Positions 1-64,000 of a stretch of DNA of 64,000 nt are shown in pieces. This stretch comes from a virus. The notes under the pieces were generated by a model, which was not told the origin of the DNA, searched no databases, and worked only from the letters and a program-made list of their open reading frames with translations. The stretch is taken from the IMG/VR virus record IMGVR_UViG_3300009709_000021, positions 1-64,000 of that record; one strand, given 5' to 3'. Position 1 is the first letter of the stretch. Each line of letters begins with the position of its first letter. The position numbers and the translations under genes were made by a program.

Positions 1-136
1 ATATATATTTTTCAAGAAAATTTTTGTTTTTTTGTAAAAAGACCTTTTTTCCTTTATAAATCAAACACTTAGGTCTTACAAAAACGGAAAATCAATTTTG
101 TAAAGAAATTTTATTTACAGAAATTGAGTAAGAACT

Positions 137-150
137 TGGTATAAGAAAGT
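137..150 (+). promoter_or_regulatory. Recurrent phage promoter motif TGGTATAAGWAA (first of ~14 copies)
   Basis: Same motif starts at 137, 7073, 15970, 16250, 20703, 22899, 27056, 30329, 34085, 40424, 41100, 44449, 44830 and 46721, always + strand and upstream of a gene or RNA. Confidence 0.75.
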
Positions 151-170
151 TAGAGGAGAATATTTCCTCC

Positions 171-288
171 GACTGTTCTCAGGCCTACTACCCCGTTCGG
201 CCACGAGTCCTTGCAAGCGACCCCATCCTCCTCGGTTCTGGTCCTTTGCGGCAAGGAAGTGCCCAGCGGCGCACTGCAGTCTTTTTTT
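171..288 (+). ncRNA. Putative structured small RNA
   Basis: Follows promoter motif; closed by GACTG/CAGTC plus T-run; GC-rich internal hairpins in AT-rich surroundings. Confidence 0.4.
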
Positions 289-308
289 CGTTTAATTAGG
301 AGTTGTCC

Positions 309-521
309 ATGTCTTACCAAGACAGAAAGAAACAAAGAACCGAAGCATACTTGAAGTATACTTATGGTTGGAAATTACGCAAATGTATAGCTTGTAATGG
401 ATCTGGACATTATGATTCAAACGGATCTCCGGACTGCAGTTCATGCGGAGGAACCGGCAAAGAGCGGTATCAGGATGCAACTGCAAATGGAGGGAGTAAT
501 GAAAATCATCTTGGACATTGA
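309..521 (+). CDS. Small DnaJ-type zinc-finger protein
   Basis: CIACNGSG and CSSCGGTG (CxxCxGxG) repeats. Confidence 0.65.
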   Translation: MSYQDRKKQRTEAYLKYTYGWKLRKCIACNGSGHYDSNGSPDCSSCGGTGKERYQDATANGGSNENHLGH

Positions 522-714
522 AGACCGGCCCCTTGGAGCCAATCGTGCGGAATTCATATCAGATGTTGTGCCGAGAGTGGGAGATGTGATAGACTACAAC
601 ACGAACAATACTTTTGAAGTTAAAAGCATTACTTGGATCATATCTCCTGGTTTTAACAAAGAAGTATCGTTTGTTTTAGTCAGAGTAGTAAATCAAGCAG
701 AACTATGTTATTAA
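499..714 (+). CDS. Hypothetical protein
   Basis: GGAG RBS before ATG 499; fills operon before polymerase. Confidence 0.55.
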   Translation: MKIILDIEDRPLGANRAEFISDVVPRVGDVIDYNTNNTFEVKSITWIISPGFNKEVSFVLVRVVNQAELCY

Positions 715-726
715 CAAGGAATTAGT

Positions 727-1995
727 ATGGCAAAGCTAACAGATCTCTCGCTTTCCGACTTGTATGAAAGAAAGATTACAAGTGCAGTAGAGGCAGCGAT
801 CATAGAGAAGGAAGACTTTAGTGTTATTGCACCGATCTATTGTGAGAAGGTCTGCAGACTAAAGTGTAAAAACACTTCTCAGGTCCGTCTTCTCTCAAAT
901 CCCGTTGACATTCTTATTGTGCAAGATGCCAACGTTATGAATGGTAAGTTCGACCGTCAGCATTTACAAGCTGAAAAGAACATGCACAAAATCATTGATT
1001 GGATTTGTAATCAAGCAGGTTTTACTGGCCTGACCTATAGAATTACCAATCTTCTTAAATGTGAATTGACTGAGCCTGACCTTGTTAAAGGTAAGCCCCC
1101 CGCTCAAACCACCTTAATGAAGTGCAAGCCTTATCTTTTAGGTGAAATCGAACGGTGTCAGCCGAAAGCAATTATCAGCTTAAGTACTGCAACGACAAAA
1201 GCGTTGGGGTATGCAAAGGCTAGTAACACTTCCAATCGTGGGGAAATTTTTGACGGTAAAGTTGTCCTTACGTTGCACCCCCGAGTTTTAACAATGATTC
1301 GTCAGAACGCAACGGGTGCAATGTGGAGTGCCGATTACACTGGAGTAGTTATCAAAGACTTCCAGAAAGCTGCTAGAATCGCTCGTGGCGAGCTTGTTAT
1401 TCCCAACCGTGAAGAAGCTATAGGCTTTTATTGGAAGAACCGTATAAAGGTCGCCAGGACCCTTGCTGAAGCAAAAGAGTGCGTAGAGTTTCTCTGGTCT
1501 CTTCCAGCTTCAGCGATTGTATCTGTAGATACGGAGACGACTGGTCTCGATGGTATGGCTGAAGATGCAAGAATCATTACAATTCAATTTGGTTACCGTA
1601 ATCCAGCCACTGGCAATATCGAAGCATGGGTTATTCCTTTGTGGCATAGGGAAAATAAATTCTTCGACCCTGATCTTATTTGGCGAGACATTGCTAATTG
1701 GTTAGAAAGTACTCGGCCTAAAGTTCTACATAACGGCAAATTTGATATGCTATACATTTGGCATACAATGAAAACTCGGGTTAGAAATGTTGTTTTTGAC
1801 ACAATGCTTCTTTTGCACGACTTGGACAGCGGGACACAAGGTTGTTATGGCTTGAAGGCAGCAGTACATGATAGACTGCCTCACTTAGGCTTCCAAGGAT
1901 ATGAAGAGTCGTTGCCCGGTTTAACACGCGCAGCTAAGAACAAAACTGATAACGAGATTGAAGATGGCCAAGAAGATAATTTCGCCAATGAGTGA
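727..1995 (+). CDS. DNA polymerase A N-terminal part: family-4 UDG-like domain plus 3'-5' exonuclease (ExoI, ExoII)
   Basis: Cys cluster CEKVCRLKC, TNLLKC, CKPYLLGEI..P, LHP; ExoI DTETTG; ExoII HNGKFD. Confidence 0.85.
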   Translation: MAKLTDLSLSDLYERKITSAVEAAIIEKEDFSVIAPIYCEKVCRLKCKNTSQVRLLSNPVDILIVQDANVMNGKFDRQHLQAEKNMHKIIDWICNQAGFTGLTYRITNLLKCELTEPDLVKGKPPAQTTLMKCKPYLLGEIERCQPKAIISLSTATTKALGYAKASNTSNRGEIFDGKVVLTLHPRVLTMIRQNATGAMWSADYTGVVIKDFQKAARIARGELVIPNREEAIGFYWKNRIKVARTLAEAKECVEFLWSLPASAIVSVDTETTGLDGMAEDARIITIQFGYRNPATGNIEAWVIPLWHRENKFFDPDLIWRDIANWLESTRPKVLHNGKFDMLYIWHTMKTRVRNVVFDTMLLLHDLDSGTQGCYGLKAAVHDRLPHLGFQGYEESLPGLTRAAKNKTDNEIEDGQEDNFANE

Positions 1996-3616
1996 GTCGG
2001 CAAAGCTAGAGAAAGCAAACAAAATTTATTATGATGCGTTAGCAGAGTCTATCGTCGGTAAGAAAGACGAAAAGAAAATCTACCGTACATACGAAGACTA
2101 CAATTTTGAACAGCTCCTTTGTTATGCAGGGTTAGACTGTATTGCCACGTCGGAACTTTTGGCGAATATGATGCCTGAAATCGCTAGAACACTCCCGCTG
2201 AGAGATACCGATGGTGGAATTGTCCATGCGCCGGCTATCATCGATGTAGCTGAGAAATGGGAAATGCCGGCATTTGAGTTCTTACTTGATATGGAGATTA
2301 CTGGTATCAAGTACGACTGCGACCGGAATCGTAAGATCTCTCTACAAATGGTAGAAGAGATTAGAGGCTTGGAAGAACTTATCTTTGAACAGATTGGAGT
2401 AAAAATCAATCTGGACTCTGGTACGGAAGTTGCCAAACTTCTTTATGACACATTAGGATTTGAACCTCCCTTCAAAACCAAGTCTGGAGATCCAGCAACG
2501 GATGGTACTGCGCTTCTTACTTTAGCTGGACTAGATCCACTGGCTCAGAAATATGTGGCTCCCGACCCGGAAAAACAGTTCTTAGCTTACATGGCTAAAC
2601 GCAGGGATATCAATTCTGTCCATAACACATTCATCAGATCATATATTGAAGATTTTGTGAAGCGTGACGGCCGGGTTCATCCTTCGTATAACATGATTGG
2701 AACTTCAGGATTTCGTATTTCCGGCGATAATCCAAACCTGTTACAATTACCACGTGCTAAACATGGTTATAACGTTCGGGAATGTTTTACGGTTGAAGAT
2801 GGATATGTATTCATTACATTAGACTTTTCTAGTGCTGAAGTAAAAGCATTGGCGAATCTGTGTAAAGATCCAAACATGATGAGTGCTATTGAGAGGGGGC
2901 TGGACTTCCACTCCTTCTCCGCTTCATTGATGCTTGGAATTCCGTATGAAGAATATGTTGCGATTTTGGCAGACAAGACTCATCCGGAATTCAAGCGACT
3001 CAAGCTGTATCGTCAAATTGCTAAAGTATTGACTTTCTCGCTAATTTATGGTTCTTCAGTTGGGGGTATTGCAATGCAATTGAATATGACCAAGGAAGAA
3101 GCGCAGAATCTGATGGATATCTACTTCAAGGCCTACCCGGGTGTGAAGAGGTTCATTGAAGAAAGCCATCAATTGGCAATGCTCAACAAGATTATTGTTA
3201 CGCCGTTTGGTCAACGTAAGCAGCAATATGGCGCAAACCAAGCATTCAAGTCAACAGCGGCGTATAATGCATCTTTGCGTAACTCGTCAAATATCCGGGT
3301 CCAGTCTCCAACTTCCACCATGGGATTAATGACGTTTACTGCTTTGGATCAGGAAATTCGTAAGTTCGGCGCACGTAGTATCTGTACAGTATATGACTCA
3401 ATTGAAATTGAATGTCCAGTTGAACATATGGCGAAATGCATTGAAGCAGGGTATTATTACATGAACGATTGGCCCGTCGAAGCATTTGACTGGCTAGAAC
3501 TTCCAGTAGGATGTGATTGTGAAATTGGTCCTAACTGGGGTCTATTAGAAGGCGTTCACCGTGGTACAACTCAGTTAGAATGTATGGAAATCATGGGTAA
3601 ACTATGGACGAGTTAA
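1988..3616 (+). CDS. DNA polymerase A C-terminal part (ExoIII plus polymerase domain); start may be 1964 or 1988
   Basis: YAGLD (ExoIII), TSGFRISGDNPNL, motif A DFSSAE, motif B RQIAKVLTFSLIYG, motif C VYDS. Confidence 0.9.
   Translation: MSESAKLEKANKIYYDALAESIVGKKDEKKIYRTYEDYNFEQLLCYAGLDCIATSELLANMMPEIARTLPLRDTDGGIVHAPAIIDVAEKWEMPAFEFLLDMEITGIKYDCDRNRKISLQMVEEIRGLEELIFEQIGVKINLDSGTEVAKLLYDTLGFEPPFKTKSGDPATDGTALLTLAGLDPLAQKYVAPDPEKQFLAYMAKRRDINSVHNTFIRSYIEDFVKRDGRVHPSYNMIGTSGFRISGDNPNLLQLPRAKHGYNVRECFTVEDGYVFITLDFSSAEVKALANLCKDPNMMSAIERGLDFHSFSASLMLGIPYEEYVAILADKTHPEFKRLKLYRQIAKVLTFSLIYGSSVGGIAMQLNMTKEEAQNLMDIYFKAYPGVKRFIEESHQLAMLNKIIVTPFGQRKQQYGANQAFKSTAAYNASLRNSSNIRVQSPTSTMGLMTFTALDQEIRKFGARSICTVYDSIEIECPVEHMAKCIEAGYYYMNDWPVEAFDWLELPVGCDCEIGPNWGLLEGVHRGTTQLECMEIMGKLWTS
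2934..2977 (+). repeat. 44-bp direct repeat copy 1 (inside polymerase)
   Basis: 42/44 identical to 4683-4726. Confidence 0.9.
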
Positions 3617-3822
3617 ATTTAGAATTACTCAATATCAATGAGAACGAGTACTACGAGCTAATAGTAGTTTTATTGAAAGCGGGCTCACGTAATTTAATGT
3701 GCGCTTCTTACGAGGCGCATTGGCATTTCAAAGCTCTTCATCAAGGTAAATTTCTTAATTTTCCTTACAATGTAGATCGGGAAAACGAAATAGTATCAGC
3801 TTGGAAGCTGGGCCTCCTTTAA
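3604..3822 (+). CDS. Hypothetical protein
   Basis: ORF overlapping polymerase stop. Confidence 0.5.
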   Translation: MDELNLELLNINENEYYELIVVLLKAGSRNLMCASYEAHWHFKALHQGKFLNFPYNVDRENEIVSAWKLGLL

Positions 3823-3836
3823 TTATTGGAAATATT

Positions 3837-4271
3837 ATGGCAACTCAAACTCAGATTATTAGCAACGAAGCTTTCGACACGGAAGATGATGGAACTCCCA
3901 ATGATATTGACTCTTTCTTTAGTGAAGATGAAGTAAAGACGTTGTTTTTACTATCAATTTGGCAAGAACGTGAAAATATCGTTAAATTTGTTGCATCCCG
4001 TACTCCTGAACAGTTACAAAATATAGCAATTGGAACATTGCTGGACATGATGGTAGGCGGAGTGTTACAAATTATTGATGGGTTGAATCCTGTTTTCCCT
4101 CCTATCGATCTAGTCGCATACCCGGTTGATGGGGATGTTTATCCCTCTTTAGATGGAGATGAAAAAATCATTGAAGAAGGTATGATGTTCAATGACAATT
4201 TTCTCAGCGAAGAATGGGAGAGCTTCGTTCAAATAATGGACGAATCAGAAGAAACAGGTGTTGTACAATGA
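3837..4271 (+). CDS. Very acidic hypothetical protein
   Basis: D/E-rich ORF in operon. Confidence 0.6.
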   Translation: MATQTQIISNEAFDTEDDGTPNDIDSFFSEDEVKTLFLLSIWQERENIVKFVASRTPEQLQNIAIGTLLDMMVGGVLQIIDGLNPVFPPIDLVAYPVDGDVYPSLDGDEKIIEEGMMFNDNFLSEEWESFVQIMDESEETGVVQ

Positions 4272-4750
4272 ACCCCGCATTGAGATTTTGGAAAAAAGTT
4301 TTTGAAGTTCCTTGGGAAATTATCGTTTGCTTCATAGCAGGAAATTTAGGAGTTATTTTCCTTCCATTGGTTATTCTCTGGAATCTCACTTTTGAACGTA
4401 GGGGTATTTTGATATCAGTTCAAGCTGACCTGGAAAGGGAACAGAAACTCAAGGAAGCTAGACAAAAATATCCGGAGAAAAATCCAGAACCAACACAACC
4501 CCGTGAGTATTTTGAAAAGTGGGCGGATGAGGTCGAAGGGTATATCTTGGGAGGCGTTGCTTACCACGAGGGTGACGATAATTTCATTTATAACGACGAT
4601 ACCACCCAGACTGCTTGGGGAGGTTTTCAAGTGGGTGAAAAATATGGTGAGAAAACTACCCTTGAAGGAGTAGCCCGCCAATTTGGAATTCCGTATGATG
4701 AATATGTTGAGATTTTGGCAGACAAGCTCTCTACGATGCCGAGACTGTGA
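4268..4750 (+). CDS. Membrane-anchored hypothetical protein with polymerase-derived C-terminal peptide
   Basis: N-terminal hydrophobic segment; ATGA overlap; GIPYDEYVEILADK tail. Confidence 0.6.
   Translation: MNPALRFWKKVFEVPWEIIVCFIAGNLGVIFLPLVILWNLTFERRGILISVQADLEREQKLKEARQKYPEKNPEPTQPREYFEKWADEVEGYILGGVAYHEGDDNFIYNDDTTQTAWGGFQVGEKYGEKTTLEGVARQFGIPYDEYVEILADKLSTMPRL
4683..4726 (+). repeat. 44-bp direct repeat copy 2
   Basis: 42/44 identical to 2934-2977, same reading frame. Confidence 0.9.
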
Positions 4751-4765
4751 TCAAGGATAGACTTA

Positions 4766-4960
4766 ATGGCTAAATTAATCATAACTTGTTCGTTAGTCCT
4801 ACTTTTTGCAGCATGCACTAACGATGACGAAGCTTATTGTTATAGAGGACACGATGTTCAGTATGTAATTAACGGATCGACATATACAATTCGTATTTGT
4901 GATGAATGGAGAAACCCTTTGGGTAAATATCCAGACCAACCAGTCTCGGCTCCAAAATGA
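4766..4960 (+). CDS. Small putative lipoprotein
   Basis: Signal peptide with lipobox FAAC. Confidence 0.55.
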   Translation: MAKLIITCSLVLLFAACTNDDEAYCYRGHDVQYVINGSTYTIRICDEWRNPLGKYPDQPVSAPK

Positions 4961-5510
4961 AACCTTGTAACTTAGGCATGGATTGCGAGCTTTATGGGGT
5001 CTGTTACGCCGATGCTCATGGTAAACCGAGTATGTGTGGTAAATCAAAGGATACTGAAAATGAGCATCGGATTCCCGGAATTATTTGGAGCAACTCTGTA
5101 CACTACTCTGGGGGCTGGGACACTTATGTGGACCTCGGAATACCTAGAGTATTTGTTTCGAGAAAGTGATTGGTTTGATGAACTGGATGAAGACGAAATA
5201 ACTATAGCTGAAGTACTTCAAGGTACTTTCGTCTTTTTTGGTTTAATTACTCTCACAGGTTTTATCGCTCTTTGCACAGAAATAGGATGGGCTTTAGATG
5301 GATAAGATGTGGAAAACTAATGATGTTATTTTGACTGTGGGCTTGATTATTGAAGCCGCTGGTGGTAAAGTAACTGTTCCTCTGCAACTACTAGCGGAAA
5401 ATTTTAAAGATATAGATCTTGTCGTAGAGCAGACAAAAAACTATGATGGTTCTATAACTTTCGAAACACATCGTAAACCGTATAAATCAGTATAAACTAA
5501 GGATTTAACA

Positions 5511-5732
5511 ATGAATGCAAAGCAATACAAACGTCTCCGTAAGTCCCTTCGTCAGCAAGGCATTAATCCGAAGGAAACAGTGTATATTTCGGAACGAGAC
5601 GTTCTTAGTAATAATCTCCAACCGACTTTGAGTGTTGACCCTAAAGTATTTGGTAATCAGACGATTCTTTTGTATAAAGAATGTGGTCGAGCTGCTTACC
5701 AAGGATTGAAAGCAGCGTTCAAGGCCCTTTAA
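5511..5732 (+). CDS. Small basic hypothetical protein
   Basis: AAGGA RBS; ends just before tRNA. Confidence 0.6.
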   Translation: MNAKQYKRLRKSLRQQGINPKETVYISERDVLSNNLQPTLSVDPKVFGNQTILLYKECGRAAYQGLKAAFKAL

Positions 5733-5739
5733 GCAATAC

Positions 5740-5815
5740 GCCGGTTTAGCTCATTTGGTAGAGCTACTGAATTGTAATCAGTAGGTGGTGGGTTCGAATC
5801 CTACAACCGGCACCA
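5740..5815 (+). tRNA. tRNA-Thr(TGT)
   Basis: GCCGGTT/AACCGGC acceptor, ACTGA-ATTGTAA-TCAGT, TTCGAAT T-loop, CCA. Confidence 0.95.
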
Positions 5816-5981
5816 AATACAAAATCATGCACATCATACTATATCGAATATTATCGGCATTTCTTGTTATATTAGCTACGTTTATGTTTTGCAATAAGCC
5901 TGATAACGACGTAGTAGGTGCCGCAGGTATTGAATTTTTAGGAATAATATTCATATTCATCGCAATTTGTTTGGCTTTACC

Positions 5982-6368
5982 ATGACTAAAGAAATCCTCT
6001 TCTCTGTAACTGCCAACGACTGTGAATGGTCTTACACCAGAGGTACTGGTGCTGGCGGGCAAAAGAAAAATAAAACCTCTTCTGCTGTCCACTGTATTCA
6101 CCATCCTAGCGGCGCTCATGGTTACGCAGAGGATGACAGATCTCAGGCAACAAACCGTAAAACAGCGTTTCAAAGAATGGCCACCTCAAAAGAATTTCAG
6201 AGTTGGCACAAAATGGAAATTCTGCGTCGTTCGGGTAAGATGGCTCAAATTGATGCAGAAGTTGAACGAGAACTTAAGAAAGTAAAAATTGAGGTAAGAC
6301 AAGATGGAAAATGGACTGAAGTTTCCGAGAATGACCTTCGAACCGGCAACGAGCCAGAAGAGAGCTAG
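5982..6368 (+). CDS. Class I peptide release factor-like (ArfB/PrfH-type GGQ) peptidyl-tRNA hydrolase
   Basis: TRGTGAGGQKKNKTSSAV..H.PSG....RSQ..NR motif. Confidence 0.85.
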   Translation: MTKEILFSVTANDCEWSYTRGTGAGGQKKNKTSSAVHCIHHPSGAHGYAEDDRSQATNRKTAFQRMATSKEFQSWHKMEILRRSGKMAQIDAEVERELKKVKIEVRQDGKWTEVSENDLRTGNEPEES

Positions 6369-6936
6369 TATTTTCCTTAGGAAAATAGCAGTTAATACAG
6401 GCAACTGGGGATATGTGCATTACGCAATAGAAAGTGAAGGCATTGAGGCTTTGACGAATAAATACTACGCAGGGCCAGATTCTGAAATGCTTGCACGAAA
6501 TGCGTATCAAGCAATGAAACAAATGGCGAAGGATCTCAAACTTAATATCACATTTGTGAATGAGATAGACTATTAAGTATTATGAGTATCCTGGACGATG
6601 AAGCCGAATGGTGCAGAGAGCAATTAAAAGCTGCAAAGCTTTGGCCTTACAAATGCACCTGTTGGATATTACACACAGAAGAATGTAATAGACAAAAGCT
6701 TCAAAGTCCAGTTGAGCTCGAACAACAGGAGGACGCATGAGTATTTTGTTAATGGCAATAAGTATTATTACTACTCTTATTCCCATCAGTATTTTCGAGT
6801 CAGTTACAGCACGCGATTTTTGGAAAATAGCAGTCTGTGGGACACTGTCAGTAATTTTATTTTGGTCGGATGTAGTATTGATCATAATTTATGTGTATAC
6901 CCACCTAATACTACACGCCGTTTAATATCGTAACTC

Positions 6937-7071
6937 CACTTTAGCTTCACGTATTTAGTTCCCCTCATATTTTCAGGAATAACTAGGAAGTTACTTCCTG
7001 GTGGATTTTCCTGCCCTTTCCCTAGTAGACCTTGGTCAGGGTATAGGTCTGCGACCAGGTGAAACAAAGTG
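6937..7071 (+). ncRNA. Putative structured RNA with H-type pseudoknot
   Basis: CACTTT..TTCAC / GTGAA..AAAGTG closing helix; AGACCT/AGGTCT stem whose loop TGGTC pairs with downstream GACCA. Confidence 0.5.
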
Positions 7072-7356
7072 TTGGTATAAGAACGATAGTAACAACAACC
7101 GGAGTTTTGTTATGTTCGGCATATTCATTATCATCCTGACAATTATTGTTGTATTTTGTTTTATAGCGGCTAGTTTTACACCGAACCCTTCTTTTGCAGT
7201 AATGTGTTTTCTTGGAAGTATTTGCTATTTGCTGGGATTGGTAGATATAGTTGCAATAAGTCTTTGGTTGCTTAATGTAGGACTAACCCACATTCACTTC
7301 CATATCACGTATAGTTGAGCGATTAAACTAGTAGTACTAACTGGAGGTCAGTTAAA

Positions 7357-8472
7357 ATGTCACATTCTGGTCTTAAAACCAATCCAAAAGCCGTTTCTAC
7401 AACGGCAGTAAACCCCGCATTAGCCGTAGTCATTGGCCGATTTCAACCCCTGCATGCAGGGCATCTTGTTCTGATCCGTAAAGCCTTAAGTGTCGCACCC
7501 AATGTTCTTATTCTGGTTGGCTCGTCCCACCAGGCCCGGACAATTAAAAATCCGTTTTCGTACGAAGAGCGCCATGACATGATTGTCAATTCGCTCGATG
7601 CGGAAGAACGTACTCGGGTTGTAGTCTGGGCATTGACGGATAATCTATACTCCGACGATGAATGGATGCTATCTGTCCAGGAGAGCGTCAAGAAAGCCAA
7701 AGCCGCGTTCCAGCATTGGACAGACCATGGTGGGGACGGCCCTACAATTCTGGTCGGCAACAAGAAAGATGAATCCAGTTATTATCTGGACTTGTTCCCG
7801 CAGTACCACTCTGTTAGTCTCGGAGAATTCAAGCTTGGTTTCGATGCGACGCAGGTTCGTCGGATACTATTCGCGGCTTCTACACAGCTCGGCGTTTTGA
7901 AAAGTATGTTGTCTGAGTATACCTACAAGTTCCTTACTGAGAAATTCATCAGCTCGGCGGAATATCAACGACTCAATGAGGAATACTGGTTTCTTCATAA
8001 ATACAAAGAGTCATGGTCCAAGGTGCCATACCCCGTCATCTTTTCGACAGTGGATGCTATTGTTAAGAAGTCTGGTCATATCATTATGGTAACTAGGAAG
8101 AGGGCACCTGGCAAGGACCTCCTAGCTTTGCCAGGGGGATTTGTAAACCAGAATGAGACGTTGAAGCAAGCTGCAATTCGTGAATTAGTGGAGGAAACAA
8201 ACATTGATTTACCTCCGGCGATTCTGAACAACAGCGTCAAGGATATGAAAGTCTTTGACCATCCCGACCGTGATCCTCGTGGTCGGGTGATTTCCAACGT
8301 ATTTCTTTTTGATCTTGATGCAGCCGACAAGAAATACGGCTTACCAAAACTCAAAGCTGGGGATGATGCCAGTGAGTCTGGTTGGCTAGAAATTTCCACA
8401 GTTTTGCGTGATCTTCGTACTCAGATTTACGCTGACCATACCAGTATCATCCGAGAAATGCTCAACGTTTGA
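7357..8472 (+). CDS. nadM: Bifunctional NMN adenylyltransferase / Nudix ADP-ribose pyrophosphatase (NadM-Nudix)
   Basis: GRFQPLHAGH, KNPFS; Nudix box GGFV.....AAIRELVEET; RDPRGR. Confidence 0.95.
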   Translation: MSHSGLKTNPKAVSTTAVNPALAVVIGRFQPLHAGHLVLIRKALSVAPNVLILVGSSHQARTIKNPFSYEERHDMIVNSLDAEERTRVVVWALTDNLYSDDEWMLSVQESVKKAKAAFQHWTDHGGDGPTILVGNKKDESSYYLDLFPQYHSVSLGEFKLGFDATQVRRILFAASTQLGVLKSMLSEYTYKFLTEKFISSAEYQRLNEEYWFLHKYKESWSKVPYPVIFSTVDAIVKKSGHIIMVTRKRAPGKDLLALPGGFVNQNETLKQAAIRELVEETNIDLPPAILNNSVKDMKVFDHPDRDPRGRVISNVFLFDLDAADKKYGLPKLKAGDDASESGWLEISTVLRDLRTQIYADHTSIIREMLNV

Positions 8473-8497
8473 CAATTTAACTTAGTGAGGCACTAAC

Positions 8498-9913
8498 ATG
8501 AACCGCAACATCCTTTTGATGGCCGATGGCTATAAGTACACTCAATTTTCCCAGTTCGACCCTGACGTAGTAGGTATGTATTCATACATTTCTGCACGTT
8601 CGGCAGACGATACCCGAATTAAAGGTATTGTCGCAATTGGCGTGCAAGCATTTGTCAAAGAATACCTGATGAGACCAATTACTCAGGTTGACATTGATGA
8701 GGCAGAGGACATTATCGTCCCGTATCTCGGGAAACAAAATTTCCCAAAAGCAGCTTTCGATAGGATTCTTAAAAATTACGGCGGCCATATTCCCGTGATT
8801 ATCAAGATGGTTCCGGAAGGTACCATTGTTCCTATCGGTGCTCCGATAGCCAGCATTGAATGCTACGATCCTGACATCTTCCCTGTCGCCACCTTTTTGG
8901 AAACGGCACTTTTACGTGCCATTTGGTATCCATCGACAGTGGCGACTTGGAGTAAGCTGTGTAAGACAATCATCTCCGGATTTTTGGATGAGACGTCGGA
9001 TAATAAAGCCGAACTGTTGCCGACACGCCTACATGATTTTGGTGCGCGTGGGGCTTCTAGCCACGAAACGGCAGCACTTGGTGGGCTAGCCCACCTCGTG
9101 AATTTTGTTGGTACTGACACAGTGGAAGGTATTGTTGCAGTCAAACGCTACTACGGTGCGGGTGATGAAGTAGCAATTTCAATTCCGGCGTCTGAACACA
9201 GCACTATCACAAGTTGGGGTAGGGAGGGTGAATCGAAAGCTTACGCCAATATGATTGAGAAATTTGGCAAGCCCGGTTTGTTCTACGCCTGTGTATCGGA
9301 CTCGTATGACATTTTCAACGCCACTGAGAACATCTGGGGCAACGAACTAAAAGAAAAAGTCATCGGCGCTGGCGGTACGTTAGTTATACGTCCGGATAGT
9401 GGAGAACCCATTTCAACCTGTATCAAGATTATTAAGACTCTTGATACTGCATTTGGATCGGTTCAAAACTCCAAAGGCTACAAGGTGTTGAACCACGTCC
9501 GCATGATTCAAGGCGATGGTATCGATCCTGACATGATTCGCAGTATTCTCTATGCATTCCAACTCAATGGTTATGCAGCCGATAATATTGCTTTTGGCAT
9601 GGGAGGCGCGTTGCTGCAAAAGGTTACCCGAGATGACTTCGGTTTTGCTCAAAAGTGTTCTATGGTGTATCTGAAAGATGGGACATACCGTGCAGTGTAC
9701 AAGGATCCTGTTGGAGGTCGTAAAACTTCCAAGAAAGGGTTTCAAGCGCTTGTCAAAACCGATAAGGGTCTTCAAGCAGTTTCCGAAGAAACGGGTGCTC
9801 CTGTACCCGGAGACATTCTCATCGAGAAATATAACGGTGTGAAAATTCCTGGTAAGCCGACAATCTATGTCGAACGATTTTCTCATGTACAAGCTCGGGC
9901 TAACGTTGAGTAA
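8498..9913 (+). CDS. nadV: Nicotinamide phosphoribosyltransferase
   Basis: DGYK, LHDFGARG, SIPASEHS, VSDSYD, VIRPDSG, QGDG, FGMGG. Confidence 0.95.
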   Translation: MNRNILLMADGYKYTQFSQFDPDVVGMYSYISARSADDTRIKGIVAIGVQAFVKEYLMRPITQVDIDEAEDIIVPYLGKQNFPKAAFDRILKNYGGHIPVIIKMVPEGTIVPIGAPIASIECYDPDIFPVATFLETALLRAIWYPSTVATWSKLCKTIISGFLDETSDNKAELLPTRLHDFGARGASSHETAALGGLAHLVNFVGTDTVEGIVAVKRYYGAGDEVAISIPASEHSTITSWGREGESKAYANMIEKFGKPGLFYACVSDSYDIFNATENIWGNELKEKVIGAGGTLVIRPDSGEPISTCIKIIKTLDTAFGSVQNSKGYKVLNHVRMIQGDGIDPDMIRSILYAFQLNGYAADNIAFGMGGALLQKVTRDDFGFAQKCSMVYLKDGTYRAVYKDPVGGRKTSKKGFQALVKTDKGLQAVSEETGAPVPGDILIEKYNGVKIPGKPTIYVERFSHVQARANVE

Positions 9914-9940
9914 ATCATAGCAGTAAGTTGTTGTTTCTAA

Positions 9941-9965
9941 AGGGCTCTTTTATGGGCCCTTTTTT
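9941..9965 (+). terminator. Intrinsic terminator
   Basis: AGGGCTC/GGGCCCT stem plus T-run. Confidence 0.7.
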
Positions 9966-10047
9966 ACATTCAAAATTTCTTTGAGGTCTTTGCTGCTAAG
10001 GTTTCCAACAGCCTCTAAGATCAGAATTCCCACAACGACAAAAGCCC

Positions 10048-10076
10048 TTGCGAGCATTTTTTCGGGGGCGTATAAT
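10048..10076 (+). promoter_or_regulatory. Sigma70-like promoter for nrdAB
   Basis: TTGCGA-17-TATAAT. Confidence 0.6.
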
Positions 10077-10105
10077 GAAGTTCCTTCCTAACACTACTAT
10101 AACTA

Positions 10106-12385
10106 ATGAGTATTTCAATGATTGACTCAGTCACTAAACGTGATGGCACTACCGAAGCTTTTGACAAAAATAAAATCCACAAAGTATGTATGTGGGCCTG
10201 TGAAGGGATCGAGGGAGTTTCGGTCTCTGAACTAGAACTAAAGTTGTATCCTTATCTTTATGATGGTATTCCTACTGATGAACTTAATGAGAATCTTGTC
10301 AATGCGGCAAGGAATCTTATTGTTGATCCTACCTATAATTATGATCTGGTTGCTGGTCGCCTGATCTCTTTTATTGTCCGCAAAGAAGTTTATGGAGGAA
10401 TTACACCTTGGCACATTCGTGACTTGGTTAAAAAGAACATTGAACGTGGTAGGTATGATCCGAATCTGCTTTCGTATTACACGAATTCAGAATGGGACGA
10501 AATTAATTCATACATTAATCACGACCGTGACTTTGATTTCCGTTTGGCTGGCGCTGAACAAATGCGAGCCAAGTATCTTGTCAATAGTCGCGTTACTAAA
10601 CAATTATTTGAAAGTTTCCAGGTTCCGTATATTCTGGTTGCTGCAGTTCTATTTAAAGACGAACAATACAGCCGCCGTCTTGAATATATCCGTGAATTCT
10701 ATGAAGTTGCAAGCACGAATCTAATCAGTCTGCCAACGCCGATTATGGCGGGTATCCGTACCGTACGTAAACAAGGTTCCTCTTGCGTTGTTGTTGACTG
10801 TGGAGATAGCCTTGATTCAATTATTGCAACAAGCGGTGCGATCACTAAATACGTTTCTGCGAAAGCTGGGCTCGGGATCAATGTGGGTAGGATGCGTGCA
10901 ATTGGTTCTCCTATTCGTAATGGCGATGCCGTTCATACTGGGCTGCTTCCCTTCGTTAAGGCATTTACTGCTGCGGTAAAATCTTGTTCCCAGGGTGCCG
11001 TTCGAGACGGTGCTTGCACAATTTATTACCCCCTGTGGCATTATGAAGCCCCTGAACTTCTCTTGCTTAAAGACGCCACTTTGCTTGAAGAACAGACTAA
11101 TCGTTCGAGTGACTATGGCGTTCAGATTAACAAGTTTCTGCTGCAACGCCTGATTCAAGGTAAGAATATTACTTTGTTCAGCCCGAATGATGTACCTGGT
11201 TTGTACACATCCTTTTTTACAGACCAAGAGAAATTTGTAAAGTTGTATCAAGAATTTGAAGAACGTACTGACGTTCGTAAGCGTGTAATTCCGGCAGCAG
11301 AATTATTTGGCAGCTTGATGACCCAACGTTCGAATACAGGTCGTATCTACATTCAATTCGTAGATAACACAAACGATCAAAGTTCGTTCCTTGATCCGAT
11401 TACGATGAGTAATCTATGTACAGAAATCACTCTCCCTACATTTCCGTTGGAATCGTTAAGTGATGGTTATAACGAAGGCTCAGAGATTTCTTTGTGTACT
11501 CTTGGTGCTATTAACTGGGGTAGTGTAAAGAGTCCCGAAGACTTTAGGCGTCCCGCTCGTATTTTGGTTCGTGCTTTGGATAACTTGCTTAGTTATCAAG
11601 ACTACGAAGTCAAGGCTGCGAAGGATTCGACGACAAAACGTCGTCCTCTAGGTATTGGTATTATTGGTTTCGCCCACTTCTTGGCTAAGCGCGGAATGTT
11701 TTATGATCAGTATGCAATGCCGCTCGTGGATAGATTTGCTGAAGCTTGGGCATTTTATATTACCGAAGCATCAGTTGATCTGGCTGTAGAAAAGGGTGCT
11801 TGTGAACTCAGTAATCGTACGAAGTATTCGAAAGGTATTACCCCGAATATGTTGCGTACGGCAAAACTTGATGAACTTCTGCGCCACGAAGAAAGACTAC
11901 CTTGGACAAAGCTTCGTGAGCGTATGATTATTTCTGGTATCCGTAACAGTACTTTGATGGCGCTCATGCCGAGCGAGACGAGTGCGCAAATTAGTAATGA
12001 AACCAATGGTATCGAACCTCCTCGTGCTCCTGTTGTCGCAAAAGTTAGCAAGAACGTTAGTATTCCAGTTGTCGTTCCCGGTGTTGATGAGCTTATCAAC
12101 GATTACGACTACGCGTTCAACCAAGACGGCCCCCGTGGGTATCTCGAAGTAACGGCTGTTTTGCAGAAATATGTAGATCAGGCAGCCTCGCTGAATACAA
12201 CATATAACCCGGCGCGGTTCAAGGATGAGAAAATTCCTGGTTCGGTCCTGATGTCAGATATGATTTTTGCTTGGCAACTTGGACACAAGTCATTATACTA
12301 TTGCAATATTCATAAACCCGGCGAAGATGAAATCAACGCTGTAGGTCAAGACGATGGATGTGAATCCGGCGCTTGCAAGATTTAA
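10106..12385 (+). CDS. nrdA: Class Ia ribonucleotide reductase alpha subunit with ATP cone
   Basis: VTKRDG ATP cone, SSC, SNLCTEI, LMPSETS, C-terminal CESGAC. Confidence 0.97.
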   Translation: MSISMIDSVTKRDGTTEAFDKNKIHKVCMWACEGIEGVSVSELELKLYPYLYDGIPTDELNENLVNAARNLIVDPTYNYDLVAGRLISFIVRKEVYGGITPWHIRDLVKKNIERGRYDPNLLSYYTNSEWDEINSYINHDRDFDFRLAGAEQMRAKYLVNSRVTKQLFESFQVPYILVAAVLFKDEQYSRRLEYIREFYEVASTNLISLPTPIMAGIRTVRKQGSSCVVVDCGDSLDSIIATSGAITKYVSAKAGLGINVGRMRAIGSPIRNGDAVHTGLLPFVKAFTAAVKSCSQGAVRDGACTIYYPLWHYEAPELLLLKDATLLEEQTNRSSDYGVQINKFLLQRLIQGKNITLFSPNDVPGLYTSFFTDQEKFVKLYQEFEERTDVRKRVIPAAELFGSLMTQRSNTGRIYIQFVDNTNDQSSFLDPITMSNLCTEITLPTFPLESLSDGYNEGSEISLCTLGAINWGSVKSPEDFRRPARILVRALDNLLSYQDYEVKAAKDSTTKRRPLGIGIIGFAHFLAKRGMFYDQYAMPLVDRFAEAWAFYITEASVDLAVEKGACELSNRTKYSKGITPNMLRTAKLDELLRHEERLPWTKLRERMIISGIRNSTLMALMPSETSAQISNETNGIEPPRAPVVAKVSKNVSIPVVVPGVDELINDYDYAFNQDGPRGYLEVTAVLQKYVDQAASLNTTYNPARFKDEKIPGSVLMSDMIFAWQLGHKSLYYCNIHKPGEDEINAVGQDDGCESGACKI

Positions 12386-12430
12386 CTCAAAATAACGGGA
12401 CTTCGGTCCCGTTCATAACTAAATAGCCTT

Positions 12431-13531
12431 ATGACTAATCCGCTTACAGCTTTTAAGCTGACTAATAACGATCCTCTCAAAACTCCGATTTTCCTCGGTG
12501 AAGAGGGCACAACTGGTATCTCCCGTTCTGATATTGTGAAGTACCCAATATTTACAAAACAGCATGAACGAATGTGGTCTTATCATTGGAAACCACAAGA
12601 AATTAATTTAACCAAGGACAAGGCTGACTTCAACGCCTTAGACGAGGCTGAAAAATTTATCTTTTTGTCAAATTTACGTCGTCAGATTATGTTGGATTCT
12701 CAGCAAAGTCTATGTCTTGGACAAGCGTTTAAGCCAATCCTGACGAATCCAGAAATTAAACGTTGCATTAACACGATTGAATTTTTCGAAGAAATTCATG
12801 CGTTTTCGTATGAATATATTGTAAAGAATGTCTTTAATGATCCTTCAGAAATTTTCAATGGTTTGAACGAGATTCAAGAAATTGTAAAGGCTAGTAATTC
12901 AATCTCAAGGTATTATGATGAGTTGATTACAATGATTGCAAAATATCGCCTAGGCCTCGTTCACAAGCGAGAAATGTACCGGCCAATTTGGCTTACCCTC
13001 CATTCTATCGCTGCAATGGAAGGTCTTCGGTTTTACGACTCATTTTGCTGCACGTTTTCTTTTGCTGAACGTGGCACAATGGTTGGTAATGCATCGGAAA
13101 TTCGTTTAATTGCAAACGATGAGGCATTGCATGTTGCTTTTGTTGCTCAGCTTATCAAACTACTTCCCCAGGATGATGAGAACTTTGCCCAGATTGCTGC
13201 ACAATGTAAGGAAGAAGTCACTGCAATTTTCCTTGAAGTTGTCAAGGAAGAAAAAGACTTTGCTGAATATCTTTTCAGTAAAGGTACGATGATTGGATTA
13301 TCTAAAGAAATTCTTTGGTCATTCATTGATCATATGGCTGCAAAACGTATGAATCTCGTAGGACTTGTGTACCCCTACGAATCCCCTAAGAACAGCCCAG
13401 TTCCGTTCATGGGCCGCTGGTTGAATGAAGCCAATACCCAGGTAGCTCCTCAGGAGACAGAGCTTACAGGGTACCAAAAAGTCGTCAGTATGGATATTGA
13501 CGAAAATAGCTTCGCAGGCATTTCCCTCTAA
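12431..13531 (+). CDS. nrdB: Ribonucleotide reductase beta subunit
   Basis: WKPQEI, LDS, EEIH..SY, EGLRF, DEALH, VAPQETE. Confidence 0.97.
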   Translation: MTNPLTAFKLTNNDPLKTPIFLGEEGTTGISRSDIVKYPIFTKQHERMWSYHWKPQEINLTKDKADFNALDEAEKFIFLSNLRRQIMLDSQQSLCLGQAFKPILTNPEIKRCINTIEFFEEIHAFSYEYIVKNVFNDPSEIFNGLNEIQEIVKASNSISRYYDELITMIAKYRLGLVHKREMYRPIWLTLHSIAAMEGLRFYDSFCCTFSFAERGTMVGNASEIRLIANDEALHVAFVAQLIKLLPQDDENFAQIAAQCKEEVTAIFLEVVKEEKDFAEYLFSKGTMIGLSKEILWSFIDHMAAKRMNLVGLVYPYESPKNSPVPFMGRWLNEANTQVAPQETELTGYQKVVSMDIDENSFAGISL

Positions 13532-13536
13532 CAATC

Positions 13537-13566
13537 TTGACATGGATTATAGCGTTATGTTATAGT
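13537..13566 (+). promoter_or_regulatory. Sigma70-like promoter overlapped by inverted repeat
   Basis: TTGACA-18-TATAGT. Confidence 0.5.
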
Positions 13567-13592
13567 CCATTCTCTTAATAAATTCAAATAAC

Positions 13593-14129
13593 ATGTCAGC
13601 AAAATTATCGCTTGGGATTGACCCGGGCTGGAAGAATCTCGGAATTGCAGTCGTTGAACGAGATAACGAAAATAAAGTTAAAGTATTGAAAACTGCTGTT
13701 CTAACTCCATATTTGTATGAGACAATATGGGATACCCCCTTGCATGTTAGCGAATGGCTAACAGAAGCTGGTATCTATGCGGGGGATATTACTTCTATTG
13801 GCATGGAACGATTTGTATCGTACAATAATGTAGACAGTGCAGAATCAGAGCATATACTAATGACCATCGGTGCTGTGGGAGAATATTTACACAGAATCTG
13901 CTATAAAACAGATGTCATTAATATGTACCGAGCTTTTGAATGGAAAGTTAATCTAAATAAACATTTGGTTAAAACAAAGAAATTCTCAAATCCAAGTACA
14001 AGCTTTGACAAAGTATTTAGCGTAGCGGCTGCAAAGGCATGTCTTGACTACGAATACGAATTTAAGACAGATCACGAAGGAGATGCAAGTGCTATCGCGT
14101 ATTACTCAATGGTTTACTCAGAGATTTAA
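13593..14129 (+). CDS. RuvC-like Holliday junction resolvase
   Basis: LGIDPG..NLG, central E, C-terminal DH..DA. Confidence 0.8.
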   Translation: MSAKLSLGIDPGWKNLGIAVVERDNENKVKVLKTAVLTPYLYETIWDTPLHVSEWLTEAGIYAGDITSIGMERFVSYNNVDSAESEHILMTIGAVGEYLHRICYKTDVINMYRAFEWKVNLNKHLVKTKKFSNPSTSFDKVFSVAAAKACLDYEYEFKTDHEGDASAIAYYSMVYSEI

Positions 14130-14403
14130 CAAAGAAGGTGTCGACGAAGAAAACGAGGAAGCATGCTTGATTACAGCAGCATATGCTCATCGGATTTTCG
14201 AAGAACTCCATGACAAGTTCAATCCGAAAACAGACTCACTTGTTGCACCAGTTTATATGAATGAATTGCTAGGCGTCTTATTGACTGACGAGCAATGGGT
14301 TAAGACGATTTTTATGCCTAATGTCCATAGATTGTCTATTATTCGGACCGGACTCGGGTATAAGATCCCAGAAGAGATACAAATTGATTTGTAATTCTTC
14401 AAT

Positions 14404-14489
14404 GCCAGAATGATGAAATTGGCAAACATAGTTCTCTTAAACAGAACCGGTCTTAGACCTTAGGGGTTCAAGTCCCCTTTCTGGCACCA
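14404..14489 (+). tRNA. tRNA-Leu(TAA)
   Basis: GCCAGAA/TTCTGGC acceptor, GTTCT-CTTAAAC-AGAAC, variable arm, TTCAAGT T-loop, CCA. Confidence 0.93.
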
Positions 14490-14509
14490 CTTTATTTTTA
14501 GGAATTAGC

Positions 14510-14716
14510 ATGACAACGCAATATGCAGATTGGCAACAACGTGTTATCGCAGAACGTGACGAAGTTCAGGAACGCCTCTCTAAACTAGAGCCTTTCTTGG
14601 ATTCAGTTGGTTTCGTCAATCTTGATGCAGACAACCAAGATCTACTTGTCGAACAAGCGCATATCATGGACGAGTATGTCAACGTACTGAATCGTCGAAT
14701 CGCTCTTTTCGAGTAA
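14510..14716 (+). CDS. Small helical phage protein, crAss001_48 / T4 RIIB.1-like
   Basis: QQRVIAERDE..ERL.KL..FL ... LL.EQ...M..Y..VL.RRI..F pattern (recalled family). Confidence 0.65.
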   Translation: MTTQYADWQQRVIAERDEVQERLSKLEPFLDSVGFVNLDADNQDLLVEQAHIMDEYVNVLNRRIALFE

Positions 14717-14722
14717 AAGTTT

Positions 14723-14812
14723 GGAAGGTCTACCCGATGGCCGGCGACGGGACCAGCTTTGAACCCTGGCGAGCTAGAAATAGCCTTAAGAGATCATTCC
14801 TCTTACCTTCCG
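14723..14812 (+). tRNA. Atypical tRNA-Ser(TGA)
   Basis: GGAAGGT/ACCTTCC acceptor, G73, long variable arm, loop TTTGAAC; T-loop ATCATTC non-canonical; no encoded CCA. Confidence 0.75.
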
Positions 14813-14818
14813 CAATGT

Positions 14819-15376
14819 CTACTTTAGTTTGAAATGATTTACAACATCTAAACAGAGTTGTTGAAATTCTTGTAAAGTTAAATCAGACTTGGCAAAATTA
14901 GCAGCTTTGCAGACTATATTACAATTATCTAAAGTGTTTTCTCCACCCTTAGATCTGGGATGTAAATGGTCAAGACTATAGCTTTGGCTATCTGTTAAGT
15001 CTATTTCCCTACCAGTTAGAAAACACTGGGATTTATTATTAAAAAATTTTTCAAGAAGTTCATTCGGTGTAAAGGATCGACTGGTTCTAATTTCCGGATT
15101 AGATAAATTTTTATTGAAATCTCGAGTTGCATCAAGCAGTTTTTTTCTGGTTTTATAAGGTAGAGTTCCAGAAAATTTGTCGAGTTTTGCTCCAAGTACG
15201 CTACCTTGACTTTGAATCCTATTCTTTCTATTTCTAGAATGTACCTTCTCTTTCTGCCCAGCCCCAAGGTGATAGGCAATAGTACCTTTAGAGCAACCTA
15301 GTTTTTCTTGTATTTCGTTATAGCTAAATCCTTCTTCATGAAGTGACAAAATTTTATCTTTATGTATTGATTTCAT
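14819..15376 (-). CDS. Free-standing HNH endonuclease with N-terminal HTH
   Basis: GFSYNEIQEKLGCSKGTIAYHL; CFLTG..SLDHLHPRSKGG.N..DN....C..AN..K. Confidence 0.85.
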   Translation of the reverse strand: MKSIHKDKILSLHEEGFSYNEIQEKLGCSKGTIAYHLGAGQKEKVHSRNRKNRIQSQGSVLGAKLDKFSGTLPYKTRKKLLDATRDFNKNLSNPEIRTSRSFTPNELLEKFFNNKSQCFLTGREIDLTDSQSYSLDHLHPRSKGGENTLDNCNIVCKAANFAKSDLTLQEFQQLCLDVVNHFKLK

Positions 15377-15420
15377 AGTTCGAATCCATTATACTTTTAT
15401 TTTAATTCGAACCCGTTACT

Positions 15421-15510
15421 GCTAGCGTAGTTTAACGGTAAAACAGCGGATTTATATCCCGTGCGTCAGATAAACGGCCAATGCAGATTCGACTTCTGCC
15501 GCTAGCACCA
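15421..15510 (+). tRNA. tRNA-Ile(TAT) with long variable arm
   Basis: GCTAGCG/CGCTAGC acceptor, A73, CCA, loop TTTATAT, ~20-nt variable region, TTCGACT T-loop. Confidence 0.8.
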
Positions 15511-15528
15511 AATTTTTTAGGAACTTAA

Positions 15529-15819
15529 ATGTCAATTCAACCTCTCCACGATTACATCGCAGTCCGTAGCATCCCTGAATCTCAAACTACAGCTTCGGGT
15601 ATTGTTATTTCCGTTGCCAAGCCCGAAAATGCTGTACAAGGCGAAGTCATTGCTGCCGGCCCCGGCATTCTCTTCGATAACGGCCATGTCCATCCTCTAA
15701 CTGTCAAGGTTGGTGATACGGTTCTGTTTAGCAAGTTTGCGGGAATGCCTATCACCTATAATGGTGAAGAATTTATTTTCTTCCGTGAAAAAGAATTGTT
15801 GGGTATTATTAAGCCATGA
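15529..15819 (+). CDS. groES: Co-chaperonin GroES
   Basis: IQPLHD, TASGIVI, GEVIAAGPG, VKVGDTVLFSKFAG. Confidence 0.95.
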   Translation: MSIQPLHDYIAVRSIPESQTTASGIVISVAKPENAVQGEVIAAGPGILFDNGHVHPLTVKVGDTVLFSKFAGMPITYNGEEFIFFREKELLGIIKP

Positions 15820-16010
15820 GCTTGGTAGAAAACACCCGTGCTAATAGGCATTATCAAGAAGAAATGTTAGAGCTCTCCAAGAGACAAAGTAAGAAATACT
15901 GGGATCGAAAATTGGCTGAAGCTAAAGAGAAAGAACAGTCTAAGCAATCACCGGAAGGTAACGCTGATCTGGTATAAGAAAAGTAACAACCACTTTTCTT
16001 GGAGTTAACC

Positions 16011-16244
16011 ATGGAAACTAACACTATCAGCAGAGGATTAGGTCAAACCAAACCACATCTTTTCAAAGTACCTCCTACAGCATGGGCTGGCAGTTTGGAA
16101 TGGACATGGGCCTGTGAAGGCTTCACTGAGAAGACTCCCGTTGGGTACGCAAAACAGACTGGATATGGAGTAAGTATGGAACATGCTTACGCTGTCTGGG
16201 ACGACCCTCATGCGGCTGCTGAGAAAATTTGGAAAAGAGCCTAA
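16011..16244 (+). CDS. Hypothetical protein
   Basis: After promoter motif and GGAG RBS. Confidence 0.55.
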   Translation: METNTISRGLGQTKPHLFKVPPTAWAGSLEWTWACEGFTEKTPVGYAKQTGYGVSMEHAYAVWDDPHAAAEKIWKRA

Positions 16245-16305
16245 CCTTCTGGTATAAGAAAGTTGGAGAGAGAAATTAAACTCTTTCCGTTTCTGGAAAT
16301 TCAAC

Positions 16306-16506
16306 ATGGACATGAAACAAGCCTTGTTGGACTTCCAGAAGATTTCAGCGCTTCACCTTTTAGGCCATGAAACGCCAGAGTCTTGTGAGAAGTCCAGAAG
16401 TAAAGTTACATTCGATGTAAAAGGAAAAGCGGTAAGAGTTTATTACCGTAAAAAGCAACATAATTCAGATGAGAGTAAACAATGGCAGACGCTGAAGAAG
16501 TTGTAG
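16306..16506 (+). CDS. Hypothetical protein
   Basis: After promoter motif. Confidence 0.5.
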   Translation: MDMKQALLDFQKISALHLLGHETPESCEKSRSKVTFDVKGKAVRVYYRKKQHNSDESKQWQTLKKL

Positions 16507-16766
16507 AAGGCAAGCGCGGTCCGAAGGTTGATCCGAATCGGCATCCTCGTTGCCGTATTGGTAAAACGCAGAAGGATCGAGCCACAGGTGCTCAGAATCG
16601 AGCATACGCCAATCGCCAAGCAAGGGCAGACTGGCAAAATAACGGTGGAACTTTTCCATATGCCAACTGCAACGGAAAGCGAAATCGAACAGTATTTACG
16701 GGCAAGGGCAACCAGCGAATAGTCCTTGTTCCAAAGAGCACTCCTGGAAGTAAGGGCAAGCGGTAG
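16482..16766 (+). CDS. Highly basic R/K/G/N-rich small protein
   Basis: GAGAG RBS; composition suggests nucleic-acid binding; directly precedes ncRNA array. Confidence 0.6.
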   Translation: MADAEEVVEGKRGPKVDPNRHPRCRIGKTQKDRATGAQNRAYANRQARADWQNNGGTFPYANCNGKRNRTVFTGKGNQRIVLVPKSTPGSKGKR

Positions 16767-16769
16767 TAT

Positions 16770-17993
16770 TGCCGGTTGTACCTCTGACAGGTATGTGGTG
16801 ACTCGGCCCGAATCCGAGATATAGACTGTAGTACCTAAATGTTATGGTAGTTGATTATATGACTGTTTTGTGGGTTTAATATGACTGTTAAGTCATACTA
16901 ATTGAGAGCATGTACCCTAAGGTGGGATTGATCCGGAGATACTAGCTAATCTTAGTATAGTCGGGGACTTGCCATAAGAAGTTCTCGTATAAATCCTTTG
17001 AAAGCAAATAGTCGGGTAATTGGTCCTGGCTTAGTAGCGCAAAGGTTGACCAATCGGAAACAGTCCGGTACCCCACCCCAGGTCCACTCATCGGCCTGGG
17101 GTGGCCATCTTCAAATCCAAGTTTTAGACTCGTTACCAGGTCTCTCACCCGGCGGGTGATACCATTTATTGGGAAAACAATGTCTAGAATTTGGTTGACC
17201 GCCGAGAATAGTACGGCTTCGAACATAAGAATACTCCGGGTCCGGAACCGGGGTAAATCCTGCCAGAAAAAGCTATAGATCTGTGGGCGTAGGGATCACT
17301 TTTCGAGAAGTTTAACAGGGTAATAGACTCTTCGCACTATGTATGGTTGAATACTCTGCCCAGGGGTGGAGGCTACAGGACCATGACGTCGGACGTGGTG
17401 AACCGCTGTTTCTTGCTTGTTAATATCATTCTTCGAAACAGAGCCGAAGTCTTCAAAACCGAGTTGTGACATGCGACTAGACAGCTTACTCAGAGACTCA
17501 GAGCCTCCATCGCGTGTGGCCTCATTCTGCTGGGCTTGGATGGCCATTGCTCACTTCCGCGAAAGCGAAGATGTGCCCCTGGGAGGTTGGCCGGTGGGAA
17601 TAGTCCACCAAACTTTTAAATCCATGTGTTAGAATGCGTGGGCCACATCTTGACGTAGTGCAAGTGCAACCCTTTAATCCGTACACAGGTTCTCTGGGTA
17701 CCGTAAGAATATTCTAGCAAATGGTTGACCGCAACGAATAGTGTTGCACCGAATTTTTCCTAGTCATGACGGCGTGGAGCCGACATACAGGCATTGATCC
17801 GCAACTATGATTAGGTTATAATTGACCTCCGGGAATAGTCCGGTCCTTACTGAATAAGTCGTTCCCTTAGGTATGGCAACAAAGCGCTCCCTATCCGGAC
17901 TAACTTGAGCCTAATAACTAAGGTTATGCTGACTGCCGGGAATAGTTCGGCACCCACCTCTCCACCTCGGGCCAAATCATCGGCTCGGGGTGG
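16770..17993 (+). ncRNA. Array of unassigned paralogous structured RNAs (six GGUUGACC / GAAUAGU-hairpin modules)
   Basis: Modules at 17044, 17193, 17585, 17723, 17822, 17930 with covarying stems; duplicated 32-nt hairpin at 17073 and 17962; no credible CDS. Confidence 0.75.
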
Positions 17994-18020
17994 TTCCTTT
18001 CTTGTCTCTTTTTCTTTAGT

Positions 18021-18419
18021 ATGTCTGAAAACACTCACAAACAGGTGATTCTTGTCCGCACCGACTTAAAAATGGGCAAGGGAAAGATTGGTGCGCAAGT
18101 TGCACACGCGAGTATGGCTGCATTGTTGGATGGTGCGATTTCGTCGGCAGCAAATAATAGCCTAAGTTTATGGCTTGGCGACGAGAGATTCGGTCCTTGG
18201 CTCAACGGAGCCTTCACAAAAGTTTGTTTGAAGGTGGATAATGAACAAGCGCTTTTCGACCATTATAGCGCTGCTAGAGAGCGCGGTATGCTTGCCTCTC
18301 TTATTCGGGATAGTGGTCGTACTGTGTTCCATGGCGAGCCCACTTATACTTGTGTGGCAATTGGGCCTGACAGTCGCGAAAAAATTGATGCGCTGACTGA
18401 AACATTGAGCTTGCTATGA
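18021..18419 (+). CDS. pth2: Peptidyl-tRNA hydrolase type II
   Basis: KQVILVRTDLKMGKGKIGAQVAHAS, KVCLKV, IRDSGRT, TCVAIGP. Confidence 0.93.
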   Translation: MSENTHKQVILVRTDLKMGKGKIGAQVAHASMAALLDGAISSAANNSLSLWLGDERFGPWLNGAFTKVCLKVDNEQALFDHYSAARERGMLASLIRDSGRTVFHGEPTYTCVAIGPDSREKIDALTETLSLL

Positions 18420-18649
18420 CACAGAAAGAACGGTTAAAACTATTTGAAGATGCGTTTCATCGAATTCAATTGTATCGTGAAGTTACAATGGATGGAGCCA
18501 AAGTAATAGAGCTTTTGGATATTATCGGAGACTGGTCTTACGCACATAGGGCTGGTAATGGAGAATTATCTGATAGAGAAGTGAAACGTGCAATCGCGTA
18601 CCAAGAGAATAGACTACAGAATTTTTTACACGGAGTAAGAACAGCATGA
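18416..18649 (+). CDS. Hypothetical protein
   Basis: ATGA-coupled ORF. Confidence 0.6.
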   Translation: MTQKERLKLFEDAFHRIQLYREVTMDGAKVIELLDIIGDWSYAHRAGNGELSDREVKRAIAYQENRLQNFLHGVRTA

Positions 18650-19032
18650 TGACATCTCATCAAAAAACAGTTAATGTTAATCGTAAAATTTTGATTGACG
18701 CTTTAATTAAAAACCTTGAAGACCACCGTAAAGAGTATCGAGAAGCTGTGGAGGGTTACCGGCTTACAATCATGAATGATTTGGAAGGCGCTTTACATGA
18801 TATGGAACGCGCCAAGACTGATGACGAAATTCGCAAGGTCCAAGTCAAATTTCAATTTCCGATGAATTATGAAATGCAATACATTGAAGCTATCGATATG
18901 TTGCAATTTTCTGTTGACGAAAATATCCAAATCGATCAACAGACTTTCCAATCTTGGATTAAAAATGAATGGTCTTGGACAACGCATTTTAAAGCATTGA
19001 ATTCGACCTATACTTTGGCAAATTCTCGGTAA
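18646..19032 (+). CDS. Hypothetical protein
   Basis: ATGA-coupled ORF with GGAG RBS. Confidence 0.65.
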   Translation: MMTSHQKTVNVNRKILIDALIKNLEDHRKEYREAVEGYRLTIMNDLEGALHDMERAKTDDEIRKVQVKFQFPMNYEMQYIEAIDMLQFSVDENIQIDQQTFQSWIKNEWSWTTHFKALNSTYTLANSR

Positions 19033-19038
19033 AATAGC

Positions 19039-19067
19039 TTGACAGAGAATCGCAGTTTTGATACACT
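19039..19067 (+). promoter_or_regulatory. Sigma70-like promoter for tRNA pair, overlapped by inverted repeat
   Basis: TTGACA-17-TACACT. Confidence 0.6.
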
Positions 19068-19079
19068 GCGATTTCTAAT

Positions 19080-19153
19080 GCGAGATTAGTTTAATGGCAA
19101 AACCACAGCCTTCCAAGCTGACGTCGTCGGTTCGATTCCGACATTTCGCTCCA
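19080..19153 (+). tRNA. tRNA-Gly(TCC)
   Basis: GCGAGAT/ATTTCGC acceptor, CAGC-CTTCCAA-GCTG, TTCGATT, TCCA. Confidence 0.95.
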
Positions 19154-19164
19154 GTAAACTTTGC

Positions 19165-19238
19165 TGGCCAGTAGCTCAGCAGGTAGTAGCGAAACGCTGT
19201 TAACGTTTAGGTCCTAGGTTCGAACCCTAGCTGGCCAG
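19165..19238 (+). tRNA. tRNA-Asn(GTT), no encoded CCA
   Basis: TGGCCAG/CTGGCCA acceptor, AAACG-CTGTTAA-CGTTT, TTCGAAC. Confidence 0.9.
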
Positions 19239-19267
19239 CAAAGTTTATACGCCCAGAGAGCACCACA

Positions 19268-20317
19268 GTGAACGATTTTACTACTACAACTGCAACTCAA
19301 TTTTTACCATCGATTTTTTCGGTACCGAACCCAGTACCGGTTAAAAAGAAATTAGAAGGCAATGCAAGACTTCATGTCTTCACTGCATACTTCAATCATA
19401 ATCAATCAGAAAATGTTCGTAACAATTTTTTCCGTTTTCGTGAGCATATGGAAAAACTTGGAGTTACCTTACATGTGGTTGAAGTTGTTTTAAATACTGC
19501 GCCATTTGAAGTAACAACTTCAGATAATGTTCTGCATACCCAATTACGAGCAAAATACGAACTTTTTCGTAAAGAAAACGTTATTAATATTGCTATTCGC
19601 CGTGCTTTAGAAAATTTTAAAGACGATATTCAATTCATTGCATGGATCGATGCGGATGTACAATTTGTTAATGAGAATGTTGTTCAGGAAACAATTGACC
19701 AGCTACATCGACATAAAGTAGTTCAGATGTGGACACGAGCTATTGACTTGGATCCTGAAGGTGTTCCGCTCAACCTTGGTGGATCTGGTGCTGAAAATGC
19801 AATTGTCAAATCGTTCGTATGGTGTCATCTTGAATACGGTATTGAAAATAGGCCCAGAGGTCGAGGATACTCCACCTTGTGGCATCCTGGTTATGCTTGG
19901 GCCATTACTCGTGAAGCATACGAAGAGATGAGTGGACTATTTGACTTGTCTGTATTTGGTTCTGGCGATACACATATGGCAATGTCTTTTGTAGGACGCG
20001 GTAAAGAAACATTGCATGGTAAAACAACTCAGAATTACCAAGAACGCTCCTGGGAACACATGTATCGAATAGAAACTGTGATCAATGGAGATGTCGGATG
20101 TATTAACGGACTGCTTATGCATTATTGGCATGGGCGAAAGGCAAATCGCAAATATGTAGAACGTTGGTCAATTCCGGTTGACAATAAATTCGAGCCCGGT
20201 TATGATCTCTACCGCAGACCTGATGGACTGCTTGAGTTGACTGACCGAAACCCTAAACTTCGTGACGATATCCGGGCGTATATTCGCCAACGTGATGAAG
20301 ATTGTAATACCCTTTAA
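19268..20317 (+). CDS. GT-A fold glycosyltransferase-like protein
   Basis: KENVIN, IAWIDAD (DXD), HPGYAWA, GSGD, H.WHG. Confidence 0.7.
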   Translation: MNDFTTTTATQFLPSIFSVPNPVPVKKKLEGNARLHVFTAYFNHNQSENVRNNFFRFREHMEKLGVTLHVVEVVLNTAPFEVTTSDNVLHTQLRAKYELFRKENVINIAIRRALENFKDDIQFIAWIDADVQFVNENVVQETIDQLHRHKVVQMWTRAIDLDPEGVPLNLGGSGAENAIVKSFVWCHLEYGIENRPRGRGYSTLWHPGYAWAITREAYEEMSGLFDLSVFGSGDTHMAMSFVGRGKETLHGKTTQNYQERSWEHMYRIETVINGDVGCINGLLMHYWHGRKANRKYVERWSIPVDNKFEPGYDLYRRPDGLLELTDRNPKLRDDIRAYIRQRDEDCNTL

Positions 20318-20333
20318 TTTTGGAGCATTAAAA

Positions 20334-20639
20334 ATGACTGATACTACCACTACCCCTGAAGTTGTTACCGCTACTGAAACTGCAGTTAATACTGCTACTG
20401 CTGATGTTGCAGCAACTGTTGCCAGCGGCACCGTCGAAGCTGTCGCTTCGGAAGTTGACGGTGCAGTTAATACTGCCGTTGACGCTGCTGATACGGCAGT
20501 CACAACCGCTGTCGATACCACGGTCCATCTTTCGATTATCAACGAACTAGAAACCAAGGTTCGTGCAATCGGCGGCGACATCGAAGCGTTCTTTAGTAAG
20601 GTTGTTGCTGACGCCAAGGCACTCGTAGCAAAGCTGTAA
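20334..20639 (+). CDS. Thr/Ala/Val-rich low-complexity protein
   Basis: GGAG RBS, followed by terminator. Confidence 0.6.
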   Translation: MTDTTTTPEVVTATETAVNTATADVAATVASGTVEAVASEVDGAVNTAVDAADTAVTTAVDTTVHLSIINELETKVRAIGGDIEAFFSKVVADAKALVAKL

Positions 20640-20648
20640 TTGTTGTAA

Positions 20649-20677
20649 GCCGCCGGGATTCCTCGGCGGTTCTTTTA
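20649..20677 (+). terminator. Intrinsic terminator
   Basis: CCGCCGGG/CTCGGCGG stem plus T-rich tail. Confidence 0.7.
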
Positions 20678-20752
20678 TCCCTCTGTATTCCCCGCTCCGA
20701 TTTGGTATAAGTAAGTTGAGAAGGATTAATAACTTAATTCATTGGAGCTCTC

Positions 20753-21121
20753 ATGTTTAATACGGTACTCAATTATATCCCTTTGGTAGCGCAAGTTTTG
20801 CTACTTCTGGCGTTAAGTGGTTATATCTTCGTTGGTCTTGTGGATATGTACTTGCGAATTCTGGACCCAGGATTCCATGTAGCTTTTGATCGTGAAGCGG
20901 AATCAAAGTTTGCTCATCAGTACTTCAAACGGCCAATCTGGAATTCGTATTGGGTCTGGGCGCTTTGCAAAGTGTTTGACTTTTTCATCATCGGGTTCGT
21001 ATTGTCTATCGGCCCAATACACGGCTGGTGGCAAGTGCCGATGTACGTAATCGGCATGGTATTCATGATCAATCTCGAAATCACGCCGCGTTTTCAGGTT
21101 TGGCAACACGTTAACGATTAG
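20753..21121 (+). CDS. Membrane protein
   Basis: About three hydrophobic segments. Confidence 0.6.
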   Translation: MFNTVLNYIPLVAQVLLLLALSGYIFVGLVDMYLRILDPGFHVAFDREAESKFAHQYFKRPIWNSYWVWALCKVFDFFIIGFVLSIGPIHGWWQVPMYVIGMVFMINLEITPRFQVWQHVND

Positions 21122-21129
21122 GGAATCAA

Positions 21130-21378
21130 ATGGATCCGAAGTCAATTGAAAATCTCCTCAAGGAAACACAAGAGAAGAACAAACACCAAGCCCCGCCCAC
21201 GGTAGAGGAATCCGATGTTCTGAACTTTGATGAATCTCGGAAGTTCTTTGCCGGCTGTGCCTTGACGGGAATGCTATCGGAATGCCGTCTCGGTGCAAAC
21301 CTTAGTAAAAGTCAAATGGACGATGTCTGTAACAAGGCTGCGTACATGGGTAATTTACTCGCCGAGAAAATGTGTTGA
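21130..21378 (+). CDS. Hypothetical protein
   Basis: R..FAG.AL.GML..A...A..L motif common in small phage proteins. Confidence 0.6.
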   Translation: MDPKSIENLLKETQEKNKHQAPPTVEESDVLNFDESRKFFAGCALTGMLSECRLGANLSKSQMDDVCNKAAYMGNLLAEKMC

Positions 21379-21384
21379 GGCAAC

Positions 21385-21699
21385 ATGGACAATCTGACCA
21401 TTGTTGTCAAGCCGGGTGAAGAAAAGGAGTGGGATTTGTTCGAAGCATGGATTAAATCTTTGGATGAATCTTCTCCGTTAGCCTTCGAACTTATTCACAG
21501 TCATGACTACGGAAAGGAAACAGCATGGGCAGCTTGGAAATACAAAGCTGGCCTCAGAAGGGTTCCTGTGTCTGACCGAACTTGGCATTTGTGTGTATTT
21601 GGTGCGCTTACTATATATTCGATAGTCGCCAGGCCCTGGTGGGTCACTGTGGCTGTCGTTATAGTAGGCGTTCTCTTTTTTCCAATCGATAGGAAATAA
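21385..21699 (+). CDS. Membrane protein
   Basis: C-terminal hydrophobic segments; GAGG RBS. Confidence 0.6.
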   Translation: MDNLTIVVKPGEEKEWDLFEAWIKSLDESSPLAFELIHSHDYGKETAWAAWKYKAGLRRVPVSDRTWHLCVFGALTIYSIVARPWWVTVAVVIVGVLFFPIDRK

Positions 21700-21701
21700 C
21701 A

Positions 21702-22028
21702 ATGAAAGTAGCGCTCGCAGCAATTGGCAGCATTGTAGTGTTCCTGGCAATTGTTGTAGGATTGTCGTTTTTCGGAACTGGTTTGGATTATATTCAGACC
21801 AAAATTTTCTCTCCAAAGTACGAGCAAGTCCGACACAACACGTTTGAGTGTTCGGATTCTCATACAGACGGCCTGGTACGTGAACTTCGCCAGATCCGTG
21901 AGCAATACTCCCACGCTGATGACGCTGGCAAAGCAGCGTTGGCCGATACGTTCAAACATGATTACGATGGCTATACTTGCGGTAATTTGCCGCAAGATAT
22001 TCAGTCGTTTTACTCTTCTATTCAGTGA
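21702..22028 (+). CDS. Membrane-anchored protein
   Basis: N-terminal TM segment. Confidence 0.65.
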   Translation: MKVALAAIGSIVVFLAIVVGLSFFGTGLDYIQTKIFSPKYEQVRHNTFECSDSHTDGLVRELRQIREQYSHADDAGKAALADTFKHDYDGYTCGNLPQDIQSFYSSIQ

Positions 22029-22034
22029 GGCATC

Positions 22035-22571
22035 ATGAACTTCAAAACCAAGCTATTAATCGTCAGTGTGTTTCTGTCGGCGATTGCTCTGTCGGGTTGC
22101 GACGATAATGTCCAACCTACGACGCAGCAAAGAGAGTCGGCAGCTCAGGACAAGGTTCAAGCTGAATCTAATGCCTCAGTGGGTATGCCGAATATCCTGA
22201 ACTTCACAGAGAAGAGGACCTACAAGGAAATTTTCGAAAAACGCGACGAGCCGAACCTGCAAACTTTCACGTATCTGGTTAGTGAGCAAACAATGGCCCA
22301 CGCACCGTTGTGCCGATCCATCGGTTACGGCATCCCTGAGTCTGAGCAATACACGAACCCATCGACTGTTTCTGATTTCGGTGGAAGCCAGCGTTACGCC
22401 TTCGAAGTGATTCCGCAAGCTGATCCGAACGCTTTGTATTCGTCTCCGTCGGCAAACGGTACCTGGGTTTTGTGTTTGTTCAAAGATACAAAGGTCCTTC
22501 CGGTTCGTAGTGAGCCGAACGTCTTGACGTTGCCCGAGCCGTGGGGCCAACTTAACCAAGACGGGATGTAA
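22035..22571 (+). CDS. Lipoprotein
   Basis: Lipobox LSGC; SIGYGIP..QYTNP, PQADPN, GTWVLC. Confidence 0.7.
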   Translation: MNFKTKLLIVSVFLSAIALSGCDDNVQPTTQQRESAAQDKVQAESNASVGMPNILNFTEKRTYKEIFEKRDEPNLQTFTYLVSEQTMAHAPLCRSIGYGIPESEQYTNPSTVSDFGGSQRYAFEVIPQADPNALYSSPSANGTWVLCLFKDTKVLPVRSEPNVLTLPEPWGQLNQDGM

Positions 22572-22756
22572 TATGGTTGTAATTATTGCTTTAACTTTGC
22601 TTATCTTCTGCCTTCTCTGGATTGATAAAAAAATCACTTGGCTGATCTGGATGCACGAAATATACGGCGTTATCCTGATCTTGGCCGCAGGCGTTGATGC
22701 TGTCTTAATCGGCATTAAAGTTGCAAAGGTTGTAGGTTTGTTGTAGAATCCCCAAA

Positions 22757-22896
22757 GTCGTGGTGAAGTCGAGGCTTACTTCATAGGAACCGGCATCCTG
22801 GAGGTTCAAGTCCTCTCACTGCGTCCTCTATGGCGTAGTGTGGCGAAACTGGTAAACGCACTGGTAGTTAAGCGCGTCTTGATATTTGTTCCCGAC
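22757..22896 (+). ncRNA. Y RNA-like (YrlA-type) #1 with permuted tRNA module
   Basis: GTCG-TGGTG..TTACTTC..TTGTTCC-CGAC; T-arm GGAGG-TTCAAGT-CCTCT precedes Leu-like D-arm TGGCGAAACTGGTAAACGC. Confidence 0.8.
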
Positions 22897-22929
22897 CTTG
22901 GTATAATAACTTTGAGATAGAATTTGATT

Positions 22930-23058
22930 ACTCATGGTGTAGATAGGAAGTTCTTCTTTACCTGCAAATAAAGACCTTTGGGGTTCGATTCCCCTTCCAT
23001 CCAAATCAGGGGGTGGCCTGGGTGGAGGTTTCGACCGTCCTGTCGACTGTTCCTGAGT
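22930..23058 (+). ncRNA. Y RNA-like #2
   Basis: ACTCA-TGGTGTAG..GTTCTTC..TGTTCC-TGAGT; T-arm GGGG-TTCGATT-CCCC. Confidence 0.8.
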
Positions 23059-23071
23059 TTCTAATAAGTTA

Positions 23072-23154
23072 AGCGTGGTGTAGCAGCGAATGCGAATTTC
23101 GGTTACTTCATACTCGTAATATGGCTCGTAAAACCGGAAGCGATTGTTCCCGCT
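23072..23154 (+). ncRNA. Y RNA-like #3 (minimal)
   Basis: AGCG-TGGTGTAG..TTACTTC..TTGTTCC-CGCT. Confidence 0.75.
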
Positions 23155-23170
23155 CAACAAGGAGAAGGAA

Positions 23171-23551
23171 ATGTCTCAAAAGCTAGGATTTGTTGTGGTT
23201 CGTGCATCTAAGGTTGTTCTGCGTGCTCAGAAAGAAATTGATCGCATTGAAGCTATAAGAAAACAACAGTCTGAAAACTATGTGCTGAACACAATAGATA
23301 TATTGAATAAATCGTTTTTCAGAAAACTGTTTAGACGACCTGCGGCGACCCGTGAAGAAGCTCTAAAGTACATTGAGGAAGATGACTTCGATCGGTGGGA
23401 GTATTACGATCTAGCTTATCGTATGTCTGACAAAGAGGCAGGTTTGAAAAAACTGATCGATGTAGGTAGTGAACTGCTGAAAGATAGTAGCGTTGCAGAA
23501 ATGGAACTCGCCATCGAAGTAGCAGACTGGCTAGTGTTAAAGCCAGAATAA
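23171..23551 (+). CDS. Hypothetical protein inside Y RNA array
   Basis: AGGAG RBS. Confidence 0.65.
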   Translation: MSQKLGFVVVRASKVVLRAQKEIDRIEAIRKQQSENYVLNTIDILNKSFFRKLFRRPAATREEALKYIEEDDFDRWEYYDLAYRMSDKEAGLKKLIDVGSELLKDSSVAEMELAIEVADWLVLKPE

Positions 23552-23573
23552 GCCTGAGAAGGCTTGTGTAAGT

Positions 23574-23647
23574 CCTGTGGTGTAATGTTCGGTTACTTCT
23601 CAAACCTTTATTTGAACCCAAAATAGCCGGATGTGATTGTTCCCAGG
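23574..23647 (+). ncRNA. Y RNA-like #4 (minimal)
   Basis: CCTG-TGGTGTA..TTACTTC..TTGTTCC-CAGG. Confidence 0.75.
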
Positions 23648-23683
23648 CATTACCCAAGCCTTTTCGAATTCACTTGCATCGAA

Positions 23684-23825
23684 TAACCGTGGTGTAGAGA
23701 AGACTTACTTCATACCGGAGCGGCGGGTCACAGGTTCAAATCCTGCATTCCTCTTAATTGAGGAAGTAGCTCAGTCTGGCAGAGCAGCCGCAATAGAAAC
23801 GTCTTTTCGAATTTGTTCCCGGTTA
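23684..23825 (+). ncRNA. Y RNA-like #5 with permuted tRNA module
   Basis: TAACCG-TGGTGTAG..TTACTTC..TTGTTCC-CGGTTA; T-arm CAGG-TTCAAAT-CCTG, closed acceptor-like hairpin, then TAGCTCAGTCTGGCAGAGC. Confidence 0.85.
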
Positions 23826-23842
23826 AAGACTAGGAGAATTAA

Positions 23843-24085
23843 ATGAGTTATGATCGTCAGGACCAAATGAAACAGTTAGGGGCTTTACAAAAGAAGCTCA
23901 ATGACAGATTTGGCGACGTAATGGATCTGACCGGTGACTCCACTACTTTTGTGGCATACACTGATGTCTGGAGTCCTGTAGAAGGCGGGGTGTCGTTAAC
24001 GATTGATGGTGGACTCAGCATTGAAGATTTGGAATTTCTCTTGTTTCACCTCAAAGAGTTTGACAGGGAATTTCCGAAGAAGTAG
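23843..24085 (+). CDS. Hypothetical protein inside Y RNA array
   Basis: AGGAG RBS. Confidence 0.65.
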   Translation: MSYDRQDQMKQLGALQKKLNDRFGDVMDLTGDSTTFVAYTDVWSPVEGGVSLTIDGGLSIEDLEFLLFHLKEFDREFPKK

Positions 24086-24091
24086 AATAGA

Positions 24092-24231
24092 AAACTCGTG
24101 ATGTAGATAAGAAGTTCTTCTCCTGTTAAGAGGGTGGTCGGGGGTTCGAATCCCTCCGGTGGCAAATCAGGGCCGCCGTAGCTCAGTTGGTAGAGCACCT
24201 ACGATTCGTCTTATCGCTTGTTCCCGAGTTT
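24092..24231 (+). ncRNA. Y RNA-like #6 (YrlA-type)
   Basis: AAACTCG..GTTCTTC, CTGTTAA loop, T-arm TTCGAAT, CGGTGGC/GCCGCCG hairpin, D-arm TAGCTCAGTTGGTAGAGC, TTGTTCC-CGAGTTT. Confidence 0.85.
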
Positions 24232-24249
24232 GTAACACAGATTAGAAAA

Positions 24250-24312
24250 TTTCATGGTGTTGAGCAGAGATACTTCTCTGGTGATAAACTCTCTGTTCGT
24301 TTGTTCCTGAAA
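24250..24312 (+). ncRNA. Y RNA-like #7 (minimal)
   Basis: TTTCA-TGGTG..GAGCAGAGA/TCTCTGTTC..TTGTTCC-TGAAA. Confidence 0.75.
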
Positions 24313-24327
24313 ATTAAGGTGATAAAA

Positions 24328-25725
24328 ATGGCTAAAGAAACAAAATTGACTGCTATTGAGCAACTTCGTCGCGCAACTCTTTCAACCTTCTTGTGGGAAG
24401 GCAATTACACGGAAGACGGTGAATCGATCCAAAAGCGTATCGGTGATCTGATCAAAGTGTGCGATACGAAAGACGTTGCTGCTCTGGCAATCGAAGCTCG
24501 TGAAGAAATGCATCTTCGTTCTATCCCGTTGCTGTTGGTACGTGAACTGGCCCGTCGGCCAAAGTCAGGGGGCGTCATTAGTGAGACCCTTGCTAGGATT
24601 ATCCAACGTCCTGATGAACTGCACAAGTTCTTGGACCTGTATTGGAAGGACGGCAAGCAACCTCTGAGCGCCCAGGTCAAGAAAGGTCTTGCAGCAGCGC
24701 TGCAGAAATTCAATGCTTACAGCCTTGCCAAATATCGGCAGGGAGAAAAGGTTTCGGTACGTGACGTCATGTTCATGACCCACGCAACACCGAAAACTTC
24801 GTCAGGTAAACAAACGAGGTTTGAGCGCCAACAGGAACGTGAAACTGGCGTTGCGTTGGAACGTACGCCTGATGAGCTGCTGTTCAAACAAGTTGCAGAA
24901 GATACCCTTCCGACACCGGATACCTGGGAAGTTGCGTTGTCGGCCGGGGAAGGAAAGAAAGAAACCTTCGAACGTTTGTTGACGGATGGCAAGCTCGGTT
25001 ACATGGCGCTGATGCGTAATCTGCGTAACATGGCTGAAGCCGGCGTTCGTCAAGATCTAGTCGGCGACGCTCTTTTAGCCCTTCGTGGTGCAGACCAAGT
25101 CCTACCGTTCCGATTCTTCACTGCTGCTAAGCACGCTTCAGTTTATCGGATTTGGTTGGAGGAAGCGTTCATTGAGCATGCTAAGAAACTTCCTAAGTTG
25201 CCTGGTAAGACGGTCTTCGTGGTGGATGTTTCCGGTTCGATGGGTAGTATGGTTTCAGGTAAGTCAGAAGTGACCCGTGCTATCGCAGCATCATCGTTGG
25301 CAGCAATTGCCCGTGAACTTTGCGAAGAATCCGTGATATATGCAACGGCGGGCAGTGATCATGCTAAGACTCACAAGACAGCCCTTGTCCCGATGTCTCG
25401 TGGCATGACACTTGCGGAAGACATCTGGAAAATGTGTCATCCGTTGGGCGGTGGCGGTATCTTCTTGAATCAGGTCATGAAGTTCCTGGTTTCGGAAAAG
25501 ATTGAAAACGTCAGGCGTACCATTGTGTTGACGGATGAACAGGATTGCGGTGTCGGAGTTGATACTCCTGACAAAGCACCAACGCTTTCTGAACACAACT
25601 ACATTATGAATGTAGCTGCCTACTCGAATGGCATCGGGTATGGCAAGTGGACGAAGATCAATGGTTTTAGCGAGAATGTGTTGAAATACATCGCTGAACT
25701 TGAAGCTTCAAACGCTCGGCAGTAA
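24328..25725 (+). CDS. rsr: Ro60/Rsr TROVE plus vWA RNA-binding protein
   Basis: FLWE, RPDE, Y.LAKY, TWEVALS, ALMRNLRNM, LPFRF, MIDAS DVSGSM, LTDEQ; AAGGTGA RBS before ATG 24328. Confidence 0.9.
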   Translation: MAKETKLTAIEQLRRATLSTFLWEGNYTEDGESIQKRIGDLIKVCDTKDVAALAIEAREEMHLRSIPLLLVRELARRPKSGGVISETLARIIQRPDELHKFLDLYWKDGKQPLSAQVKKGLAAALQKFNAYSLAKYRQGEKVSVRDVMFMTHATPKTSSGKQTRFERQQERETGVALERTPDELLFKQVAEDTLPTPDTWEVALSAGEGKKETFERLLTDGKLGYMALMRNLRNMAEAGVRQDLVGDALLALRGADQVLPFRFFTAAKHASVYRIWLEEAFIEHAKKLPKLPGKTVFVVDVSGSMGSMVSGKSEVTRAIAASSLAAIARELCEESVIYATAGSDHAKTHKTALVPMSRGMTLAEDIWKMCHPLGGGGIFLNQVMKFLVSEKIENVRRTIVLTDEQDCGVGVDTPDKAPTLSEHNYIMNVAAYSNGIGYGKWTKINGFSENVLKYIAELEASNARQ

Positions 25726-25772
25726 TTTAAGGCGGGGGAGTCCCCCGCTTCGTTCATCTTTTGGGGAAAGAA

Positions 25773-26138
25773 ATGAAAAAAGCTTTGATTGCAATTTTTC
25801 TGTGTGTCGGTTTCATTGGTTGCGGAAACGCGAATGCGGAAGATGTAAAGCCTTCCTACAACGTAGCTTCCGAAGCTTGTGTCTCCGGCAAAAGCCTGTC
25901 CTATACTATCGTCAGAATTCGTGACTCTGGGGTGAGCTTGAAGGATATGGTAAGCACCATTGCTGCTACCCCGGCGGTGGATTCTGACGACAGCACGGAT
26001 GGTGCGATGCTGGCTAAGTCGATGGCAATCGATACTGCTAAAGATGCTTACGCAAATCTGAAGCTCGACAAGGACGCAATCGCATACCGAGCATACGACC
26101 GCTGTATGCATCATTTCGGCTACAGCGGCACGTTGTAA
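25773..26138 (+). CDS. Exported or lipoprotein
   Basis: Signal peptide MKKALIAIFLCVGFIGC. Confidence 0.6.
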   Translation: MKKALIAIFLCVGFIGCGNANAEDVKPSYNVASEACVSGKSLSYTIVRIRDSGVSLKDMVSTIAATPAVDSDDSTDGAMLAKSMAIDTAKDAYANLKLDKDAIAYRAYDRCMHHFGYSGTL

Positions 26139-26170
26139 AAAATTCAATGTTCTCTCCTTAAGGAGTAGTG

Positions 26171-26497
26171 ATGAAAAAGACTTTGTTTGTGGCAGCACTA
26201 ACTGCTTGCCTTACAGTGTTGACATTGTTGGCTATTCTCAGTTATACTGAAGGTAGTCCTAATGACATTGCTCATGACCCGGATGCTTCGTTACGCCAGG
26301 CAGAGGCACAGTCAGCTATTCCTCCTGATGATTCGGATAACCAGACCTACGATAAGGCTTGGAATACCTTTCAACAGGTTCAAAAGGAAGAGCAAGAAAA
26401 AATGGAGAAAGATGGTTTTTCTTCCGCTGATGCAAAGTCTGCTGCTGATCAAATTGCTCGGGACGCATTTATCTCAGTAGGTCCCGACAAGAAGTAA
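26171..26497 (+). CDS. Membrane-anchored or exported protein
   Basis: N-terminal hydrophobic segment, AGGAG RBS. Confidence 0.6.
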   Translation: MKKTLFVAALTACLTVLTLLAILSYTEGSPNDIAHDPDASLRQAEAQSAIPPDDSDNQTYDKAWNTFQQVQKEEQEKMEKDGFSSADAKSAADQIARDAFISVGPDKK

Positions 26498-26508
26498 ACT
26501 AGTAGTAA

Positions 26509-26585
26509 CCGAGATTAGCGCAGTCTGGTAGCGCACCTGATTTGGGATCAGGGGGTCGCAGGTTCGAATCCTGCATCTCGGACCA
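26509..26585 (+). tRNA. tRNA-Pro(TGG)
   Basis: CCGAGAT/ATCTCGG, CCTGA-TTTGGGA-TCAGG, TTCGAAT, CCA. Confidence 0.95.
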
Positions 26586-26752
26586 ATTAACGAGCTTGTA
26601 AGTTCCCCGTCCTTACCTTGCGGGCTCGTTTCGCACCAGCGGTTGCTCCCCGCTGAGCTCTCTTACCGGAACTGTACGGTAGCGAAATTCAGTCGGCGGC
26701 CCGTCGTTAATGGGCACTTTTCATTTCTAAACCCTTTTCTTTTAGGTTTCGT

Positions 26753-27037
26753 ATGTTTGTCAAACATAAATCACCGCTTTTCGAAGCTCATCACTGGGAT
26801 GGTAGTGAAAAAGTTGCAAAGTCCCTTATAGAATGGATGGGTAAAGGTGAATACATTAAATCAGATAGAGTAACAGCCCAACATATACGTATTTTCAATA
26901 GAATGTACGAATGGTGTGGAGAATACACAGACCTCCCAACTGATATTTATCCAACACAATGGATTCTTAAAACTGAAATAGGAGAATTCATAACTATTTC
27001 TAAAGACGCATTTGAAGCACATTACGAACACATATAG
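26753..27037 (+). CDS. Small phage protein (K..EA..W.G ... WI....GEF......F...YE family)
   Basis: Pattern recognition only. Confidence 0.6.
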   Translation: MFVKHKSPLFEAHHWDGSEKVAKSLIEWMGKGEYIKSDRVTAQHIRIFNRMYEWCGEYTDLPTDIYPTQWILKTEIGEFITISKDAFEAHYEHI

Positions 27038-27114
27038 TTTCAGCTAAACCAAACCTGGTATAAGAAAGTTAGAGTGGAAACCTTCAACCACTGTTCTTCC
27101 TTTTACTTTCAGGA

Positions 27115-27666
27115 GTGACCATGACAACGACTACTGATATAGCAGCAAGCGCTGTAGATACTGTTTCCCACGTAGCGTCTTCAGTTGAAAATTCCCCAGT
27201 AGCAGCAAGTGCAGTCAATGCTGTTGAACATGCAGCAGCCGTGGCACAACCTGTACTGACTCAAGCTTTGGCGAATCTTATTAATAAGACCGTCGAAGCT
27301 GCCCAAGCAGGCGGGCAATTTTTGGTTGACCAAGTCCCCGATGTAATTCGTCAGTTGTTGCTTTATAAGGCAGTGGAGTCTGGTCTTCTTTGTTTGCTGG
27401 GACTAGCGATGGCTGTATTTGGCCTTGCTGGCGTATTAATTACCCGTAAGAAGACACTTTCTAAAGCGGCGGGATGGCTAGATGGGTATGGTGAGTGGTC
27501 CGGCTGGACAATAGTGTGTATGCTATGCTGCCTTGGGTTTCTTGTAGCGGGGGTATCGCTGGCTTTCCTTGACTGGGACTGGTTGGAAATTCTCCTCGCC
27601 CCCAAGTTGTATCTCATCGAATACGCAACAAGTCTATTCCGAGCTATACATAACGGCGGAAGTTAA
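27115..27666 (+). CDS. Membrane protein
   Basis: QVPDVIRQLL, two TM segments, APKLYLIEY. Confidence 0.7.
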   Translation: MTMTTTTDIAASAVDTVSHVASSVENSPVAASAVNAVEHAAAVAQPVLTQALANLINKTVEAAQAGGQFLVDQVPDVIRQLLLYKAVESGLLCLLGLAMAVFGLAGVLITRKKTLSKAAGWLDGYGEWSGWTIVCMLCCLGFLVAGVSLAFLDWDWLEILLAPKLYLIEYATSLFRAIHNGGS

Positions 27667-27872
27667 TGGCAAAAAATTCAATTCTCTTTATCAATTCCAA
27701 GAAGCCCGGGGACTGGGTTCGAGCATCAAAAGGTTCTCGGCTTTACGAATTGATTGAAACCAAAGCCGAACCGGAGAATATTCAGGCTTGCTACAAAGAA
27801 ACCGAGGCCGAGTTCCGAAAATGGTTTTCCGCCGAGTTTATCAAGAAGTACTATTCGGAGATACCGAAATGA
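27666..27872 (+). CDS. Hypothetical protein
   Basis: TAATG coupling. Confidence 0.55.
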   Translation: MAKNSILFINSKKPGDWVRASKGSRLYELIETKAEPENIQACYKETEAEFRKWFSAEFIKKYYSEIPK

Positions 27873-28252
27873 CAATCTGTGTTAAGACCGGTGACGTAGT
27901 AAATATGAAATCATTCAAGGCTGAGGAAAAGACTAGAAATGGAAATCTTTCCATGTCTTTCTCAGCCGGACGTGGTAATGAATTTGTTTTCCTTCTCCTT
28001 GGAAAGGAAGTAGGTTCTGAAAAACTCAAGCCGGAAGTTGAACTGATGGCGTTGGGCTGGTTTCCGGGACTGGACTCGGACGATGCAAGAGCTTTGATCA
28101 AAGCCCACAAGAGGGAGATTGCAAAGCATAACAAGGCAAACTCTCTTGTTCGTCCGAAGATCACTTACGATTCTCGTGTTGGGAATTTGGAGCAGAAGAT
28201 CAAGAAACTGGAAGAGTTCGCTGATATTTTTGACATGTATTTGAGGCCTTAG
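27869..28252 (+). CDS. Hypothetical protein
   Basis: ATGA coupling. Confidence 0.55.
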   Translation: MTICVKTGDVVNMKSFKAEEKTRNGNLSMSFSAGRGNEFVFLLLGKEVGSEKLKPEVELMALGWFPGLDSDDARALIKAHKREIAKHNKANSLVRPKITYDSRVGNLEQKIKKLEEFADIFDMYLRP

Positions 28253-28253
28253 T

Positions 28254-28463
28254 ATGAACCCCAAGCTTACCTACTCGCAATTCAACGCATTTTACAACGA
28301 TTTCAAAAAGGGTGAATTTCCCCATCAACGCCTCGGTCAAGCTTTCGTAAATACGTTTACAATGGGCGAACCCTGCCCGGATATCTTTTACGAGACGGAT
28401 GAACGCGTTGCGACGGATTTGATTGTTGAACGTTATGTCATCATTGAGAAACAAAAACCATAA
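28254..28463 (+). CDS. Hypothetical protein
   Basis: QRLGQAF.N...P.IFY motif of small phage proteins. Confidence 0.6.
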   Translation: MNPKLTYSQFNAFYNDFKKGEFPHQRLGQAFVNTFTMGEPCPDIFYETDERVATDLIVERYVIIEKQKP

Positions 28464-28610
28464 GCCACGTACCCCTCGCCATGAGGGGTTAAACGAAATA
28501 TTATTGACTGCCCAAAAAAAGAACCAGGGCCAGCATAAAAATTCGGAAGATAAGCGCCGGAAACAAAAACAGGAGCGTGAGCTTATCAACGCGCTTTCGG
28601 AAGACGAATC

Positions 28611-28838
28611 ATGAGAATTGGCCCACAAATTTTAAGATGTAAATTGTGCGGGGAGAACCCCGTACTCACTGTGGCTAATAGTGGACTTAGCCTCATCAAC
28701 GCAGAGATATCGTGCTCCCATCCTAAAGTTGGGGGTCAAGAGTACAAGCTTAATGTTTTAGGTACACATCGTGGAATGGCGGTAACCTGGATAATTCACG
28801 ATTGGAATTATGTTTTCGGAAAAGGATACGCGCCATGA
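28611..28838 (+). CDS. Lar-like zinc-ribbon paralog 1
   Basis: ILRCKLCG..P ... C ... WN. Confidence 0.65.
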   Translation: MRIGPQILRCKLCGENPVLTVANSGLSLINAEISCSHPKVGGQEYKLNVLGTHRGMAVTWIIHDWNYVFGKGYAP

Positions 28839-29068
28839 AACATCTCAAGCTAGAACCAATTTTTCGCTGTATTAAATGTCATCAGTACCCGGAAGTTGAG
28901 ATCAATGCTATTTCCGAGGAATTTGCGGATCCCCCCGGTACTAAAATTGTGTACTATCACGTAGGGCTGAAGTGCCCTTGTGGTTGCGTGGCCACAGCCG
29001 TTGATACCAACAGGAAATGGGCAATTAATGATGCCTACTTAGACTGGGGAATTTCTAATTTACCGTAG
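28835..29068 (+). CDS. Lar-like zinc-ribbon paralog 2
   Basis: IFRCIKCH..P ... CPCGC ... A...W. Confidence 0.65.
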   Translation: MKHLKLEPIFRCIKCHQYPEVEINAISEEFADPPGTKIVYYHVGLKCPCGCVATAVDTNRKWAINDAYLDWGISNLP

Positions 29069-29076
29069 AGGAAGTT

Positions 29077-29298
29077 ATGGCAACGCATCTACAAATCACT
29101 CAGACAATATTACGTTGCAAATGTGGAGCTGAACCTGTATTTACCCGGTTTAGCCATAGGCATAGTAGCGATGAAAACCATACCGTCATACTTAAATGTA
29201 ACTCTTGTAAAAAGTTTGCTGGTTACATGGCTAACACTTCTATTATTGACGCAGAACATTGCGCTATAGCGGAGTGGAACAGGATTAGTCAAACTTAG
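29077..29298 (+). CDS. Lar-like zinc-ribbon paralog 3
   Basis: ILRCKCG..P ... CNSC ... AIAEWNR. Confidence 0.65.
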   Translation: MATHLQITQTILRCKCGAEPVFTRFSHRHSSDENHTVILKCNSCKKFAGYMANTSIIDAEHCAIAEWNRISQT

Positions 29299-29306
29299 GG
29301 GGTCAT

Positions 29307-29525
29307 GTGAAACGACTTAAGCTACAACCCATTTATCGATGCAAAGGATGTGGCAGATTTCCAATCATAGAAGTCTTCCCAGCACCGCTTGCCCCAGGTT
29401 ATATAAAAGCTATTTGTGGTTGTGTGCCTTGCAATGTTTTTGCGGGTATGTACTCAACAATAACTGAAAGCGCTATTAATTCAGCAGTGTGGATATGGAA
29501 TACAGATTTTGGCAAATCCGGTTAG
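29307..29525 (+). CDS. Lar-like zinc-ribbon paralog 4
   Basis: IYRCKGCG..P ... CVPC ... AVWIWN. Confidence 0.65.
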   Translation: MKRLKLQPIYRCKGCGRFPIIEVFPAPLAPGYIKAICGCVPCNVFAGMYSTITESAINSAVWIWNTDFGKSG

Positions 29526-29533
29526 GAGATAAC

Positions 29534-29776
29534 ATGGCTGTTCATCTAAAAGCTTTACAAGAAATTCATCGATGTAAAGGATGTGGTCGCCACCCGGTAA
29601 TAAAGACGGTCATCGGGCCGTACTCCCTAAAAACATCCGACATATGGTTATGGTGGCACGTTACTGTTGGATGTCGCACGTGTACTAAGTTTACTTTTGG
29701 CAAACATCCTAACAAAGAATCGATACTGCACTACGCTGTAACTGAATGGAATAGAAATCACGGCAAACCTACTTAG
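29534..29776 (+). CDS. Lar-like zinc-ribbon paralog 5
   Basis: IHRCKGCG..P ... CRTC ... AVTEWNR. Confidence 0.65.
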   Translation: MAVHLKALQEIHRCKGCGRHPVIKTVIGPYSLKTSDIWLWWHVTVGCRTCTKFTFGKHPNKESILHYAVTEWNRNHGKPT

Positions 29777-29784
29777 GAGAAATC

Positions 29785-30030
29785 ATGGCCGTTTTAATGA
29801 AAGGACTGCAGCAGATACTTCGCTGTAAGCATTGTCAGCAATTTCCCAATACACTGCTTAGCGTGAAGTCTGTCCCATCATGGAATGGTGGAACAGCGAG
29901 TATGTACAACGTAGTAGTCTCTTGCCCTACTGACCCTGGCTTGTTTACGGAATGCAATACTTATAACGAAGAATATTCTTATGCGTCTGCGTATAACTAC
30001 TGGAATTCTACATACGGAGAAAAGCCCTAA
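29785..30030 (+). CDS. Lar-like zinc-ribbon paralog 6
   Basis: ILRCKHCQ..P ... C ... AYNYWN. Confidence 0.65.
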   Translation: MAVLMKGLQQILRCKHCQQFPNTLLSVKSVPSWNGGTASMYNVVVSCPTDPGLFTECNTYNEEYSYASAYNYWNSTYGEKP

Positions 30031-30094
30031 AGTCGTCGTTGGTTGAAATAAGTTATCATACGAATATCAGACCTGTAAAAGTAAGGTATTCGTT

Positions 30095-30307
30095 ATGATG
30101 TTTATTAAAGTTCAACCAGTGTTCAGATGCAAGGTTTGTAATTCAAATCCGATCATCGAAGGCCCAGATTGGGAGGACGAGGATAATGTGTGGAGTTGCC
30201 ATATCCAATGTCCTAAATGTGAAGATCGAGGGTTTTTGTCTACTTCTCCGGATAAATCCCATGTGATGTCCGGATCGATAAAATACTGGAACTACATGCA
30301 GTATTAG
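30095..30307 (+). CDS. Lar-like zinc-ribbon paralog 7
   Basis: VFRCKVCN..P ... CPKC ... KYWN. Confidence 0.65.
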   Translation: MMFIKVQPVFRCKVCNSNPIIEGPDWEDEDNVWSCHIQCPKCEDRGFLSTSPDKSHVMSGSIKYWNYMQY

Positions 30308-30460
30308 TTGGTTTCAGGGCTTCTGCTTTGGTATAAGGAAAGTAGAGATGAAACTGAAATTTGGTTTATTCTTGGTCGGGACATACCTGCTAATTATGGG
30401 GTTTGTCTCGGTGCTAGAGATGGCTTGGTTTTATCATCAATTGCTTCGCTAGGAGGTTTC

Positions 30461-30895
30461 ATGAGTTCTTTGAAAATAATTCCAGGTATCAAGCATTTGA
30501 TTCCTCGGTCCCACATCGTTAAAGCTCTCCAGTATACCGGGAAGAACTTTGAGGATGTGGCTAATTTTGTTCCTGTTCAATTTAGGGCTTTCGTCCCTAA
30601 TCCCCTGCTTGACGCATCGGATTTTCTCATGGTTCAGACCTGCGATGGTTGCAGCGTTGTGAATGTTGGGATGTTCATTCTTTTCGGCCGCGTCGGTTCC
30701 AAGCTCGGTTTCCACGTTCTGTCGGAAGCTGAAGTTGATAGGACGTTCGACATGAAGCTGGGAGAAATCGCATCCTACGAACCGCCGGATCTCCTGGCTC
30801 TCGTCAGTAAAGCTGGCGAAGCCCCCGTACCGGTAATCGTTGGGGATAATAACCAACCAGTACAGTCAACTCCCGCCACTGTATCCTCGGAGTAA
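30461..30895 (+). CDS. Hypothetical protein, distant relative of 26753..27037
   Basis: AGGAGG RBS; VKALQYTGKN ... G.FI ... F. Confidence 0.55.
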   Translation: MSSLKIIPGIKHLIPRSHIVKALQYTGKNFEDVANFVPVQFRAFVPNPLLDASDFLMVQTCDGCSVVNVGMFILFGRVGSKLGFHVLSEAEVDRTFDMKLGEIASYEPPDLLALVSKAGEAPVPVIVGDNNQPVQSTPATVSSE

Positions 30896-30897
30896 TC

Positions 30898-31221
30898 ATG
30901 CGACTTCAGCTCCTGCCCTTCGTCCCTCAGCAACCTCAAGGGGACCAAGCGTCGGCAGGGTGCGGTGGAAAGCAGGGGTTCACTGATTATGGTATAGCCC
31001 ATTCCGTTGCTAGACGCATGCGCCGGAACAATAGCCGTACGTCGCCTCATGCCTATAAGTGTTCAACTTGTGGACTTTGGCATATCGGGACTCATGTCTC
31101 TCCTCAATCTTACAAGGGGAAACGATCCACTAAGCGAGTTTCTTGGGCCCAATTCAGAGTACCTCAATACCGTACCCAGCTTTGTATTTCTCGACGGATT
31201 AACTTCCGTCGCGGATTGTAA
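30898..31221 (+). CDS. Basic zinc-binding small protein
   Basis: C.GK..F ... AYKCSTCGLWHI. Confidence 0.6.
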   Translation: MRLQLLPFVPQQPQGDQASAGCGGKQGFTDYGIAHSVARRMRRNNSRTSPHAYKCSTCGLWHIGTHVSPQSYKGKRSTKRVSWAQFRVPQYRTQLCISRRINFRRGL

Positions 31222-31317
31222 TTTTCCAGCAGTAGTCCTTTCAAAACGCATCACAATTTGTGGTATTAGTAAAGTGGAAGCAAATACGTTTCCGCTCAAC
31301 CAACCAGGAGTTGAACT

Positions 31318-33264
31318 ATGTCGAACCATCCTCACGCCGACGCTCTTTCCCAATTGTTCTCCGGCCGCGTTACGGACGGCGAAGTCATGTCGCTGCATGA
31401 GTATCTCGAACACTGCAAGACCAATTCGATGGCGTACGCTACGGCTCCGCAGCGTATGTTGAAGGCTATCGGCGAGCCGGAAGTCATCGATACGTCGAAG
31501 GACGAGCGACTCAGCCGGATCTTCATGAACCGCACGATCAAGCACTACCCATCGTTCCCGGGCTTCTACGGCATGGAAGAAGCCATCGAAGCCGTCGTCG
31601 GCTACTTCCGGCATGCTTCGCAAGGCCTGGAAGAAAAGCGCCAGATCCTGTACCTCCTGGGTCCGGTCGGCTCGGCCAAATCGTCGCTGGCGGAGCGTCT
31701 GAAGGAATTGATGGAAAAGGAGCCCATCTACGTCCTGACCTACAACGGTCAAACCAGTCCGATCTTCGAATCGCCGCTTGGCTTGTTCGCCACTCCCGAG
31801 CAGAAAGCCTACATCTCCGAAAACTTCAGCATTCCTCTGCACCGTCTGCGTGGTATCGCGTCGGGCTGGGCGCTGAAGCGTCTGGACGAATCCAACGGCG
31901 ATCTCACCAAGTTCTCGGTCACCAAGATGTACCCGCAGAAGCTGCGCAACATCTGCGTCATGAAGACGGAACCGGGTGACGAGAACAACCAGGACATCTC
32001 CTCGCTGGTCGGCAAAACCGACATCCGCAAGCTGGAGCTGTTCAGCCAGAACGACACCGACGCCTACAGCTACTCCGGCGGCCTGAACCGTACCACGCAA
32101 GGTCTGCTCGAATTCGTGGAAATGTTCAAGGCTCCGATCAAGGTGCTTCACCCGTTGTTGACGGCGACGCAGGAAAGCAACTACACCGGCACGGAAGCGA
32201 TTCCGGCGATTCCGTACGAAGGCACTGTCGTGGCCCACTCGAACGAGTCGGAATGGGAAAAGTTCAAGGGCAATCCGGACAACGCCGCGTTCATCGACCG
32301 GGTCTACATCGTCAAGGTGCCGTACTGCCGCCGGCTGAACGAGGAAGTCGAGATCTACAAGAAGCTCATCAACAGCTCGGAACTGGCCGGCCTGCCGATG
32401 GCTCCGAAGACGCTGGAATTCCTGGCGGAATCGGTGATCTCCAGTCGGCTGCGTCAACATGCGAATTCGACGAAGTTCTCGAAGATCCGTGTGTACAACG
32501 GCGAGGACATCCGCGAAAGCGACACTCGTGCGAAGTCCATCAACGAGTACCTCGAAGCAGCCGGCCTCGACGAAGGTTTCGAGGGCCTGTCGACGCGTTT
32601 CGCTTACAAGGTGCTGTCGAAGACGTTCAATTCGGACTCGGAAGAAATCTCGGCCGACCCGATTCGTCTGATTCTCACGCTCGAAGACTCGATCAAGCGT
32701 GAACAGTACGCGCCGGAAAAGCAGAACGAAATCCTGGCTTATATCCAGGAGCAGAAGGGTCGCTATCTCCAGTTCTTGGAGAAGGAGATTCAACAGGCAT
32801 ACGTCGAGTCCTACGGCGAGTTCGGTCAGAACATGTTCGACCGGTACATCCAGATGGCCGATTTCTGGATTCAGGAAAAAGATTTGAAGGATACCCAAAC
32901 GGGTCTGATCTTGAATCGTTCAAGCCTGAACACGGAACTGGAACGTCTAGAAAAACCGGCGGGTATCGTCAACACTCGGGATTTCCGTTCGGAAGTTGTC
33001 AACTTCGTTCTGCGCTTCCAAGCTCAGAATGGAGGCAAGAACCCGGCGTGGACGTCGTACTCGAAGTTGAAGGAAGTCATTCAGGCGAACATGTTCAGCA
33101 GCTTGAACGACGTTCTGCCGGTGATCTCGTTCGACACGAAACGCGACAGCGAAATCGCTGCCAAGCATGATGGTTTCGTGAAGCGCATGGGGGAACTCGG
33201 CTACACGCCGAAGCAAACTCGTGTGCTGGTCGAGTATTTCGTTCGCTCGAAGCACAGCAACTAA
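31318..33264 (+). CDS. prkA: PrkA/YeaG AAA+ serine protein kinase
   Basis: FYGMEE, Walker A GPVGSAKS, EPGDENNQDISSLVGK, LEFVEMFKAPIK, AHSNESEW. Confidence 0.97.
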   Translation: MSNHPHADALSQLFSGRVTDGEVMSLHEYLEHCKTNSMAYATAPQRMLKAIGEPEVIDTSKDERLSRIFMNRTIKHYPSFPGFYGMEEAIEAVVGYFRHASQGLEEKRQILYLLGPVGSAKSSLAERLKELMEKEPIYVLTYNGQTSPIFESPLGLFATPEQKAYISENFSIPLHRLRGIASGWALKRLDESNGDLTKFSVTKMYPQKLRNICVMKTEPGDENNQDISSLVGKTDIRKLELFSQNDTDAYSYSGGLNRTTQGLLEFVEMFKAPIKVLHPLLTATQESNYTGTEAIPAIPYEGTVVAHSNESEWEKFKGNPDNAAFIDRVYIVKVPYCRRLNEEVEIYKKLINSSELAGLPMAPKTLEFLAESVISSRLRQHANSTKFSKIRVYNGEDIRESDTRAKSINEYLEAAGLDEGFEGLSTRFAYKVLSKTFNSDSEEISADPIRLILTLEDSIKREQYAPEKQNEILAYIQEQKGRYLQFLEKEIQQAYVESYGEFGQNMFDRYIQMADFWIQEKDLKDTQTGLILNRSSLNTELERLEKPAGIVNTRDFRSEVVNFVLRFQAQNGGKNPAWTSYSKLKEVIQANMFSSLNDVLPVISFDTKRDSEIAAKHDGFVKRMGELGYTPKQTRVLVEYFVRSKHSN

Positions 33265-33319
33265 GTTGTAAGCTAATCTAACGCTGGGCAGCGCAGATTA
33301 GTTTCAAAATCCCAGGTCT

Positions 33320-34066
33320 TTACGACTGGGATTTTTCTTTAGCTTTAAAAAGCTTAACCAAATGACGAAGTTCAGGATCGGTAGTATCTGGCATATCCGG
33401 CCAATATTTATTACTTTTTGACGAATTTTCAGAAGCAGTTAAAACCTGTAAATTAAATTCATTATGTAATCCACAAACATACTCGCTTACTAAAGGCACT
33501 ATATGATCTACGTGATGAAGAATATTAGTTTCTTGAGTTAATGTATCAGCTCTTTTGTAAAAAATAGAAATAGAGCTTCTGTTAGCCCAAATTACAGTTG
33601 CTTGAATTTTTACAGCCCTGTATTTAGCACCCTTTTCTCTGAATAAAGCTTTATTAGCTTCTCTATATTTTTTGTGAAACTCCGCAGCCTGTTCTTTATG
33701 TTGACGGTAGTAGTCTCTACATTCAGCAATTAATCTATCTCTGTTTTTTTCATGAAATTGCTTCTTTTTAGCCAGAACAAGTTCTCTATTTTTGCGTTGA
33801 TATTCTTTTGTAGTGTGAATTTCTTTTTCTCTATTCTCAGCATATTTTTCACGGCGTTTACGCTTAATCTCCTCCGCATTTTCTTGGTATCGTTGTTTAG
33901 TTCTTTCTTTGGCTTTAAGGTTATTACGGTCAAATTCTCGTTTGCATTGCACACATTGCCAATTATGCGTAGTACGTTCTGAAATATGACCGTATTTGCA
34001 CGGTTTACCTGTGAAATATTTCTTTAAACCTTGCTCGATTGCTTCTTGACGTGACACTATCTTCAT
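33320..34066 (-). CDS. HNH endonuclease (paralog of 36965..37702)
   Basis: YFTGKPCKYGH N-terminus; HVDHIVPL..VCGLH...NLQ....N..KSN. Confidence 0.85.
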   Translation of the reverse strand: MKIVSRQEAIEQGLKKYFTGKPCKYGHISERTTHNWQCVQCKREFDRNNLKAKERTKQRYQENAEEIKRKRREKYAENREKEIHTTKEYQRKNRELVLAKKKQFHEKNRDRLIAECRDYYRQHKEQAAEFHKKYREANKALFREKGAKYRAVKIQATVIWANRSSISIFYKRADTLTQETNILHHVDHIVPLVSEYVCGLHNEFNLQVLTASENSSKSNKYWPDMPDTTDPELRHLVKLFKAKEKSQS

Positions 34067-34108
34067 GCTAATCTTTGTGAATCTTGGTATAAGTAAATTG
34101 AAGATGAA

Positions 34109-34137
34109 ATTGTAATAAATTTCCCCTCTCTTGTCAA
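34109..34137 (-). promoter_or_regulatory. Sigma70-like promoter for HNH gene
   Basis: TTGACA-17-TACAAT on minus strand. Confidence 0.6.
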
Positions 34138-34186
34138 TTCAAGCAGAGGGAGATTCGGTTGGTACTAACTTTTTAGGAGTCTCAGC

Positions 34187-35491
34187 ATGTCGAACGTCGT
34201 GATCGTAGATCGCAGATTGGTAGGTCAGGACAAACATCTCTCTAACCGGGAGCGGTTTCTCCGCCGCCAGAAAGCTCAAGTGAAGAAAGCCATCGACGCT
34301 GCCGTCGCCCAAGGCAGTGTCAAAGGTAAGTACAACGACATCAACGTCGAAGTCCATGGTACCACCGAACCGTCCTTCATCAATTCCTCAGAAGGCGGTA
34401 CTGACCATTTCATTGCGCCAGGCAATCAATGGTTTGTGAAAGGCGACCGTTTCCGCCGTCCCGAAATGGATGATGGTTCTGGTGGCGATGGTGATGGCGT
34501 GGGGGAAGGTGCCGGTCAAGGCCAGGGTGGAGACGATTCCTTCAGCTTCGTTCTGAGTCGAAAGGAATTCCTGGAATACTTCTTCGAAGATCTGGGTCTG
34601 CCGGATATCGTGCGTAAAGCCAACGCCATCGTCGAAGTCGTCGCGTCGCGTCGTGCGGGATTCAAGCCGGAAGGGAACCCGGCCCAATTGGATCTCCGTC
34701 GTTCGGCGTATAAGGCTGCAGGTCGTCGTCTAGCACTCGGCCGTCCGAAGTCTGAAGAAATGGAAGAAATCGAACGCCAGCTTCAGGCCGCAAAGGACGA
34801 AGGGAATCAGGCAGAAATCGAGCGACTCGAAATTCTTCTGATCGGGATGAAACGCAAGCGTCAAGCGGTGGCGTACTTCGATCCCATCGATCTGCAGTAC
34901 CGTCAGTACATCGACGTAACTGTGCCGAAGGAACGTGTCGTCCTGTTCTGCATCATGGACGTTTCTGGCTCGATGGGCGAACGTGAGAAGGATATCGCCA
35001 AGCGCTACTTCATTCTGCTGCTTTTGCTTCTCGAACGTAATTACGGCGACGGGAAAGTCGAAGTCGTATTCATCCGGCATCATTCCACGGCGGAAGAATG
35101 TTCAGAAGAAGACTTCTTCTACAAACGGGAATCCGGCGGCACAGAGGTGTCTTCGGCGATGGAGTTGACATCCAAGATCATCAAGGATCGTTATCCATCG
35201 AACGAGTACAATATCTACGTCGCCCAGGCGTCAGATGGTGATAACTGGCTGGAAGACAACGTCAAGGTCCGGGACATCTTGGAAAAGGACATCCTGCCGG
35301 TAAGCCAGTACTATACGTACATCGACATTCCTCACGACCTCTCCATGTTCGGCAGCAGCACGTTGTGGCCGATGTTCAAAAACCTCGACGAGCAGAACGA
35401 AAACCTGGCAGCCCGTCAGATCGGAAGAGCCGATCAAATCTGGCATGTCTTTAAGAACCTCTTCAGCAAGGGTAAGGAGAAGAAACAATGA
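34187..35491 (+). CDS. yeaH: YeaH/YhbH (DUF444) vWA-domain protein
   Basis: NRERFLRR, FEDLGLP, FCIMDVSGSM, FIRHH, ESGGT, QASDGDNW. Confidence 0.95.
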   Translation: MSNVVIVDRRLVGQDKHLSNRERFLRRQKAQVKKAIDAAVAQGSVKGKYNDINVEVHGTTEPSFINSSEGGTDHFIAPGNQWFVKGDRFRRPEMDDGSGGDGDGVGEGAGQGQGGDDSFSFVLSRKEFLEYFFEDLGLPDIVRKANAIVEVVASRRAGFKPEGNPAQLDLRRSAYKAAGRRLALGRPKSEEMEEIERQLQAAKDEGNQAEIERLEILLIGMKRKRQAVAYFDPIDLQYRQYIDVTVPKERVVLFCIMDVSGSMGEREKDIAKRYFILLLLLLERNYGDGKVEVVFIRHHSTAEECSEEDFFYKRESGGTEVSSAMELTSKIIKDRYPSNEYNIYVAQASDGDNWLEDNVKVRDILEKDILPVSQYYTYIDIPHDLSMFGSSTLWPMFKNLDEQNENLAARQIGRADQIWHVFKNLFSKGKEKKQ

Positions 35492-37044
35492 GCACCTCCA
35501 TTTTCAACAATCGTAGCTGGACTCTGGACGACATTCAGCGCGCATTCGACGAGTGCTACAAGGTTGGCGTGACCGACCCTGACGGTCTGAAGCTGGATGT
35601 CTACGACAACCAGTTGGAGGTTATCTCCAGTGATCAAATGCTGGATGCGTACTCGACGGTAGCATTGCCGATCATGTACAACCACTGGTCGTTTGGCAAG
35701 AAGCATCTCCGGGAAGCGAAATCGTACCAGGATGGCAAGAGCGGCCTGGCCTACGAAATCGTGATCAACTCCGATCCCTGCATTGCTTATCTGATGCAGG
35801 ACAATAGCATTATCACTCAGCTTTTGGTGATCATGCATGCCAGCTTCGGCCACAACTTCGTGTTCAAGAACAATTACATGTTCAAGGACTGGACGGATGC
35901 CAAGGGTATCATTCCCTATCTCGTCTACGCGAAGGAATACGTCGCCCGTATGGAAGTTAAGTACGGCCTGGAACGAGTTGAAAAGCTGCTCGATAACTGT
36001 CACGCTTTGCAGTATCACAGCGTTGATCGTTACAAGCGCCCGGAAGCGCTCACTGCCAACGAGTCTGAGCAAGCGAAGAAGGATCGTGAGGAGCTCTACC
36101 GAAAGGCCTACGATCCCAATTGGCGTTCTTTGCCACAAGCGTCGTATGAGCGCTTGATGGCCGAGGGGGAAAGGGCAGAAGAAGAGCGGTTCCCGGCGGA
36201 AAAAGAGGAGAATATCCTCCATTTCATTGAGAAGTACTCACCGATTTTGGAGCCGTGGGAGCGGGAGATTGTTCGTATCGTGCGGAAGATTTCACAGTAT
36301 TTCTATCCGCAGATGCAAACCCAGGTAGTGAACGAAGGTGCAGCATCATTCGTTCACTACTGGGGTGTGAACAAGATGTTCGAGAAGGGTTTGTTGAGCG
36401 GCGGGGACATGCTGGAGTTCCTTAAGCTTCACACGGGAGTTCTGTACCAGGGGATGACCCAGGCACGGTTCGTGAATGGTCCGGGACAAGAGAAATATAT
36501 CTCGGATCTTTATTTACCGGACATGAATCCGTATGCATTTGGCTTCTCGATTCTCCAGGATCTGAAGCGTATCTGCGAAAATCCGACGCCGGAAGACAAG
36601 CGTTGGTTCCCCGACTATGCTGGTCAACCGTGGTTGCCGGTTATCAAGCATGCGATCTGTGACTACCGTGACGAGTCTTTCGTCGGTCAATTCCTCAGTC
36701 CCAAGCTGATGCGGGAATGGCGTCTGTTCGATATCAAGTCGGATAGCCGGGATCCCTATGTTGAAATCGCAGCAGTAAGCGATGATGACGGGTTCCACCA
36801 TATCCGTAAGGAATTGGCAAACAACTACGCGCTGTCGACACGTCTGCCGGATATCTATGTTGTAAAGGCAGACATCAAACGCAGTCGAAACCTGTTCTTG
36901 GAACATACGTCCATGGACGGAAGATCGCTGCACAAGCCGATGGCGTTGATGTCGTTGAAAGCTATCAAAGAACTTTGGGGCTTTTCGGTTGCCCTGACGT
37001 CTGTAACGGTAGATGGTCGAGAGATTGACCGATTGGCGTTGTAA
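35488..37044 (+). CDS. ycgB: SpoVR/YcgB family protein
   Basis: YNHWSFGK, GLAYEIVINSDPCIAYL, HASFGHN, YFYPQ.QT...NEG.A. Confidence 0.95.
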   Translation: MSTSIFNNRSWTLDDIQRAFDECYKVGVTDPDGLKLDVYDNQLEVISSDQMLDAYSTVALPIMYNHWSFGKKHLREAKSYQDGKSGLAYEIVINSDPCIAYLMQDNSIITQLLVIMHASFGHNFVFKNNYMFKDWTDAKGIIPYLVYAKEYVARMEVKYGLERVEKLLDNCHALQYHSVDRYKRPEALTANESEQAKKDREELYRKAYDPNWRSLPQASYERLMAEGERAEEERFPAEKEENILHFIEKYSPILEPWEREIVRIVRKISQYFYPQMQTQVVNEGAASFVHYWGVNKMFEKGLLSGGDMLEFLKLHTGVLYQGMTQARFVNGPGQEKYISDLYLPDMNPYAFGFSILQDLKRICENPTPEDKRWFPDYAGQPWLPVIKHAICDYRDESFVGQFLSPKLMREWRLFDIKSDSRDPYVEIAAVSDDDGFHHIRKELANNYALSTRLPDIYVVKADIKRSRNLFLEHTSMDGRSLHKPMALMSLKAIKELWGFSVALTSVTVDGREIDRLAL

Positions 37045-37702
37045 GTAGTGTTGAGGCCCCGGAGTTTGGGGCCTTTTCTTTATTTTTGGTTTCAGATTTA
37101 AATGCTTTGACAAGAGCCTTTAACTCTGGGTCTGAAGTATCTGGCATATCTGGCCAATACCTGTTGCTTTTACGTATATTGTCTAGTGCGGATATAATTT
37201 GTAAATTTACAGACCAATGTAATCCACATACAAAGTCTGATTGGATTGGGACTATATGATCGGAATTGTATTTAGTATTGGTTGATAGAGTCAAATAGTG
37301 ACATTCTTCGCTTATTTTCACTACGTTTTCATGGTCGTACCAGCCCGGGACCGCTTGTTTCTTAGCCAACTTACGTTTCATTGTTAATGCGTTAGCAGCT
37401 CCGGGATTCAAACGTCTCCATTCTTTTCCTTTTTCTAGAATCTCTTCTTTCTTTCGTTCGTATAAAGATTTGTTGTATATTTGTTTGGAAATCCGAACTT
37501 TTTCCGCGTTTCTTTCTTCATATTTTTTCTTGCAGGCACGTCGTGCGTCCTTGCCACTAACGTTGTGAGAAATCATACATTGAACACAGATCAGATTACT
37601 TGAATACCTTTGTGATAAATGTCCGTGCTTACAGGCTTTACCGGTGTAATATGTTTTCAGCCCTAGTTCCAAAGCTTCTTTTCTAGATATAATAGAGTCC
37701 AT
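36965..37702 (-). CDS. HNH endonuclease
   Basis: YYTGKACKHGH; DHIVPI..VCGLH...NLQ....N.RKSN; WPDMPDT.DPEL shared with 33320..34066. Confidence 0.85.
   Translation of the reverse strand: MDSIISRKEALELGLKTYYTGKACKHGHLSQRYSSNLICVQCMISHNVSGKDARRACKKKYEERNAEKVRISKQIYNKSLYERKKEEILEKGKEWRRLNPGAANALTMKRKLAKKQAVPGWYDHENVVKISEECHYLTLSTNTKYNSDHIVPIQSDFVCGLHWSVNLQIISALDNIRKSNRYWPDMPDTSDPELKALVKAFKSETKNKEKAPNSGASTLLTTPIGQSLDHLPLQTSGQPKSPKVL
37054..37082 (+). terminator. Intrinsic terminator after spoVR
   Basis: AGGCCCC/GGGGCCT stem plus T-run. Confidence 0.75.
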
Positions 37703-37752
37703 GAAAAGTTGTTAATTTGTCAAAACCTCAATTTTAACATAGGTGAAATGCA

Positions 37753-38655
37753 ATGTCAAAATCCCAGCAACCCGTCAGCGCCAGCCAAAATTTTGTAACA
37801 GGAAGTCCTATGAAAAAAGAAACTGAAATCACTTCAATTCGCAACACCAAAATTTATGAAGATAGCGGTGCTTTTTTCTTCGTGGATAACGTTGAAGAAA
37901 AACTACCCCCCGGTACATATAGCATTCAACGTCGTAACGGGACTGTCTGCTTTGTTCCTGAAAATGTACAGACCGATGAAATCATCGTTCTCGAACATAG
38001 TTTGCAAAGTACCATCCTTGCCGATATCAAGAAATTTTGGACTAAGGGCGAAATTTACAAGAAGTTCGATATTCTACATAAGCGTGGGTATCTGGTTCAT
38101 GGTCCTCAGGGCTCTGGTAAGACCGGAGTTATTTACCAACTCTGCGATGCAATCAAGGAAGTTGGTGGATTCTCTGTCATGGTAGACACCCCGGACGTGG
38201 ATGGACCTGCCATTCGCCGCCTTCGTGAAGTCGAACCTGATCGTCCAATTCTGGGCATTATCGAAGAAATCGATATGCAGATCAATGAATACGACGAAGC
38301 GGAATGGGCGAGTTTGTTGGACGGTGAGTACAGCGTTAACAACATCATTTGGGTAGCAACAACGAATAACATTGAAAAGCTTCATCCTCGGTTCCGTAAC
38401 CGGCCAAGTCGCTTTGACATGGTTGTTGAAGTCGGTATGCCTACCAAAAATGACCGGGCCCGTTACGTTGCCCATAAATTCAGCAGTGTTTCTGCCGAAC
38501 TTTTGAATAAAATTGCCGTTGATACCGAAGGGTTTAGTCTGGCCCATCTCAAGGAGCTTCTGGTGGCAACAGAATGTCTGGAAGTTCCCTATGCCGATGC
38601 TCTGACTCGCCTAAAGCTCATGATTGAAACTGAGACTAAAGAAGCAAATCATTGA
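37753..38655 (+). CDS. AAA+ ATPase
   Basis: KRGYLVHGPQGSGKT, IIEEID, ATTN, RPSRFD. Confidence 0.9.
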   Translation: MSKSQQPVSASQNFVTGSPMKKETEITSIRNTKIYEDSGAFFFVDNVEEKLPPGTYSIQRRNGTVCFVPENVQTDEIIVLEHSLQSTILADIKKFWTKGEIYKKFDILHKRGYLVHGPQGSGKTGVIYQLCDAIKEVGGFSVMVDTPDVDGPAIRRLREVEPDRPILGIIEEIDMQINEYDEAEWASLLDGEYSVNNIIWVATTNNIEKLHPRFRNRPSRFDMVVEVGMPTKNDRARYVAHKFSSVSAELLNKIAVDTEGFSLAHLKELLVATECLEVPYADALTRLKLMIETETKEANH

Positions 38656-38947
38656 CGATAAGGCGCTGTCTGTGGTAAAGTCTAGTTTTACTAAGGCAGT
38701 GCCGTATGTCTTTAACAAAACCCTTCGGTGACTTAGAAGTTTGTAGGCATGGGAAGAGTCTGAATAGTCTTGCCACTGGCGTGGATTCATGTAAAGCTTG
38801 TGAAGCTGAAGCCAGTGAAAAGATCCAGACTCTTTTATTACATCAGCATTTCATCAATGCTTTTTTTCATTTAATCAATTTTGAATTCTCCTTAGCTTTT
38901 GGAGGAATCATAGTTGGAATTGGTATGTCAATCTTAAAGGTAATAAG

Positions 38948-39628
38948 ATGTCTGAAATAAATACACAATACGGGGCCAATCTGCTTCATCTACCTATTCC
39001 CGATAAAGAAAAAGTAATTAACCTTCTTCAAGGTTATAAAGAACTTGGGATAAATCCCACTATTCTTGTGGATCTGGATGGGGTAGTTTTTGATTGGTCG
39101 AACTTTGTTCGTAGTGAACTGCATGAAATTCTTCCTCCAGAACAACACAAAACTCATGAAGAAATTCATAGTTTTTATCTGGAAGATGTTTATCCAGGTG
39201 AGGAAGCGGCAAGGCACCTTAAGAAGATCACTTCGTCCAAGGGGTTATACAGTAGCCTCAATCCTATTGAAGGTTCTGTTGAAGCAGTTAAAAAGCTAGG
39301 TGAACTCGGGTATGAAGTATTCTTCTGTACTGCCCCGGAAACAGAATATCAGGATCAGATGTGTTGGTCAGAGAAGGCTCAGGCAATCGAAAGTCACTTC
39401 GGCGAAGCGTGGGTTCGTAAACTGATTATAACTAAGGATAAAACTTTGATTAAGGGAGATGTATTGGTTGATGATAAACCATCCCGACAAATCAAAGGTC
39501 TCTATATGCCGGAATGGATACAGTTATTGTTTGATCAACCTTACAACAAGGATCCCCGCCAAGTTCACGATACAACGTGGCGTGGTCGTTGGAAAGATCT
39601 TTTTGATGTACTTGGAGAAACACTTTGA
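38948..39628 (+). CDS. HAD-family 5'(3')-deoxyribonucleotidase
   Basis: ILVDLDGV, CWSEK, DKTLIKGDVLVDDKP, FDQPYN. Confidence 0.92.
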   Translation: MSEINTQYGANLLHLPIPDKEKVINLLQGYKELGINPTILVDLDGVVFDWSNFVRSELHEILPPEQHKTHEEIHSFYLEDVYPGEEAARHLKKITSSKGLYSSLNPIEGSVEAVKKLGELGYEVFFCTAPETEYQDQMCWSEKAQAIESHFGEAWVRKLIITKDKTLIKGDVLVDDKPSRQIKGLYMPEWIQLLFDQPYNKDPRQVHDTTWRGRWKDLFDVLGETL

Positions 39629-40065
39629 GCGAATTGTACGACCTGATTGCTAAAGACCGACTCATTGCTCGGAAGCATAAGAACGCTGATAAGGCCAGCT
39701 TACTTACTGTTCTTGTTGGTGACATTGATAAGAAGGCTAAAGACGATGGTGATCGTAAGCCTACAGATGAAGATTGTTTGGCTTCAATTAAAAAACTCCT
39801 TAAAGCTGTTGAGGAGAATTTGAAATACAAGCCGGGTGAATCCGAATTTCTTATCGAAAAAAACATTCTCGAATACTATTTGCCATCGCAACTTAATGAA
39901 GTTCAACTCCTAGAACTTTTTGAGGAAGCGAAGCCACTTAACATTGGCTCGGCAATGTCGTATCTCAAGATGAATTTTCCAGGTCAGTACGATTCCAAGT
40001 TAGCATCAAAAGTAGCCAAAGAATACTTGGAGATTGAAAATGGTAAGCAAGTCAGTACAACTTGA
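39625..40065 (+). CDS. YqeY/GatB-domain tRNA-binding protein
   Basis: L..D...ARK ... E..ILE.YLPSQL ... IG..M..LK....G..D. Confidence 0.8.
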   Translation: MSELYDLIAKDRLIARKHKNADKASLLTVLVGDIDKKAKDDGDRKPTDEDCLASIKKLLKAVEENLKYKPGESEFLIEKNILEYYLPSQLNEVQLLELFEEAKPLNIGSAMSYLKMNFPGQYDSKLASKVAKEYLEIENGKQVSTT

Positions 40066-40402
40066 AACTGATTTATATAGGGCTATTGACGGGTTTGTCA
40101 TTGCCCGCATTGAAGATATGCTAGGCACAGATGATCCAGGAATTTCTTTGTCGGCAGCAAAAGAAGCATTAATGAAACAACTACGCATTCTGTGCAATGA
40201 AGCATGTAGTTATAAGCCAGAGCCCGTACTTGGGCCCATTTATCCCATTCATGGTGGTAATAGGGATGATGGGTTTTTCGGGTCTCCAGGGATCACTCAA
40301 CCTATTGGCCCTATCGTTGCACAATCAGCACTTGTAACAATCGAAGATAATTTTCACATGAAAGATCTGTTCGCCAAAGATCTTGGAATTGCAGATTTTT
40401 GA
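40040..40402 (+). CDS. Hypothetical protein
   Basis: GGAG RBS, overlaps yqeY-like gene end. Confidence 0.5.
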   Translation: MVSKSVQLETDLYRAIDGFVIARIEDMLGTDDPGISLSAAKEALMKQLRILCNEACSYKPEPVLGPIYPIHGGNRDDGFFGSPGITQPIGPIVAQSALVTIEDNFHMKDLFAKDLGIADF

Positions 40403-40515
40403 TTAGATATTTTGTTCAAACTGTGGTATTAGTAATTTGTGGGAAGATAATTAGCCTGAAATTATCTTCCTATTTTTTCCATTAACTCAGGTCTTGTAAT
40501 AAAAGAGACGTAACT

Positions 40516-40773
40516 ATGACAACCATCTCCGCAACTCGTGTTAGCGGCACTGTTCTTCGCAATGCGGCTCGTATGCGTTGGACTTCCGGTTTGACTCGGA
40601 AACAATATACCGAAGCTACCGGCATTTCGCCCAGCACTCAACAACGGATTGAGCAGCACTATCTGGGTGGCAGCACCTACAATCCTACGCTTCAAACGCT
40701 GATTAAGCTGGCTTCAGCTTATGGTGTAACCCTCGACGAATTCACTCGTACTACGCTTATTCGTCCGAACTAA
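40516..40773 (+). CDS. XRE-family HTH regulator
   Basis: LRNAAR...GLT...TGIS.ST..RIE ... NPTLQTLIKLA. Confidence 0.8.
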   Translation: MTTISATRVSGTVLRNAARMRWTSGLTRKQYTEATGISPSTQQRIEQHYLGGSTYNPTLQTLIKLASAYGVTLDEFTRTTLIRPN

Positions 40774-40782
40774 GGAAATACC

Positions 40783-41082
40783 ATGACTGTCCGAGCAAAA
40801 TTTACAGTTCAAAGCGTTACTCGGCAGCAAGGTAGCCGATACGTTCCTTCAAAAAATCCAGGGCATCATGGGACTTATGAGCCCTGTGAATTACTAACTA
40901 TCAAGCTGAATCCGGTTTATGACCCTGAGCCTGGTAGTGAAAATCACGAGTTCTGGTCGGCCACTCCGAGTGGTAACATTGAACTCGGCGTTGTCAAAGG
41001 CGAAACAGGTCGTTACTTTGAACTGGGTGCAGAATACTATATCGATTTCACTCGGGTTGGCGAAGAAGCTCCAGAGGGTTAA
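40783..41082 (+). CDS. Conserved hypothetical phage protein
   Basis: VRAKF..., EN..FW.ATPSG.I.L, F..G.EYYIDF. Confidence 0.7.
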   Translation: MTVRAKFTVQSVTRQQGSRYVPSKNPGHHGTYEPCELLTIKLNPVYDPEPGSENHEFWSATPSGNIELGVVKGETGRYFELGAEYYIDFTRVGEEAPEG

Positions 41083-41180
41083 ACAATTCGTTTAAACCTT
41101 GGTATTAGAAATATGGGAAGAAAGCTTAGGCTTATTCCTATTGTTACGAATCACTTCTTTTTCGTAAACCGGGGGTCGAG

Positions 41181-41372
41181 ATGAGTCGCATCCAGAAAGT
41201 AACTGTGTATCACGAAGGCGTAGCTATTTGCGAAGATGAGTTCGGAAAGTTTCTTATCGAACATGCTAATGCAAAACTGACGCCTTTGCCGGAACCGAGA
41301 ACATGCTATCTCACAGAACCGAAAGTGCTAACGCAACCTAGGAAATTTGAGGTAGAACTTGAAGTAGCGTAA
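41181..41372 (+). CDS. Hypothetical protein
   Basis: After promoter motif. Confidence 0.5.
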   Translation: MSRIQKVTVYHEGVAICEDEFGKFLIEHANAKLTPLPEPRTCYLTEPKVLTQPRKFEVELEVA

Positions 41373-41404
41373 CTGATGTATTCCGGCGGCTGGTTTAGCG
41401 CCGG

Positions 41405-41943
41405 GCCCAATAAGTCTATCATAGCCTGATGTAACGGCCGACTGAGAAGCTACTTCTCGGAGAACTTGGCCCTCTTAGAATTCGGAAGAATTCACGAGGG
41501 GGAGTCCGACCAGTTATTGGGTTTTAAGAATTTGGGCGTAAGCCCTACCGCTTTAGTACTTTGCTTTACCTAACATAAGCAGTTAGGAGGATGCAGCTAG
41601 GAAGTAACTTCCTGGATATCTGCTTCCTGTCCTGTGGACAGGAGTACGACGGCCGCCGGCGAGCACTGGGTGAGCACATCTCCTCTAGAAGACGTCTGCA
41701 GGCGAGATCGGCGCATGAGTAAAGCGGTTTCATTTTCATAATTTGTTTTTATTTTCACGACAAGTATTTCGCTGTGTAATATGTTTGCGGTATTATCGTA
41801 TTACCGAGAATGCGGCTGGTAAGTACCTTGCCGGCGGGCGCTTTCTCCTTCTGCGAAGGAGAGGGCCGGGCCCATAATTATTAAAGTTATTAGTAGATGT
41901 AGATCTGGTCTCCAGGAAGAGCTGTATTTCCACGAGTTGTCGT
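41405..41943 (+). ncRNA. Cluster of three closed multi-stem RNA domains
   Basis: Closing helices CCCAATAA/TTATTGGG (41406-41521), ACCGCTTTA/TAAAGCGGT (41547-41728), ACGACAA/TTGTCGT (41757-41943); no ORF of 60 aa or more. Confidence 0.6.
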
Positions 41944-42019
41944 AGCATTTGCATTTCCCCATTGGACGTTCCACGTCCCTTTGCCGTTACTCGTTAGCGG
42001 CTTTTTTTAGTTGAATATT

Positions 42020-43021
42020 ATGTCTATTTTTGTACTTTATCACGCTAACTGTTTCGATGGCTTCGGGGCTAAATACGCCGCCTGGAGAAAATTTGGAAAC
42101 AACGCTGAATACATTGCCGTAAATTACGGGCAGCCTCTCCCGAACATAAGCGGTATCACAACTTTAAGCAAGGTTGCGGTGGGAGAGCGGTATCAATTTG
42201 AAGCTCTGTCCCTTGTTAAAACGGAAGACTCTGAAACTACCCCTATTAATACTGGATTTGTAGAGATACCAAGATCTCCAAATTCAATAGTAACTACGGA
42301 AGTTGATGTGTATATACTAGACTTTTCGTATCCACGGGATGTTTTAGAAGAATTACGTAAACGGGTCCGTACTTTAGTGGTACTAGACCACCACAAAACT
42401 GCTCAAGAAGATCTCAAAGGTCTGGACTACGCCACATTTAACATGAACAAATCTGGTGCTGTCTTGGCTTGGGAATACTTTCATCCAGATAAAGATGTTC
42501 CTTCAATCCTTTTGGATATTCAGGACGGCGATCTCTGGAAGTTTGAAAGACCTAACACAGAGAAAATTAGAGCAGCGTTGCCATTGATTAAATTCGATCT
42601 CTTATCTCTGCATTCTTGTGCTATGTATGAAGACGACTACGAATGGCTCTTAGGTCAAGGAGAGTCTATTCTAACTTCTGAAAACGTTGAAATTAGTCAC
42701 CGAGTACCTAAACATGTTCACAAAACTACTTTGTACGGCTACTCTTGTGGCTGTATTAATTGCACCACGCTCATCTCAAAAACTGGCTCGGCTATTGTCA
42801 ATGATGAAACCCTTAGAGTCGACGTTGCTTTAATGTATCAAATCATTGAAGATGGTAAAGTACTCCTTAGTTTTCGGGCTGCCAAAGACAATGACGTAGA
42901 CGTTTCCGTTCTTGCCAAGGAATTCGGTGGTGGAGGTCACGCCAAAGCAGCGGGCGGAAGATGCTACCTTAAAACTCTACAAAATATTCTTGACGGTATA
43001 CTTGACGGCAAATGCGCTTAA
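42020..43021 (+). CDS. DHH/DHHA1 phosphoesterase
   Basis: YHANCFDG, ILDFS, LDHHKT, SGA, DLWKF, S.R, GGGGH..AAG. Confidence 0.9.
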   Translation: MSIFVLYHANCFDGFGAKYAAWRKFGNNAEYIAVNYGQPLPNISGITTLSKVAVGERYQFEALSLVKTEDSETTPINTGFVEIPRSPNSIVTTEVDVYILDFSYPRDVLEELRKRVRTLVVLDHHKTAQEDLKGLDYATFNMNKSGAVLAWEYFHPDKDVPSILLDIQDGDLWKFERPNTEKIRAALPLIKFDLLSLHSCAMYEDDYEWLLGQGESILTSENVEISHRVPKHVHKTTLYGYSCGCINCTTLISKTGSAIVNDETLRVDVALMYQIIEDGKVLLSFRAAKDNDVDVSVLAKEFGGGGHAKAAGGRCYLKTLQNILDGILDGKCA

Positions 43022-43047
43022 GTATAAAATGAAATATTCCAATTACT

Positions 43048-43542
43048 ATGGAGGCCGAAATGGCTTTCTCATCAATTAGCGGCATCGACATTAATGAAGT
43101 TATATCCCCAGCGGGGGAGAATAGGCACATTGGCATTCCTTGGCCTACTAACGGAGGATTTAATAATGCTTACGAAGGACTTAGCCGCACCATAAATTCA
43201 AATGGAGTTGGTGCTGGCGACATTTTCCGAACTAATCCCAGTCCCTCTTTAGTATATTATGATAACGCTCCTAATGATCCGTATACCTACGTCCAGAATA
43301 TCCAGACCTTTAAGCAGAACGAGATTCAAATGGGCTCGTATTCTGTCAGTTATGTGAAAGAACTCGAAGCTGGTAAAGAAGAGGCTGAGATAAAGTATAT
43401 GCTTCTTCATTCCAAAGTAATAGACTTATTGAAAGCAATTTCAAGAATGAAAACAATGCCAGAAGATTTTTTCGGCAGTCCGGCATCAGTAGTTATTTAT
43501 ATGGATTTACTTGTTAGTAGCGCAATTGGAGGTATCAAATGA
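43048..43542 (+). CDS. Hypothetical protein
   Basis: Follows TTGACG-17-TAAAAT (43002-43030). Confidence 0.55.
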   Translation: MEAEMAFSSISGIDINEVISPAGENRHIGIPWPTNGGFNNAYEGLSRTINSNGVGAGDIFRTNPSPSLVYYDNAPNDPYTYVQNIQTFKQNEIQMGSYSVSYVKELEAGKEEAEIKYMLLHSKVIDLLKAISRMKTMPEDFFGSPASVVIYMDLLVSSAIGGIK

Positions 43543-44405
43543 CAGTTGAAATAAAGACACTTACGCATTATTTGACGGAAATGATCCATGTACAGGATGA
43601 TTTAGGTCTTCGTCAAAACACGCATTGGCGTGAAAAAGATTGGGACTTCCGGCTTGCGGCAATCGAAGAAGTCATTGAAACAATAGAGCATCTGAAATGG
43701 AAATGGTGGAAAAACTCAGATAATATTACTGAGAAAGACATTGATTGGGAAGCTGTTCATTATGAAGCAGCAGACGTGTTTAACTTTTTGACAACATATT
43801 TGCTAAAAGAATGTAGCTACCACTCGGTGGTTCGGACCTTTGTTAAGAGCTATGAACGATCGTTAAGTGGGGATTTCCAATCTCCTTCGATTAAGAATGC
43901 ATTGTCGTTTTCCAAAGATTTGATTGGTAGTCTGATCGGAAATCGGTTTGCGGAAGATGAATCTTATGCGACATACCAGGGGGAAGAATTGGCCCTCATG
44001 TATTTCAGATTTCTACATGCAGTTGGCCTTGATCCCGTTCGTCTTCGTGCTATTTATTTGGCAAAAGCAGAACTCAACATTTTCCGTTGGGAAAATGGAA
44101 TGAAGGAAGGCACTTACATCAATGTTTGGAACGGTGTTAAAGACGATGTGTTCCTCAAGAAGATTGTCAATATGACAAATGAACAGGATCCTAATTATCG
44201 TCAGCTCATTGCCCAAAGCATTGCTAATATCTATACCCAAGTAAAAGGTGAAGATATGACAATCCTTCATAAAGCCGCAAGTTCAGGTTTAAACCCTCAA
44301 GCTCGTGCTCAACAAATGCAGGTCTTACAAAAAACTCCTACGAAAGCTCCACGGCCTTCGCATGAAACGGAGAAAGGTTCTACTCCACCTCCGGATGCTG
44401 CGTAA
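43539..44405 (+). CDS. Dimeric (all-alpha) dUTPase/dUDPase
   Basis: E..E...H..WKWWK, E.AD..F, Y.AK..LN.FR..NG.K.GTY..VWNG..D. Confidence 0.85.
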   Translation: MTVEIKTLTHYLTEMIHVQDDLGLRQNTHWREKDWDFRLAAIEEVIETIEHLKWKWWKNSDNITEKDIDWEAVHYEAADVFNFLTTYLLKECSYHSVVRTFVKSYERSLSGDFQSPSIKNALSFSKDLIGSLIGNRFAEDESYATYQGEELALMYFRFLHAVGLDPVRLRAIYLAKAELNIFRWENGMKEGTYINVWNGVKDDVFLKKIVNMTNEQDPNYRQLIAQSIANIYTQVKGEDMTILHKAASSGLNPQARAQQMQVLQKTPTKAPRPSHETEKGSTPPPDAA

Positions 44406-44508
44406 GTAATGATAAGCCCAATTAAAACCTGGGCTTATTTTTTAGATTTGGTATAAGAATAATGTAGGAGAGAGCTGTATTTCAAACTACACTTACCGGA
44501 GTAACGCT

Positions 44509-44781
44509 ATGATCTCAGCTAGAGAAGCATTAGATATAACAAATGAAGCTGTAGCAAAAGAAGACCGTGAGATAGGGGTACAGGAAGCACTCCAAACTAT
44601 AGATGCTTGTATAAGATCTGCAGCAAAGCAAAGAAAGTATGGGGCTCATATAAAGATTATGGATAATATGAGTAAGACCTCCGTTAACATTGTCTTAGAA
44701 AATTTAAGGCAACGTGGGTTTCAAGCCCATGCTTATTCAAACGAATTTCTGGTAATCAGTTGGTCACCGAAAATCATTTAA
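44509..44781 (+). CDS. MISAxEA family paralog 1
   Basis: MISAREA ... LRQRGF ... ISW. Confidence 0.65.
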   Translation: MISAREALDITNEAVAKEDREIGVQEALQTIDACIRSAAKQRKYGAHIKIMDNMSKTSVNIVLENLRQRGFQAHAYSNEFLVISWSPKII

Positions 44782-44880
44782 GGGCAGAGGCCCGGAATTA
44801 TCGGGCTTCTTTTTTTAGTCTCTTCAAATTGGTATAAGAAAAGTAGTAAAGAAAACTTCTTAACCTAATTGAGGTATAAA

Positions 44881-45159
44881 ATGATTTCTGCTAGTGAAGC
44901 TGGTCGTCAGGTAAAACAAATCAAAGATGGGCTGTACAAGGATGAGTTGCTCAACCGAGTTTTAAGTAATATGGAGAAACAAATCCTAGAGGCAATTGCT
45001 CTCGGCCAAACTAAGGTTGTCTGCTTCGTCCTGTACTACTTCCGGCCGGACATTTCTAAATTAGCTATCACTCGGATGCGTGACCTCGGCTATAAAGTAA
45101 CAACCCAAGAAGGCCTAGACTCGACGTGTATCGTCGAATGGTCTTCACACGTTAGATAG
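44881..45159 (+). CDS. MISAxEA family paralog 2
   Basis: MISASEA ... DLGYKV ... VEW. Confidence 0.65.
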   Translation: MISASEAGRQVKQIKDGLYKDELLNRVLSNMEKQILEAIALGQTKVVCFVLYYFRPDISKLAITRMRDLGYKVTTQEGLDSTCIVEWSSHVR

Positions 45160-45167
45160 GAGAAGTA

Positions 45168-45443
45168 ATGATTACGGCGAAAGAGGCTCGGGAGTTACTT
45201 GATACCAGAGTCAAGGCTACTAGCCATACTACATCCGAAATTTGGTTTACCAGACTTCGGATATCGGCTGAATTGGCAATTGCCGAAGCTATTATAGACG
45301 GTTGTTGGGAAACGTACCTAACTCCGTTTGCTACCAAAGATATCGTAGACGCTGTGGTAGCAGATCTTGTGAAATGTGGTTTTGATGCCAAAGTCGAAAC
45401 TCCCAAAGGTATTTTGTGCATCTTAATTAATTGGCGAAATTAA
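45168..45443 (+). CDS. MISAxEA family paralog 3
   Basis: MITAKEA ... KCGFDA ... INW. Confidence 0.65.
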   Translation: MITAKEARELLDTRVKATSHTTSEIWFTRLRISAELAIAEAIIDGCWETYLTPFATKDIVDAVVADLVKCGFDAKVETPKGILCILINWRN

Positions 45444-45469
45444 ACCGGCTTTCCGGGATAAGGGCTACT

Positions 45470-45739
45470 ATGATTGCGGCTGAAGATGCTAAAAGAATTA
45501 CTCTTAACGCGACGGTTAAAGCAACATATGAAAGGAACATACGTGCAGCTTTTCGCTATGCAGAAGATCATATCCTAGATGCTGCTAATGATGGGCGTGG
45601 AGCTGTAGTTTTCTGCTTACCACCAAGTGTTAATAAAGATATTTTCGACGATATCATACCTCATCTCAGAGTTAAGGGATATACAGTTATTATCTACCGT
45701 GGAAAAAGTCCAAAACCGGAATACATGATTAGCTGGTAA
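45470..45739 (+). CDS. MISAxEA family paralog 4
   Basis: MIAAEDA ... VKGYTV ... ISW. Confidence 0.65.
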   Translation: MIAAEDAKRITLNATVKATYERNIRAAFRYAEDHILDAANDGRGAVVFCLPPSVNKDIFDDIIPHLRVKGYTVIIYRGKSPKPEYMISW

Positions 45740-45740
45740 A

Positions 45741-45771
45741 GAAAAGCCTGGAAACTGTCCAGGCTTTTTTT
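45741..45771. terminator. Bidirectional intrinsic terminator
   Basis: AAAAGCCTGGA/TCCAGGCTTTTTT between convergent genes. Confidence 0.8.
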
Positions 45772-45773
45772 AG

Positions 45774-46415
45774 TTATACTCCAGGCGGTAAAGTCAATGG
45801 AGATACAGAAAGATTTTGATAAACTTCTTTGTAATGTAGAGTATCGAAGACATAAGTAGCAATAGAAGGCTTTGTGACTGGATTTAAAGGCGTTGGAGGG
45901 TCTTGGAAGAGTAAGTTGGTAATAACCCCTTGGACTGATTCCTGAACGGCTCCTGTGAGTGTTTTGACCGTGTTCTCTTCGGTTGCAATAGCTCCGCTGA
46001 CTGTAGAAAGATCGGCTGTCATTTTTACAGAGCTATACGTTGTCACTGTATCAGGAGGCGTACCCGTCGTTGTTGGAATAAGGTCGTTGTAATAGTTAGA
46101 AGGCCTAGACGCTGTAGCAGTTAAAAACCCTGCAACGGAAAACACAACCAAACCATCGTATGCACTTAGACTTGGGATAGAAGTTCCGTAAAGTTGATTC
46201 ATTACGTACGCCTGATATACTGGTCCGATGAGATTGGAAATATCTGCTGAGCGGTTAGTACCAAACCATGCGTTAAGATCCGCAGCCAATTCTACGAAAA
46301 GAGGAGGCCAATTGATATCATCAACGCTGTAGGCATAGGTTTCTTGTGCTACAAGTGAAGCATACGCAGTTGGATTGTAAGTATTAATCCAAGTTGGAAT
46401 TACAGAGGTTGTCAT
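45774..46415 (-). CDS. Putative virion protein
   Basis: T/S/P-rich composition like the structural genes; coupled to PAAR. Confidence 0.6.
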   Translation of the reverse strand: MTTSVIPTWINTYNPTAYASLVAQETYAYSVDDINWPPLFVELAADLNAWFGTNRSADISNLIGPVYQAYVMNQLYGTSIPSLSAYDGLVVFSVAGFLTATASRPSNYYNDLIPTTTGTPPDTVTTYSSVKMTADLSTVSGAIATEENTVKTLTGAVQESVQGVITNLLFQDPPTPLNPVTKPSIATYVFDTLHYKEVYQNLSVSPLTLPPGV

Positions 46416-46717
46416 AGAGAAGTCACAAAAGGTGAACCAGTTGCTGCTACATAAGGACCATTGGGAGTCGAACCTATATCCCCGACCCGATGTAAACCAA
46501 GACCATTAGCAACGCTTAAACCAGAGCCAGTTTCAGCGATAGTCATATGCCCACACGTTGCTAAACCGATGCCCCCAACAGTCATAAGTAAAAGACCATC
46601 TGCATAAGCAGTGATTGCGCCTTGGATAAACGTTGTGACATACGGGGTAGGAGAGGAGTGTAGATAGCAGACTCCTATCCCTGTGTCCCCTAAACGGCAT
46701 ACTGGTTGGTTGCTCAT
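46412..46717 (-). CDS. PAAR-like baseplate spike tip protein
   Basis: VCRLGD..C..H, CGH, HRVGD, ATGSP. Confidence 0.8.
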   Translation of the reverse strand: MSNQPVCRLGDTGIGVCYLHSSPTPYVTTFIQGAITAYADGLLLMTVGGIGLATCGHMTIAETGSGLSVANGLGLHRVGDIGSTPNGPYVAATGSPFVTSL

Positions 46718-46770
46718 TTTTGGTATAAGAAAGATAGTAGGAATTATATTTCTATCTTAGGAGAAAGTCA

Positions 46771-47046
46771 ATGATACATGCGGAACAGGCAGCATTTGTG
46801 ACGATTGAATCTCGTAAAAACAACCAGAAGAAACTAGACAAAGAACTTGACGAAGTTTTGGCAAGAGCTAATAGTAAAATTACACTTGCCGCAAACGATG
46901 GACTTACCCGAGTTCAGTTTGAATATGCTGGTAATTCCCTTTCAGTTATCGCAAAACTTCGGTTGCATCTTCAAAAAAAAGGGTATACGACTCAAGGGAC
47001 TACGATGGCTGTTTTCTGGATCGATTGGGGTTACCTTGTAAAGTAA
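46771..47046 (+). CDS. MISAxEA family paralog 5
   Basis: MIHAEQA ... AANDG ... KKGYT ... IDW. Confidence 0.65.
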   Translation: MIHAEQAAFVTIESRKNNQKKLDKELDEVLARANSKITLAANDGLTRVQFEYAGNSLSVIAKLRLHLQKKGYTTQGTTMAVFWIDWGYLVK

Positions 47047-47061
47047 CCGAAAGGAAGAACT

Positions 47062-47349
47062 ATGAACGCAAAAGAATCAGCGCAAATGACGACGGAATCA
47101 ATCGAACGTAAACCGGATTTCAATTCTGTGTTTTCTACGTACGATCAGATAAAAGTCTATGTTGATTGCGTAATTACAAAAGCATGCTCTAACGGCAAGT
47201 ATAGCGCCGATATTGACTTGCGTTGGGATAACCGGTCGCTTGTTGCGAAACTTGCGGAACAGCTTAAGGGCAATGGATACCGAGTTAGAGTTCCGTCATC
47301 CTTCCCGTCGGATCCTGTTATCAAAATAAGTTGGGCTCATCACAAATAG
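47062..47349 (+). CDS. MISAxEA family paralog 6
   Basis: MNAKESA ... GNGYRV ... ISW. Confidence 0.65.
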   Translation: MNAKESAQMTTESIERKPDFNSVFSTYDQIKVYVDCVITKACSNGKYSADIDLRWDNRSLVAKLAEQLKGNGYRVRVPSSFPSDPVIKISWAHHK

Positions 47350-47358
47350 GAGTCAATA

Positions 47359-47634
47359 ATGATTTCAGCAAAGGAAGCTGGGGAACTGACCTGGAAGAAG
47401 GCGTTAGATACGGTCACGAAAGAAGACGTTGAAATGGTCCTGTTCGGTATAGAGGCCCTGATTAAAACGTCGGCGGCTGAGAAAAAAGCATTCGTTGAGG
47501 TCGACATGAGTTCACTTCGTCCTCGGCTTCGTGATTTGGCTATCGACAAAATGATAGTTTTAGGATACAAAGTTCATGGTTGCGGTCATCACCGCTATAT
47601 TTTCAACTGGATGTCTAAAACGGGAATTTCTTAA
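47359..47634 (+). CDS. MISAxEA family paralog 7
   Basis: MISAKEA ... VLGYKV ... FNW. Confidence 0.65.
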   Translation: MISAKEAGELTWKKALDTVTKEDVEMVLFGIEALIKTSAAEKKAFVEVDMSSLRPRLRDLAIDKMIVLGYKVHGCGHHRYIFNWMSKTGIS

Positions 47635-47635
47635 T

Positions 47636-47893
47636 ATGAAAGCCAGTGAAGCAAAAGCAATGTCTTGGATCACAATTAACCGTGATTCTAAGACGGCACT
47701 ACTAATGTATTGCCTGAAAGAAATTGCAACAATGGCTCTGCAAGGAAATTGGCAGACGACTATCGATCTCGTAAACTTCGTAGGGGGCGTTGACCCCGAC
47801 ATTGGCACGATAATGAGTCAGTTGAAAAGTCGCGGTTATAGTGTCTTCAAAACAGGTGAGACGCGTCTCTACGTCTCTTGGGAGGGAGCATGA
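47636..47893 (+). CDS. MISAxEA family paralog 8
   Basis: MKASEA ... SRGYSV ... VSW. Confidence 0.65.
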   Translation: MKASEAKAMSWITINRDSKTALLMYCLKEIATMALQGNWQTTIDLVNFVGGVDPDIGTIMSQLKSRGYSVFKTGETRLYVSWEGA

Positions 47894-48378
47894 AAAAGCT
47901 TTTGATAACCAATACACAACGGCACTACACGGCTGAAGTCGTTAAGGTTAAAGGTCTCAACCTAACTGGTGTCCAGAAAGCCGGGTTCGAAGCTTGGATC
48001 AATGCTCTTCGCACCCATGGATACCAGCAAACGGCACGGAGATCCCGAATTGGCAATCGCTTTGATGTATACGGCGTAGCCCTGGATATCATGCCGGAAT
48101 TTGGGGAATGGACTCGGTCTGATAACAACCTGGTTTATTTCCGTACTCCGGAAGGCTTCTTCTATGCCCGCATGTTTCCACCCGCAGTTCGCAAAGCTCT
48201 CGGCATGGGGGATGATGTTTCTGTCATCATTAGACTTGGGCCGAACCGGATTGAAAAGTCTATCGGCACATTAAACGATGAAGGAGCGTCGTTTGAGCAA
48301 TTAGCCGACATTCTGGAATGCCATATGGGAGGGGGTTATGAAGCTCAAGTCGAGGAAAAGAATAACTCTGATTCCTGA
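47890..48378 (+). CDS. Hypothetical protein, paralog of 48338..48838
   Basis: WI.ALRT.GY.Q ... LND....F..LA.ILE....GGY. Confidence 0.65.
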   Translation: MKKLLITNTQRHYTAEVVKVKGLNLTGVQKAGFEAWINALRTHGYQQTARRSRIGNRFDVYGVALDIMPEFGEWTRSDNNLVYFRTPEGFFYARMFPPAVRKALGMGDDVSVIIRLGPNRIEKSIGTLNDEGASFEQLADILECHMGGGYEAQVEEKNNSDS

Positions 48379-48838
48379 CTACTCCGGATTATCTGACTCT
48401 AGTAAGGAACTTTGGCGTGAATGGATTTGGGCCCTTCGAACCGGAGGGTTTTCTCAGGTCTATGGTTTCTTGCAAAGTAGAGAGGGTTTCTGTGCTTTTG
48501 GAGTAGTCACAGAAATTAATAGAGAGCGCCTAGGGGGAAGCTGGAAACTTTCGGAAAGAACTTTTGGGCATACACAGTACTACCTCTTTCGACTGGACGG
48601 GCAATCCATTTTGGAAGAGGTGTCTGGGGCATTGCCACAATTGTTGGGTGAGCAACTTGGATTCTGTAAAAAAGATCGGCTTGTAGGATTTTCAGTACGA
48701 TTAGAAGGAGTTTTCCGGCCGGTCACGCTTAGCAATTTAAACGATACTTTCAGAGTCAATTTCCAGGAAATAGCGATGATTCTGGAGTTGGCACTTAACG
48801 GGGGTTATGATGTCGAAAGTAGAGGTGGTCGGTCTTGA
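48338..48838 (+). CDS. Hypothetical protein, paralog of 47890..48378
   Basis: WI.ALRTGGF.Q ... LND....F.EIA.ILE....GGY. Confidence 0.65.
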   Translation: MKLKSRKRITLIPDYSGLSDSSKELWREWIWALRTGGFSQVYGFLQSREGFCAFGVVTEINRERLGGSWKLSERTFGHTQYYLFRLDGQSILEEVSGALPQLLGEQLGFCKKDRLVGFSVRLEGVFRPVTLSNLNDTFRVNFQEIAMILELALNGGYDVESRGGRS

Positions 48839-49049
48839 ATCAACGAAAGTAAAGCTGACTCGCCGAGTCATAGATTTGATAAAACAAAAAATGGAAGAAA
48901 AGGAATTTGGAGCAACGTATATTGCTTCTATCGAAGAGATTCCTTTTCTTCAAGATATGGCAGAAGATCTTCGAGTCTACGGGTATAACGTTGCAGTTTT
49001 GCGTAATGGTTTAACAATTGGCTGGGTCCGTGTAAACATTAAATGCTAA
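48807..49049 (+). CDS. Divergent MISAxEA-like protein
   Basis: LRVYGYNV ... TIGW C-terminal motif. Confidence 0.5.
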   Translation: MMSKVEVVGLESTKVKLTRRVIDLIKQKMEEKEFGATYIASIEEIPFLQDMAEDLRVYGYNVAVLRNGLTIGWVRVNIKC

Positions 49050-49408
49050 AGGAGCAGATGATGGGAATGCCCAATACAACGTCATATAACATTGCAGTGG
49101 GTAAGATGTACGAAACGGGTATTAAAACCCTAGCTTCAGAACTTGGGGATGGGGATCTTGTTATTCATAAGACCCTTGCTCCTAATAAGGGCGAGAAAGA
49201 TTTGTACAACGTTTGTTCCGTCCGTAAAACAACTCGGTCGCTTCAACCTGTAGTCTTTCTTTCAGTGGGTCAGCATGACTATCCTGCTAACCACCCAGAG
49301 TTTCAGATTGAATTGGGAACTCTGGTGGTGCGTCTGTTCTGTCGTGTTCAGCCGGAAGTAGTTCGTGCGGCAATTGAAAAGGTTAAAGCGGCCGTCGAAA
49401 TAGAATGA
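49043..49408 (+). CDS. Hypothetical protein
   Basis: Last + strand gene before terminator. Confidence 0.55.
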   Translation: MLKEQMMGMPNTTSYNIAVGKMYETGIKTLASELGDGDLVIHKTLAPNKGEKDLYNVCSVRKTTRSLQPVVFLSVGQHDYPANHPEFQIELGTLVVRLFCRVQPEVVRAAIEKVKAAVEIE

Positions 49409-49436
49409 GAAAAGGGGCCGTTGGCCCCCTTTCTTT
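49409..49436. terminator. Bidirectional terminator at strand switch
   Basis: AAAAGGGGCC/GGCCCCCTTT. Confidence 0.75.
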
Positions 49437-49458
49437 ACACTGTCTAATTTCTTTTAGC

Positions 49459-50028
49459 TTAATAATCCAGATTTTCTACGATGTAGTCGATCCATTCTGT
49501 AGCAGTGAAATTGTATTGGGGAGGAGCGCTACCTGCAGTTGGGTTAGGAACTTCAGGAGTATTGCTATCCTGAGCTTCTGCGCCTTGATTATTAGGGCTC
49601 CCAATAGCACCAGTTGTCAGGTTAGCTAAAGTACTTGTTCCAAGCTTGGAAGCGTTAGGCTGAATAATGAAGAAACCGCGAAGGAATTCTTTTCTGGATC
49701 CCGTAGGCGAAATCAAAATAAGACTATATACGCCCTGGTTCCAGTAAGTTTGATACGTTGCGGAATAAGGAATAGTTACTTGAATAGTCCCGGCCGCCCC
49801 TCCCAATACAATGGAAGGATTTTCTCCATCAGTATTAAATGTTAAAACGATGTATGGATTATTAAGGGCGGTCGCTGTGTCTCCGTCAGATCCTGTACGA
49901 ACTTGAATTTCTGCCCTATATCCAGTTAAGTCATTTGGTAAACCGGTAAGTTCATCTTGCGAGATAAACGTTTGAGTCCAAGTACTTTCTTCGTCTATAA
50001 CAATGTGGAAGGTGCCGTATCCATCCAT
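49459..50028 (-). CDS. Virion structural protein (Ig-like)
   Basis: DLTGYRA..QVR ... G.I.V.I ... GVY.L.L ... L.G.F.I pattern. Confidence 0.6.
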   Translation of the reverse strand: MDGYGTFHIVIDEESTWTQTFISQDELTGLPNDLTGYRAEIQVRTGSDGDTATALNNPYIVLTFNTDGENPSIVLGGAAGTIQVTIPYSATYQTYWNQGVYSLILISPTGSRKEFLRGFFIIQPNASKLGTSTLANLTTGAIGSPNNQGAEAQDSNTPEVPNPTAGSAPPQYNFTATEWIDYIVENLDY

Positions 50029-50354
50029 TACTTGGAAACTCCTGCATCACTGGCTGGAAATGGAGTTTCAATAGGTGCTGTAGCGCATACATTAAGTGCT
50101 GCTACAAGCTTATCGGAATACGCTTGAAGTGCTTCATTCTCAGCAGCCAACAACTGAGTTTTTTGGAATTGTGTATCAGAGACTGAAGCTTGAGTTTGGA
50201 AAACAAGTTCTGGCCTATTCGGGGTGACGACTTTGCAGCGGACAGGAATTGGAACGTCCACTGTCTGTGTTCCTGTCACTTTAATAGGGTCTATCCCACA
50301 TCCTCCAATAGCTAGAATTAAAGGTAAAAATACAATCAGGAGATAACGGCCCAT
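50028..50354 (-). CDS. Outer-membrane spanin (o-spanin) lipoprotein
   Basis: Lipobox IGGC; V.VPIPV.C ... L.AAL..C; follows i-spanin. Confidence 0.8.
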   Translation of the reverse strand: MGRYLLIVFLPLILAIGGCGIDPIKVTGTQTVDVPIPVRCKVVTPNRPELVFQTQASVSDTQFQKTQLLAAENEALQAYSDKLVAALNVCATAPIETPFPASDAGVSK

Positions 50355-50355
50355 T

Positions 50356-50745
50356 TTATTTACCTTGGATAAGAGAGTTGAGTAAAGCATTAGCAGCGTC
50401 TGAGTCGGAGACCCCACTCGCTGGTTTCATTGAAAGAATACTTTGAGATTTTTGATCATGTCCTGCAGCAGCAGCGCTAGCAGCTTCTTGAGCAACAGCT
50501 ACTTGAGATGCAAGGGTATTTTCTTTGGTTTTAAGAGAAAGTGTTTGATTACTACACAGTTGAGCGGCCGCTGTTTTCTCATTGATAGTCATTTGAGCTG
50601 CATCAACTTGACCCGTTAAAGTACTAACTTGAGCATGTAGATGACTATTGGAAATCCAGAAATAGCCAGTAATCGTTGCAAAAGCGACGAGAACCATAGC
50701 TACCCAAAATGCCTTAGATTTCAAAAGTTCGAATGCTGCTAACAT
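50356..50745 (-). CDS. Inner-membrane spanin (i-spanin)
   Basis: N-terminal TM plus coiled coil, in lysis cassette. Confidence 0.75.
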   Translation of the reverse strand: MLAAFELLKSKAFWVAMVLVAFATITGYFWISNSHLHAQVSTLTGQVDAAQMTINEKTAAAQLCSNQTLSLKTKENTLASQVAVAQEAASAAAAGHDQKSQSILSMKPASGVSDSDAANALLNSLIQGK

Positions 50746-50753
50746 GATAATCC

Positions 50754-51179
50754 TTAAGAGGTAGTTGTTGTGGTTGTCGGAGCAGGGGCTGTTACGGCAG
50801 GAGCAACGTTATTAACTTGAACATTGACAATTTGTGCTGTTGCAGCATCAGCTTGATCTCCTGCTTGATCCCGACCACGCCATTGATTTCCATCTTGGTC
50901 GTGCCTGTGGTCTTGGCCATCTAAGCCACCTGCTTCTGAAATTGCAGGCGTAGCATTTGCAGAACCATCGAATTCCAGGAAGCGTCCAAGAATACCAACG
51001 CCAGCTAGGATGACACTTCCAATAGTTACGTAATTAGCGGGGATAGAACTCTTAAGGCCGTCCGGAATAGAATACCATGTTCCATTAACGGCTGCAGCCA
51101 ATGCAAAGCATTGCACTGAGAGGTACTTCCATCCTTGCCGCCAATCATCAATTAATTTCAGTTTAAATGTCGCGTTCAT
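50754..51179 (-). CDS. Putative holin
   Basis: KLIDDWRQGWKYLSVQ plus two TM segments, next to endolysin. Confidence 0.65.
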   Translation of the reverse strand: MNATFKLKLIDDWRQGWKYLSVQCFALAAAVNGTWYSIPDGLKSSIPANYVTIGSVILAGVGILGRFLEFDGSANATPAISEAGGLDGQDHRHDQDGNQWRGRDQAGDQADAATAQIVNVQVNNVAPAVTAPAPTTTTTTS

Positions 51180-51185
51180 AATAAT

Positions 51186-51869
51186 TTATTTTACACCGAG
51201 TGCAGTTTTAGCTTTACCCCAGTACATTTCACGGTCAGCTTCGCCATTAGTTCCACCGTTGATAACTTTGGTACAAGCAACAAATGCATCAAGTGTACCA
51301 GGTTGTGCTTTTTCTGTCAAGCCATGGCTAGACCAATACCATGCAGCAGATAATGCAGCCCATTTTGGCAAAGCTAAATCAGTTGGGTTATTGACAAAGT
51401 CGTGTCCCAAAGCTTTGGTGGCAGCTTCGTAATTAAACAGTCCAGTAATTTGAATAAATCCACGGCCTTTATATTTGACCCCAGAGCCGGGGGCAGTATT
51501 GCCTAAATCTGTTCGGCCTTGATATTCTTCTCCGGAGGCCAGTTCTGTCAACCAGATACCGCCGCCAGATTCATGCATAATCTGCCCCAGAAACATTGCT
51601 AACACAACGTTATTAGTAATGCCAAATTGAGCACAAGCGTCACTTAAGCATTGCGAGTATAATGTTAAATTTGCTGAAGTAAGTCTATCAGTAATTTGAC
51701 CGAGTTGTGTTTCATTCAACAAAGTCTTTTCTGAAGTAGAAACTTCCGGTTCAACTACTGATGAGGAAACTGGAGTAGGTTCCGCAACTTCGGGAGTAGA
51801 TGTAGTTCCAATTTGGGATTTGTTAAACAGCCCGCCTAAAAATTGGAAAAAAGTTTGTAAGAAATTCAT
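51186..51869 (-). CDS. GH19 (chitinase-like) endolysin
   Basis: FLGQ..HESGG, YKGRGFIQITG..NY, SAAWYW, INGGTNG..DR. Confidence 0.92.
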   Translation of the reverse strand: MNFLQTFFQFLGGLFNKSQIGTTSTPEVAEPTPVSSSVVEPEVSTSEKTLLNETQLGQITDRLTSANLTLYSQCLSDACAQFGITNNVVLAMFLGQIMHESGGGIWLTELASGEEYQGRTDLGNTAPGSGVKYKGRGFIQITGLFNYEAATKALGHDFVNNPTDLALPKWAALSAAWYWSSHGLTEKAQPGTLDAFVACTKVINGGTNGEADREMYWGKAKTALGVK

Positions 51870-51870
51870 A

Positions 51871-54750
51871 TTAGTACTGTGTATAGTTATTAGCTTTCGT
51901 ACATGTTACAGTAACATTACCCGAAGCTAGAGTAATGGTTGTGCCTGTGTTATTTTCAAATCGAAATCCAATTCCATTGGCAGCAGTTACATACCCAAAA
52001 AGTTTAACGCCTTGAAGATTTTGAGAATACCCACATTCTACGGTATCTCCTAAAGCAGCTCCAGTCAGAGTACCCGTTCCACCGGCACTGCTACCATTAG
52101 TAATAGCACCAGGAGCTGTTGCAAACGATGCGCTAAATGCTGGAGTGAGTACTGAATTAGTACCAAGAATATTCAATGCTCCAGAAACGTTTCCAGTACA
52201 AGTATTACCAGAGATGAATACACCAAATACACTTGAACTGTAATCTGCGTAACCGTAGGTTTGAGTGTGAGTACTTTGAGTATCGATAAGGTTATTTCCG
52301 GAAACAACACTATAGTTCCCGTTAACAGTACCACTAGTATAGCGGAGGGTTATACCATTGCCGCTCGTTTGACCATTATTGATACAAGTATTACCTTGCA
52401 CAACACTATTTTGTCCGCCAATTGCAATGCCATCTCCTGCGTTAGAAGAGCAGGTATTGCCGATAACTTTAGACCTGGGTGCCCACATTTCAATACCCAA
52501 ACAAACTGTGGAATTAACGTCCGTGCCAGTTCCACCGGCACAAGTATTGTTAACAATTTCTAGATCGCTACAGTTACTATTTTGTTCAATAGTAATACCT
52601 GCTCCGAATTTCCAGTTATAGACTTGGTTATCTCGAATAGTTGTGTATTGGCAACTTAAATCCATACCAGTATTGGAATGGTAATTAGCTTCAATTAAAC
52701 CATTGCTACATGAGCCTGAAGCAGTAGAAACTAAAATTCCTTGGTTTTGAGTATTAGCAGACGCCGTTCTTAAAAATTGGTTGTTGCGGAAAATAAAACG
52801 ATTTCCGCCATTGTGAGAAATTGCAAATGTAAAGTTACCCGTAAATACGCAATTTTCAATTGTATAATTATTATTTAAACTGAAATTTAACATTCCGTCG
52901 GGAAAACTTGTAGCTGCGGACATGTCAAAAGTAATACCATATATTTTGAAATTTGAGATACTAGAACCATTGACCAGTCCCCCGGTGCTATAAGAAGCAG
53001 CCTGAGCTTTTATAGTAACAGTACCATTCTCTGCTGCAATCCAATCGATAGAAGATTTCTTTGTAATTCCAGTCGTATCGACAATATAAGTTCCCGCCGG
53101 AAAAACAAGGGGGCTAATACCTGCGTTTTCAGCAGCTTGAATAGCTGCCGTATCATCGGTAGTGCCATTTCCAGTAGCACCGAATTGCTTAACGGAAACA
53201 CCTGAAATTATTTGAAGGTGCCAACGACCCCCATCTGAAGCTACGATAATGGAGCCGCCGTTATCAGAACTAGTTGTATCTGACGCAAAATAAATATAAA
53301 CTCCGCCTCCACCATCATTTGCGGTAGTATAACCAGTAACAAAAACGTTACCGTTTGCTGTTTTACTAACCGCCCTAAGTGCAGTGATAGAACTTACGAC
53401 GGTGAATGTGCCTAAATTTCCTGCTGCCGCAATTGCTGTAGATGCATTTGTACCACCACCTGCAATTGAAAGTAATCCACTCCCAGATAAAGAAGTGTTA
53501 ATCATTCTCCAAGTTGTTGTTGCAGCGTAGTAGCGAAACTTCAAAGACGCGCCAATAACAGGTATTGAAGTTGGGGAACCAGCTTGAACTGAACCTGTGG
53601 CGGAATTAATAGTTAATGTGGTAATAAGCTGAGAGAACGAAATTTCAACAGAATGACCATCTGCCAGAGGAGTTGGCAAAGTTATAGTTAAAGTCGCTAA
53701 CGTTCCAGCGGGATCAATTGTTTGAAGATTTGTTTCTTGGGCGATAGCAACAGTTGCTCCGGTAGTCGGAGTAGCAACCGCAGTTCCGGAATTTAAGTAA
53801 ACTCCTTTCAAATATTCATTTTGAAAATGAAGTGAAGAACTGCCAAGGTTAACCGTTGCATCCGTAGTCGGATTAATGCTAGTAGATGCGTTTACAGAAG
53901 TGAAATTACCTTGGGACGGAGTTTCTATACCAAGACCGCCAGTAAATGAAGCGGAGCCTGTTACTTGTAAAGTATCAACACCATTATCAGTCGTTGTCCC
54001 AAGTAGTAATGCTCCCCTGTTATTAAATCTACCTACTTCGGAATTGACGATGCTCGCCGTAGGCGTTGTACTAAACGTCAACGCTGTGGGCATACTAGTA
54101 TTTGAAAATGTTCCTTCGGATACAACTTTATAAAGTCCAGTAGATGAAGTTTGGAAAGAAGTTGCACCATAGCCATGTCCGCTAAAAGACGCAAGCACAT
54201 CCCCAGATTGAAGTGCCAGTGGAGCAGCCGCAGTACCACGAGCAGATCGGGTCTGGAATGTACCGACTGGTCCTACGCTACTACTCCCACTATAAGAGTC
54301 CAGAACGGCCCTAACTGGAGAATTTCCTGCTAATTGTAGAATTGTGCCGGAAAAAGGACTAATGATATTTGAGCCTGTTTCATTTAATGTCAATAGACCC
54401 GTCATGGCGAAACTACCTGCGTAGCCACCAGTAACATCAGAACCTAGCACATAGATACCCGTTGCCCCGTCAGCAAAGATTTCTCGAGTGTAGCCTTGGG
54501 CTACTGTAACTGTAGCAGTCCCATTTGTCATTGCCAAAGTAATCGAGTATGCACCGGTAGTATTATTAAATACTGACCAAATTTTTACCTTCTCTGGAAA
54601 TGTAATTGTAATATTTCCTGTCAATACTCCAGTCAAAATTATTGTCCCAGCATTGGCTTGGCTGGTAGAAAGAATAACAATGTTAGAACTTCCCGATACA
54701 TTAACTGTGTTAACTTCGAGGGGAGAAACAATATCTGAAAAATTTGGCAT
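51871..54750 (-). CDS. Tail fiber/tailspike with beta-helix (pectate-lyase-like) domain
   Basis: DGGGG domain, VKQFGATGNGTTDDTAAIQAA, repeated I.GN.C..N beta-helix rungs. Confidence 0.85.
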   Translation of the reverse strand: MPNFSDIVSPLEVNTVNVSGSSNIVILSTSQANAGTIILTGVLTGNITITFPEKVKIWSVFNNTTGAYSITLAMTNGTATVTVAQGYTREIFADGATGIYVLGSDVTGGYAGSFAMTGLLTLNETGSNIISPFSGTILQLAGNSPVRAVLDSYSGSSSVGPVGTFQTRSARGTAAAPLALQSGDVLASFSGHGYGATSFQTSSTGLYKVVSEGTFSNTSMPTALTFSTTPTASIVNSEVGRFNNRGALLLGTTTDNGVDTLQVTGSASFTGGLGIETPSQGNFTSVNASTSINPTTDATVNLGSSSLHFQNEYLKGVYLNSGTAVATPTTGATVAIAQETNLQTIDPAGTLATLTITLPTPLADGHSVEISFSQLITTLTINSATGSVQAGSPTSIPVIGASLKFRYYAATTTWRMINTSLSGSGLLSIAGGGTNASTAIAAAGNLGTFTVVSSITALRAVSKTANGNVFVTGYTTANDGGGGVYIYFASDTTSSDNGGSIIVASDGGRWHLQIISGVSVKQFGATGNGTTDDTAAIQAAENAGISPLVFPAGTYIVDTTGITKKSSIDWIAAENGTVTIKAQAASYSTGGLVNGSSISNFKIYGITFDMSAATSFPDGMLNFSLNNNYTIENCVFTGNFTFAISHNGGNRFIFRNNQFLRTASANTQNQGILVSTASGSCSNGLIEANYHSNTGMDLSCQYTTIRDNQVYNWKFGAGITIEQNSNCSDLEIVNNTCAGGTGTDVNSTVCLGIEMWAPRSKVIGNTCSSNAGDGIAIGGQNSVVQGNTCINNGQTSGNGITLRYTSGTVNGNYSVVSGNNLIDTQSTHTQTYGYADYSSSVFGVFISGNTCTGNVSGALNILGTNSVLTPAFSASFATAPGAITNGSSAGGTGTLTGAALGDTVECGYSQNLQGVKLFGYVTAANGIGFRFENNTGTTITLASGNVTVTCTKANNYTQY

Positions 54751-54794
54751 TTAATTATAGTTAAGGATACTTCTAGTTTAAGCTTGGCCGTTTA

Positions 54795-55757
54795 TTACAT
54801 TACTTCAACAGCATTAAGAATAACATTCCAATCTACAGTATCGGTAGTACTACTCGTAACCGTAACTGCCAGTCCTCCATTGGTTGTATCTGTACTTACT
54901 GCAAGTGACCATCCGGATGCACCAGAAGTTGCGAATGTACTCGTGACCGTCGGACTTCCAACAATAGCTATACTTGCTGCAGTAGATCCCTTTGTTAATA
55001 AAATATCAGATGTCCATTCTTTGGCATCGGTGTTATTTGTCGCATCTCTGGCAACTGCGAATAATCTTACCCGAGTTGCAGCATTTGATCTGAGCACAAG
55101 TTGATTAGTGGTGGCTCCGGAATTTCCGTCTGAAGTAGCAACTTTTGCGGTTGTACTAGTTGTTATAGCGTAAAGTTGTGTAATTGTATTTTGAAATTTT
55201 CCAATTGTTGGACTATAAAATCCAATAGCAACTTGGCCATTAATAGAATTAGTAGTACAAAATGCTCCGATAGCAGTTGAAGATGTCCCAGACGCAACAC
55301 TAGAATTCCCAAATACTGCAGAGTACGAAGCGGAAGCGGTATTGCTATATCCGACTGTAAAAGAATAAATACCACTAGCGGTGTTATGGCCGCCAATTGT
55401 TGCGGAGTTAGCACCTGAAGAGGTATTACTATAACCCATGGCGATTGTTGTATTTGCGCTGGCAGTATTATTGTTTCCAGCCGCAAAAGAATTTGCTCCG
55501 CTTGCTACTTGGGTAGCGGCACTACGTTGAGAAGCGCCTTGCAAATCAACTGAATAATTGCCGCGTTTATTGCCACCAGTGGTTGTTCCGTCAGGAATAC
55601 AGAGTTGTACTGCTCCAGTACCAGCCGGGACAAGAGAAAGATCTATATTTGTCCCGAGATTAGTAAGAGAAGAAACTAATGCCTGAACCGGTACAGTAGC
55701 GTTTGTACTATAATTATATCCTACGGTAGAATACGTTGCGTTAGGAGTATTGCTCAT
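54795..55757 (-). CDS. Tail fiber protein with YadA-like (Hep/Hag) head repeats
   Basis: 14-aa repeats ASG..S.A.G..N. Confidence 0.7.
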   Translation of the reverse strand: MSNTPNATYSTVGYNYSTNATVPVQALVSSLTNLGTNIDLSLVPAGTGAVQLCIPDGTTTGGNKRGNYSVDLQGASQRSAATQVASGANSFAAGNNNTASANTTIAMGYSNTSSGANSATIGGHNTASGIYSFTVGYSNTASASYSAVFGNSSVASGTSSTAIGAFCTTNSINGQVAIGFYSPTIGKFQNTITQLYAITTSTTAKVATSDGNSGATTNQLVLRSNAATRVRLFAVARDATNNTDAKEWTSDILLTKGSTAASIAIVGSPTVTSTFATSGASGWSLAVSTDTTNGGLAVTVTSSTTDTVDWNVILNAVEVM

Positions 55758-55772
55758 TGTCTATTCTTTCTC

Positions 55773-58481
55773 TTAAATTTGATTGACAATAAAATTATCA
55801 ATATAATACGTAATAACTGGTAAATTTTGTTGATCCATAACAATTGCAAGGTGACTAGCCCACTGAGGAGCACCGGGGCTAACATCACCTGAAATAACCG
55901 AGGAATCAGTAGTATAAAGTGTATTTATCCCTCTATTAATCCAGGTAGTTGACCCTGCTAACGGAACAGTAATATCAGTTTCCCCTTTAAACATAGTTTG
56001 AGTATCGAAGATAGGTCTGTTAAATGAATCATAAGCAAGAACTTTTACCCAAAATAATCGATAGTATAAAGTAGCAGTCCCAGTTCCAACATTGTTAGGG
56101 AATAAGAAATTAATTTGACCAAGCATGTCATGTCCAGGTTGAACTGGGACTATGAAAACTAACTGGCCATTCTGACCACTTCCAACAAGTCGACTAACGC
56201 TTAGAGAAGATATACCACTTTGTGCATATGAAGTGCTAACTGCCAATGTATAATAGTTTGAATTCCATTGGCTTAAAGCTGAGCTTGTATACATACCACC
56301 GGCTAAATTAATTCCTGAGGTATCTGCTCCGTAGAGTATGGTAGAGGTTGCAGGCTCAAACGTACCTGATCCTGCCAACACATCCATCGCCAAACTATTA
56401 GAAAGTAAAGTAGGACCAATATTGGCATTACCTTTATTACGCCAATTACTAAATCGCAACATTCCAGGACCCGAAGCAGCAATGCCGGCTATACTGCTTA
56501 AATTATAAACTTCAGTTCCTTCAAACAAGAAACTACACATTGCGCTGGCAAGATTGATGGGAGGTTCAGCAGCCGAACTCGTTGCTCCAGCACCGAGGAA
56601 CATACCTCCAAACATTGAGATACGGCCACTATTTACACATTGGAATAATGGATAGCCAGCAGTCGACGGTACATTCATTTCTGCGTGTACTCCGTAGAGT
56701 TCGACACGACCGGCGTTGTTAACTATAGCTTGGGTGTTATAATCTATGGCTGTACCATAGAAAGTAAACTCTGCGCCACCTACATTGCTAAGTCCGATAG
56801 TATTATTATAAATACCGCCGCCGTAAAATCGAAAATTTTCACCGCTATTAATACCGGTAGTATAGTTAATTCCAGTCCCGTTACTATATATTTCTAAACC
56901 AGAAAGTTGGGCTAGATAGGCACCATCTTGGAAGTTAATGCCGGTTCCAAATCCATGAATTGCGCTTCTATCAAATCGTAGAATATTACCATCAAGATTT
57001 GTAAACGATTTAAATAAAATACCATTAACTCCGACAGTAGATCCTGGCCCAATAATTTCTATGCCTTCCACGGGTTCGTGAATAGGATAGTGTTCAACTG
57101 TACCATCTCTGGTTGCGATAACAGCGCTATTAGGCAACCACGGAGAAATATTAAAAGATGATATGCTGAAATTAACATATCCTCCCCCCGTGAAAGTTAA
57201 CCATGAAGTAGTATTAGTAGTAACAATAAAATCCAGTTCAATAGTTTGACTAACGGTTCCTGTGAGAACTCCTGACATGCCGGTTAAACTGACTGTATTC
57301 CCTGTAAAATTTGGGCCGTAGCCGGGACTATTTTGGAAGAAAGCGATTTGTCCATACGCAGGAGTAGGATTTCCCAATACATAAGAAGCTCCTAGAGTTG
57401 CTGTAGCAGTGAGAATTGCTTTGTATTTTCCAGGTGTAAGCGTTACTTGTGTACCAAACTGGCAAAAATGACCGCCAGAAGTATTCATAGCTTCTGCAGC
57501 AACGGTTGTTCCTCCCCATCCAGCTAAATTATAAGTCCCATTACCACCAGTACCCGTCCCAAGGCTAGTAATAGTTACTCCCGTCGGAACTCCAGTACCG
57601 TACAATGTTTGACCAACAGCTAGTGCAGTTGTTCCTGAAAAACCAGTTACAGTGAGAACACCCGCACTAGATACCGCTCCTGAAAAACTATTATAGATGT
57701 TAGGATCAGTGTATGTTGCTGTTCCACCCCCGAAAGTCGTCAGAGTGATTTGAGTAGGCGTCCAAATGCTTGAATTAGCCCAACCCGCCGATGTCGCAAA
57801 ATTATAGTTAGGGACATAACTTACTGTAGTTGTCTGAGCAACCATGGCAGAAAAATCCCAAATAGCGCCTTGCGCTTCTACCCAACTTTGCCCAGACACA
57901 ACAGTGAGAGGGGTCTGGGAAGCAACATTGCTGTTACACATAATGTAATGCAATTGAGGCGTATAAATTCCCCCGCCTGCATTCAATGCTGCTTGCCATG
58001 CGAGGTAATCCATCTCCTGGGTAAGACTAGTTGCAAATGGATATACTGCTTGTAAAGCAGCTAGACTTGAGAACGTATTACTAGCAGGATTACTGGACCC
58101 ATTTCCAATGGCACCAAAATCTAAAGGGCTTGAAAAATCTCGTAATTTACTTCCTATTGTACGAGTCGTTCCACCAGTATTTGGATTAGTAAATCCTCCA
58201 AAAATATTCAAAATCCAATTTGCGATTGTAGTTAAGGTAGTTTGGAGAATACCTGATCCACGACTAACAGTAGCGAACTCTGCCCCATTCAAAGCTCCAG
58301 CATTGATATTCGTTGCATTAGCAATTTGAGCAGTGGGATTATTTATCCCTGTAGAGAGTTGCGTAACGGTGCCTTGAACTAAAGTCCCATTCTGATCTAA
58401 AGTTACAGTATCAGTAGAGTTAACTGTAGAAGCTGAGTTCTGGTTAGAAGGATTTAGAAGATCAAAAATAGAGGCTGTCAT
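55773..58481 (-). CDS. Tailspike / depolymerase
   Basis: VSRGSG.LQTTL anchor, RTIGSKLRD..S.LDFGA.GNG, beta-helix, SGEN. Confidence 0.8.
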   Translation of the reverse strand: MTASIFDLLNPSNQNSASTVNSTDTVTLDQNGTLVQGTVTQLSTGINNPTAQIANATNINAGALNGAEFATVSRGSGILQTTLTTIANWILNIFGGFTNPNTGGTTRTIGSKLRDFSSPLDFGAIGNGSSNPASNTFSSLAALQAVYPFATSLTQEMDYLAWQAALNAGGGIYTPQLHYIMCNSNVASQTPLTVVSGQSWVEAQGAIWDFSAMVAQTTTVSYVPNYNFATSAGWANSSIWTPTQITLTTFGGGTATYTDPNIYNSFSGAVSSAGVLTVTGFSGTTALAVGQTLYGTGVPTGVTITSLGTGTGGNGTYNLAGWGGTTVAAEAMNTSGGHFCQFGTQVTLTPGKYKAILTATATLGASYVLGNPTPAYGQIAFFQNSPGYGPNFTGNTVSLTGMSGVLTGTVSQTIELDFIVTTNTTSWLTFTGGGYVNFSISSFNISPWLPNSAVIATRDGTVEHYPIHEPVEGIEIIGPGSTVGVNGILFKSFTNLDGNILRFDRSAIHGFGTGINFQDGAYLAQLSGLEIYSNGTGINYTTGINSGENFRFYGGGIYNNTIGLSNVGGAEFTFYGTAIDYNTQAIVNNAGRVELYGVHAEMNVPSTAGYPLFQCVNSGRISMFGGMFLGAGATSSAAEPPINLASAMCSFLFEGTEVYNLSSIAGIAASGPGMLRFSNWRNKGNANIGPTLLSNSLAMDVLAGSGTFEPATSTILYGADTSGINLAGGMYTSSALSQWNSNYYTLAVSTSYAQSGISSLSVSRLVGSGQNGQLVFIVPVQPGHDMLGQINFLFPNNVGTGTATLYYRLFWVKVLAYDSFNRPIFDTQTMFKGETDITVPLAGSTTWINRGINTLYTTDSSVISGDVSPGAPQWASHLAIVMDQQNLPVITYYIDNFIVNQI

Positions 58482-58516
58482 TCTGGAGTAGTCGTTGTGC
58501 TTTTATTTTAGCTAAA

Positions 58517-58545
58517 GAAAAAGCCAGGTAACCACCTGGCTTTTG
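58517..58545 (-). terminator. Intrinsic terminator
   Basis: AAAAAGCCAGGT/ACCTGGCTTTT. Confidence 0.75.
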
Positions 58546-58563
58546 TAAATTCTGTTAAGGCGA

Positions 58564-60168
58564 TTATACTGAGCCTACGGCTAGAATAATCCAACCAAGA
58601 TACCCATGAGAGGCATTGCGCCTCCAACCAACTGTTACATAAGTAAGATCTGATGAAAGAGTTGCAAGAGTAGCTGAACCATTATTAATAATTATAGTAT
58701 TACTACCATTGACTGCTCCATTGGTTATAAACGTATAAGTTAGTCCGTTAAACAAATTAGCACCAGTTGACGGAAGAGTTACAGTACAAGGAGCAGTCAA
58801 TGCTGTATTAAATACTTGAGTATTGTTTGCTCCTAATGTAATAGCCAATGAAGTAATATTACCATTATCTTGCGAAATGTGGCCATTGAGGAAATTCTTA
58901 ATGGATAGTATTTCACAGGTGGTACTGCTTCCCGTATTAGTTAATTGCCAATTGGCGTTTCCATCGTTGATGTATGTATTCACAGTAATAAAGCCTACCG
59001 CACCTTGGAATACGTATACATTTCCAGATCCGACTGTTGTTGCAGTAAGACTTAGAAAGTCTATACTTAAACTGCCGGTGTTACCTCCAGCATTAGTTTC
59101 AAATAATACAAAGCTACCAGACGCAGGATTAAATACACCAGTTGTACCATAACAGATAAATTGATTTATCCTTATGTTTGTACCACCGTCAAAAACAAAT
59201 AAATTACCGGCTACATTGTAAGTGTAAACCTCCATTTTCATAGTATTAATAGAGATATCACTTCCTGATTGAACCAACATTAATTGACAATTGGTCGGAG
59301 ATAGGAATTCTAAGCAATCAATATTGGCATTAACACCCTTGATATTATTGAAAGCTGGGCCAACCATATTATTGCAAGCAATCTGCATACGTCCTATAAC
59401 CCAGTTTGGACCGGCGTCAACTGTGCCAGTCCAATCCATCATTGAACCATACGTAGCGGCTGTACAGTCGATTTCATCCCATTTGGTATTTTGCGGTGCG
59501 GGTTGTCCACTTAGAACTTTGAATCCTGTGTATCCTTCCCAACGAAGATGATGGAAGCTACAAAAATAATAACTAGATTGTAAGTAAATAGCATACGCAG
59601 AGGTATTTGACGTACCTTGAGCATTTGCGTAATGCAAATACATGTTTGCAATTTCAATAAATACACACGCTGCTGAGCCAGTACCACCCATACTAAAAAT
59701 GGGCACATTATTTGTTATTTGTTGAATTGTAGTACTATTTTTACCAGCTCCAATAACGCTATAACTGCCACCTTGAGGGAAATTTAAGGAAGAACTTATA
59801 ATGTAAGTGCCTTCTGGGATATACCCTCGTTTGCTATTTGTAACAATATAAGTAACAAATGCTTGCAAAGCAGCAGTATCGTCTGTAGTACCATTACCAG
59901 TTGCACCAAAGTCTTTAGCACTGACTGTATCCTGAAATCTTCCTTGAACTGTTCTATTTACAGCTCCTGTTCCATTTTGAAGAAATCCTTGGAAAGTTTG
60001 CATAATCCAAGTTGCTGCTGTAGAAAGAGTAGTTTGTAAAAATCCTGACCCACGACTGACAGGGACTATCTCGGAACCAGTTAAAGTTCCTGCACTACTA
60101 TTCGATCCATTCGAAGCGCTCGCAACTCCAGGTAATGCTTGGGCAACTTGTTGTAAGTCTATTGACAT
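58564..60168 (-). CDS. Tailspike / depolymerase
   Basis: VSRGSGFLQTTL anchor, GAVNRTVQ..VSAKDFGATGNGTTDDTAALQ. Confidence 0.85.
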   Translation of the reverse strand: MSIDLQQVAQALPGVASASNGSNSSAGTLTGSEIVPVSRGSGFLQTTLSTAATWIMQTFQGFLQNGTGAVNRTVQGRFQDTVSAKDFGATGNGTTDDTAALQAFVTYIVTNSKRGYIPEGTYIISSSLNFPQGGSYSVIGAGKNSTTIQQITNNVPIFSMGGTGSAACVFIEIANMYLHYANAQGTSNTSAYAIYLQSSYYFCSFHHLRWEGYTGFKVLSGQPAPQNTKWDEIDCTAATYGSMMDWTGTVDAGPNWVIGRMQIACNNMVGPAFNNIKGVNANIDCLEFLSPTNCQLMLVQSGSDISINTMKMEVYTYNVAGNLFVFDGGTNIRINQFICYGTTGVFNPASGSFVLFETNAGGNTGSLSIDFLSLTATTVGSGNVYVFQGAVGFITVNTYINDGNANWQLTNTGSSTTCEILSIKNFLNGHISQDNGNITSLAITLGANNTQVFNTALTAPCTVTLPSTGANLFNGLTYTFITNGAVNGSNTIIINNGSATLATLSSDLTYVTVGWRRNASHGYLGWIILAVGSV

Positions 60169-60181
60169 ATTCTATAGTTAA

Positions 60182-60625
60182 TTAAGAAACCAGTTTTTGA
60201 CGCTCTTTTAAAACATCTGAACAAGCATTGGGATCGAATCTCCAGGGTTCTTCAAAACCAAGACTCTCAAGGACAGATTCAGAACAAAACCAAAGATTTG
60301 TCGGGAAGCCTTTAATCGGTCTAACAATAAATCCTAAAATCCCTAGCCAATCATACCCACTCCCAAGTCGAGCATCAAACCAAGCCTCTACTGAAGCTTC
60401 GTTCCCAGGACTTTCAACAATGTCCCAAGTATCTGCAGGCAATACCATTTGAGTTTTCCGTATTCCTGTTCCGGGCACAGAACTAACAACCGTATATAAT
60501 TGTGTTTGCTCATCATAAGAAAGAATTGCTTCTACATGAGCGTACACGCCGCTTTCCCACCATCCAATAAGCTTATCAAAAATTGATGCGGTAGGGCTAT
60601 TTGCTTTTTTAAATGCGAATTTCAT
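60182..60625 (-). CDS. Permuted papain-like (YaeF/YiiX C92-type) amidase
   Basis: YAHVE ... G.GYDWLG ... WFCSE. Confidence 0.75.
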   Translation of the reverse strand: MKFAFKKANSPTASIFDKLIGWWESGVYAHVEAILSYDEQTQLYTVVSSVPGTGIRKTQMVLPADTWDIVESPGNEASVEAWFDARLGSGYDWLGILGFIVRPIKGFPTNLWFCSESVLESLGFEEPWRFDPNACSDVLKERQKLVS

Positions 60626-60626
60626 A

Positions 60627-63446
60627 TCAATGGGTCATCTCAAATAAAATTGAACCTTGGGGAGGAGAACTAGTGTTATCCGCACTAAATGCAATGTTGA
60701 ATCCATGCCAATACTGCATTAATGTTAGTTTTGTCAAACTGTCTGCACCTACGCTTCCGTACGTTCCACTGAAATCTACAACTCGAACTCCGGTTGTTGT
60801 CAAGTCTATTACTTGTGAAGGCGGGGCAGGATTAATACTTCCTTTTACTTCTCCAGTAGGACGACTGATCGTCATAGTTCCTGTACCTGCTGAAGAAACT
60901 TCAACAATGATTTTTGTCAAGTTACCTAGTATAAGTCCTTGGTAAGCGCCTGTGCCAGTGAAATCACGTAGAAACACAAAAGGAACTCTAACAGTATTAT
61001 TTGTACGAGTTGGACTCTCTAAATAGTATTGGTCTGCAATAACGCCGTTATAAATATCCAAAGAACCTGCCGCTACCGCTCCCGTTGGAGTGGCATTATA
61101 TTGAACTTGGCTGCCCTTAATAACAGGGTTCCTTACACTAATAGAGCGGACAATATTAGCGGTAAAAACTTCGCCTACTTGTGGAATACCTGATGTACCA
61201 GAAATTGGTAATCCAGAATTTGACCATTGTCCAGCAATAACGGTATTGCCGGTGCCAGAGTCATAATAGATATCAGAAATACGGATCTGGGTCGCCGTCG
61301 TTGTACTAACAAGAACCGCTCCAGAGTCTAACCCGCGTATAGTGGTATCATTTAATCCAGCATTTGTTAGAGCAACTTCAATTGTATTGGCAGCTTGATT
61401 AGCGCTTAATACAGTAACTGATTGCTGTCCTCCACCAATCATAAAAGCAATTGCTCGACTCACTTGAACAACACTAGTACTATCTGGTTGGGTAGTCCAA
61501 GCAGCAGTCAAAGTTCCCGTTCGAGTAGATCCTACATAACTACCAGTGGTAGTACTGATTTGACGATATTGACCTACTCCAGTCCCGGAATAAATATATA
61601 CAGAGTACCCGCACAAAGCGTTATTAACGGTACTTGCATTTGTAGGCAAAATAATTTGCGATGTTGTCGCCCCCGTTTGTGCTGGACATTGGCCAATAAT
61701 TTCATTGGGATCAATTACGTCAATCAATGGATCATTAATAGAAATACTATCCATCGGCGTTGAAGCACCAAATTCAATAAACGATGAAATTCGAGGAAAT
61801 GTTGTCACGTCTCCGCATTGGAATTTGCAATTATCCGCTTGGAATCGGCGTGGGCCTAAATTAGGAATTGGAGTTACAATTTTACAATTTTTCAAATAAA
61901 TAAAATTTGTGCCGGGCCCATTATTAATATCACCAATTTCACAATTTTCAAAAACAACGGTATCAAGATTTTTATCAACTTCAACAAAATTTATATAACT
62001 GTTATAAACTTTAACAGTTTGGCATGTTGTAGGATCAAAAATACCTTCTACTCGACAGTTACTAATTGTTACGTTTAAGCAACCATTAGTTCCCAAATAA
62101 CCCTGCAGTGATTGCAAAGGATCTGTAGCGTAATAGGTGCTTGGACCAAAAATAATATTCTCTAACTTTAGGTCTTCAGTTATATTAAAGTACGGCCTAT
62201 TAAGTGGTAAAATACGAGCCGCTCCAACAGCACTTGCCGGAGAATTATTTTGGATATCCAACCAATCTTGACGATACTTGTTGAGTAAAGGTTTTTCAAG
62301 AGTAAGAACTCCGGTACTAGTGTTAACCGCAGTAACCCGAATATACTCAAAATATCTACACGCTGATGGGTAACCAGAAGATCCTTGGTTATATCCATAA
62401 ATAAAGGCATAACCACCTACCGTAAAATTAGATGCGTTAGCAGTAGTTAAAAGAGTAACTGAAGTTGAAAATTTAGGTACCGTTGCGATAGTATACCCTG
62501 GATTAAATACGCCATTTTGTAAACCAATTGTAGAATTATCATAAAAAATATCAAAATTGGTTATACTTGTAAAATCTTCGTTAGTATTACCGCTAGTATT
62601 TATGTTTATAAATTGAGTAGCAGGGCCGCCAACCCAGCGAGAGTTACGAATACCCTGCATAAAATACGGGTTTTGGTAAGATATGATTCCGTTCGGCAAA
62701 AATATTTCGTATTCTTGATTAGGATTATTTCTGGCATATGAATTAAATGCCATTAATGCCGAGGTATTGTCAATAGAAGGGTTATTGACTAATCCAAACC
62801 AAGCAAGATTAATAGGATTTGTAATGACTCTAAGCCAACGACCCGCAGAACTAGCATAGGAATAACTAGCAGTAATTGCTACTCCGCTAGCGGGGGCAGT
62901 TGAGAATGTGATTGTCCATGCTCCAGTAGCATAGTTAATATTCCCGGATATACCGCCTGAGCCTTGCATGGGACCCGCACCACCGATATTCCCCGAGTCA
63001 GAAGCTGACTGGCTACTGGCAGCAATTGAAAAAGTTTTTGGAATTACCGAAGTATGAGCCAACGTACCCGAAAAAGTTGTCGTAGAACCGTCTCCGGTTC
63101 CGATGGATGCGGAGCTAACAGTCGAGACATTAGCGGTAGGAACAAATGTCATACCGAAGTCATGAGTAGCTGTGCTTGCAGAATTCCATATGAAAAGGCC
63201 ACCACCTCCATCCCCAGATGTTGTGTAATTAGCAACCAAAATTTGTTGGTTGTTTGTAACACTATTTGTAGCTATTGCTCTCATCGCTGAGATATTGGTA
63301 ACTTGAACAATAGTGGTCGAACTGGTCAAAGAATTCAATATCGCGCCAACACTTTGCCCGTTCCAACCAATAAGACTAGCACCGGCTGAAGAGTTATTTT
63401 GCTGGTCAGCGCCATCAAGTGGCAGTAAATCAAAGAGTGAGGTCAT
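60627..63446 (-). CDS. Tailspike / tail fiber protein
   Basis: GASLIG, DGGGG domain with inserted GTGDGSTTTF module, WFG, beta-helix-like region. Confidence 0.8.
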   Translation of the reverse strand: MTSLFDLLPLDGADQQNNSSAGASLIGWNGQSVGAILNSLTSSTTIVQVTNISAMRAIATNSVTNNQQILVANYTTSGDGGGGLFIWNSASTATHDFGMTFVPTANVSTVSSASIGTGDGSTTTFSGTLAHTSVIPKTFSIAASSQSASDSGNIGGAGPMQGSGGISGNINYATGAWTITFSTAPASGVAITASYSYASSAGRWLRVITNPINLAWFGLVNNPSIDNTSALMAFNSYARNNPNQEYEIFLPNGIISYQNPYFMQGIRNSRWVGGPATQFININTSGNTNEDFTSITNFDIFYDNSTIGLQNGVFNPGYTIATVPKFSTSVTLLTTANASNFTVGGYAFIYGYNQGSSGYPSACRYFEYIRVTAVNTSTGVLTLEKPLLNKYRQDWLDIQNNSPASAVGAARILPLNRPYFNITEDLKLENIIFGPSTYYATDPLQSLQGYLGTNGCLNVTISNCRVEGIFDPTTCQTVKVYNSYINFVEVDKNLDTVVFENCEIGDINNGPGTNFIYLKNCKIVTPIPNLGPRRFQADNCKFQCGDVTTFPRISSFIEFGASTPMDSISINDPLIDVIDPNEIIGQCPAQTGATTSQIILPTNASTVNNALCGYSVYIYSGTGVGQYRQISTTTGSYVGSTRTGTLTAAWTTQPDSTSVVQVSRAIAFMIGGGQQSVTVLSANQAANTIEVALTNAGLNDTTIRGLDSGAVLVSTTTATQIRISDIYYDSGTGNTVIAGQWSNSGLPISGTSGIPQVGEVFTANIVRSISVRNPVIKGSQVQYNATPTGAVAAGSLDIYNGVIADQYYLESPTRTNNTVRVPFVFLRDFTGTGAYQGLILGNLTKIIVEVSSAGTGTMTISRPTGEVKGSINPAPPSQVIDLTTTGVRVVDFSGTYGSVGADSLTKLTLMQYWHGFNIAFSADNTSSPPQGSILFEMTH

Positions 63447-63480
63447 AGGTAGAGAGTAGCTGTCTATGCTAGTTTAAACG

Positions 63481-63507
63481 AAAAAGCCCGGTTTTAGCCG
63501 GGCTTTC
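63481..63507 (-). terminator. Intrinsic terminator
   Basis: AAAAAGCCCGG/CCGGGCTTT. Confidence 0.75.
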
Positions 63508-63526
63508 TTATAGCTTAATAGAGAAC

Positions 63527-64000
63527 TTAAGCGAGTTGTTCAACTACAACTGAAACTGAATAGGCGGGAGATCCAGCAGCACTTGCAACAGTTGTCGAGT
63601 AATCAACAACTTGGCCAGCAGCCGAATAGAACGTAACGACTTGAGAAAGTTCCGTACCCAAAGTAGCGAGACTACAAGTTGCGGTCGTTTGCGTGTTAGC
63701 AGCCGAACCGTTATTACTGATGATTGATGCATCAACCGTGCCGGCGGAGCCAGCCGCTGTGGTAATCAAAGTTACTGTTGCACGGTACGTACCAGCCACA
63801 GGTGCAGTGAACAGAGGCGTCGATGCGACAGAAGCCGTTTGAGCAGTCAAAGATGCGCTGCCAGCCAGAGTCGAACCGGCTGAGCTACCTGCCATAACAT
63901 TCCAATTATGGCCATCGCTAAAAAGAACAGCTTGACTATATTTAGAACCTAAAACCAGAGTTGCAACACCATCAATAGTTTGTGAACTAACAGTGTTAAT
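63527..64000 (-). CDS. Virion/fiber protein, 5'-truncated by window edge
   Basis: Frame stays open to 64000: INTVSSQTIDGVATLVLGSKYSQAVLFSDGHNWNVMAGSS... Confidence 0.7.
   Translation of the reverse strand: MNTVSSQTIDGVATLVLGSKYSQAVLFSDGHNWNVMAGSSAGSTLAGSASLTAQTASVASTPLFTAPVAGTYRATVTLITTAAGSAGTVDASIISNNGSAANTQTTATCSLATLGTELSQVVTFYSAAGQVVDYSTTVASAAGSPAYSVSVVVEQLA

Follow-up and report, generated by a model that had tools for sequence, protein, structure and literature searches.

RNAs other than tRNAs that lie within tRNA transcripts and are freed from them by the tRNA-processing enzymes are a known kind of small RNA. Among the spacer RNAs of tRNA operons, the 3'ETS-leuZ of E. coli acts as a sponge, and the tRNA cluster of phage T4 encodes two stable RNAs, C and D. 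The RNA module described in this work occupies the same kind of place, but those RNAs are lineage-specific and have no common core, whereas the core of the module is kept across unrelated phages and takes inserts. The put RNAs of HK022 and the lambda-type nut sites are also close in form, as they are short two-hairpin elements (or a box followed by a 5-bp hairpin) placed in untranslated leaders after promoters, with stems that covary beneath a conserved loop. A third related system is that of the Y RNAs (YrlA), modular small RNAs in which a conserved stem bears variable or tRNA-like upper domains. They are found in several copies near phage tRNAs and have a UUGACC block in common with the module. 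Y RNAs are cotranscribed and processed (PMC4201824).

The locus studied belongs to the DNA record of an uncultivated phage (102 kb, 77% complete), the first 64 kb of which (64,000 nucleotides) are the window analysed here. ARAGORN identified seven tRNAs in the window. Phage tRNAs at 14404-15510 and 19080-19239 flank a region of 1.25 kb without a credible gene, itself located between a basic orphan ORF and the gene of the peptidyl-tRNA hydrolase PTH2 (18021-18419). Six paralogous copies of the module span positions 16991-17951 of the + strand in this region (Table 1). These copies had been listed in a preliminary description made from the sequence, and all six were found at the positions claimed there. 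A covariance model of the 38-nt conserved part was also built, and it retrieved these six units and nothing else from the whole 102-kb record, with scores of 33-44 bits. In agreement with this, the pattern TTGACC-N3-9-RAAYAGT gave 5 matches in the 64 kb (0.06 expected), four of them inside the array and one outside. GAATAGT occurs five times on the + strand within 17206-17946 (740 nt), and AAATCC four times on the + strand in 16991-17623 (about 630 nt), compared with about 0.5 per kb per strand elsewhere. The array is closed immediately upstream of the PTH2 gene by the terminator-like hairpin T2, of which the hairpin T1, located after unit 1, is a sequence relative.

Table 1. Position and main traits of the array units, their conserved blocks, the associated hairpins and the ORFs discussed in the text (numbering of the window).
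Feature	Position	Strand	Traits
P0001, upstream neighbour	16482-16766	+	94 aa, very basic, arginine-rich orphan ORF; context only
Unit 1	16991-17069	+	AAATCC 16991-16996; P1 CCUUUG/CAAAGG; 47-nt insert; 33.5 bits
Unit 1, conserved 8-mer GGTTGACC	17044-17051	+	P2 17053-17069, loop AAACAGT
Hairpin T1	17073-17104	+	12 bp, then CCA (to 17107); from sequence and folds
Unit 2	17111-17217	+	UCAA-AU-CC 17111-17118; 13-bp P1; 74-nt insert; 43.3 bits
Unit 2, 8-mer GGTTGACC	17193-17200	+	P2 17201-17217, A.A at stem top
Unit 3	17255-17609	+	AAATCC 17255-17260; P1 CCUGCCAG/CUGGGAGG; 324-nt insert; 39.3 bits
ORF inside unit 3, the only sizeable one	17296-17547	-	83 aa, no family
Unit 3, 8-mer GGTTGGCC	17585-17592	+	P2 17593-17609
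Unit 4	17618-17747	+	AAATCC 17618-17623; long P1; 99-nt insert; 43.5 bits
Unit 4, 8-mer GGTTGACC	17723-17730	+	P2 17731-17747
Unit 5	17753-17844	+	P1 UUUUUCCUAGUC / GAUUAGGUUAUAA; 53-nt insert; 38.1 bits
Unit 5, TTGACC	17822-17827	+	P2 17828-17844, 4 bp plus U.U
Unit 6	17845-17951	+	TGACT 17930-17934; P2 17935-17951; 39.4 bits
T2, intrinsic-terminator-like hairpin	17962-18003	+	12 pairs, 9 G-C, T-rich tail

The core of the module has about 45 nt and consists of a helix (P1), a linker of 2-3 nt and a 5-bp hairpin (P2) whose loop consensus is RAAYAGU. The base of P1 is fixed in sequence (5' YCAA-[A]U-CC ... GG-UUGA 3', where one or two of the bases bulge out), and the inserts between its two strands range from 6 to 324 nt and are mutually unrelated. 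The proposal of a constant handle carrying variable domains was thus well founded, P1 being a helix that tolerates the insertion of unrelated sequences. Two details of that proposal needed correction. The pairing of AAATCC with GGTT exists as CC/GG plus AA/UU around a bulged U and the P1 partners of units 5 and 6 are sequences other than AAATCC. For unit 6, the 5' strand of P1 is ambiguous, since either CCUUA at 17845 or CCUUAG at about 17866 may stand opposite CUAAGG (17918-17923).

For the study of covariation, the six array copies were aligned with seven copies from other phages. All five pairs of P2 were altered on both sides in this 13-copy alignment and 96.9% of the cells were paired; none of 500 shuffles equalled these values, and pairing fell to 14-58% when the partner was slid by 1-3 columns. 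In P1, pairs 1 and 2 were invariably C-G, while pairs 3 and 4 appeared as U-A, A-U, C-G or G-C across lineages. RNAfold lengthened P1 outward to UCAA/UUGA around a bulged AU in several copies, and to GGUCGA/UUGACC in the phages L188 and L260. The last two are related phages with entirely different P1 inserts, and the pairing is kept in both. Covariation, which the preliminary description had put forward as a check, was therefore seen in both helices. In addition, the only wobble pairs of the two helices were G.U on the + strand; A.C pairs were absent from their interior. Together with the + strand terminator at the end of the array, this indicates that the module is a strand-specific RNA structure of the + strand and not a signal in duplex DNA.

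The folding energies were less uniform. Unit 1 gave z = -2.1 on the + strand and -0.2 on the - strand, and unit 2 gave z = -3.1, but units 3, 4 and 6 folded no better than shuffled sequences (z about 0). The helices previously named in the largest domain, that of unit 3, are present in its minimum free energy fold, yet the energy of this domain equals that of shuffles (z = -0.05). Folding energy by itself is consequently weak evidence for structure at this locus. When the alignment was searched by eye for conserved blocks that might pair with the P2 loop, no consistent pseudoknot or tertiary contact was found.

These data bear directly on the reading of the module as a DNA-level signal, that is, a promoter (with TTGACC as -35 box, or of the hairpin type), an operator or a recombination site between cassettes. 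TTGACC is a near-consensus -35 hexamer, the stem, loop and stem that follow it add up to 17 nt, which is an ideal spacer length, and a look-alike element of rumen phages (see below) reads TTGACA at this point. Hairpin promoters are known from N4-type phages, and hairpins ending 4-7 nt ahead of the +1 of a tRNA recall them. However, no -10 box (a hexamer with A2 and T6) was present at 16-18 nt in any of the 13 copies, the hexamers found 17 nt past TTGACC being TTCGAA, AAACTT, ACCGAA, CCTTAC, ACATAT, GCTATG, AAAACA and so on. A promoter scan at the units gave only TTGATC-17-TATAAT inside unit 5, and the units did not score as sigma-70 promoters. Compensatory stem changes with wobbles on the + strand alone fit neither recognition of the duplex nor a hairpin of the template strand, and P1 covaries too, across inserts of very different length. 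A DNA-level signal is, as a consequence, very improbable.

The region had been described as having no credible gene and its ORFs indeed belong to no Pfam or PHROG family. The minus-strand ORF inside unit 3 had an intermediate codon score of 0.009, where true frames give 0.29 and false frames -0.64. Its single relative among 5.8 billion proteins (P0005, present on 45 JGI contigs) is identical along 44 residues and frameshifted afterwards, so the frame is not conserved, and no relative turned up when viral contigs were searched with it. On these grounds the coding reading of unit 3 was rejected. The upstream neighbour P0001 had no Pfam or PHROG family, no relatives and no fold lead, as its Atlas model (pLDDT 0.40) gave no usable match, and its homologues were not found when the proteins of the carrier phages were compared. 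The suggestion that this basic protein is the partner of the RNA could not be sustained: it is an orphan, its predicted model is disordered, and the carriers compared have no relevant protein in common. None of the neighbouring ORFs has an RNA enzyme domain, and the motif was present in none of 38 phage loci encoding PTH2 relatives.

No known family accounted for the array. As the preliminary description had supposed, cmscan of positions 16760-18030 against all 4227 families of Rfam 15 found no family, giving at E up to 10 only two unrelated hits of chance level. At both gathering and lax thresholds, Rfam gave nothing for the motif in the window, the array or six related loci. GOLLD and ROOL models did not match the window or these six loci either. 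ARAGORN detected zero tRNAs within 16770-17993, where no RF00005 match and no cloverleaf were found. The array had no blastn match among 50,697 phage records, and literature string searches returned no relevant publication on GGUUGACC / GAAUAGU or on RNA motifs of phage tRNA arrays. A repeat array of the CRISPR or type III ToxI-like kind was considered and rejected, the stems differing between copies and the unit spacing being irregular (92-392 nt); no Cas or ToxN-type gene was seen nearby among the ORFs scanned. Small RNAs linked to phage tRNAs are a known kind, and we rate the module as a new RNA family belonging to it; no published or Rfam description of the module was found. Its six-fold array with inserts is unusual.

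Pattern scans, in which matches were kept only if P2 folded, revealed the module as a single copy in at least four unrelated phage lineages: rumen-type phages with tRNA arrays, L031, L188/L260 and the L352 group. About 14 distinct copies were present among the matches listed, several of them from related phages. At L016, L107, L108, L109 and L110 the module is located inside tRNA arrays. In the rumen-type phages P2 starts 43-48 nt past the preceding tRNA in most copies and ends 4-6 nt upstream of tRNA-Ile(GAU) or tRNA-Ser. The copy of the L352 group is GGTTGACT, with P1 capped by a GAAA tetraloop, and in L352 P2 ends 7 nt upstream of tRNA-Gln, after which there is a terminator. The copies of L188 and L260, with loop GAACAGT, are placed about 80 nt past tRNA-Gln and 90 nt ahead of a small ORF, and that of L031 lies downstream of a strong sigma-70-like promoter and upstream of an ORF. 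These results do not agree with a private system of one phage, as had been thought, and make the module a wider tRNA-linked element, which among the matches listed is usually single and without cargo.

In the strict pattern scans, hits without a hairpin amounted to 45 of 47, 15 of 21 and 9 of 9, and these were used as a chance control. Among 185,579 bacterial and archaeal species, represented by one genome each, the strict pattern gave 9 hits and none folded. The matches of L238, L240 and L258, with 4-5-bp stems in coding regions, were treated as chance, and those of the L317/L353 group (GGTTGCAA, with an all-wobble P2) were left as doubtful. The genomes G000 (the array phage), G001 (with L016) and G002 (with L031) shared only two protein matches each, the strongest being NAMPT between G000 and G001; with so few proteins shared, these phages are unrelated and have no common candidate partner.

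A look-alike two-hairpin element was also observed in the rumen phages, 5-8 nt ahead of other tRNAs. It reads UGACA-AAUCG-GAUAGA-CGGUU-GACA-GCCG-GACAGA-CGGC and suggests a wider family of tRNA-leader hairpins.

The placement of the copies in leaders raises the question of a put- or nut-like element that affects transcription in cis. The two-hairpin RNA would then, while still nascent, influence RNA polymerase either unaided or together with a small basic protein. Such an element would let the polymerase run through long, untranslated, hairpin-rich stretches of tRNA and other noncoding RNA, evading Rho-dependent and intrinsic termination. All the contexts of the module are untranslated leaders or arrays, and the two stem-loops with a short linker are arranged as in the put RNAs of HK022, which have about 70 nt, follow an early promoter and make the polymerase resistant to terminators. 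The module, with its linear conserved block and its 5-bp hairpin under a purine-rich loop, also recalls boxA-boxB; the arginine-rich ORF P0001, in turn, adjoins the array. The copy of L031 is promoter-proximal, as is putL, which sits just downstream of its promoter (PMC9378689). However, the module has no apparent sequence likeness to put or nut and lacks a boxA-like sequence, and it occurs in many tandem copies, in the middle of arrays beside tRNAs (4-6 nt from the next one in the rumen copies) and in unrelated phages. These carriers seem to infect different hosts, while put relies on features of one polymerase lineage, and no P0001 homologue was found in the other carriers compared. In addition, a single put site is effective over at least 10 kb (PMC9378689), so that six copies in 0.9 kb would be needless for this function. 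For all that, a put-like element is unlikely but deserves some weight.

The function favoured in the preliminary description was that of a second kind of ligand of Ro60 (Rsr), with a Y-RNA-like stem and variable upper modules. The classical Ro-binding helix has UUGACC as its 3' strand, and the modular logic of a conserved stem with a variable domain is common to both RNAs. The TROVE gene of this phage (24187-25725) is 6.2 kb downstream of the array on the same strand, with Y-like RNAs near it; for YrlA, linkage to such a gene was taken as a distance of up to about 4 kb on one strand. Ro60 contacts GGUCCGA, and the bacterial motif is GNCGAAN0-1G (PMC4201824). In L188/L260 the 5' partner GGUCGA pairs with the entire UUGACC and is near to both GGUCCGA and the bacterial GNCGAA. 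It is, however, chiefly this 5' strand that Ro60 reads, and it is absent from the six array copies and from most others: the 5' flanks of the units are GTATAAAT, CTTCAAAT, GGGTAAAT, TTTTAAAT and so on, without the Ro60 5' motif, and GGUCGAA is present only in L188/L260 among the copies examined. The module differs from Y RNAs also in its extra, obligatory hairpin with the RAAYAGU loop and in its frequent place as a tRNA 5' leader. Moreover, YrlA (RF02553) did not match the array at E up to 10, its sub-threshold matches in the window being only at 23722-23789 and 24133-24199. The RNAs adjacent to Ro60 in the array phage have another stem (GUGRUG / UGUUCC), and no TROVE gene was found in the carrier records G001, G002 and G003, although these are only 53-61% complete. 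The tie to Ro60 was thus not upheld, and a second Ro60 ligand class is improbable.

Evidence at the RNA level was sought by comparing four public runs, one of them a small moss metatranscriptome, with positions 16000-19400. The moss metatranscriptome contained one contig of 344 nt (depth 15.8), identical to 17244-17587, the rest of the 3.4 kb being silent. This contig corresponds to unit 3 minus its flanks; its strand cannot be read and its ends are imprecise by tens of bases. It fits a maturation of the array into discrete units, although, coming from one small library in which DNA carry-over is possible, it is a weak hint. The silence over the other units is no sign of their absence, because small RNAs are lost in ordinary libraries, for which both these units and the tRNAs are of insufficient length. 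From a stable RNA of 1.2 kb, on the other hand, a longer assembly would have been expected.

If units are matured, the cut could be made by the module itself. In this reading the module is a small ribozyme that cleaves itself, or else the site of a dedicated nuclease, and polycistronic transcripts of tRNA or noncoding RNA would be cut at the GGUU/GACC junction. Self-cleaving ribozyme classes typically present with this size, a conserved core and such a spread. The module shares this profile, having about 20 conserved bases at the junction and loop and being restricted to phages, without gene association and in tandem. It is also similar to the hammerhead, twister, pistol, hatchet and HDV-like 'theta' ribozymes (the last one located beside phage tRNAs) in phage habitat, in tandem or tRNA-side arrangement and in having no fixed gene partner. 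The only hint of site-specific cleavage is the end of the RNA contig at 17587, which falls within GGU|UGGCC, contig ends being imprecise by some tens of bases. G-G|U-U resembles a site of the RNase E type. The module has neither the cores nor the pseudoknots of those ribozymes: the hammerhead, twister, twister-sister, pistol, hatchet, HDV-like and hairpin models of Rfam found no match at E up to 10, and no pairing of the loop with the conserved blocks could be seen. New self-cleaving classes are, besides, rare. We give little credit to this explanation.

The reading that we favour, with a probability of roughly 0.4, is that the module is a small-RNA handle linked to tRNAs and read by a host factor, which in this phage has been amplified into a processed chain acting either as sponge or decoy or as a tag for maturation and stability. 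P1 is open-ended and can bear as little as a tetraloop or as much as a domain of 324 nt. In the other phages the single module would be cotranscribed with the tRNAs, often as a 5' leader in which P2 ends 4-7 nt short of the tRNA, so that the module would be set free as a small RNA once RNase P cuts the tRNA. The handle would be read by the host and not by a phage factor; a host factor is the simplest reader, because unrelated phages have the module but no relevant protein in common. In the phage studied here, the handle would have been multiplied into a terminator-closed chain that matures to unit-length RNAs with different inserts. The outcome could be (a) a multivalent sponge or decoy for the host factor or (b) the same processing and stability given to unrelated RNA domains. 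Some copies suit other arrangements equally: for the handles of L031 and L188/L260, which lie ahead of protein genes, a cis-acting leader suits as well as a free RNA. Transcription from the L031 promoter, moreover, would begin at AAUCC or within it, so that the outer AA/UU pairs may not be needed.

The base of P1 offers a possible clue to the reader of the handle. It corresponds to the near-universal T-arm consensus of tRNA in permuted order, with GGUU as positions 52-55 and (UUC)AAAUCC as 54-62; for the latter, unit 2 and L016 agree with the consensus at all nine bases. The 13-bp P1 of unit 2 is similar in length to an acceptor stem stacked on the T stem, as in tRNA minihelices. Unlike tRNA, the module has the order permuted, the loop opened, C56 replaced and no D or anticodon arms. 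This likeness in sequence suggests that the base of P1 may descend from a tRNA fragment and that its reader could come from the tRNA-handling machinery. A further reading is that the 45-nt core constitutes a new functional RNA class, either a self-cleaving ribozyme or a split T-loop mimic of the tRNA elbow that recruits host tRNA processing, used for punctuating and maturing non-tRNA RNAs. We consider this quite unlikely; if it were true, the core would be a natural 'tRNA-free' processing tag with arbitrary RNA inserts as cargo.

The tRNA regions of phages hide stable RNAs, such as the RNAs C and D of T4, Y RNAs, GOLLD and ROOL. The module adds to them a compact, well-covarying and insertion-tolerant element, common to unrelated phages and tied to tRNA 5' leaders. 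The six-copy chain, located near seven Y-like RNAs, Ro60, PTH2 and seven tRNAs, recommends this phage as a model for the RNA toolkit that a phage can carry. If the module directs cleavage or maturation, it would amount to a processing tag of natural origin, some 45 nt long, usable to release designed RNAs. If, as we favour, a host factor reads it, the module would mark a host process that is tapped or blocked by many phages.

Two 12-bp hairpins accompany the six copies of the RNA module in the array; their loops, CACTCATC and AAATCATC, are alike and the hairpins are related. Judging from its sequence, the one with the T-rich tail would act as the terminator of the array. In addition, a sigma-70-like promoter match was found in unit 5, its TATAAT overlapping the atypical GGTTATAATTGACC of that unit. 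The element heading the non-coding stretch resembles the 5' motif plus T-arm of the Y-like RNAs encoded downstream in the window.

In two phage loci related to each other, L188 and L260, a conserved long-range helix immediately follows the module. It encloses another AAAUCC ... GGUU element, which has no P2 hairpin (the 5-bp hairpin of the module) and lies just 5' of the ribosome-binding site of the ORF.

Features of the window and of other phage loci
Feature	Location	Strand	Remarks
NAMPT gene	window 8498-9913	+	nicotinamide phosphoribosyltransferase
HNH endonuclease gene	window 14819-15376	-	N-terminal HTH domain; between tRNA-Ser and tRNA-Ile, opposite strand
Head element	window 16795-16818		GTGGTGA, then T-arm-like hairpin (CTCGG, CCCGAAT, CCGAG); start of non-coding stretch
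12-bp hairpin	window 17073-17107		3' of unit 1; then CCA
Unit-3 ORF	window 17296-17547	-	
Promoter match	window 17794-17822		TTGATC, 17 nt, TATAAT; 10/12
12-bp hairpin	window 17962-18003		T-rich tail
Long-range helix	L188 ~8060-8125; also L260	- (L188)	GGGAACC ... GGUUCCC; immediately 3' of module
Look-alike leader element	L107, oriented 5640-5690, 5800-5845, 2300-2345	-	
tmRNA and long tRNA matches	L107 9953-10355	- (L107)	also L016 632-1310; L109 4550-4797

A second leader element resembling the module was observed in the tRNA arrays of five rumen-type phages (L107, L108, L109, L110 and L016). It consists of two tandem units, each with UGACA and a 4-5-bp hairpin with a GAnAGA loop, whose stems covary (e.g., GCCG/CGGC, GUUG/CAAC and UUCG/CGAA), and it ends 5-8 nt before tRNA-Leu, Glu, Met or Ser. 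The rumen-type phages also encode a tmRNA (50.8 bits) and give several tRNA matches spanning 100-130 nt, a length that implies inserts or introns.

Regarding protein genes, NAMPT is the strongest of the two matches common to the window's phage and the L016 phage, and an HNH gene is likewise present in L016 and L107, placed after tRNA-Ile(GAU). Finally, P0005, a 55-aa frameshifted variant of the unit-3 minus-strand ORF, occurs on 45 JGI contigs (the longest of 30,958 nt), so in this series of samples unit 3, or the phage that carries it, must be common.

What the first reader, a model, noticed from the sequence alone, without database searches (positions are those of the whole stretch)
22757..25725. 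Phage Ro60 with an expanded array of seven Y-RNA-like genes
Seen: seven elements share 5' TGRTG, a T(A/T)CTTC linker and 3' TGTTCC. Their terminal stems are different but complementary (GTCG/CGAC, ACTCA/TGAGT, AGCG/CGCT, CCTG/CAGG, TAACCG/CGGTTA, AAACTCG/CGAGTTT, TTTCA/TGAAA), and the upper stems also covary. Three carry full circularly permuted tRNA modules (T-arm, closed acceptor hairpin, D-arm), one has a T-arm only, and three are minimal. The array ends 15 nt before a TROVE/vWA gene. Established: bacterial Rsr binds Y RNAs, and YrlA RNAs mimic tRNA and occur in some phages, typically as one or a few per locus. Inference: seven diversified copies suggest a modular Ro60 RNP toolkit for RNA decay targeting, tRNA repair or decoying.
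Basis: partly seen in the sequence, partly recalled or inferred. Interest (0 to 1): 0.85.

Follow-up and report, generated by a model that had tools for sequence, protein, structure and literature searches.

The report
Seven Y-RNA genes before phage Ro60
An uncultured phage carries seven small RNA genes that share one conserved docking stem, four of them with tRNA look-alike tops, just ahead of its gene for the RNA-binding ring protein Ro60. This is a large example of a widespread, poorly annotated form of the known Ro60/Y-RNA partnership, not a one-off.

Summary
Exactly seven elements (22757-24312, + strand) share stem-U-GG-UG(A/U)AG-upper stem-U(U/A)(A/C)CUUC ... UGUUCC-stem'. The array ends 15 nt before a 465-aa TROVE/vWA Ro60 gene (24328-25725).

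A covariance model built from minimal copies finds all seven and nothing else in the 102-kb contig. Both helices covary across 57 copies from 17 loci.

E1, E5 and E6 carry circularly permuted tRNA bodies. E6, un-permuted in silico, reads as a full tRNA-Asn(GUU). E2 has a T arm, a sealed acceptor stem and a mini-hairpin. E3, E4 and E7 are minimal.

The "expanded array" reading holds only in part:
- The same handle family sits beside Ro60 in every related locus I checked.
- Caulobacter phage CcrColossus has 8 copies and a 43-kb Xanthomonas phage has 5.
- A motif-seeded sample of 69 IMG/VR loci has 1-7 copies (median 3).
- Bacterial chromosomes show roughly 3-6 copies within 3 kb.

None reaches Rfam YrlA's threshold, so these RNAs go unannotated. 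The most likely reading is Ro60-docking Y RNAs with interchangeable heads. Their function (PNPase tether or tRNA decoy) is inferred, not shown. This scan has noted similar arrays on other DNA before.

The parts
22721..22749 (+). Promoter-like site (TTGCAA-17-TAGAAT, 9/12) ending 7 nt before E1
   Evidence: This is a consensus match only; the total number of such sites in the region is not above shuffles.
22757..22896 (+). E1: Y-RNA-like gene, 140 nt. Handle GUCG/CGAC. YrlA-type head with the anticodon-stem analogue ACCGG/CUGGU, a T arm, a sealed acceptor hairpin and a D arm.
   Evidence: R1 25.6 bits. In one search the un-permuted body, closed with a filler loop, folds as a cloverleaf in ARAGORN.
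22879..22907 (+). Promoter-like site (TTGATA-17-TATAAT, 11/12, extended TG) inside the 3' end of E1, reading into E2
22930..23058 (+). E2: Y-RNA-like gene, 129 nt. Handle ACUCA/UGAGU. Head has an anticodon-arm-like hairpin with an 8-nt loop, a T arm, a sealed 7-bp acceptor-like stem with a 17-nt loop, and a GGU-UUCG-ACC mini-hairpin in place of a D arm.
   Evidence: R1 29.9 bits. In one search there are weak matches to permuted tmRNA models (18 and 13 bits, far below threshold).
23072..23154 (+). E3: minimal Y-RNA-like gene, 83 nt. Handle AGCG/CGCU, with an enlarged 5' internal loop.
   Evidence: R1 22.3 bits, E 0.006; the weakest copy.
23171..23551 (+). orfA: 126-aa orphan ORF with a strong Shine-Dalgarno sequence, interrupting the array
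   Evidence: No credible Pfam, PHROG or NCBIfam match, no homologue in any related locus, no Atlas lead.
23574..23647 (+). E4: minimal Y-RNA-like gene, 74 nt. Handle CCUG/CAGG.
   Evidence: R1 56.6 bits.
23684..23825 (+). E5: Y-RNA-like gene, 142 nt. Handle UAACCG/CGGUUA. YrlA-type head with the anticodon-stem analogue GCGGC/GCCGC, a T arm, a sealed acceptor hairpin and a D arm.
   Evidence: R1 30.9 bits. In one search, Rfam YrlA scores 26.4 bits on 23722-23789.
23843..24085 (+). orfB: 80-aa orphan ORF with a strong Shine-Dalgarno sequence, interrupting the array
   Evidence: no family and no homologue in related loci.
24060..24088 (+). Promoter-like site (TTGACA-17-TAGAAT, 11/12) ending 3 nt before E6. 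It could drive E6-E7-Ro60.
24092..24231 (+). E6: Y-RNA-like gene, 140 nt. Handle AAACUCG/CGAGUUU, with UGAUG in place of UGGUG. The head is a complete circular permutation of a tRNA-Asn(GUU), opened between the D arm and the anticodon arm, with the acceptor end sealed by AAAUCAGG.
   Evidence: R1 26.8 bits. In one search, Rfam YrlA scores 36.4 bits on 24133-24199. In one search, joining 24172-24197 to 24118-24164 gives an ARAGORN tRNA-Asn(gtt).
24250..24312 (+). E7: minimal Y-RNA-like gene, 63 nt. Handle UUUCA/UGAAA. It ends 15 nt before the Ro60 start codon.
   Evidence: z -2.4; R1 69.8 bits.
24328..25725 (+). Ro60 homologue, 465 aa: TROVE HEAT-repeat ring plus a vWA domain with a DxSxS MIDAS motif
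   Evidence: Pfam TROVE 55.6 bits against a cut-off of 23. PHROG 850 'RNA-binding protein' 114.6 bits over residues 46-461. Full-length match to the solved Thermus phage phiLo Ro60, 9KOP/9L5Y, E 2.8e-24. D300, S302 and S304 are invariant among 9 homologues.
25730..25760 (+). Intrinsic-terminator-like hairpin (9 bp, 7 G-C) with a T-rich tail, just after the Ro60 stop codon

Best explanation
The seven elements are genes for Y-type non-coding RNAs that partner with the phage's own Ro60 protein.

Each RNA closes with a bipartite handle. It has a variable terminal stem, an invariant bulged U, a GG:CC pair, an asymmetric internal loop (5' YG(A/U)A, 3' GNYUGUU), an 8-bp upper stem and a nearly invariant single-stranded U-A-C-U-U-C.

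I infer that the handle docks on the outer face of the Ro60 ring, as Y RNAs do on Xenopus, Deinococcus and Thermus-phage phiLo Ro60. The 5' strand GGYG(A/U)AG matches the published YrlA Ro60-site motif GNCGAAN0-1G, apart from C-to-U and A-to-U variants.

The handle presents interchangeable heads:
- Open loops in E3, E4 and E7.
- Sealed, circularly permuted tRNA bodies in E1, E5 and E6.
- A T-arm/acceptor body in E2.

The locus probably runs as two or three transcripts that end at the terminator after Ro60 and are then cut into 63-142-nt RNAs.

By analogy with the Deinococcus and phiLo Ro60-Y RNA-PNPase complexes, the heads most likely couple or gate Ro60 to host RNA enzymes. The phage itself encodes no PNPase or RNA repair enzyme. 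The tRNA-shaped heads would engage tRNA-binding host factors.

Shown here: the family, its structure, and its tight linkage to this Ro60 clade. Inferred: Ro60 binding, processing and function.
For: - Count and specificity: seven copies in 1.6 kb against about 0.3 expected by chance in the whole genome. R1 finds all seven and nothing else in 102 kb.
- Structure: across 57 copies from 17 loci, 93.6% of cells form standard pairs, against 60.6% in shuffles and at most 54% when partners are slid. All 15 pairs carry compensatory changes.
- Conservation: the bulged U is present in 56/57 copies, G11 in 57/57, and U26, C28, U30 and C31 of UACUUC in 56-57/57.
- Linkage, protein to RNA: 16 of the 17 Ro60 loci searched with R1 (13 IMG/VR relatives, 40-49% identity, plus four named phages) have R1 copies beside the gene on the same strand. 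The exception is cut at the start of its Ro60 gene.
- Linkage, RNA to protein: of 80 IMG/VR loci fetched only by the 22-nt RNA motif, 63 hold a TROVE gene in the fetched stretch, next to the RNA matches where I compared coordinates.
- Clade specificity: 19 of 20 sampled bacterial Ro60 loci also have the arrays. Three phages with more distant Ro60s have none, only weak YrlA matches. This fits co-evolution of handle and protein.
- tRNA mimicry of YrlA type.
- Protein identity: a full-length homologue of phiLo Ro60, which binds two upstream Y-like RNAs and host PNPase in vitro (PMC12135203).
- Published precedent: YrlA next to Ro60 on the same strand, including in CcrColossus and mycobacteriophages (PMC4201824).
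Against: - There are no expression, end-mapping or binding data for this uncultured phage.
- No element reaches the Rfam YrlA gathering score (best 36.4 against 69 bits). Rfam Y_RNA gives nothing at E up to 10.
- It is unresolved which conserved part contacts Ro60. In related phage copies Rfam's YrlA model aligns its first helix to the upper stem and its AUGCU loop to UUACU, and leaves the lower module outside the model.
- Single-sequence folding z-scores are modest, from -2.4 to +0.4.
- The covariation alignment was fitted to the model.
- Promoter-like sites are no more numerous than in shuffles.
- The functional analogy to PNPase tethering rests on two experimental systems with different Y RNAs.
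Confidence: 0.8

Rival explanations
1. Decoy or sponge reading. The tRNA-shaped heads are the active part. They are sealed, exonuclease-resistant tRNA mimics, some with true anticodon loops such as the Asn GUU loop of E6. They would soak up host anticodon nucleases or other tRNA-directed defence or modification enzymes. Ro60 would serve mainly to stabilise or position them. This competes with the PNPase-tether reading at the level of function, not identity.
For: - Un-permuted E6 is a full tRNA-Asn(GUU) with loop CUGUUAA.
- Across the family, 83 of 271 distinct tRNA-type heads carry a hairpin with a 7-nt loop, U at position 2 and a purine at position 6, just 5' of the T arm. Shuffles give 7.4 on average and 15 at most.
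- These loops carry at least 22 different triplets.
- The locus lies in the phage's tRNA region.
- In Salmonella, rsr-yrlBA is part of an operon induced by damaged tRNAs (PMC7790460).
Against: - Three of the seven RNAs here, and many in relatives, have no tRNA-like part yet keep the handle.
- E1 and E5 have no anticodon loop at all.
- No nuclease target is known for this host.
- Chromosomal bacterial loci have the same arrays, which fits housekeeping RNA surveillance better than anti-defence.
Confidence: 0.2
2. The elements are cis-acting parts of the Ro60 operon, such as processing sites, attenuators or autoregulatory leaders that Ro60 binds to control its own translation. They would not be stable trans-acting RNAs.
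For: - E7 ends 15 nt before the Ro60 ATG, so its 3' stem abuts the ribosome-binding site.
- Every copy is on the Ro60 strand and most lie upstream of the gene.
- There are no individual terminators between units.
Against: - Up to eight diversified copies with elaborate tRNA-like heads are far more than a leader needs.
- In L008 two copies lie downstream of Ro60.
- Two unrelated ORFs sit inside this array.
- In relatives the last unit is usually 75-110 nt from the start codon.
- Homologous YrlA and Yrl RNAs are stable trans-acting species in Salmonella, Mycobacterium and the phiLo system (PMC4201824, PMC12135203).
Confidence: 0.07
3. The tRNA-like units are permuted or split tRNA genes that mature into working tRNAs, or are decayed tRNA-gene debris. 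The shared flanks would be tRNA-processing signals.
For: - E6 contains every tRNA part.
- The equivalent unit in CcrColossus is annotated as tRNA-Gln.
- Mycobacterial YrlA is cut by RNase P and receives CCA (PMC4201824).
Against: - ARAGORN and Rfam's tRNA model at its threshold call no tRNA at any of the seven native sequences.
- The acceptor ends are sealed by loops, with no CCA.
- Three units have no tRNA part.
- The handle covaries and is conserved across dozens of distinct phage and bacterial loci, which debris would not be.
- No ligase is encoded on the contig.
Confidence: 0.03

Closest known systems
YrlA / YrlB Y RNAs with bacterial and phage Ro60 (Rsr); Rfam RF02553; Chen et al. 2014, PMC4201824
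   Same: - The genes lie next to Ro60 on the same strand.
- The 5' and 3' ends pair into a stem that carries a GNCGAA-like motif (here GGYG(A/U)AG).
- The head is a tRNA mimic with a T arm, a sealed acceptor stem and a D arm, attached through the anticodon-stem position (E1, E5).
- Minimal partners without a tRNA body exist, like YrlB.
- CcrColossus, which Chen et al. list as YrlA-bearing, carries the same handle family.
   Different: - No copy reaches the RF02553 threshold (best 36.4 against 69 bits here; 37-52 bits in relatives).
- The lower helix with its bulged U and GG:CC, and the near-invariant UACUUC, are not part of the Rfam model.
- Arrays of 3-8 copies are usual, against about 1.3 YrlA per genome reported (355 in 276 genomes).
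- E6-type heads are opened between the D arm and the anticodon arm and keep a true anticodon loop.
Thermus phage phiLo Ro60 with Yrl1 and Yrl2 (PMC12135203; PDB 9KOP, 9L5Y)
   Same: - It is the closest solved protein (E 2.8e-24, full length).
- It is a phage Ro60 with Y-like RNAs just upstream.
- There is experimental evidence for RNA binding and for a complex with host PNPase.
- That phage also lacks its own PNPase.
   Different: - It has two RNAs, found through CGAA motifs, and no tRNA-like heads are described.
- Here there are seven RNAs with UGAA or UGUA in place of CGAA, and four have tRNA-like heads.
Deinococcus radiodurans Rsr-Yrn1-PNPase (RYPER) and metazoan Ro60-Y RNA particles
   Same: - The architecture is a terminal bulged helix as the Ro60 site plus a variable effector module.
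- Several different Y RNAs serve one Ro60. Vertebrates have 2-4, and four small RNAs lie upstream of D. radiodurans rsr (PMC4201824).
   Different: - There is no detectable sequence or covariance-model similarity to Rfam Y_RNA.
- Copy number is higher here.
- Here the RNAs are phage-encoded.

Membership tests
Y RNA class (Ro60-partner RNAs) | Encoded close to a Ro60/TROVE gene and on the same strand (Chen et al. used 4 kb) | tested here: met
   All seven lie within 1.6 kb upstream of the TROVE gene on the + strand. The same holds in related phage and bacterial loci.
Y RNA class (Ro60-partner RNAs) | The 5' and 3' ends pair into a stem with a bulge and a conserved 5'-strand Ro60 motif (bacterial GNCGAAN0-1G) | tested here: inconclusive
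   The stem, the bulged U and the covariation are shown. The motif is GGUGAAG in E1, GGUGUAG in E2, E3 and E5, GAUGUAG in E6, and GGUGUAA or GGUGUUG in E4 and E7. That is one or more changes from GNCGAAG. Relatives do have exact GGCGAAG. Which part contacts Ro60 is unresolved.
Y RNA class (Ro60-partner RNAs) | Physically bound by Ro60 in cells | not testable with these tools
   This needs co-purification or gel shifts.
YrlA (Rfam RF02553) | Score at or above the curated gathering threshold of 69 bits | tested here: not met
   The best scores are 36.4 bits (E6 core) and 26.4 bits (E5 core). The other five elements have no YrlA match at E up to 10.
YrlA (Rfam RF02553) | tRNA-like domain with a T arm, a sealed acceptor-like stem and a D arm | tested here: met
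   Met for E1, E5 and E6. Partly met for E2, which has no D arm. Absent in E3, E4 and E7.
Ro60 / TROVE protein | TROVE domain above the Pfam cut-off and full-length similarity to a solved Ro60 ring | tested here: met
   TROVE scores 55.6 bits against a cut-off of 23. The match to 9KOP has E 2.8e-24 over residues 18-460.
Ro60 / TROVE protein | C-terminal vWA domain with a MIDAS DxSxS motif | tested here: met
   DVSGSM is present, and D300, S302 and S304 are invariant in 9 homologues. Pfam VWA_2 itself is sub-threshold at 17.1 against 27 bits.
tmRNA (considered for E2) | tmRNA model score above threshold, a tag reading frame, and detection by ARAGORN | tested here: not met
   beta_tmRNA scores 18.2 against 84 bits and permuted tmRNA 12.9 against 47 bits. 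ARAGORN reports no tmRNA. The T-arm plus GGUUUCGAC combination occurs in no other handle-family element among the fetched loci; three other matches look like chance.
Functional tRNA gene (considered for E1, E5, E6) | Contiguous cloverleaf with a free acceptor end | tested here: not met
   ARAGORN and Rfam's tRNA model at its threshold call none at the native sequences. E6 becomes a tRNA-Asn only after in-silico re-permutation with CCA added.

The most novel reading that the evidence does not exclude
The heads form a library of sealed, circularly permuted tRNAs with genuine anticodon loops of many identities. E6 is Asn GUU, and relatives show Thr, Ser, Leu, Ile, Gln, His and Asp among others. 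These would be displayed on Ro60 as nuclease-resistant baits or sensors for host tRNA-targeting defence nucleases or tRNA-modifying enzymes. Array size would then reflect how many host tRNA-directed activities a phage must counter.
Probability: 0.15. Interest if true: 0.85.

Novelty: new variant of a known kind. Interest (0 to 1): 0.5.

Why it matters
Ro60/Y-RNA particles are conserved from bacteria to humans, yet their bacterial and viral functions are still poorly understood.

This locus and its relatives show that one large Ro60 clade, in phages and in bacterial chromosomes, is normally accompanied by rows of 2-8 RNAs. The RNAs share a clade-specific docking handle and carry interchangeable heads. 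Current RNA databases miss them, or genome annotations call them tRNAs.

The consequences are practical:
- There is a defined consensus to mutate: the bulged U, GG:CC, G11 and UACUUC.
- There is a minimal 63-nt RNA (E7) for binding and structural work.
- There are cultured systems, CcrColossus on Caulobacter and 43-kb Xanthomonas phages, where the function of multi-RNA Ro60 particles can be tested genetically.

The specific claim that this phage is exceptional does not hold.

Tried and rejected
- Rfam at gathering threshold over the window found only five ordinary tRNAs. At E up to 10, YrlA matched only the cores of E6 and E5, and Y_RNA did not match at all.
- BLAST hits of E6 to mycobacteriophages Myrna and Phabba lie across two adjacent tRNA genes in a tRNA array. 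They are not Y RNAs, so I dropped them.
- The tmRNA-like features of E2 are a G3:U70 pair, an A discriminator and GGUUUCGAC. Scores are far below threshold and the combination recurs in no other handle-family element, so I treat it as probable coincidence.
- orfA and orfB have no credible Pfam, PHROG or NCBIfam match, no homologue in any related locus, and no usable ESM Atlas lead. They are not conserved partners of the array.
- RtcB, Rnl2-type RNA ligase, CCA-adding enzyme, the RNase PH/PNPase domain and a PNK-type kinase are absent from the 102-kb contig, which is 77% complete. The only hit is a 13-bit P-loop match.
- R1 finds nothing beside the more distant Ro60 genes of Gordonia phage Neville, Rhizobium phage TM30 and crAss001, so the handle is clade-specific and not universal.
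- My own regex scanner was less sensitive than the covariance model (6 of 7 here), so I used it only as a cross-check.
- The Annual Review on bacterial Ro60 (PMC10870794) and the supplementary tables of Chen et al. 2014 are not held, so I could not check published per-phage YrlA counts.


Full report
**What is in the window**

The window is the first 64 kb of a 102,182-bp IMG/VR phage contig, estimated 77% complete. The phage is tailed and carries a DNA polymerase, ribonucleotide reductase, NAMPT, tail spikes and seven tRNA genes.

Between 22757 and 24312 on the + strand lie seven elements:
- E1 22757-22896
- E2 22930-23058
- E3 23072-23154
- E4 23574-23647
- E5 23684-23825
- E6 24092-24231
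- E7 24250-24312

A simple descriptor (TGRTG, then TGTTCC 30-220 nt later, with at least 4 complementary flanking bases) finds exactly these seven in the window and none on the minus strand. Shuffled genomes give 0.3 hits on average over both strands of all 102 kb.

E7 ends 15 nt before the ATG (24328) of a 465-aa protein. That protein has a TROVE domain (55.6 bits against a cut-off of 23) and a DVSGSM MIDAS motif. Its best solved relative, over its full length, is the Ro60 of Thermus phage phiLo (9KOP, E 2.8e-24).

Two orphan ORFs with good ribosome-binding sites interrupt the array: orfA (126 aa, 23171-23551) and orfB (80 aa, 23843-24085). They have no family and no counterpart in any related locus.

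**The shared structure is real**

Every element folds with the same closing architecture. In order it has:
- a terminal stem of 4-7 bp that differs in sequence between copies;
- a bulged U;
- a GG:CC pair (GA:CC in E6);
- an asymmetric internal loop;
- an upper stem;
- the single-stranded motif U(U/A)(A/C)CUUC.

I built covariance model R1 from E4, E7 and five minimal copies from related phages, with 15 pairs given by hand. R1 recovers all seven window copies. It finds nothing else in the window or in the remaining 38 kb of the contig.

On 57 copies from 17 loci, 93.6% of pair cells are standard pairs. Column shuffles give 60.6% and slid partners give at most 54%. All 15 pairs show changes on both sides. 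The alignment was fitted to the model, which favours it, but the size of the effect and the free variation of the terminal stems make chance untenable.

The most conserved positions are unpaired. The bulged U is present in 56/57 copies and G11 in 57/57. Within UACUUC, U26, C28, U30 and C31 are present in 56-57/57. On the 3' side the conserved stretch is G-N-Y-U-G-U-U-C-C.

**The heads**

E1 and E5 are of the classical YrlA type. A 5-bp anticodon-stem analogue (ACCGG/CUGGU in E1, GCGGC/GCCGC in E5) leads to a variable loop, a T arm, an acceptor stem sealed by a loop, and a D arm.

- Rfam YrlA matches the E5 core at 26.4 bits.
- Re-joined E1 folds as a cloverleaf in ARAGORN.

E6 is different. 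It is opened between the D arm and the anticodon arm and keeps a 5-bp stem with loop CUGUUAA.

- Joining 24172-24197 to 24118-24164 (with CCA added by me) gives an ARAGORN tRNA-Asn(GUU) with all four arms.
- Rfam YrlA gives 36.4 bits on the E6 core.

E2 is a paralogue of E6. They share GUAGAUA(A/G)GAAGUUCUUCU and AAAUCAGGG. E2 has an 8-nt loop on the first hairpin, a T arm, a sealed 7-bp acceptor-like stem and a GGU-UUCG-ACC mini-hairpin in place of a D arm.

E3, E4 and E7 have only a loop or a small hairpin.

**Link to Ro60**

Going from protein to RNA, thirteen IMG/VR relatives of the protein (40-49% identity) and four named phages were searched with R1. All but one had R1 copies beside the gene on the same strand. 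The exception, L014, is truncated at the Ro60 start.

By my rough estimate fewer than ten are expected by chance.
- Of the 80 loci fetched, 69 have R1 copies.
- 63 of the 80 encode a TROVE protein in the fetched stretch, next to the RNA matches where I compared coordinates.

Nineteen of twenty sampled bacterial loci encoding a 40-48% identical Ro60 also carry R1 copies upstream. They include Bradyrhizobium, Caulobacter, Acidobacteriota, Moraxella and Desulfococcaceae. None reaches the Rfam YrlA threshold.

Three phages with more distant Ro60s (Gordonia Neville, Rhizobium TM30, crAss001) have no R1 match. They show only sub-threshold YrlA matches. Handle type therefore tracks protein clade, as expected for direct partners. 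Binding itself is inferred.

**Is seven unusual?**

Only mildly. R1 counts, which are lower bounds, are:

| Source | Copies |
|---|---|
| This window | 7 |
| Caulobacter phage CcrColossus | 8 |
| Xanthomonas phage MET23-P3 (43 kb) | 5 |
| 12 close IMG/VR relatives | 1-4 |
| 69 motif-seeded IMG/VR loci | 1-7, median 3 |
| Bacterial loci, within 3 kb | roughly 3-6 |

In CcrColossus, one unit is annotated as tRNA-Gln and the rest are unannotated. My own regex cross-check gives one of the close relatives, L012, a fifth copy. Among the motif-seeded loci, only L072 reaches 7.

Chen et al. 2014 reported 355 YrlA-like RNAs in 276 genomes, including 22 phages and CcrColossus (PMC4201824). The phiLo paper describes two (PMC12135203). 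I found no paper describing rows of this length or this handle. I could not read the 2020 Annual Review or Chen's supplementary tables.

Earlier notes of this scan, on other DNA, reached the same view: rows of about 3-8 Y-type RNAs are the usual layout beside phage Ro60 genes. My counts agree, on data I gathered independently.

**Relation to YrlA**

The 5' strand GGYG(A/U)AG fits the published motif GNCGAAN0-1G. Some relatives match exactly (GGCGAAG). The window copies carry U for C and mostly U for the first A.

In related phage copies, however, Rfam's model aligns its first helix to the upper stem and its AUGCU loop to UUACU, and it deletes its second helix. So the correspondence of parts, and which part Ro60 touches, is not settled. 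By architecture (helix, asymmetric loop, helix, junction, tRNA body) I favour the lower module as the Ro60 site and UACUUC as a second contact.

**Mechanism**

There are promoter-like sites just before E1, E2 and E6 (9/12, 11/12 and 11/12 matches) and a strong terminator after Ro60. These suggest two or three transcripts that are processed into small RNAs. The promoter count is not above chance.

The contig encodes no PNPase, RtcB, Rnl2-type ligase, CCA-adding enzyme or credible kinase. Any enzymatic partner must therefore be host-encoded, as in the phiLo system.

My best reading is a set of Ro60 particles that differ in their RNA head. Open-loop heads would act as simple gates or tethers. tRNA-shaped heads would recruit tRNA-binding factors.

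A family-wide observation bears on the rival decoy reading. Of 271 distinct tRNA-type heads, 83 carry an anticodon-like hairpin (7-nt loop, U33, R37) directly before the T arm. Shuffles give 7.4. These loops carry at least 22 different triplets.

**Verdict**

This is a genuine Y-RNA array with a phage Ro60. It belongs to a handle subfamily that databases miss. The array size is at the upper end of what turns out to be the normal range. It is a new variant of a known kind and of moderate interest.

Noticed in passing
window 22930-23058 (E2), core 22979-23040: The acceptor-like stem of E2 (GGGUGGA/UCCAUCC) has a G:U pair at the third position and is followed by an A. The next segment, GGUUUCGAC, resembles the D-loop analogue of tmRNA. 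Rfam's permuted tmRNA models match weakly (18 and 13 bits). The combination occurs in no other handle-family element among more than 200 fetched loci, so it is probably coincidence.
   Followed up: partly
L016 3113-3275 (Caulobacter phage CcrColossus, JX100810.1): The feature annotated as tRNA-Gln (locus 3116-3183) lies inside one of eight R1-type Y-RNA units upstream of the TROVE gene. Part of that unit was read as a tRNA. Two annotated 'terminators' also lie in or beside this array.
   Followed up: partly
all fetched loci; window E6 24118-24134: About 30% of tRNA-type heads in this handle family keep an anticodon-arm mimic with U33 and R37 and many different triplets (GUU, UGU, GCU, CAG, GAU and others). 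These heads are whole permuted tRNAs and not just T/D/acceptor bodies.
   Followed up: partly
window 23171-23551 and 23843-24085: Two orphan ORFs (126 and 80 aa) with strong ribosome-binding sites sit inside the RNA array. In every related locus where I looked at the spacing, the units follow one another closely. The ORFs look like insertions, and their function is unknown.
   Followed up: yes
L021 7269-7735 (Brevundimonas phage Kikimora) and L018 1362-1665 (crAss-like phage cr106_1): Both phages carry a tmRNA gene within 2-4 kb of their Ro60 gene. In Kikimora it is a permuted tmRNA (57.7 bits against a threshold of 47). In cr106_1 it is annotated as SsrA. tRNA genes lie in the same neighbourhoods, which suggests RNA islands.
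   Followed up: no
window 31318-33264: A 648-aa protein matches PHROG 22605 strongly. It is 51-57% identical to a protein annotated YeaG in Enterobacter phage LAU1, and to proteins of huge uncultured phages and of Ralstonia jumbo phage RsoM2USA. In Thermus phages the more distant relatives are labelled serine kinase or AAA ATPase.
   Followed up: no
window 16770-17993 and contig about 92.9-98.9 kb: First-stage notes on this genome report a second array of small RNA-like units (TTGACC plus a hairpin capped by GAATAGT) and a ubiquitin-like conjugation cassette. I did not examine either. R1 does not match the first array.
   Followed up: no
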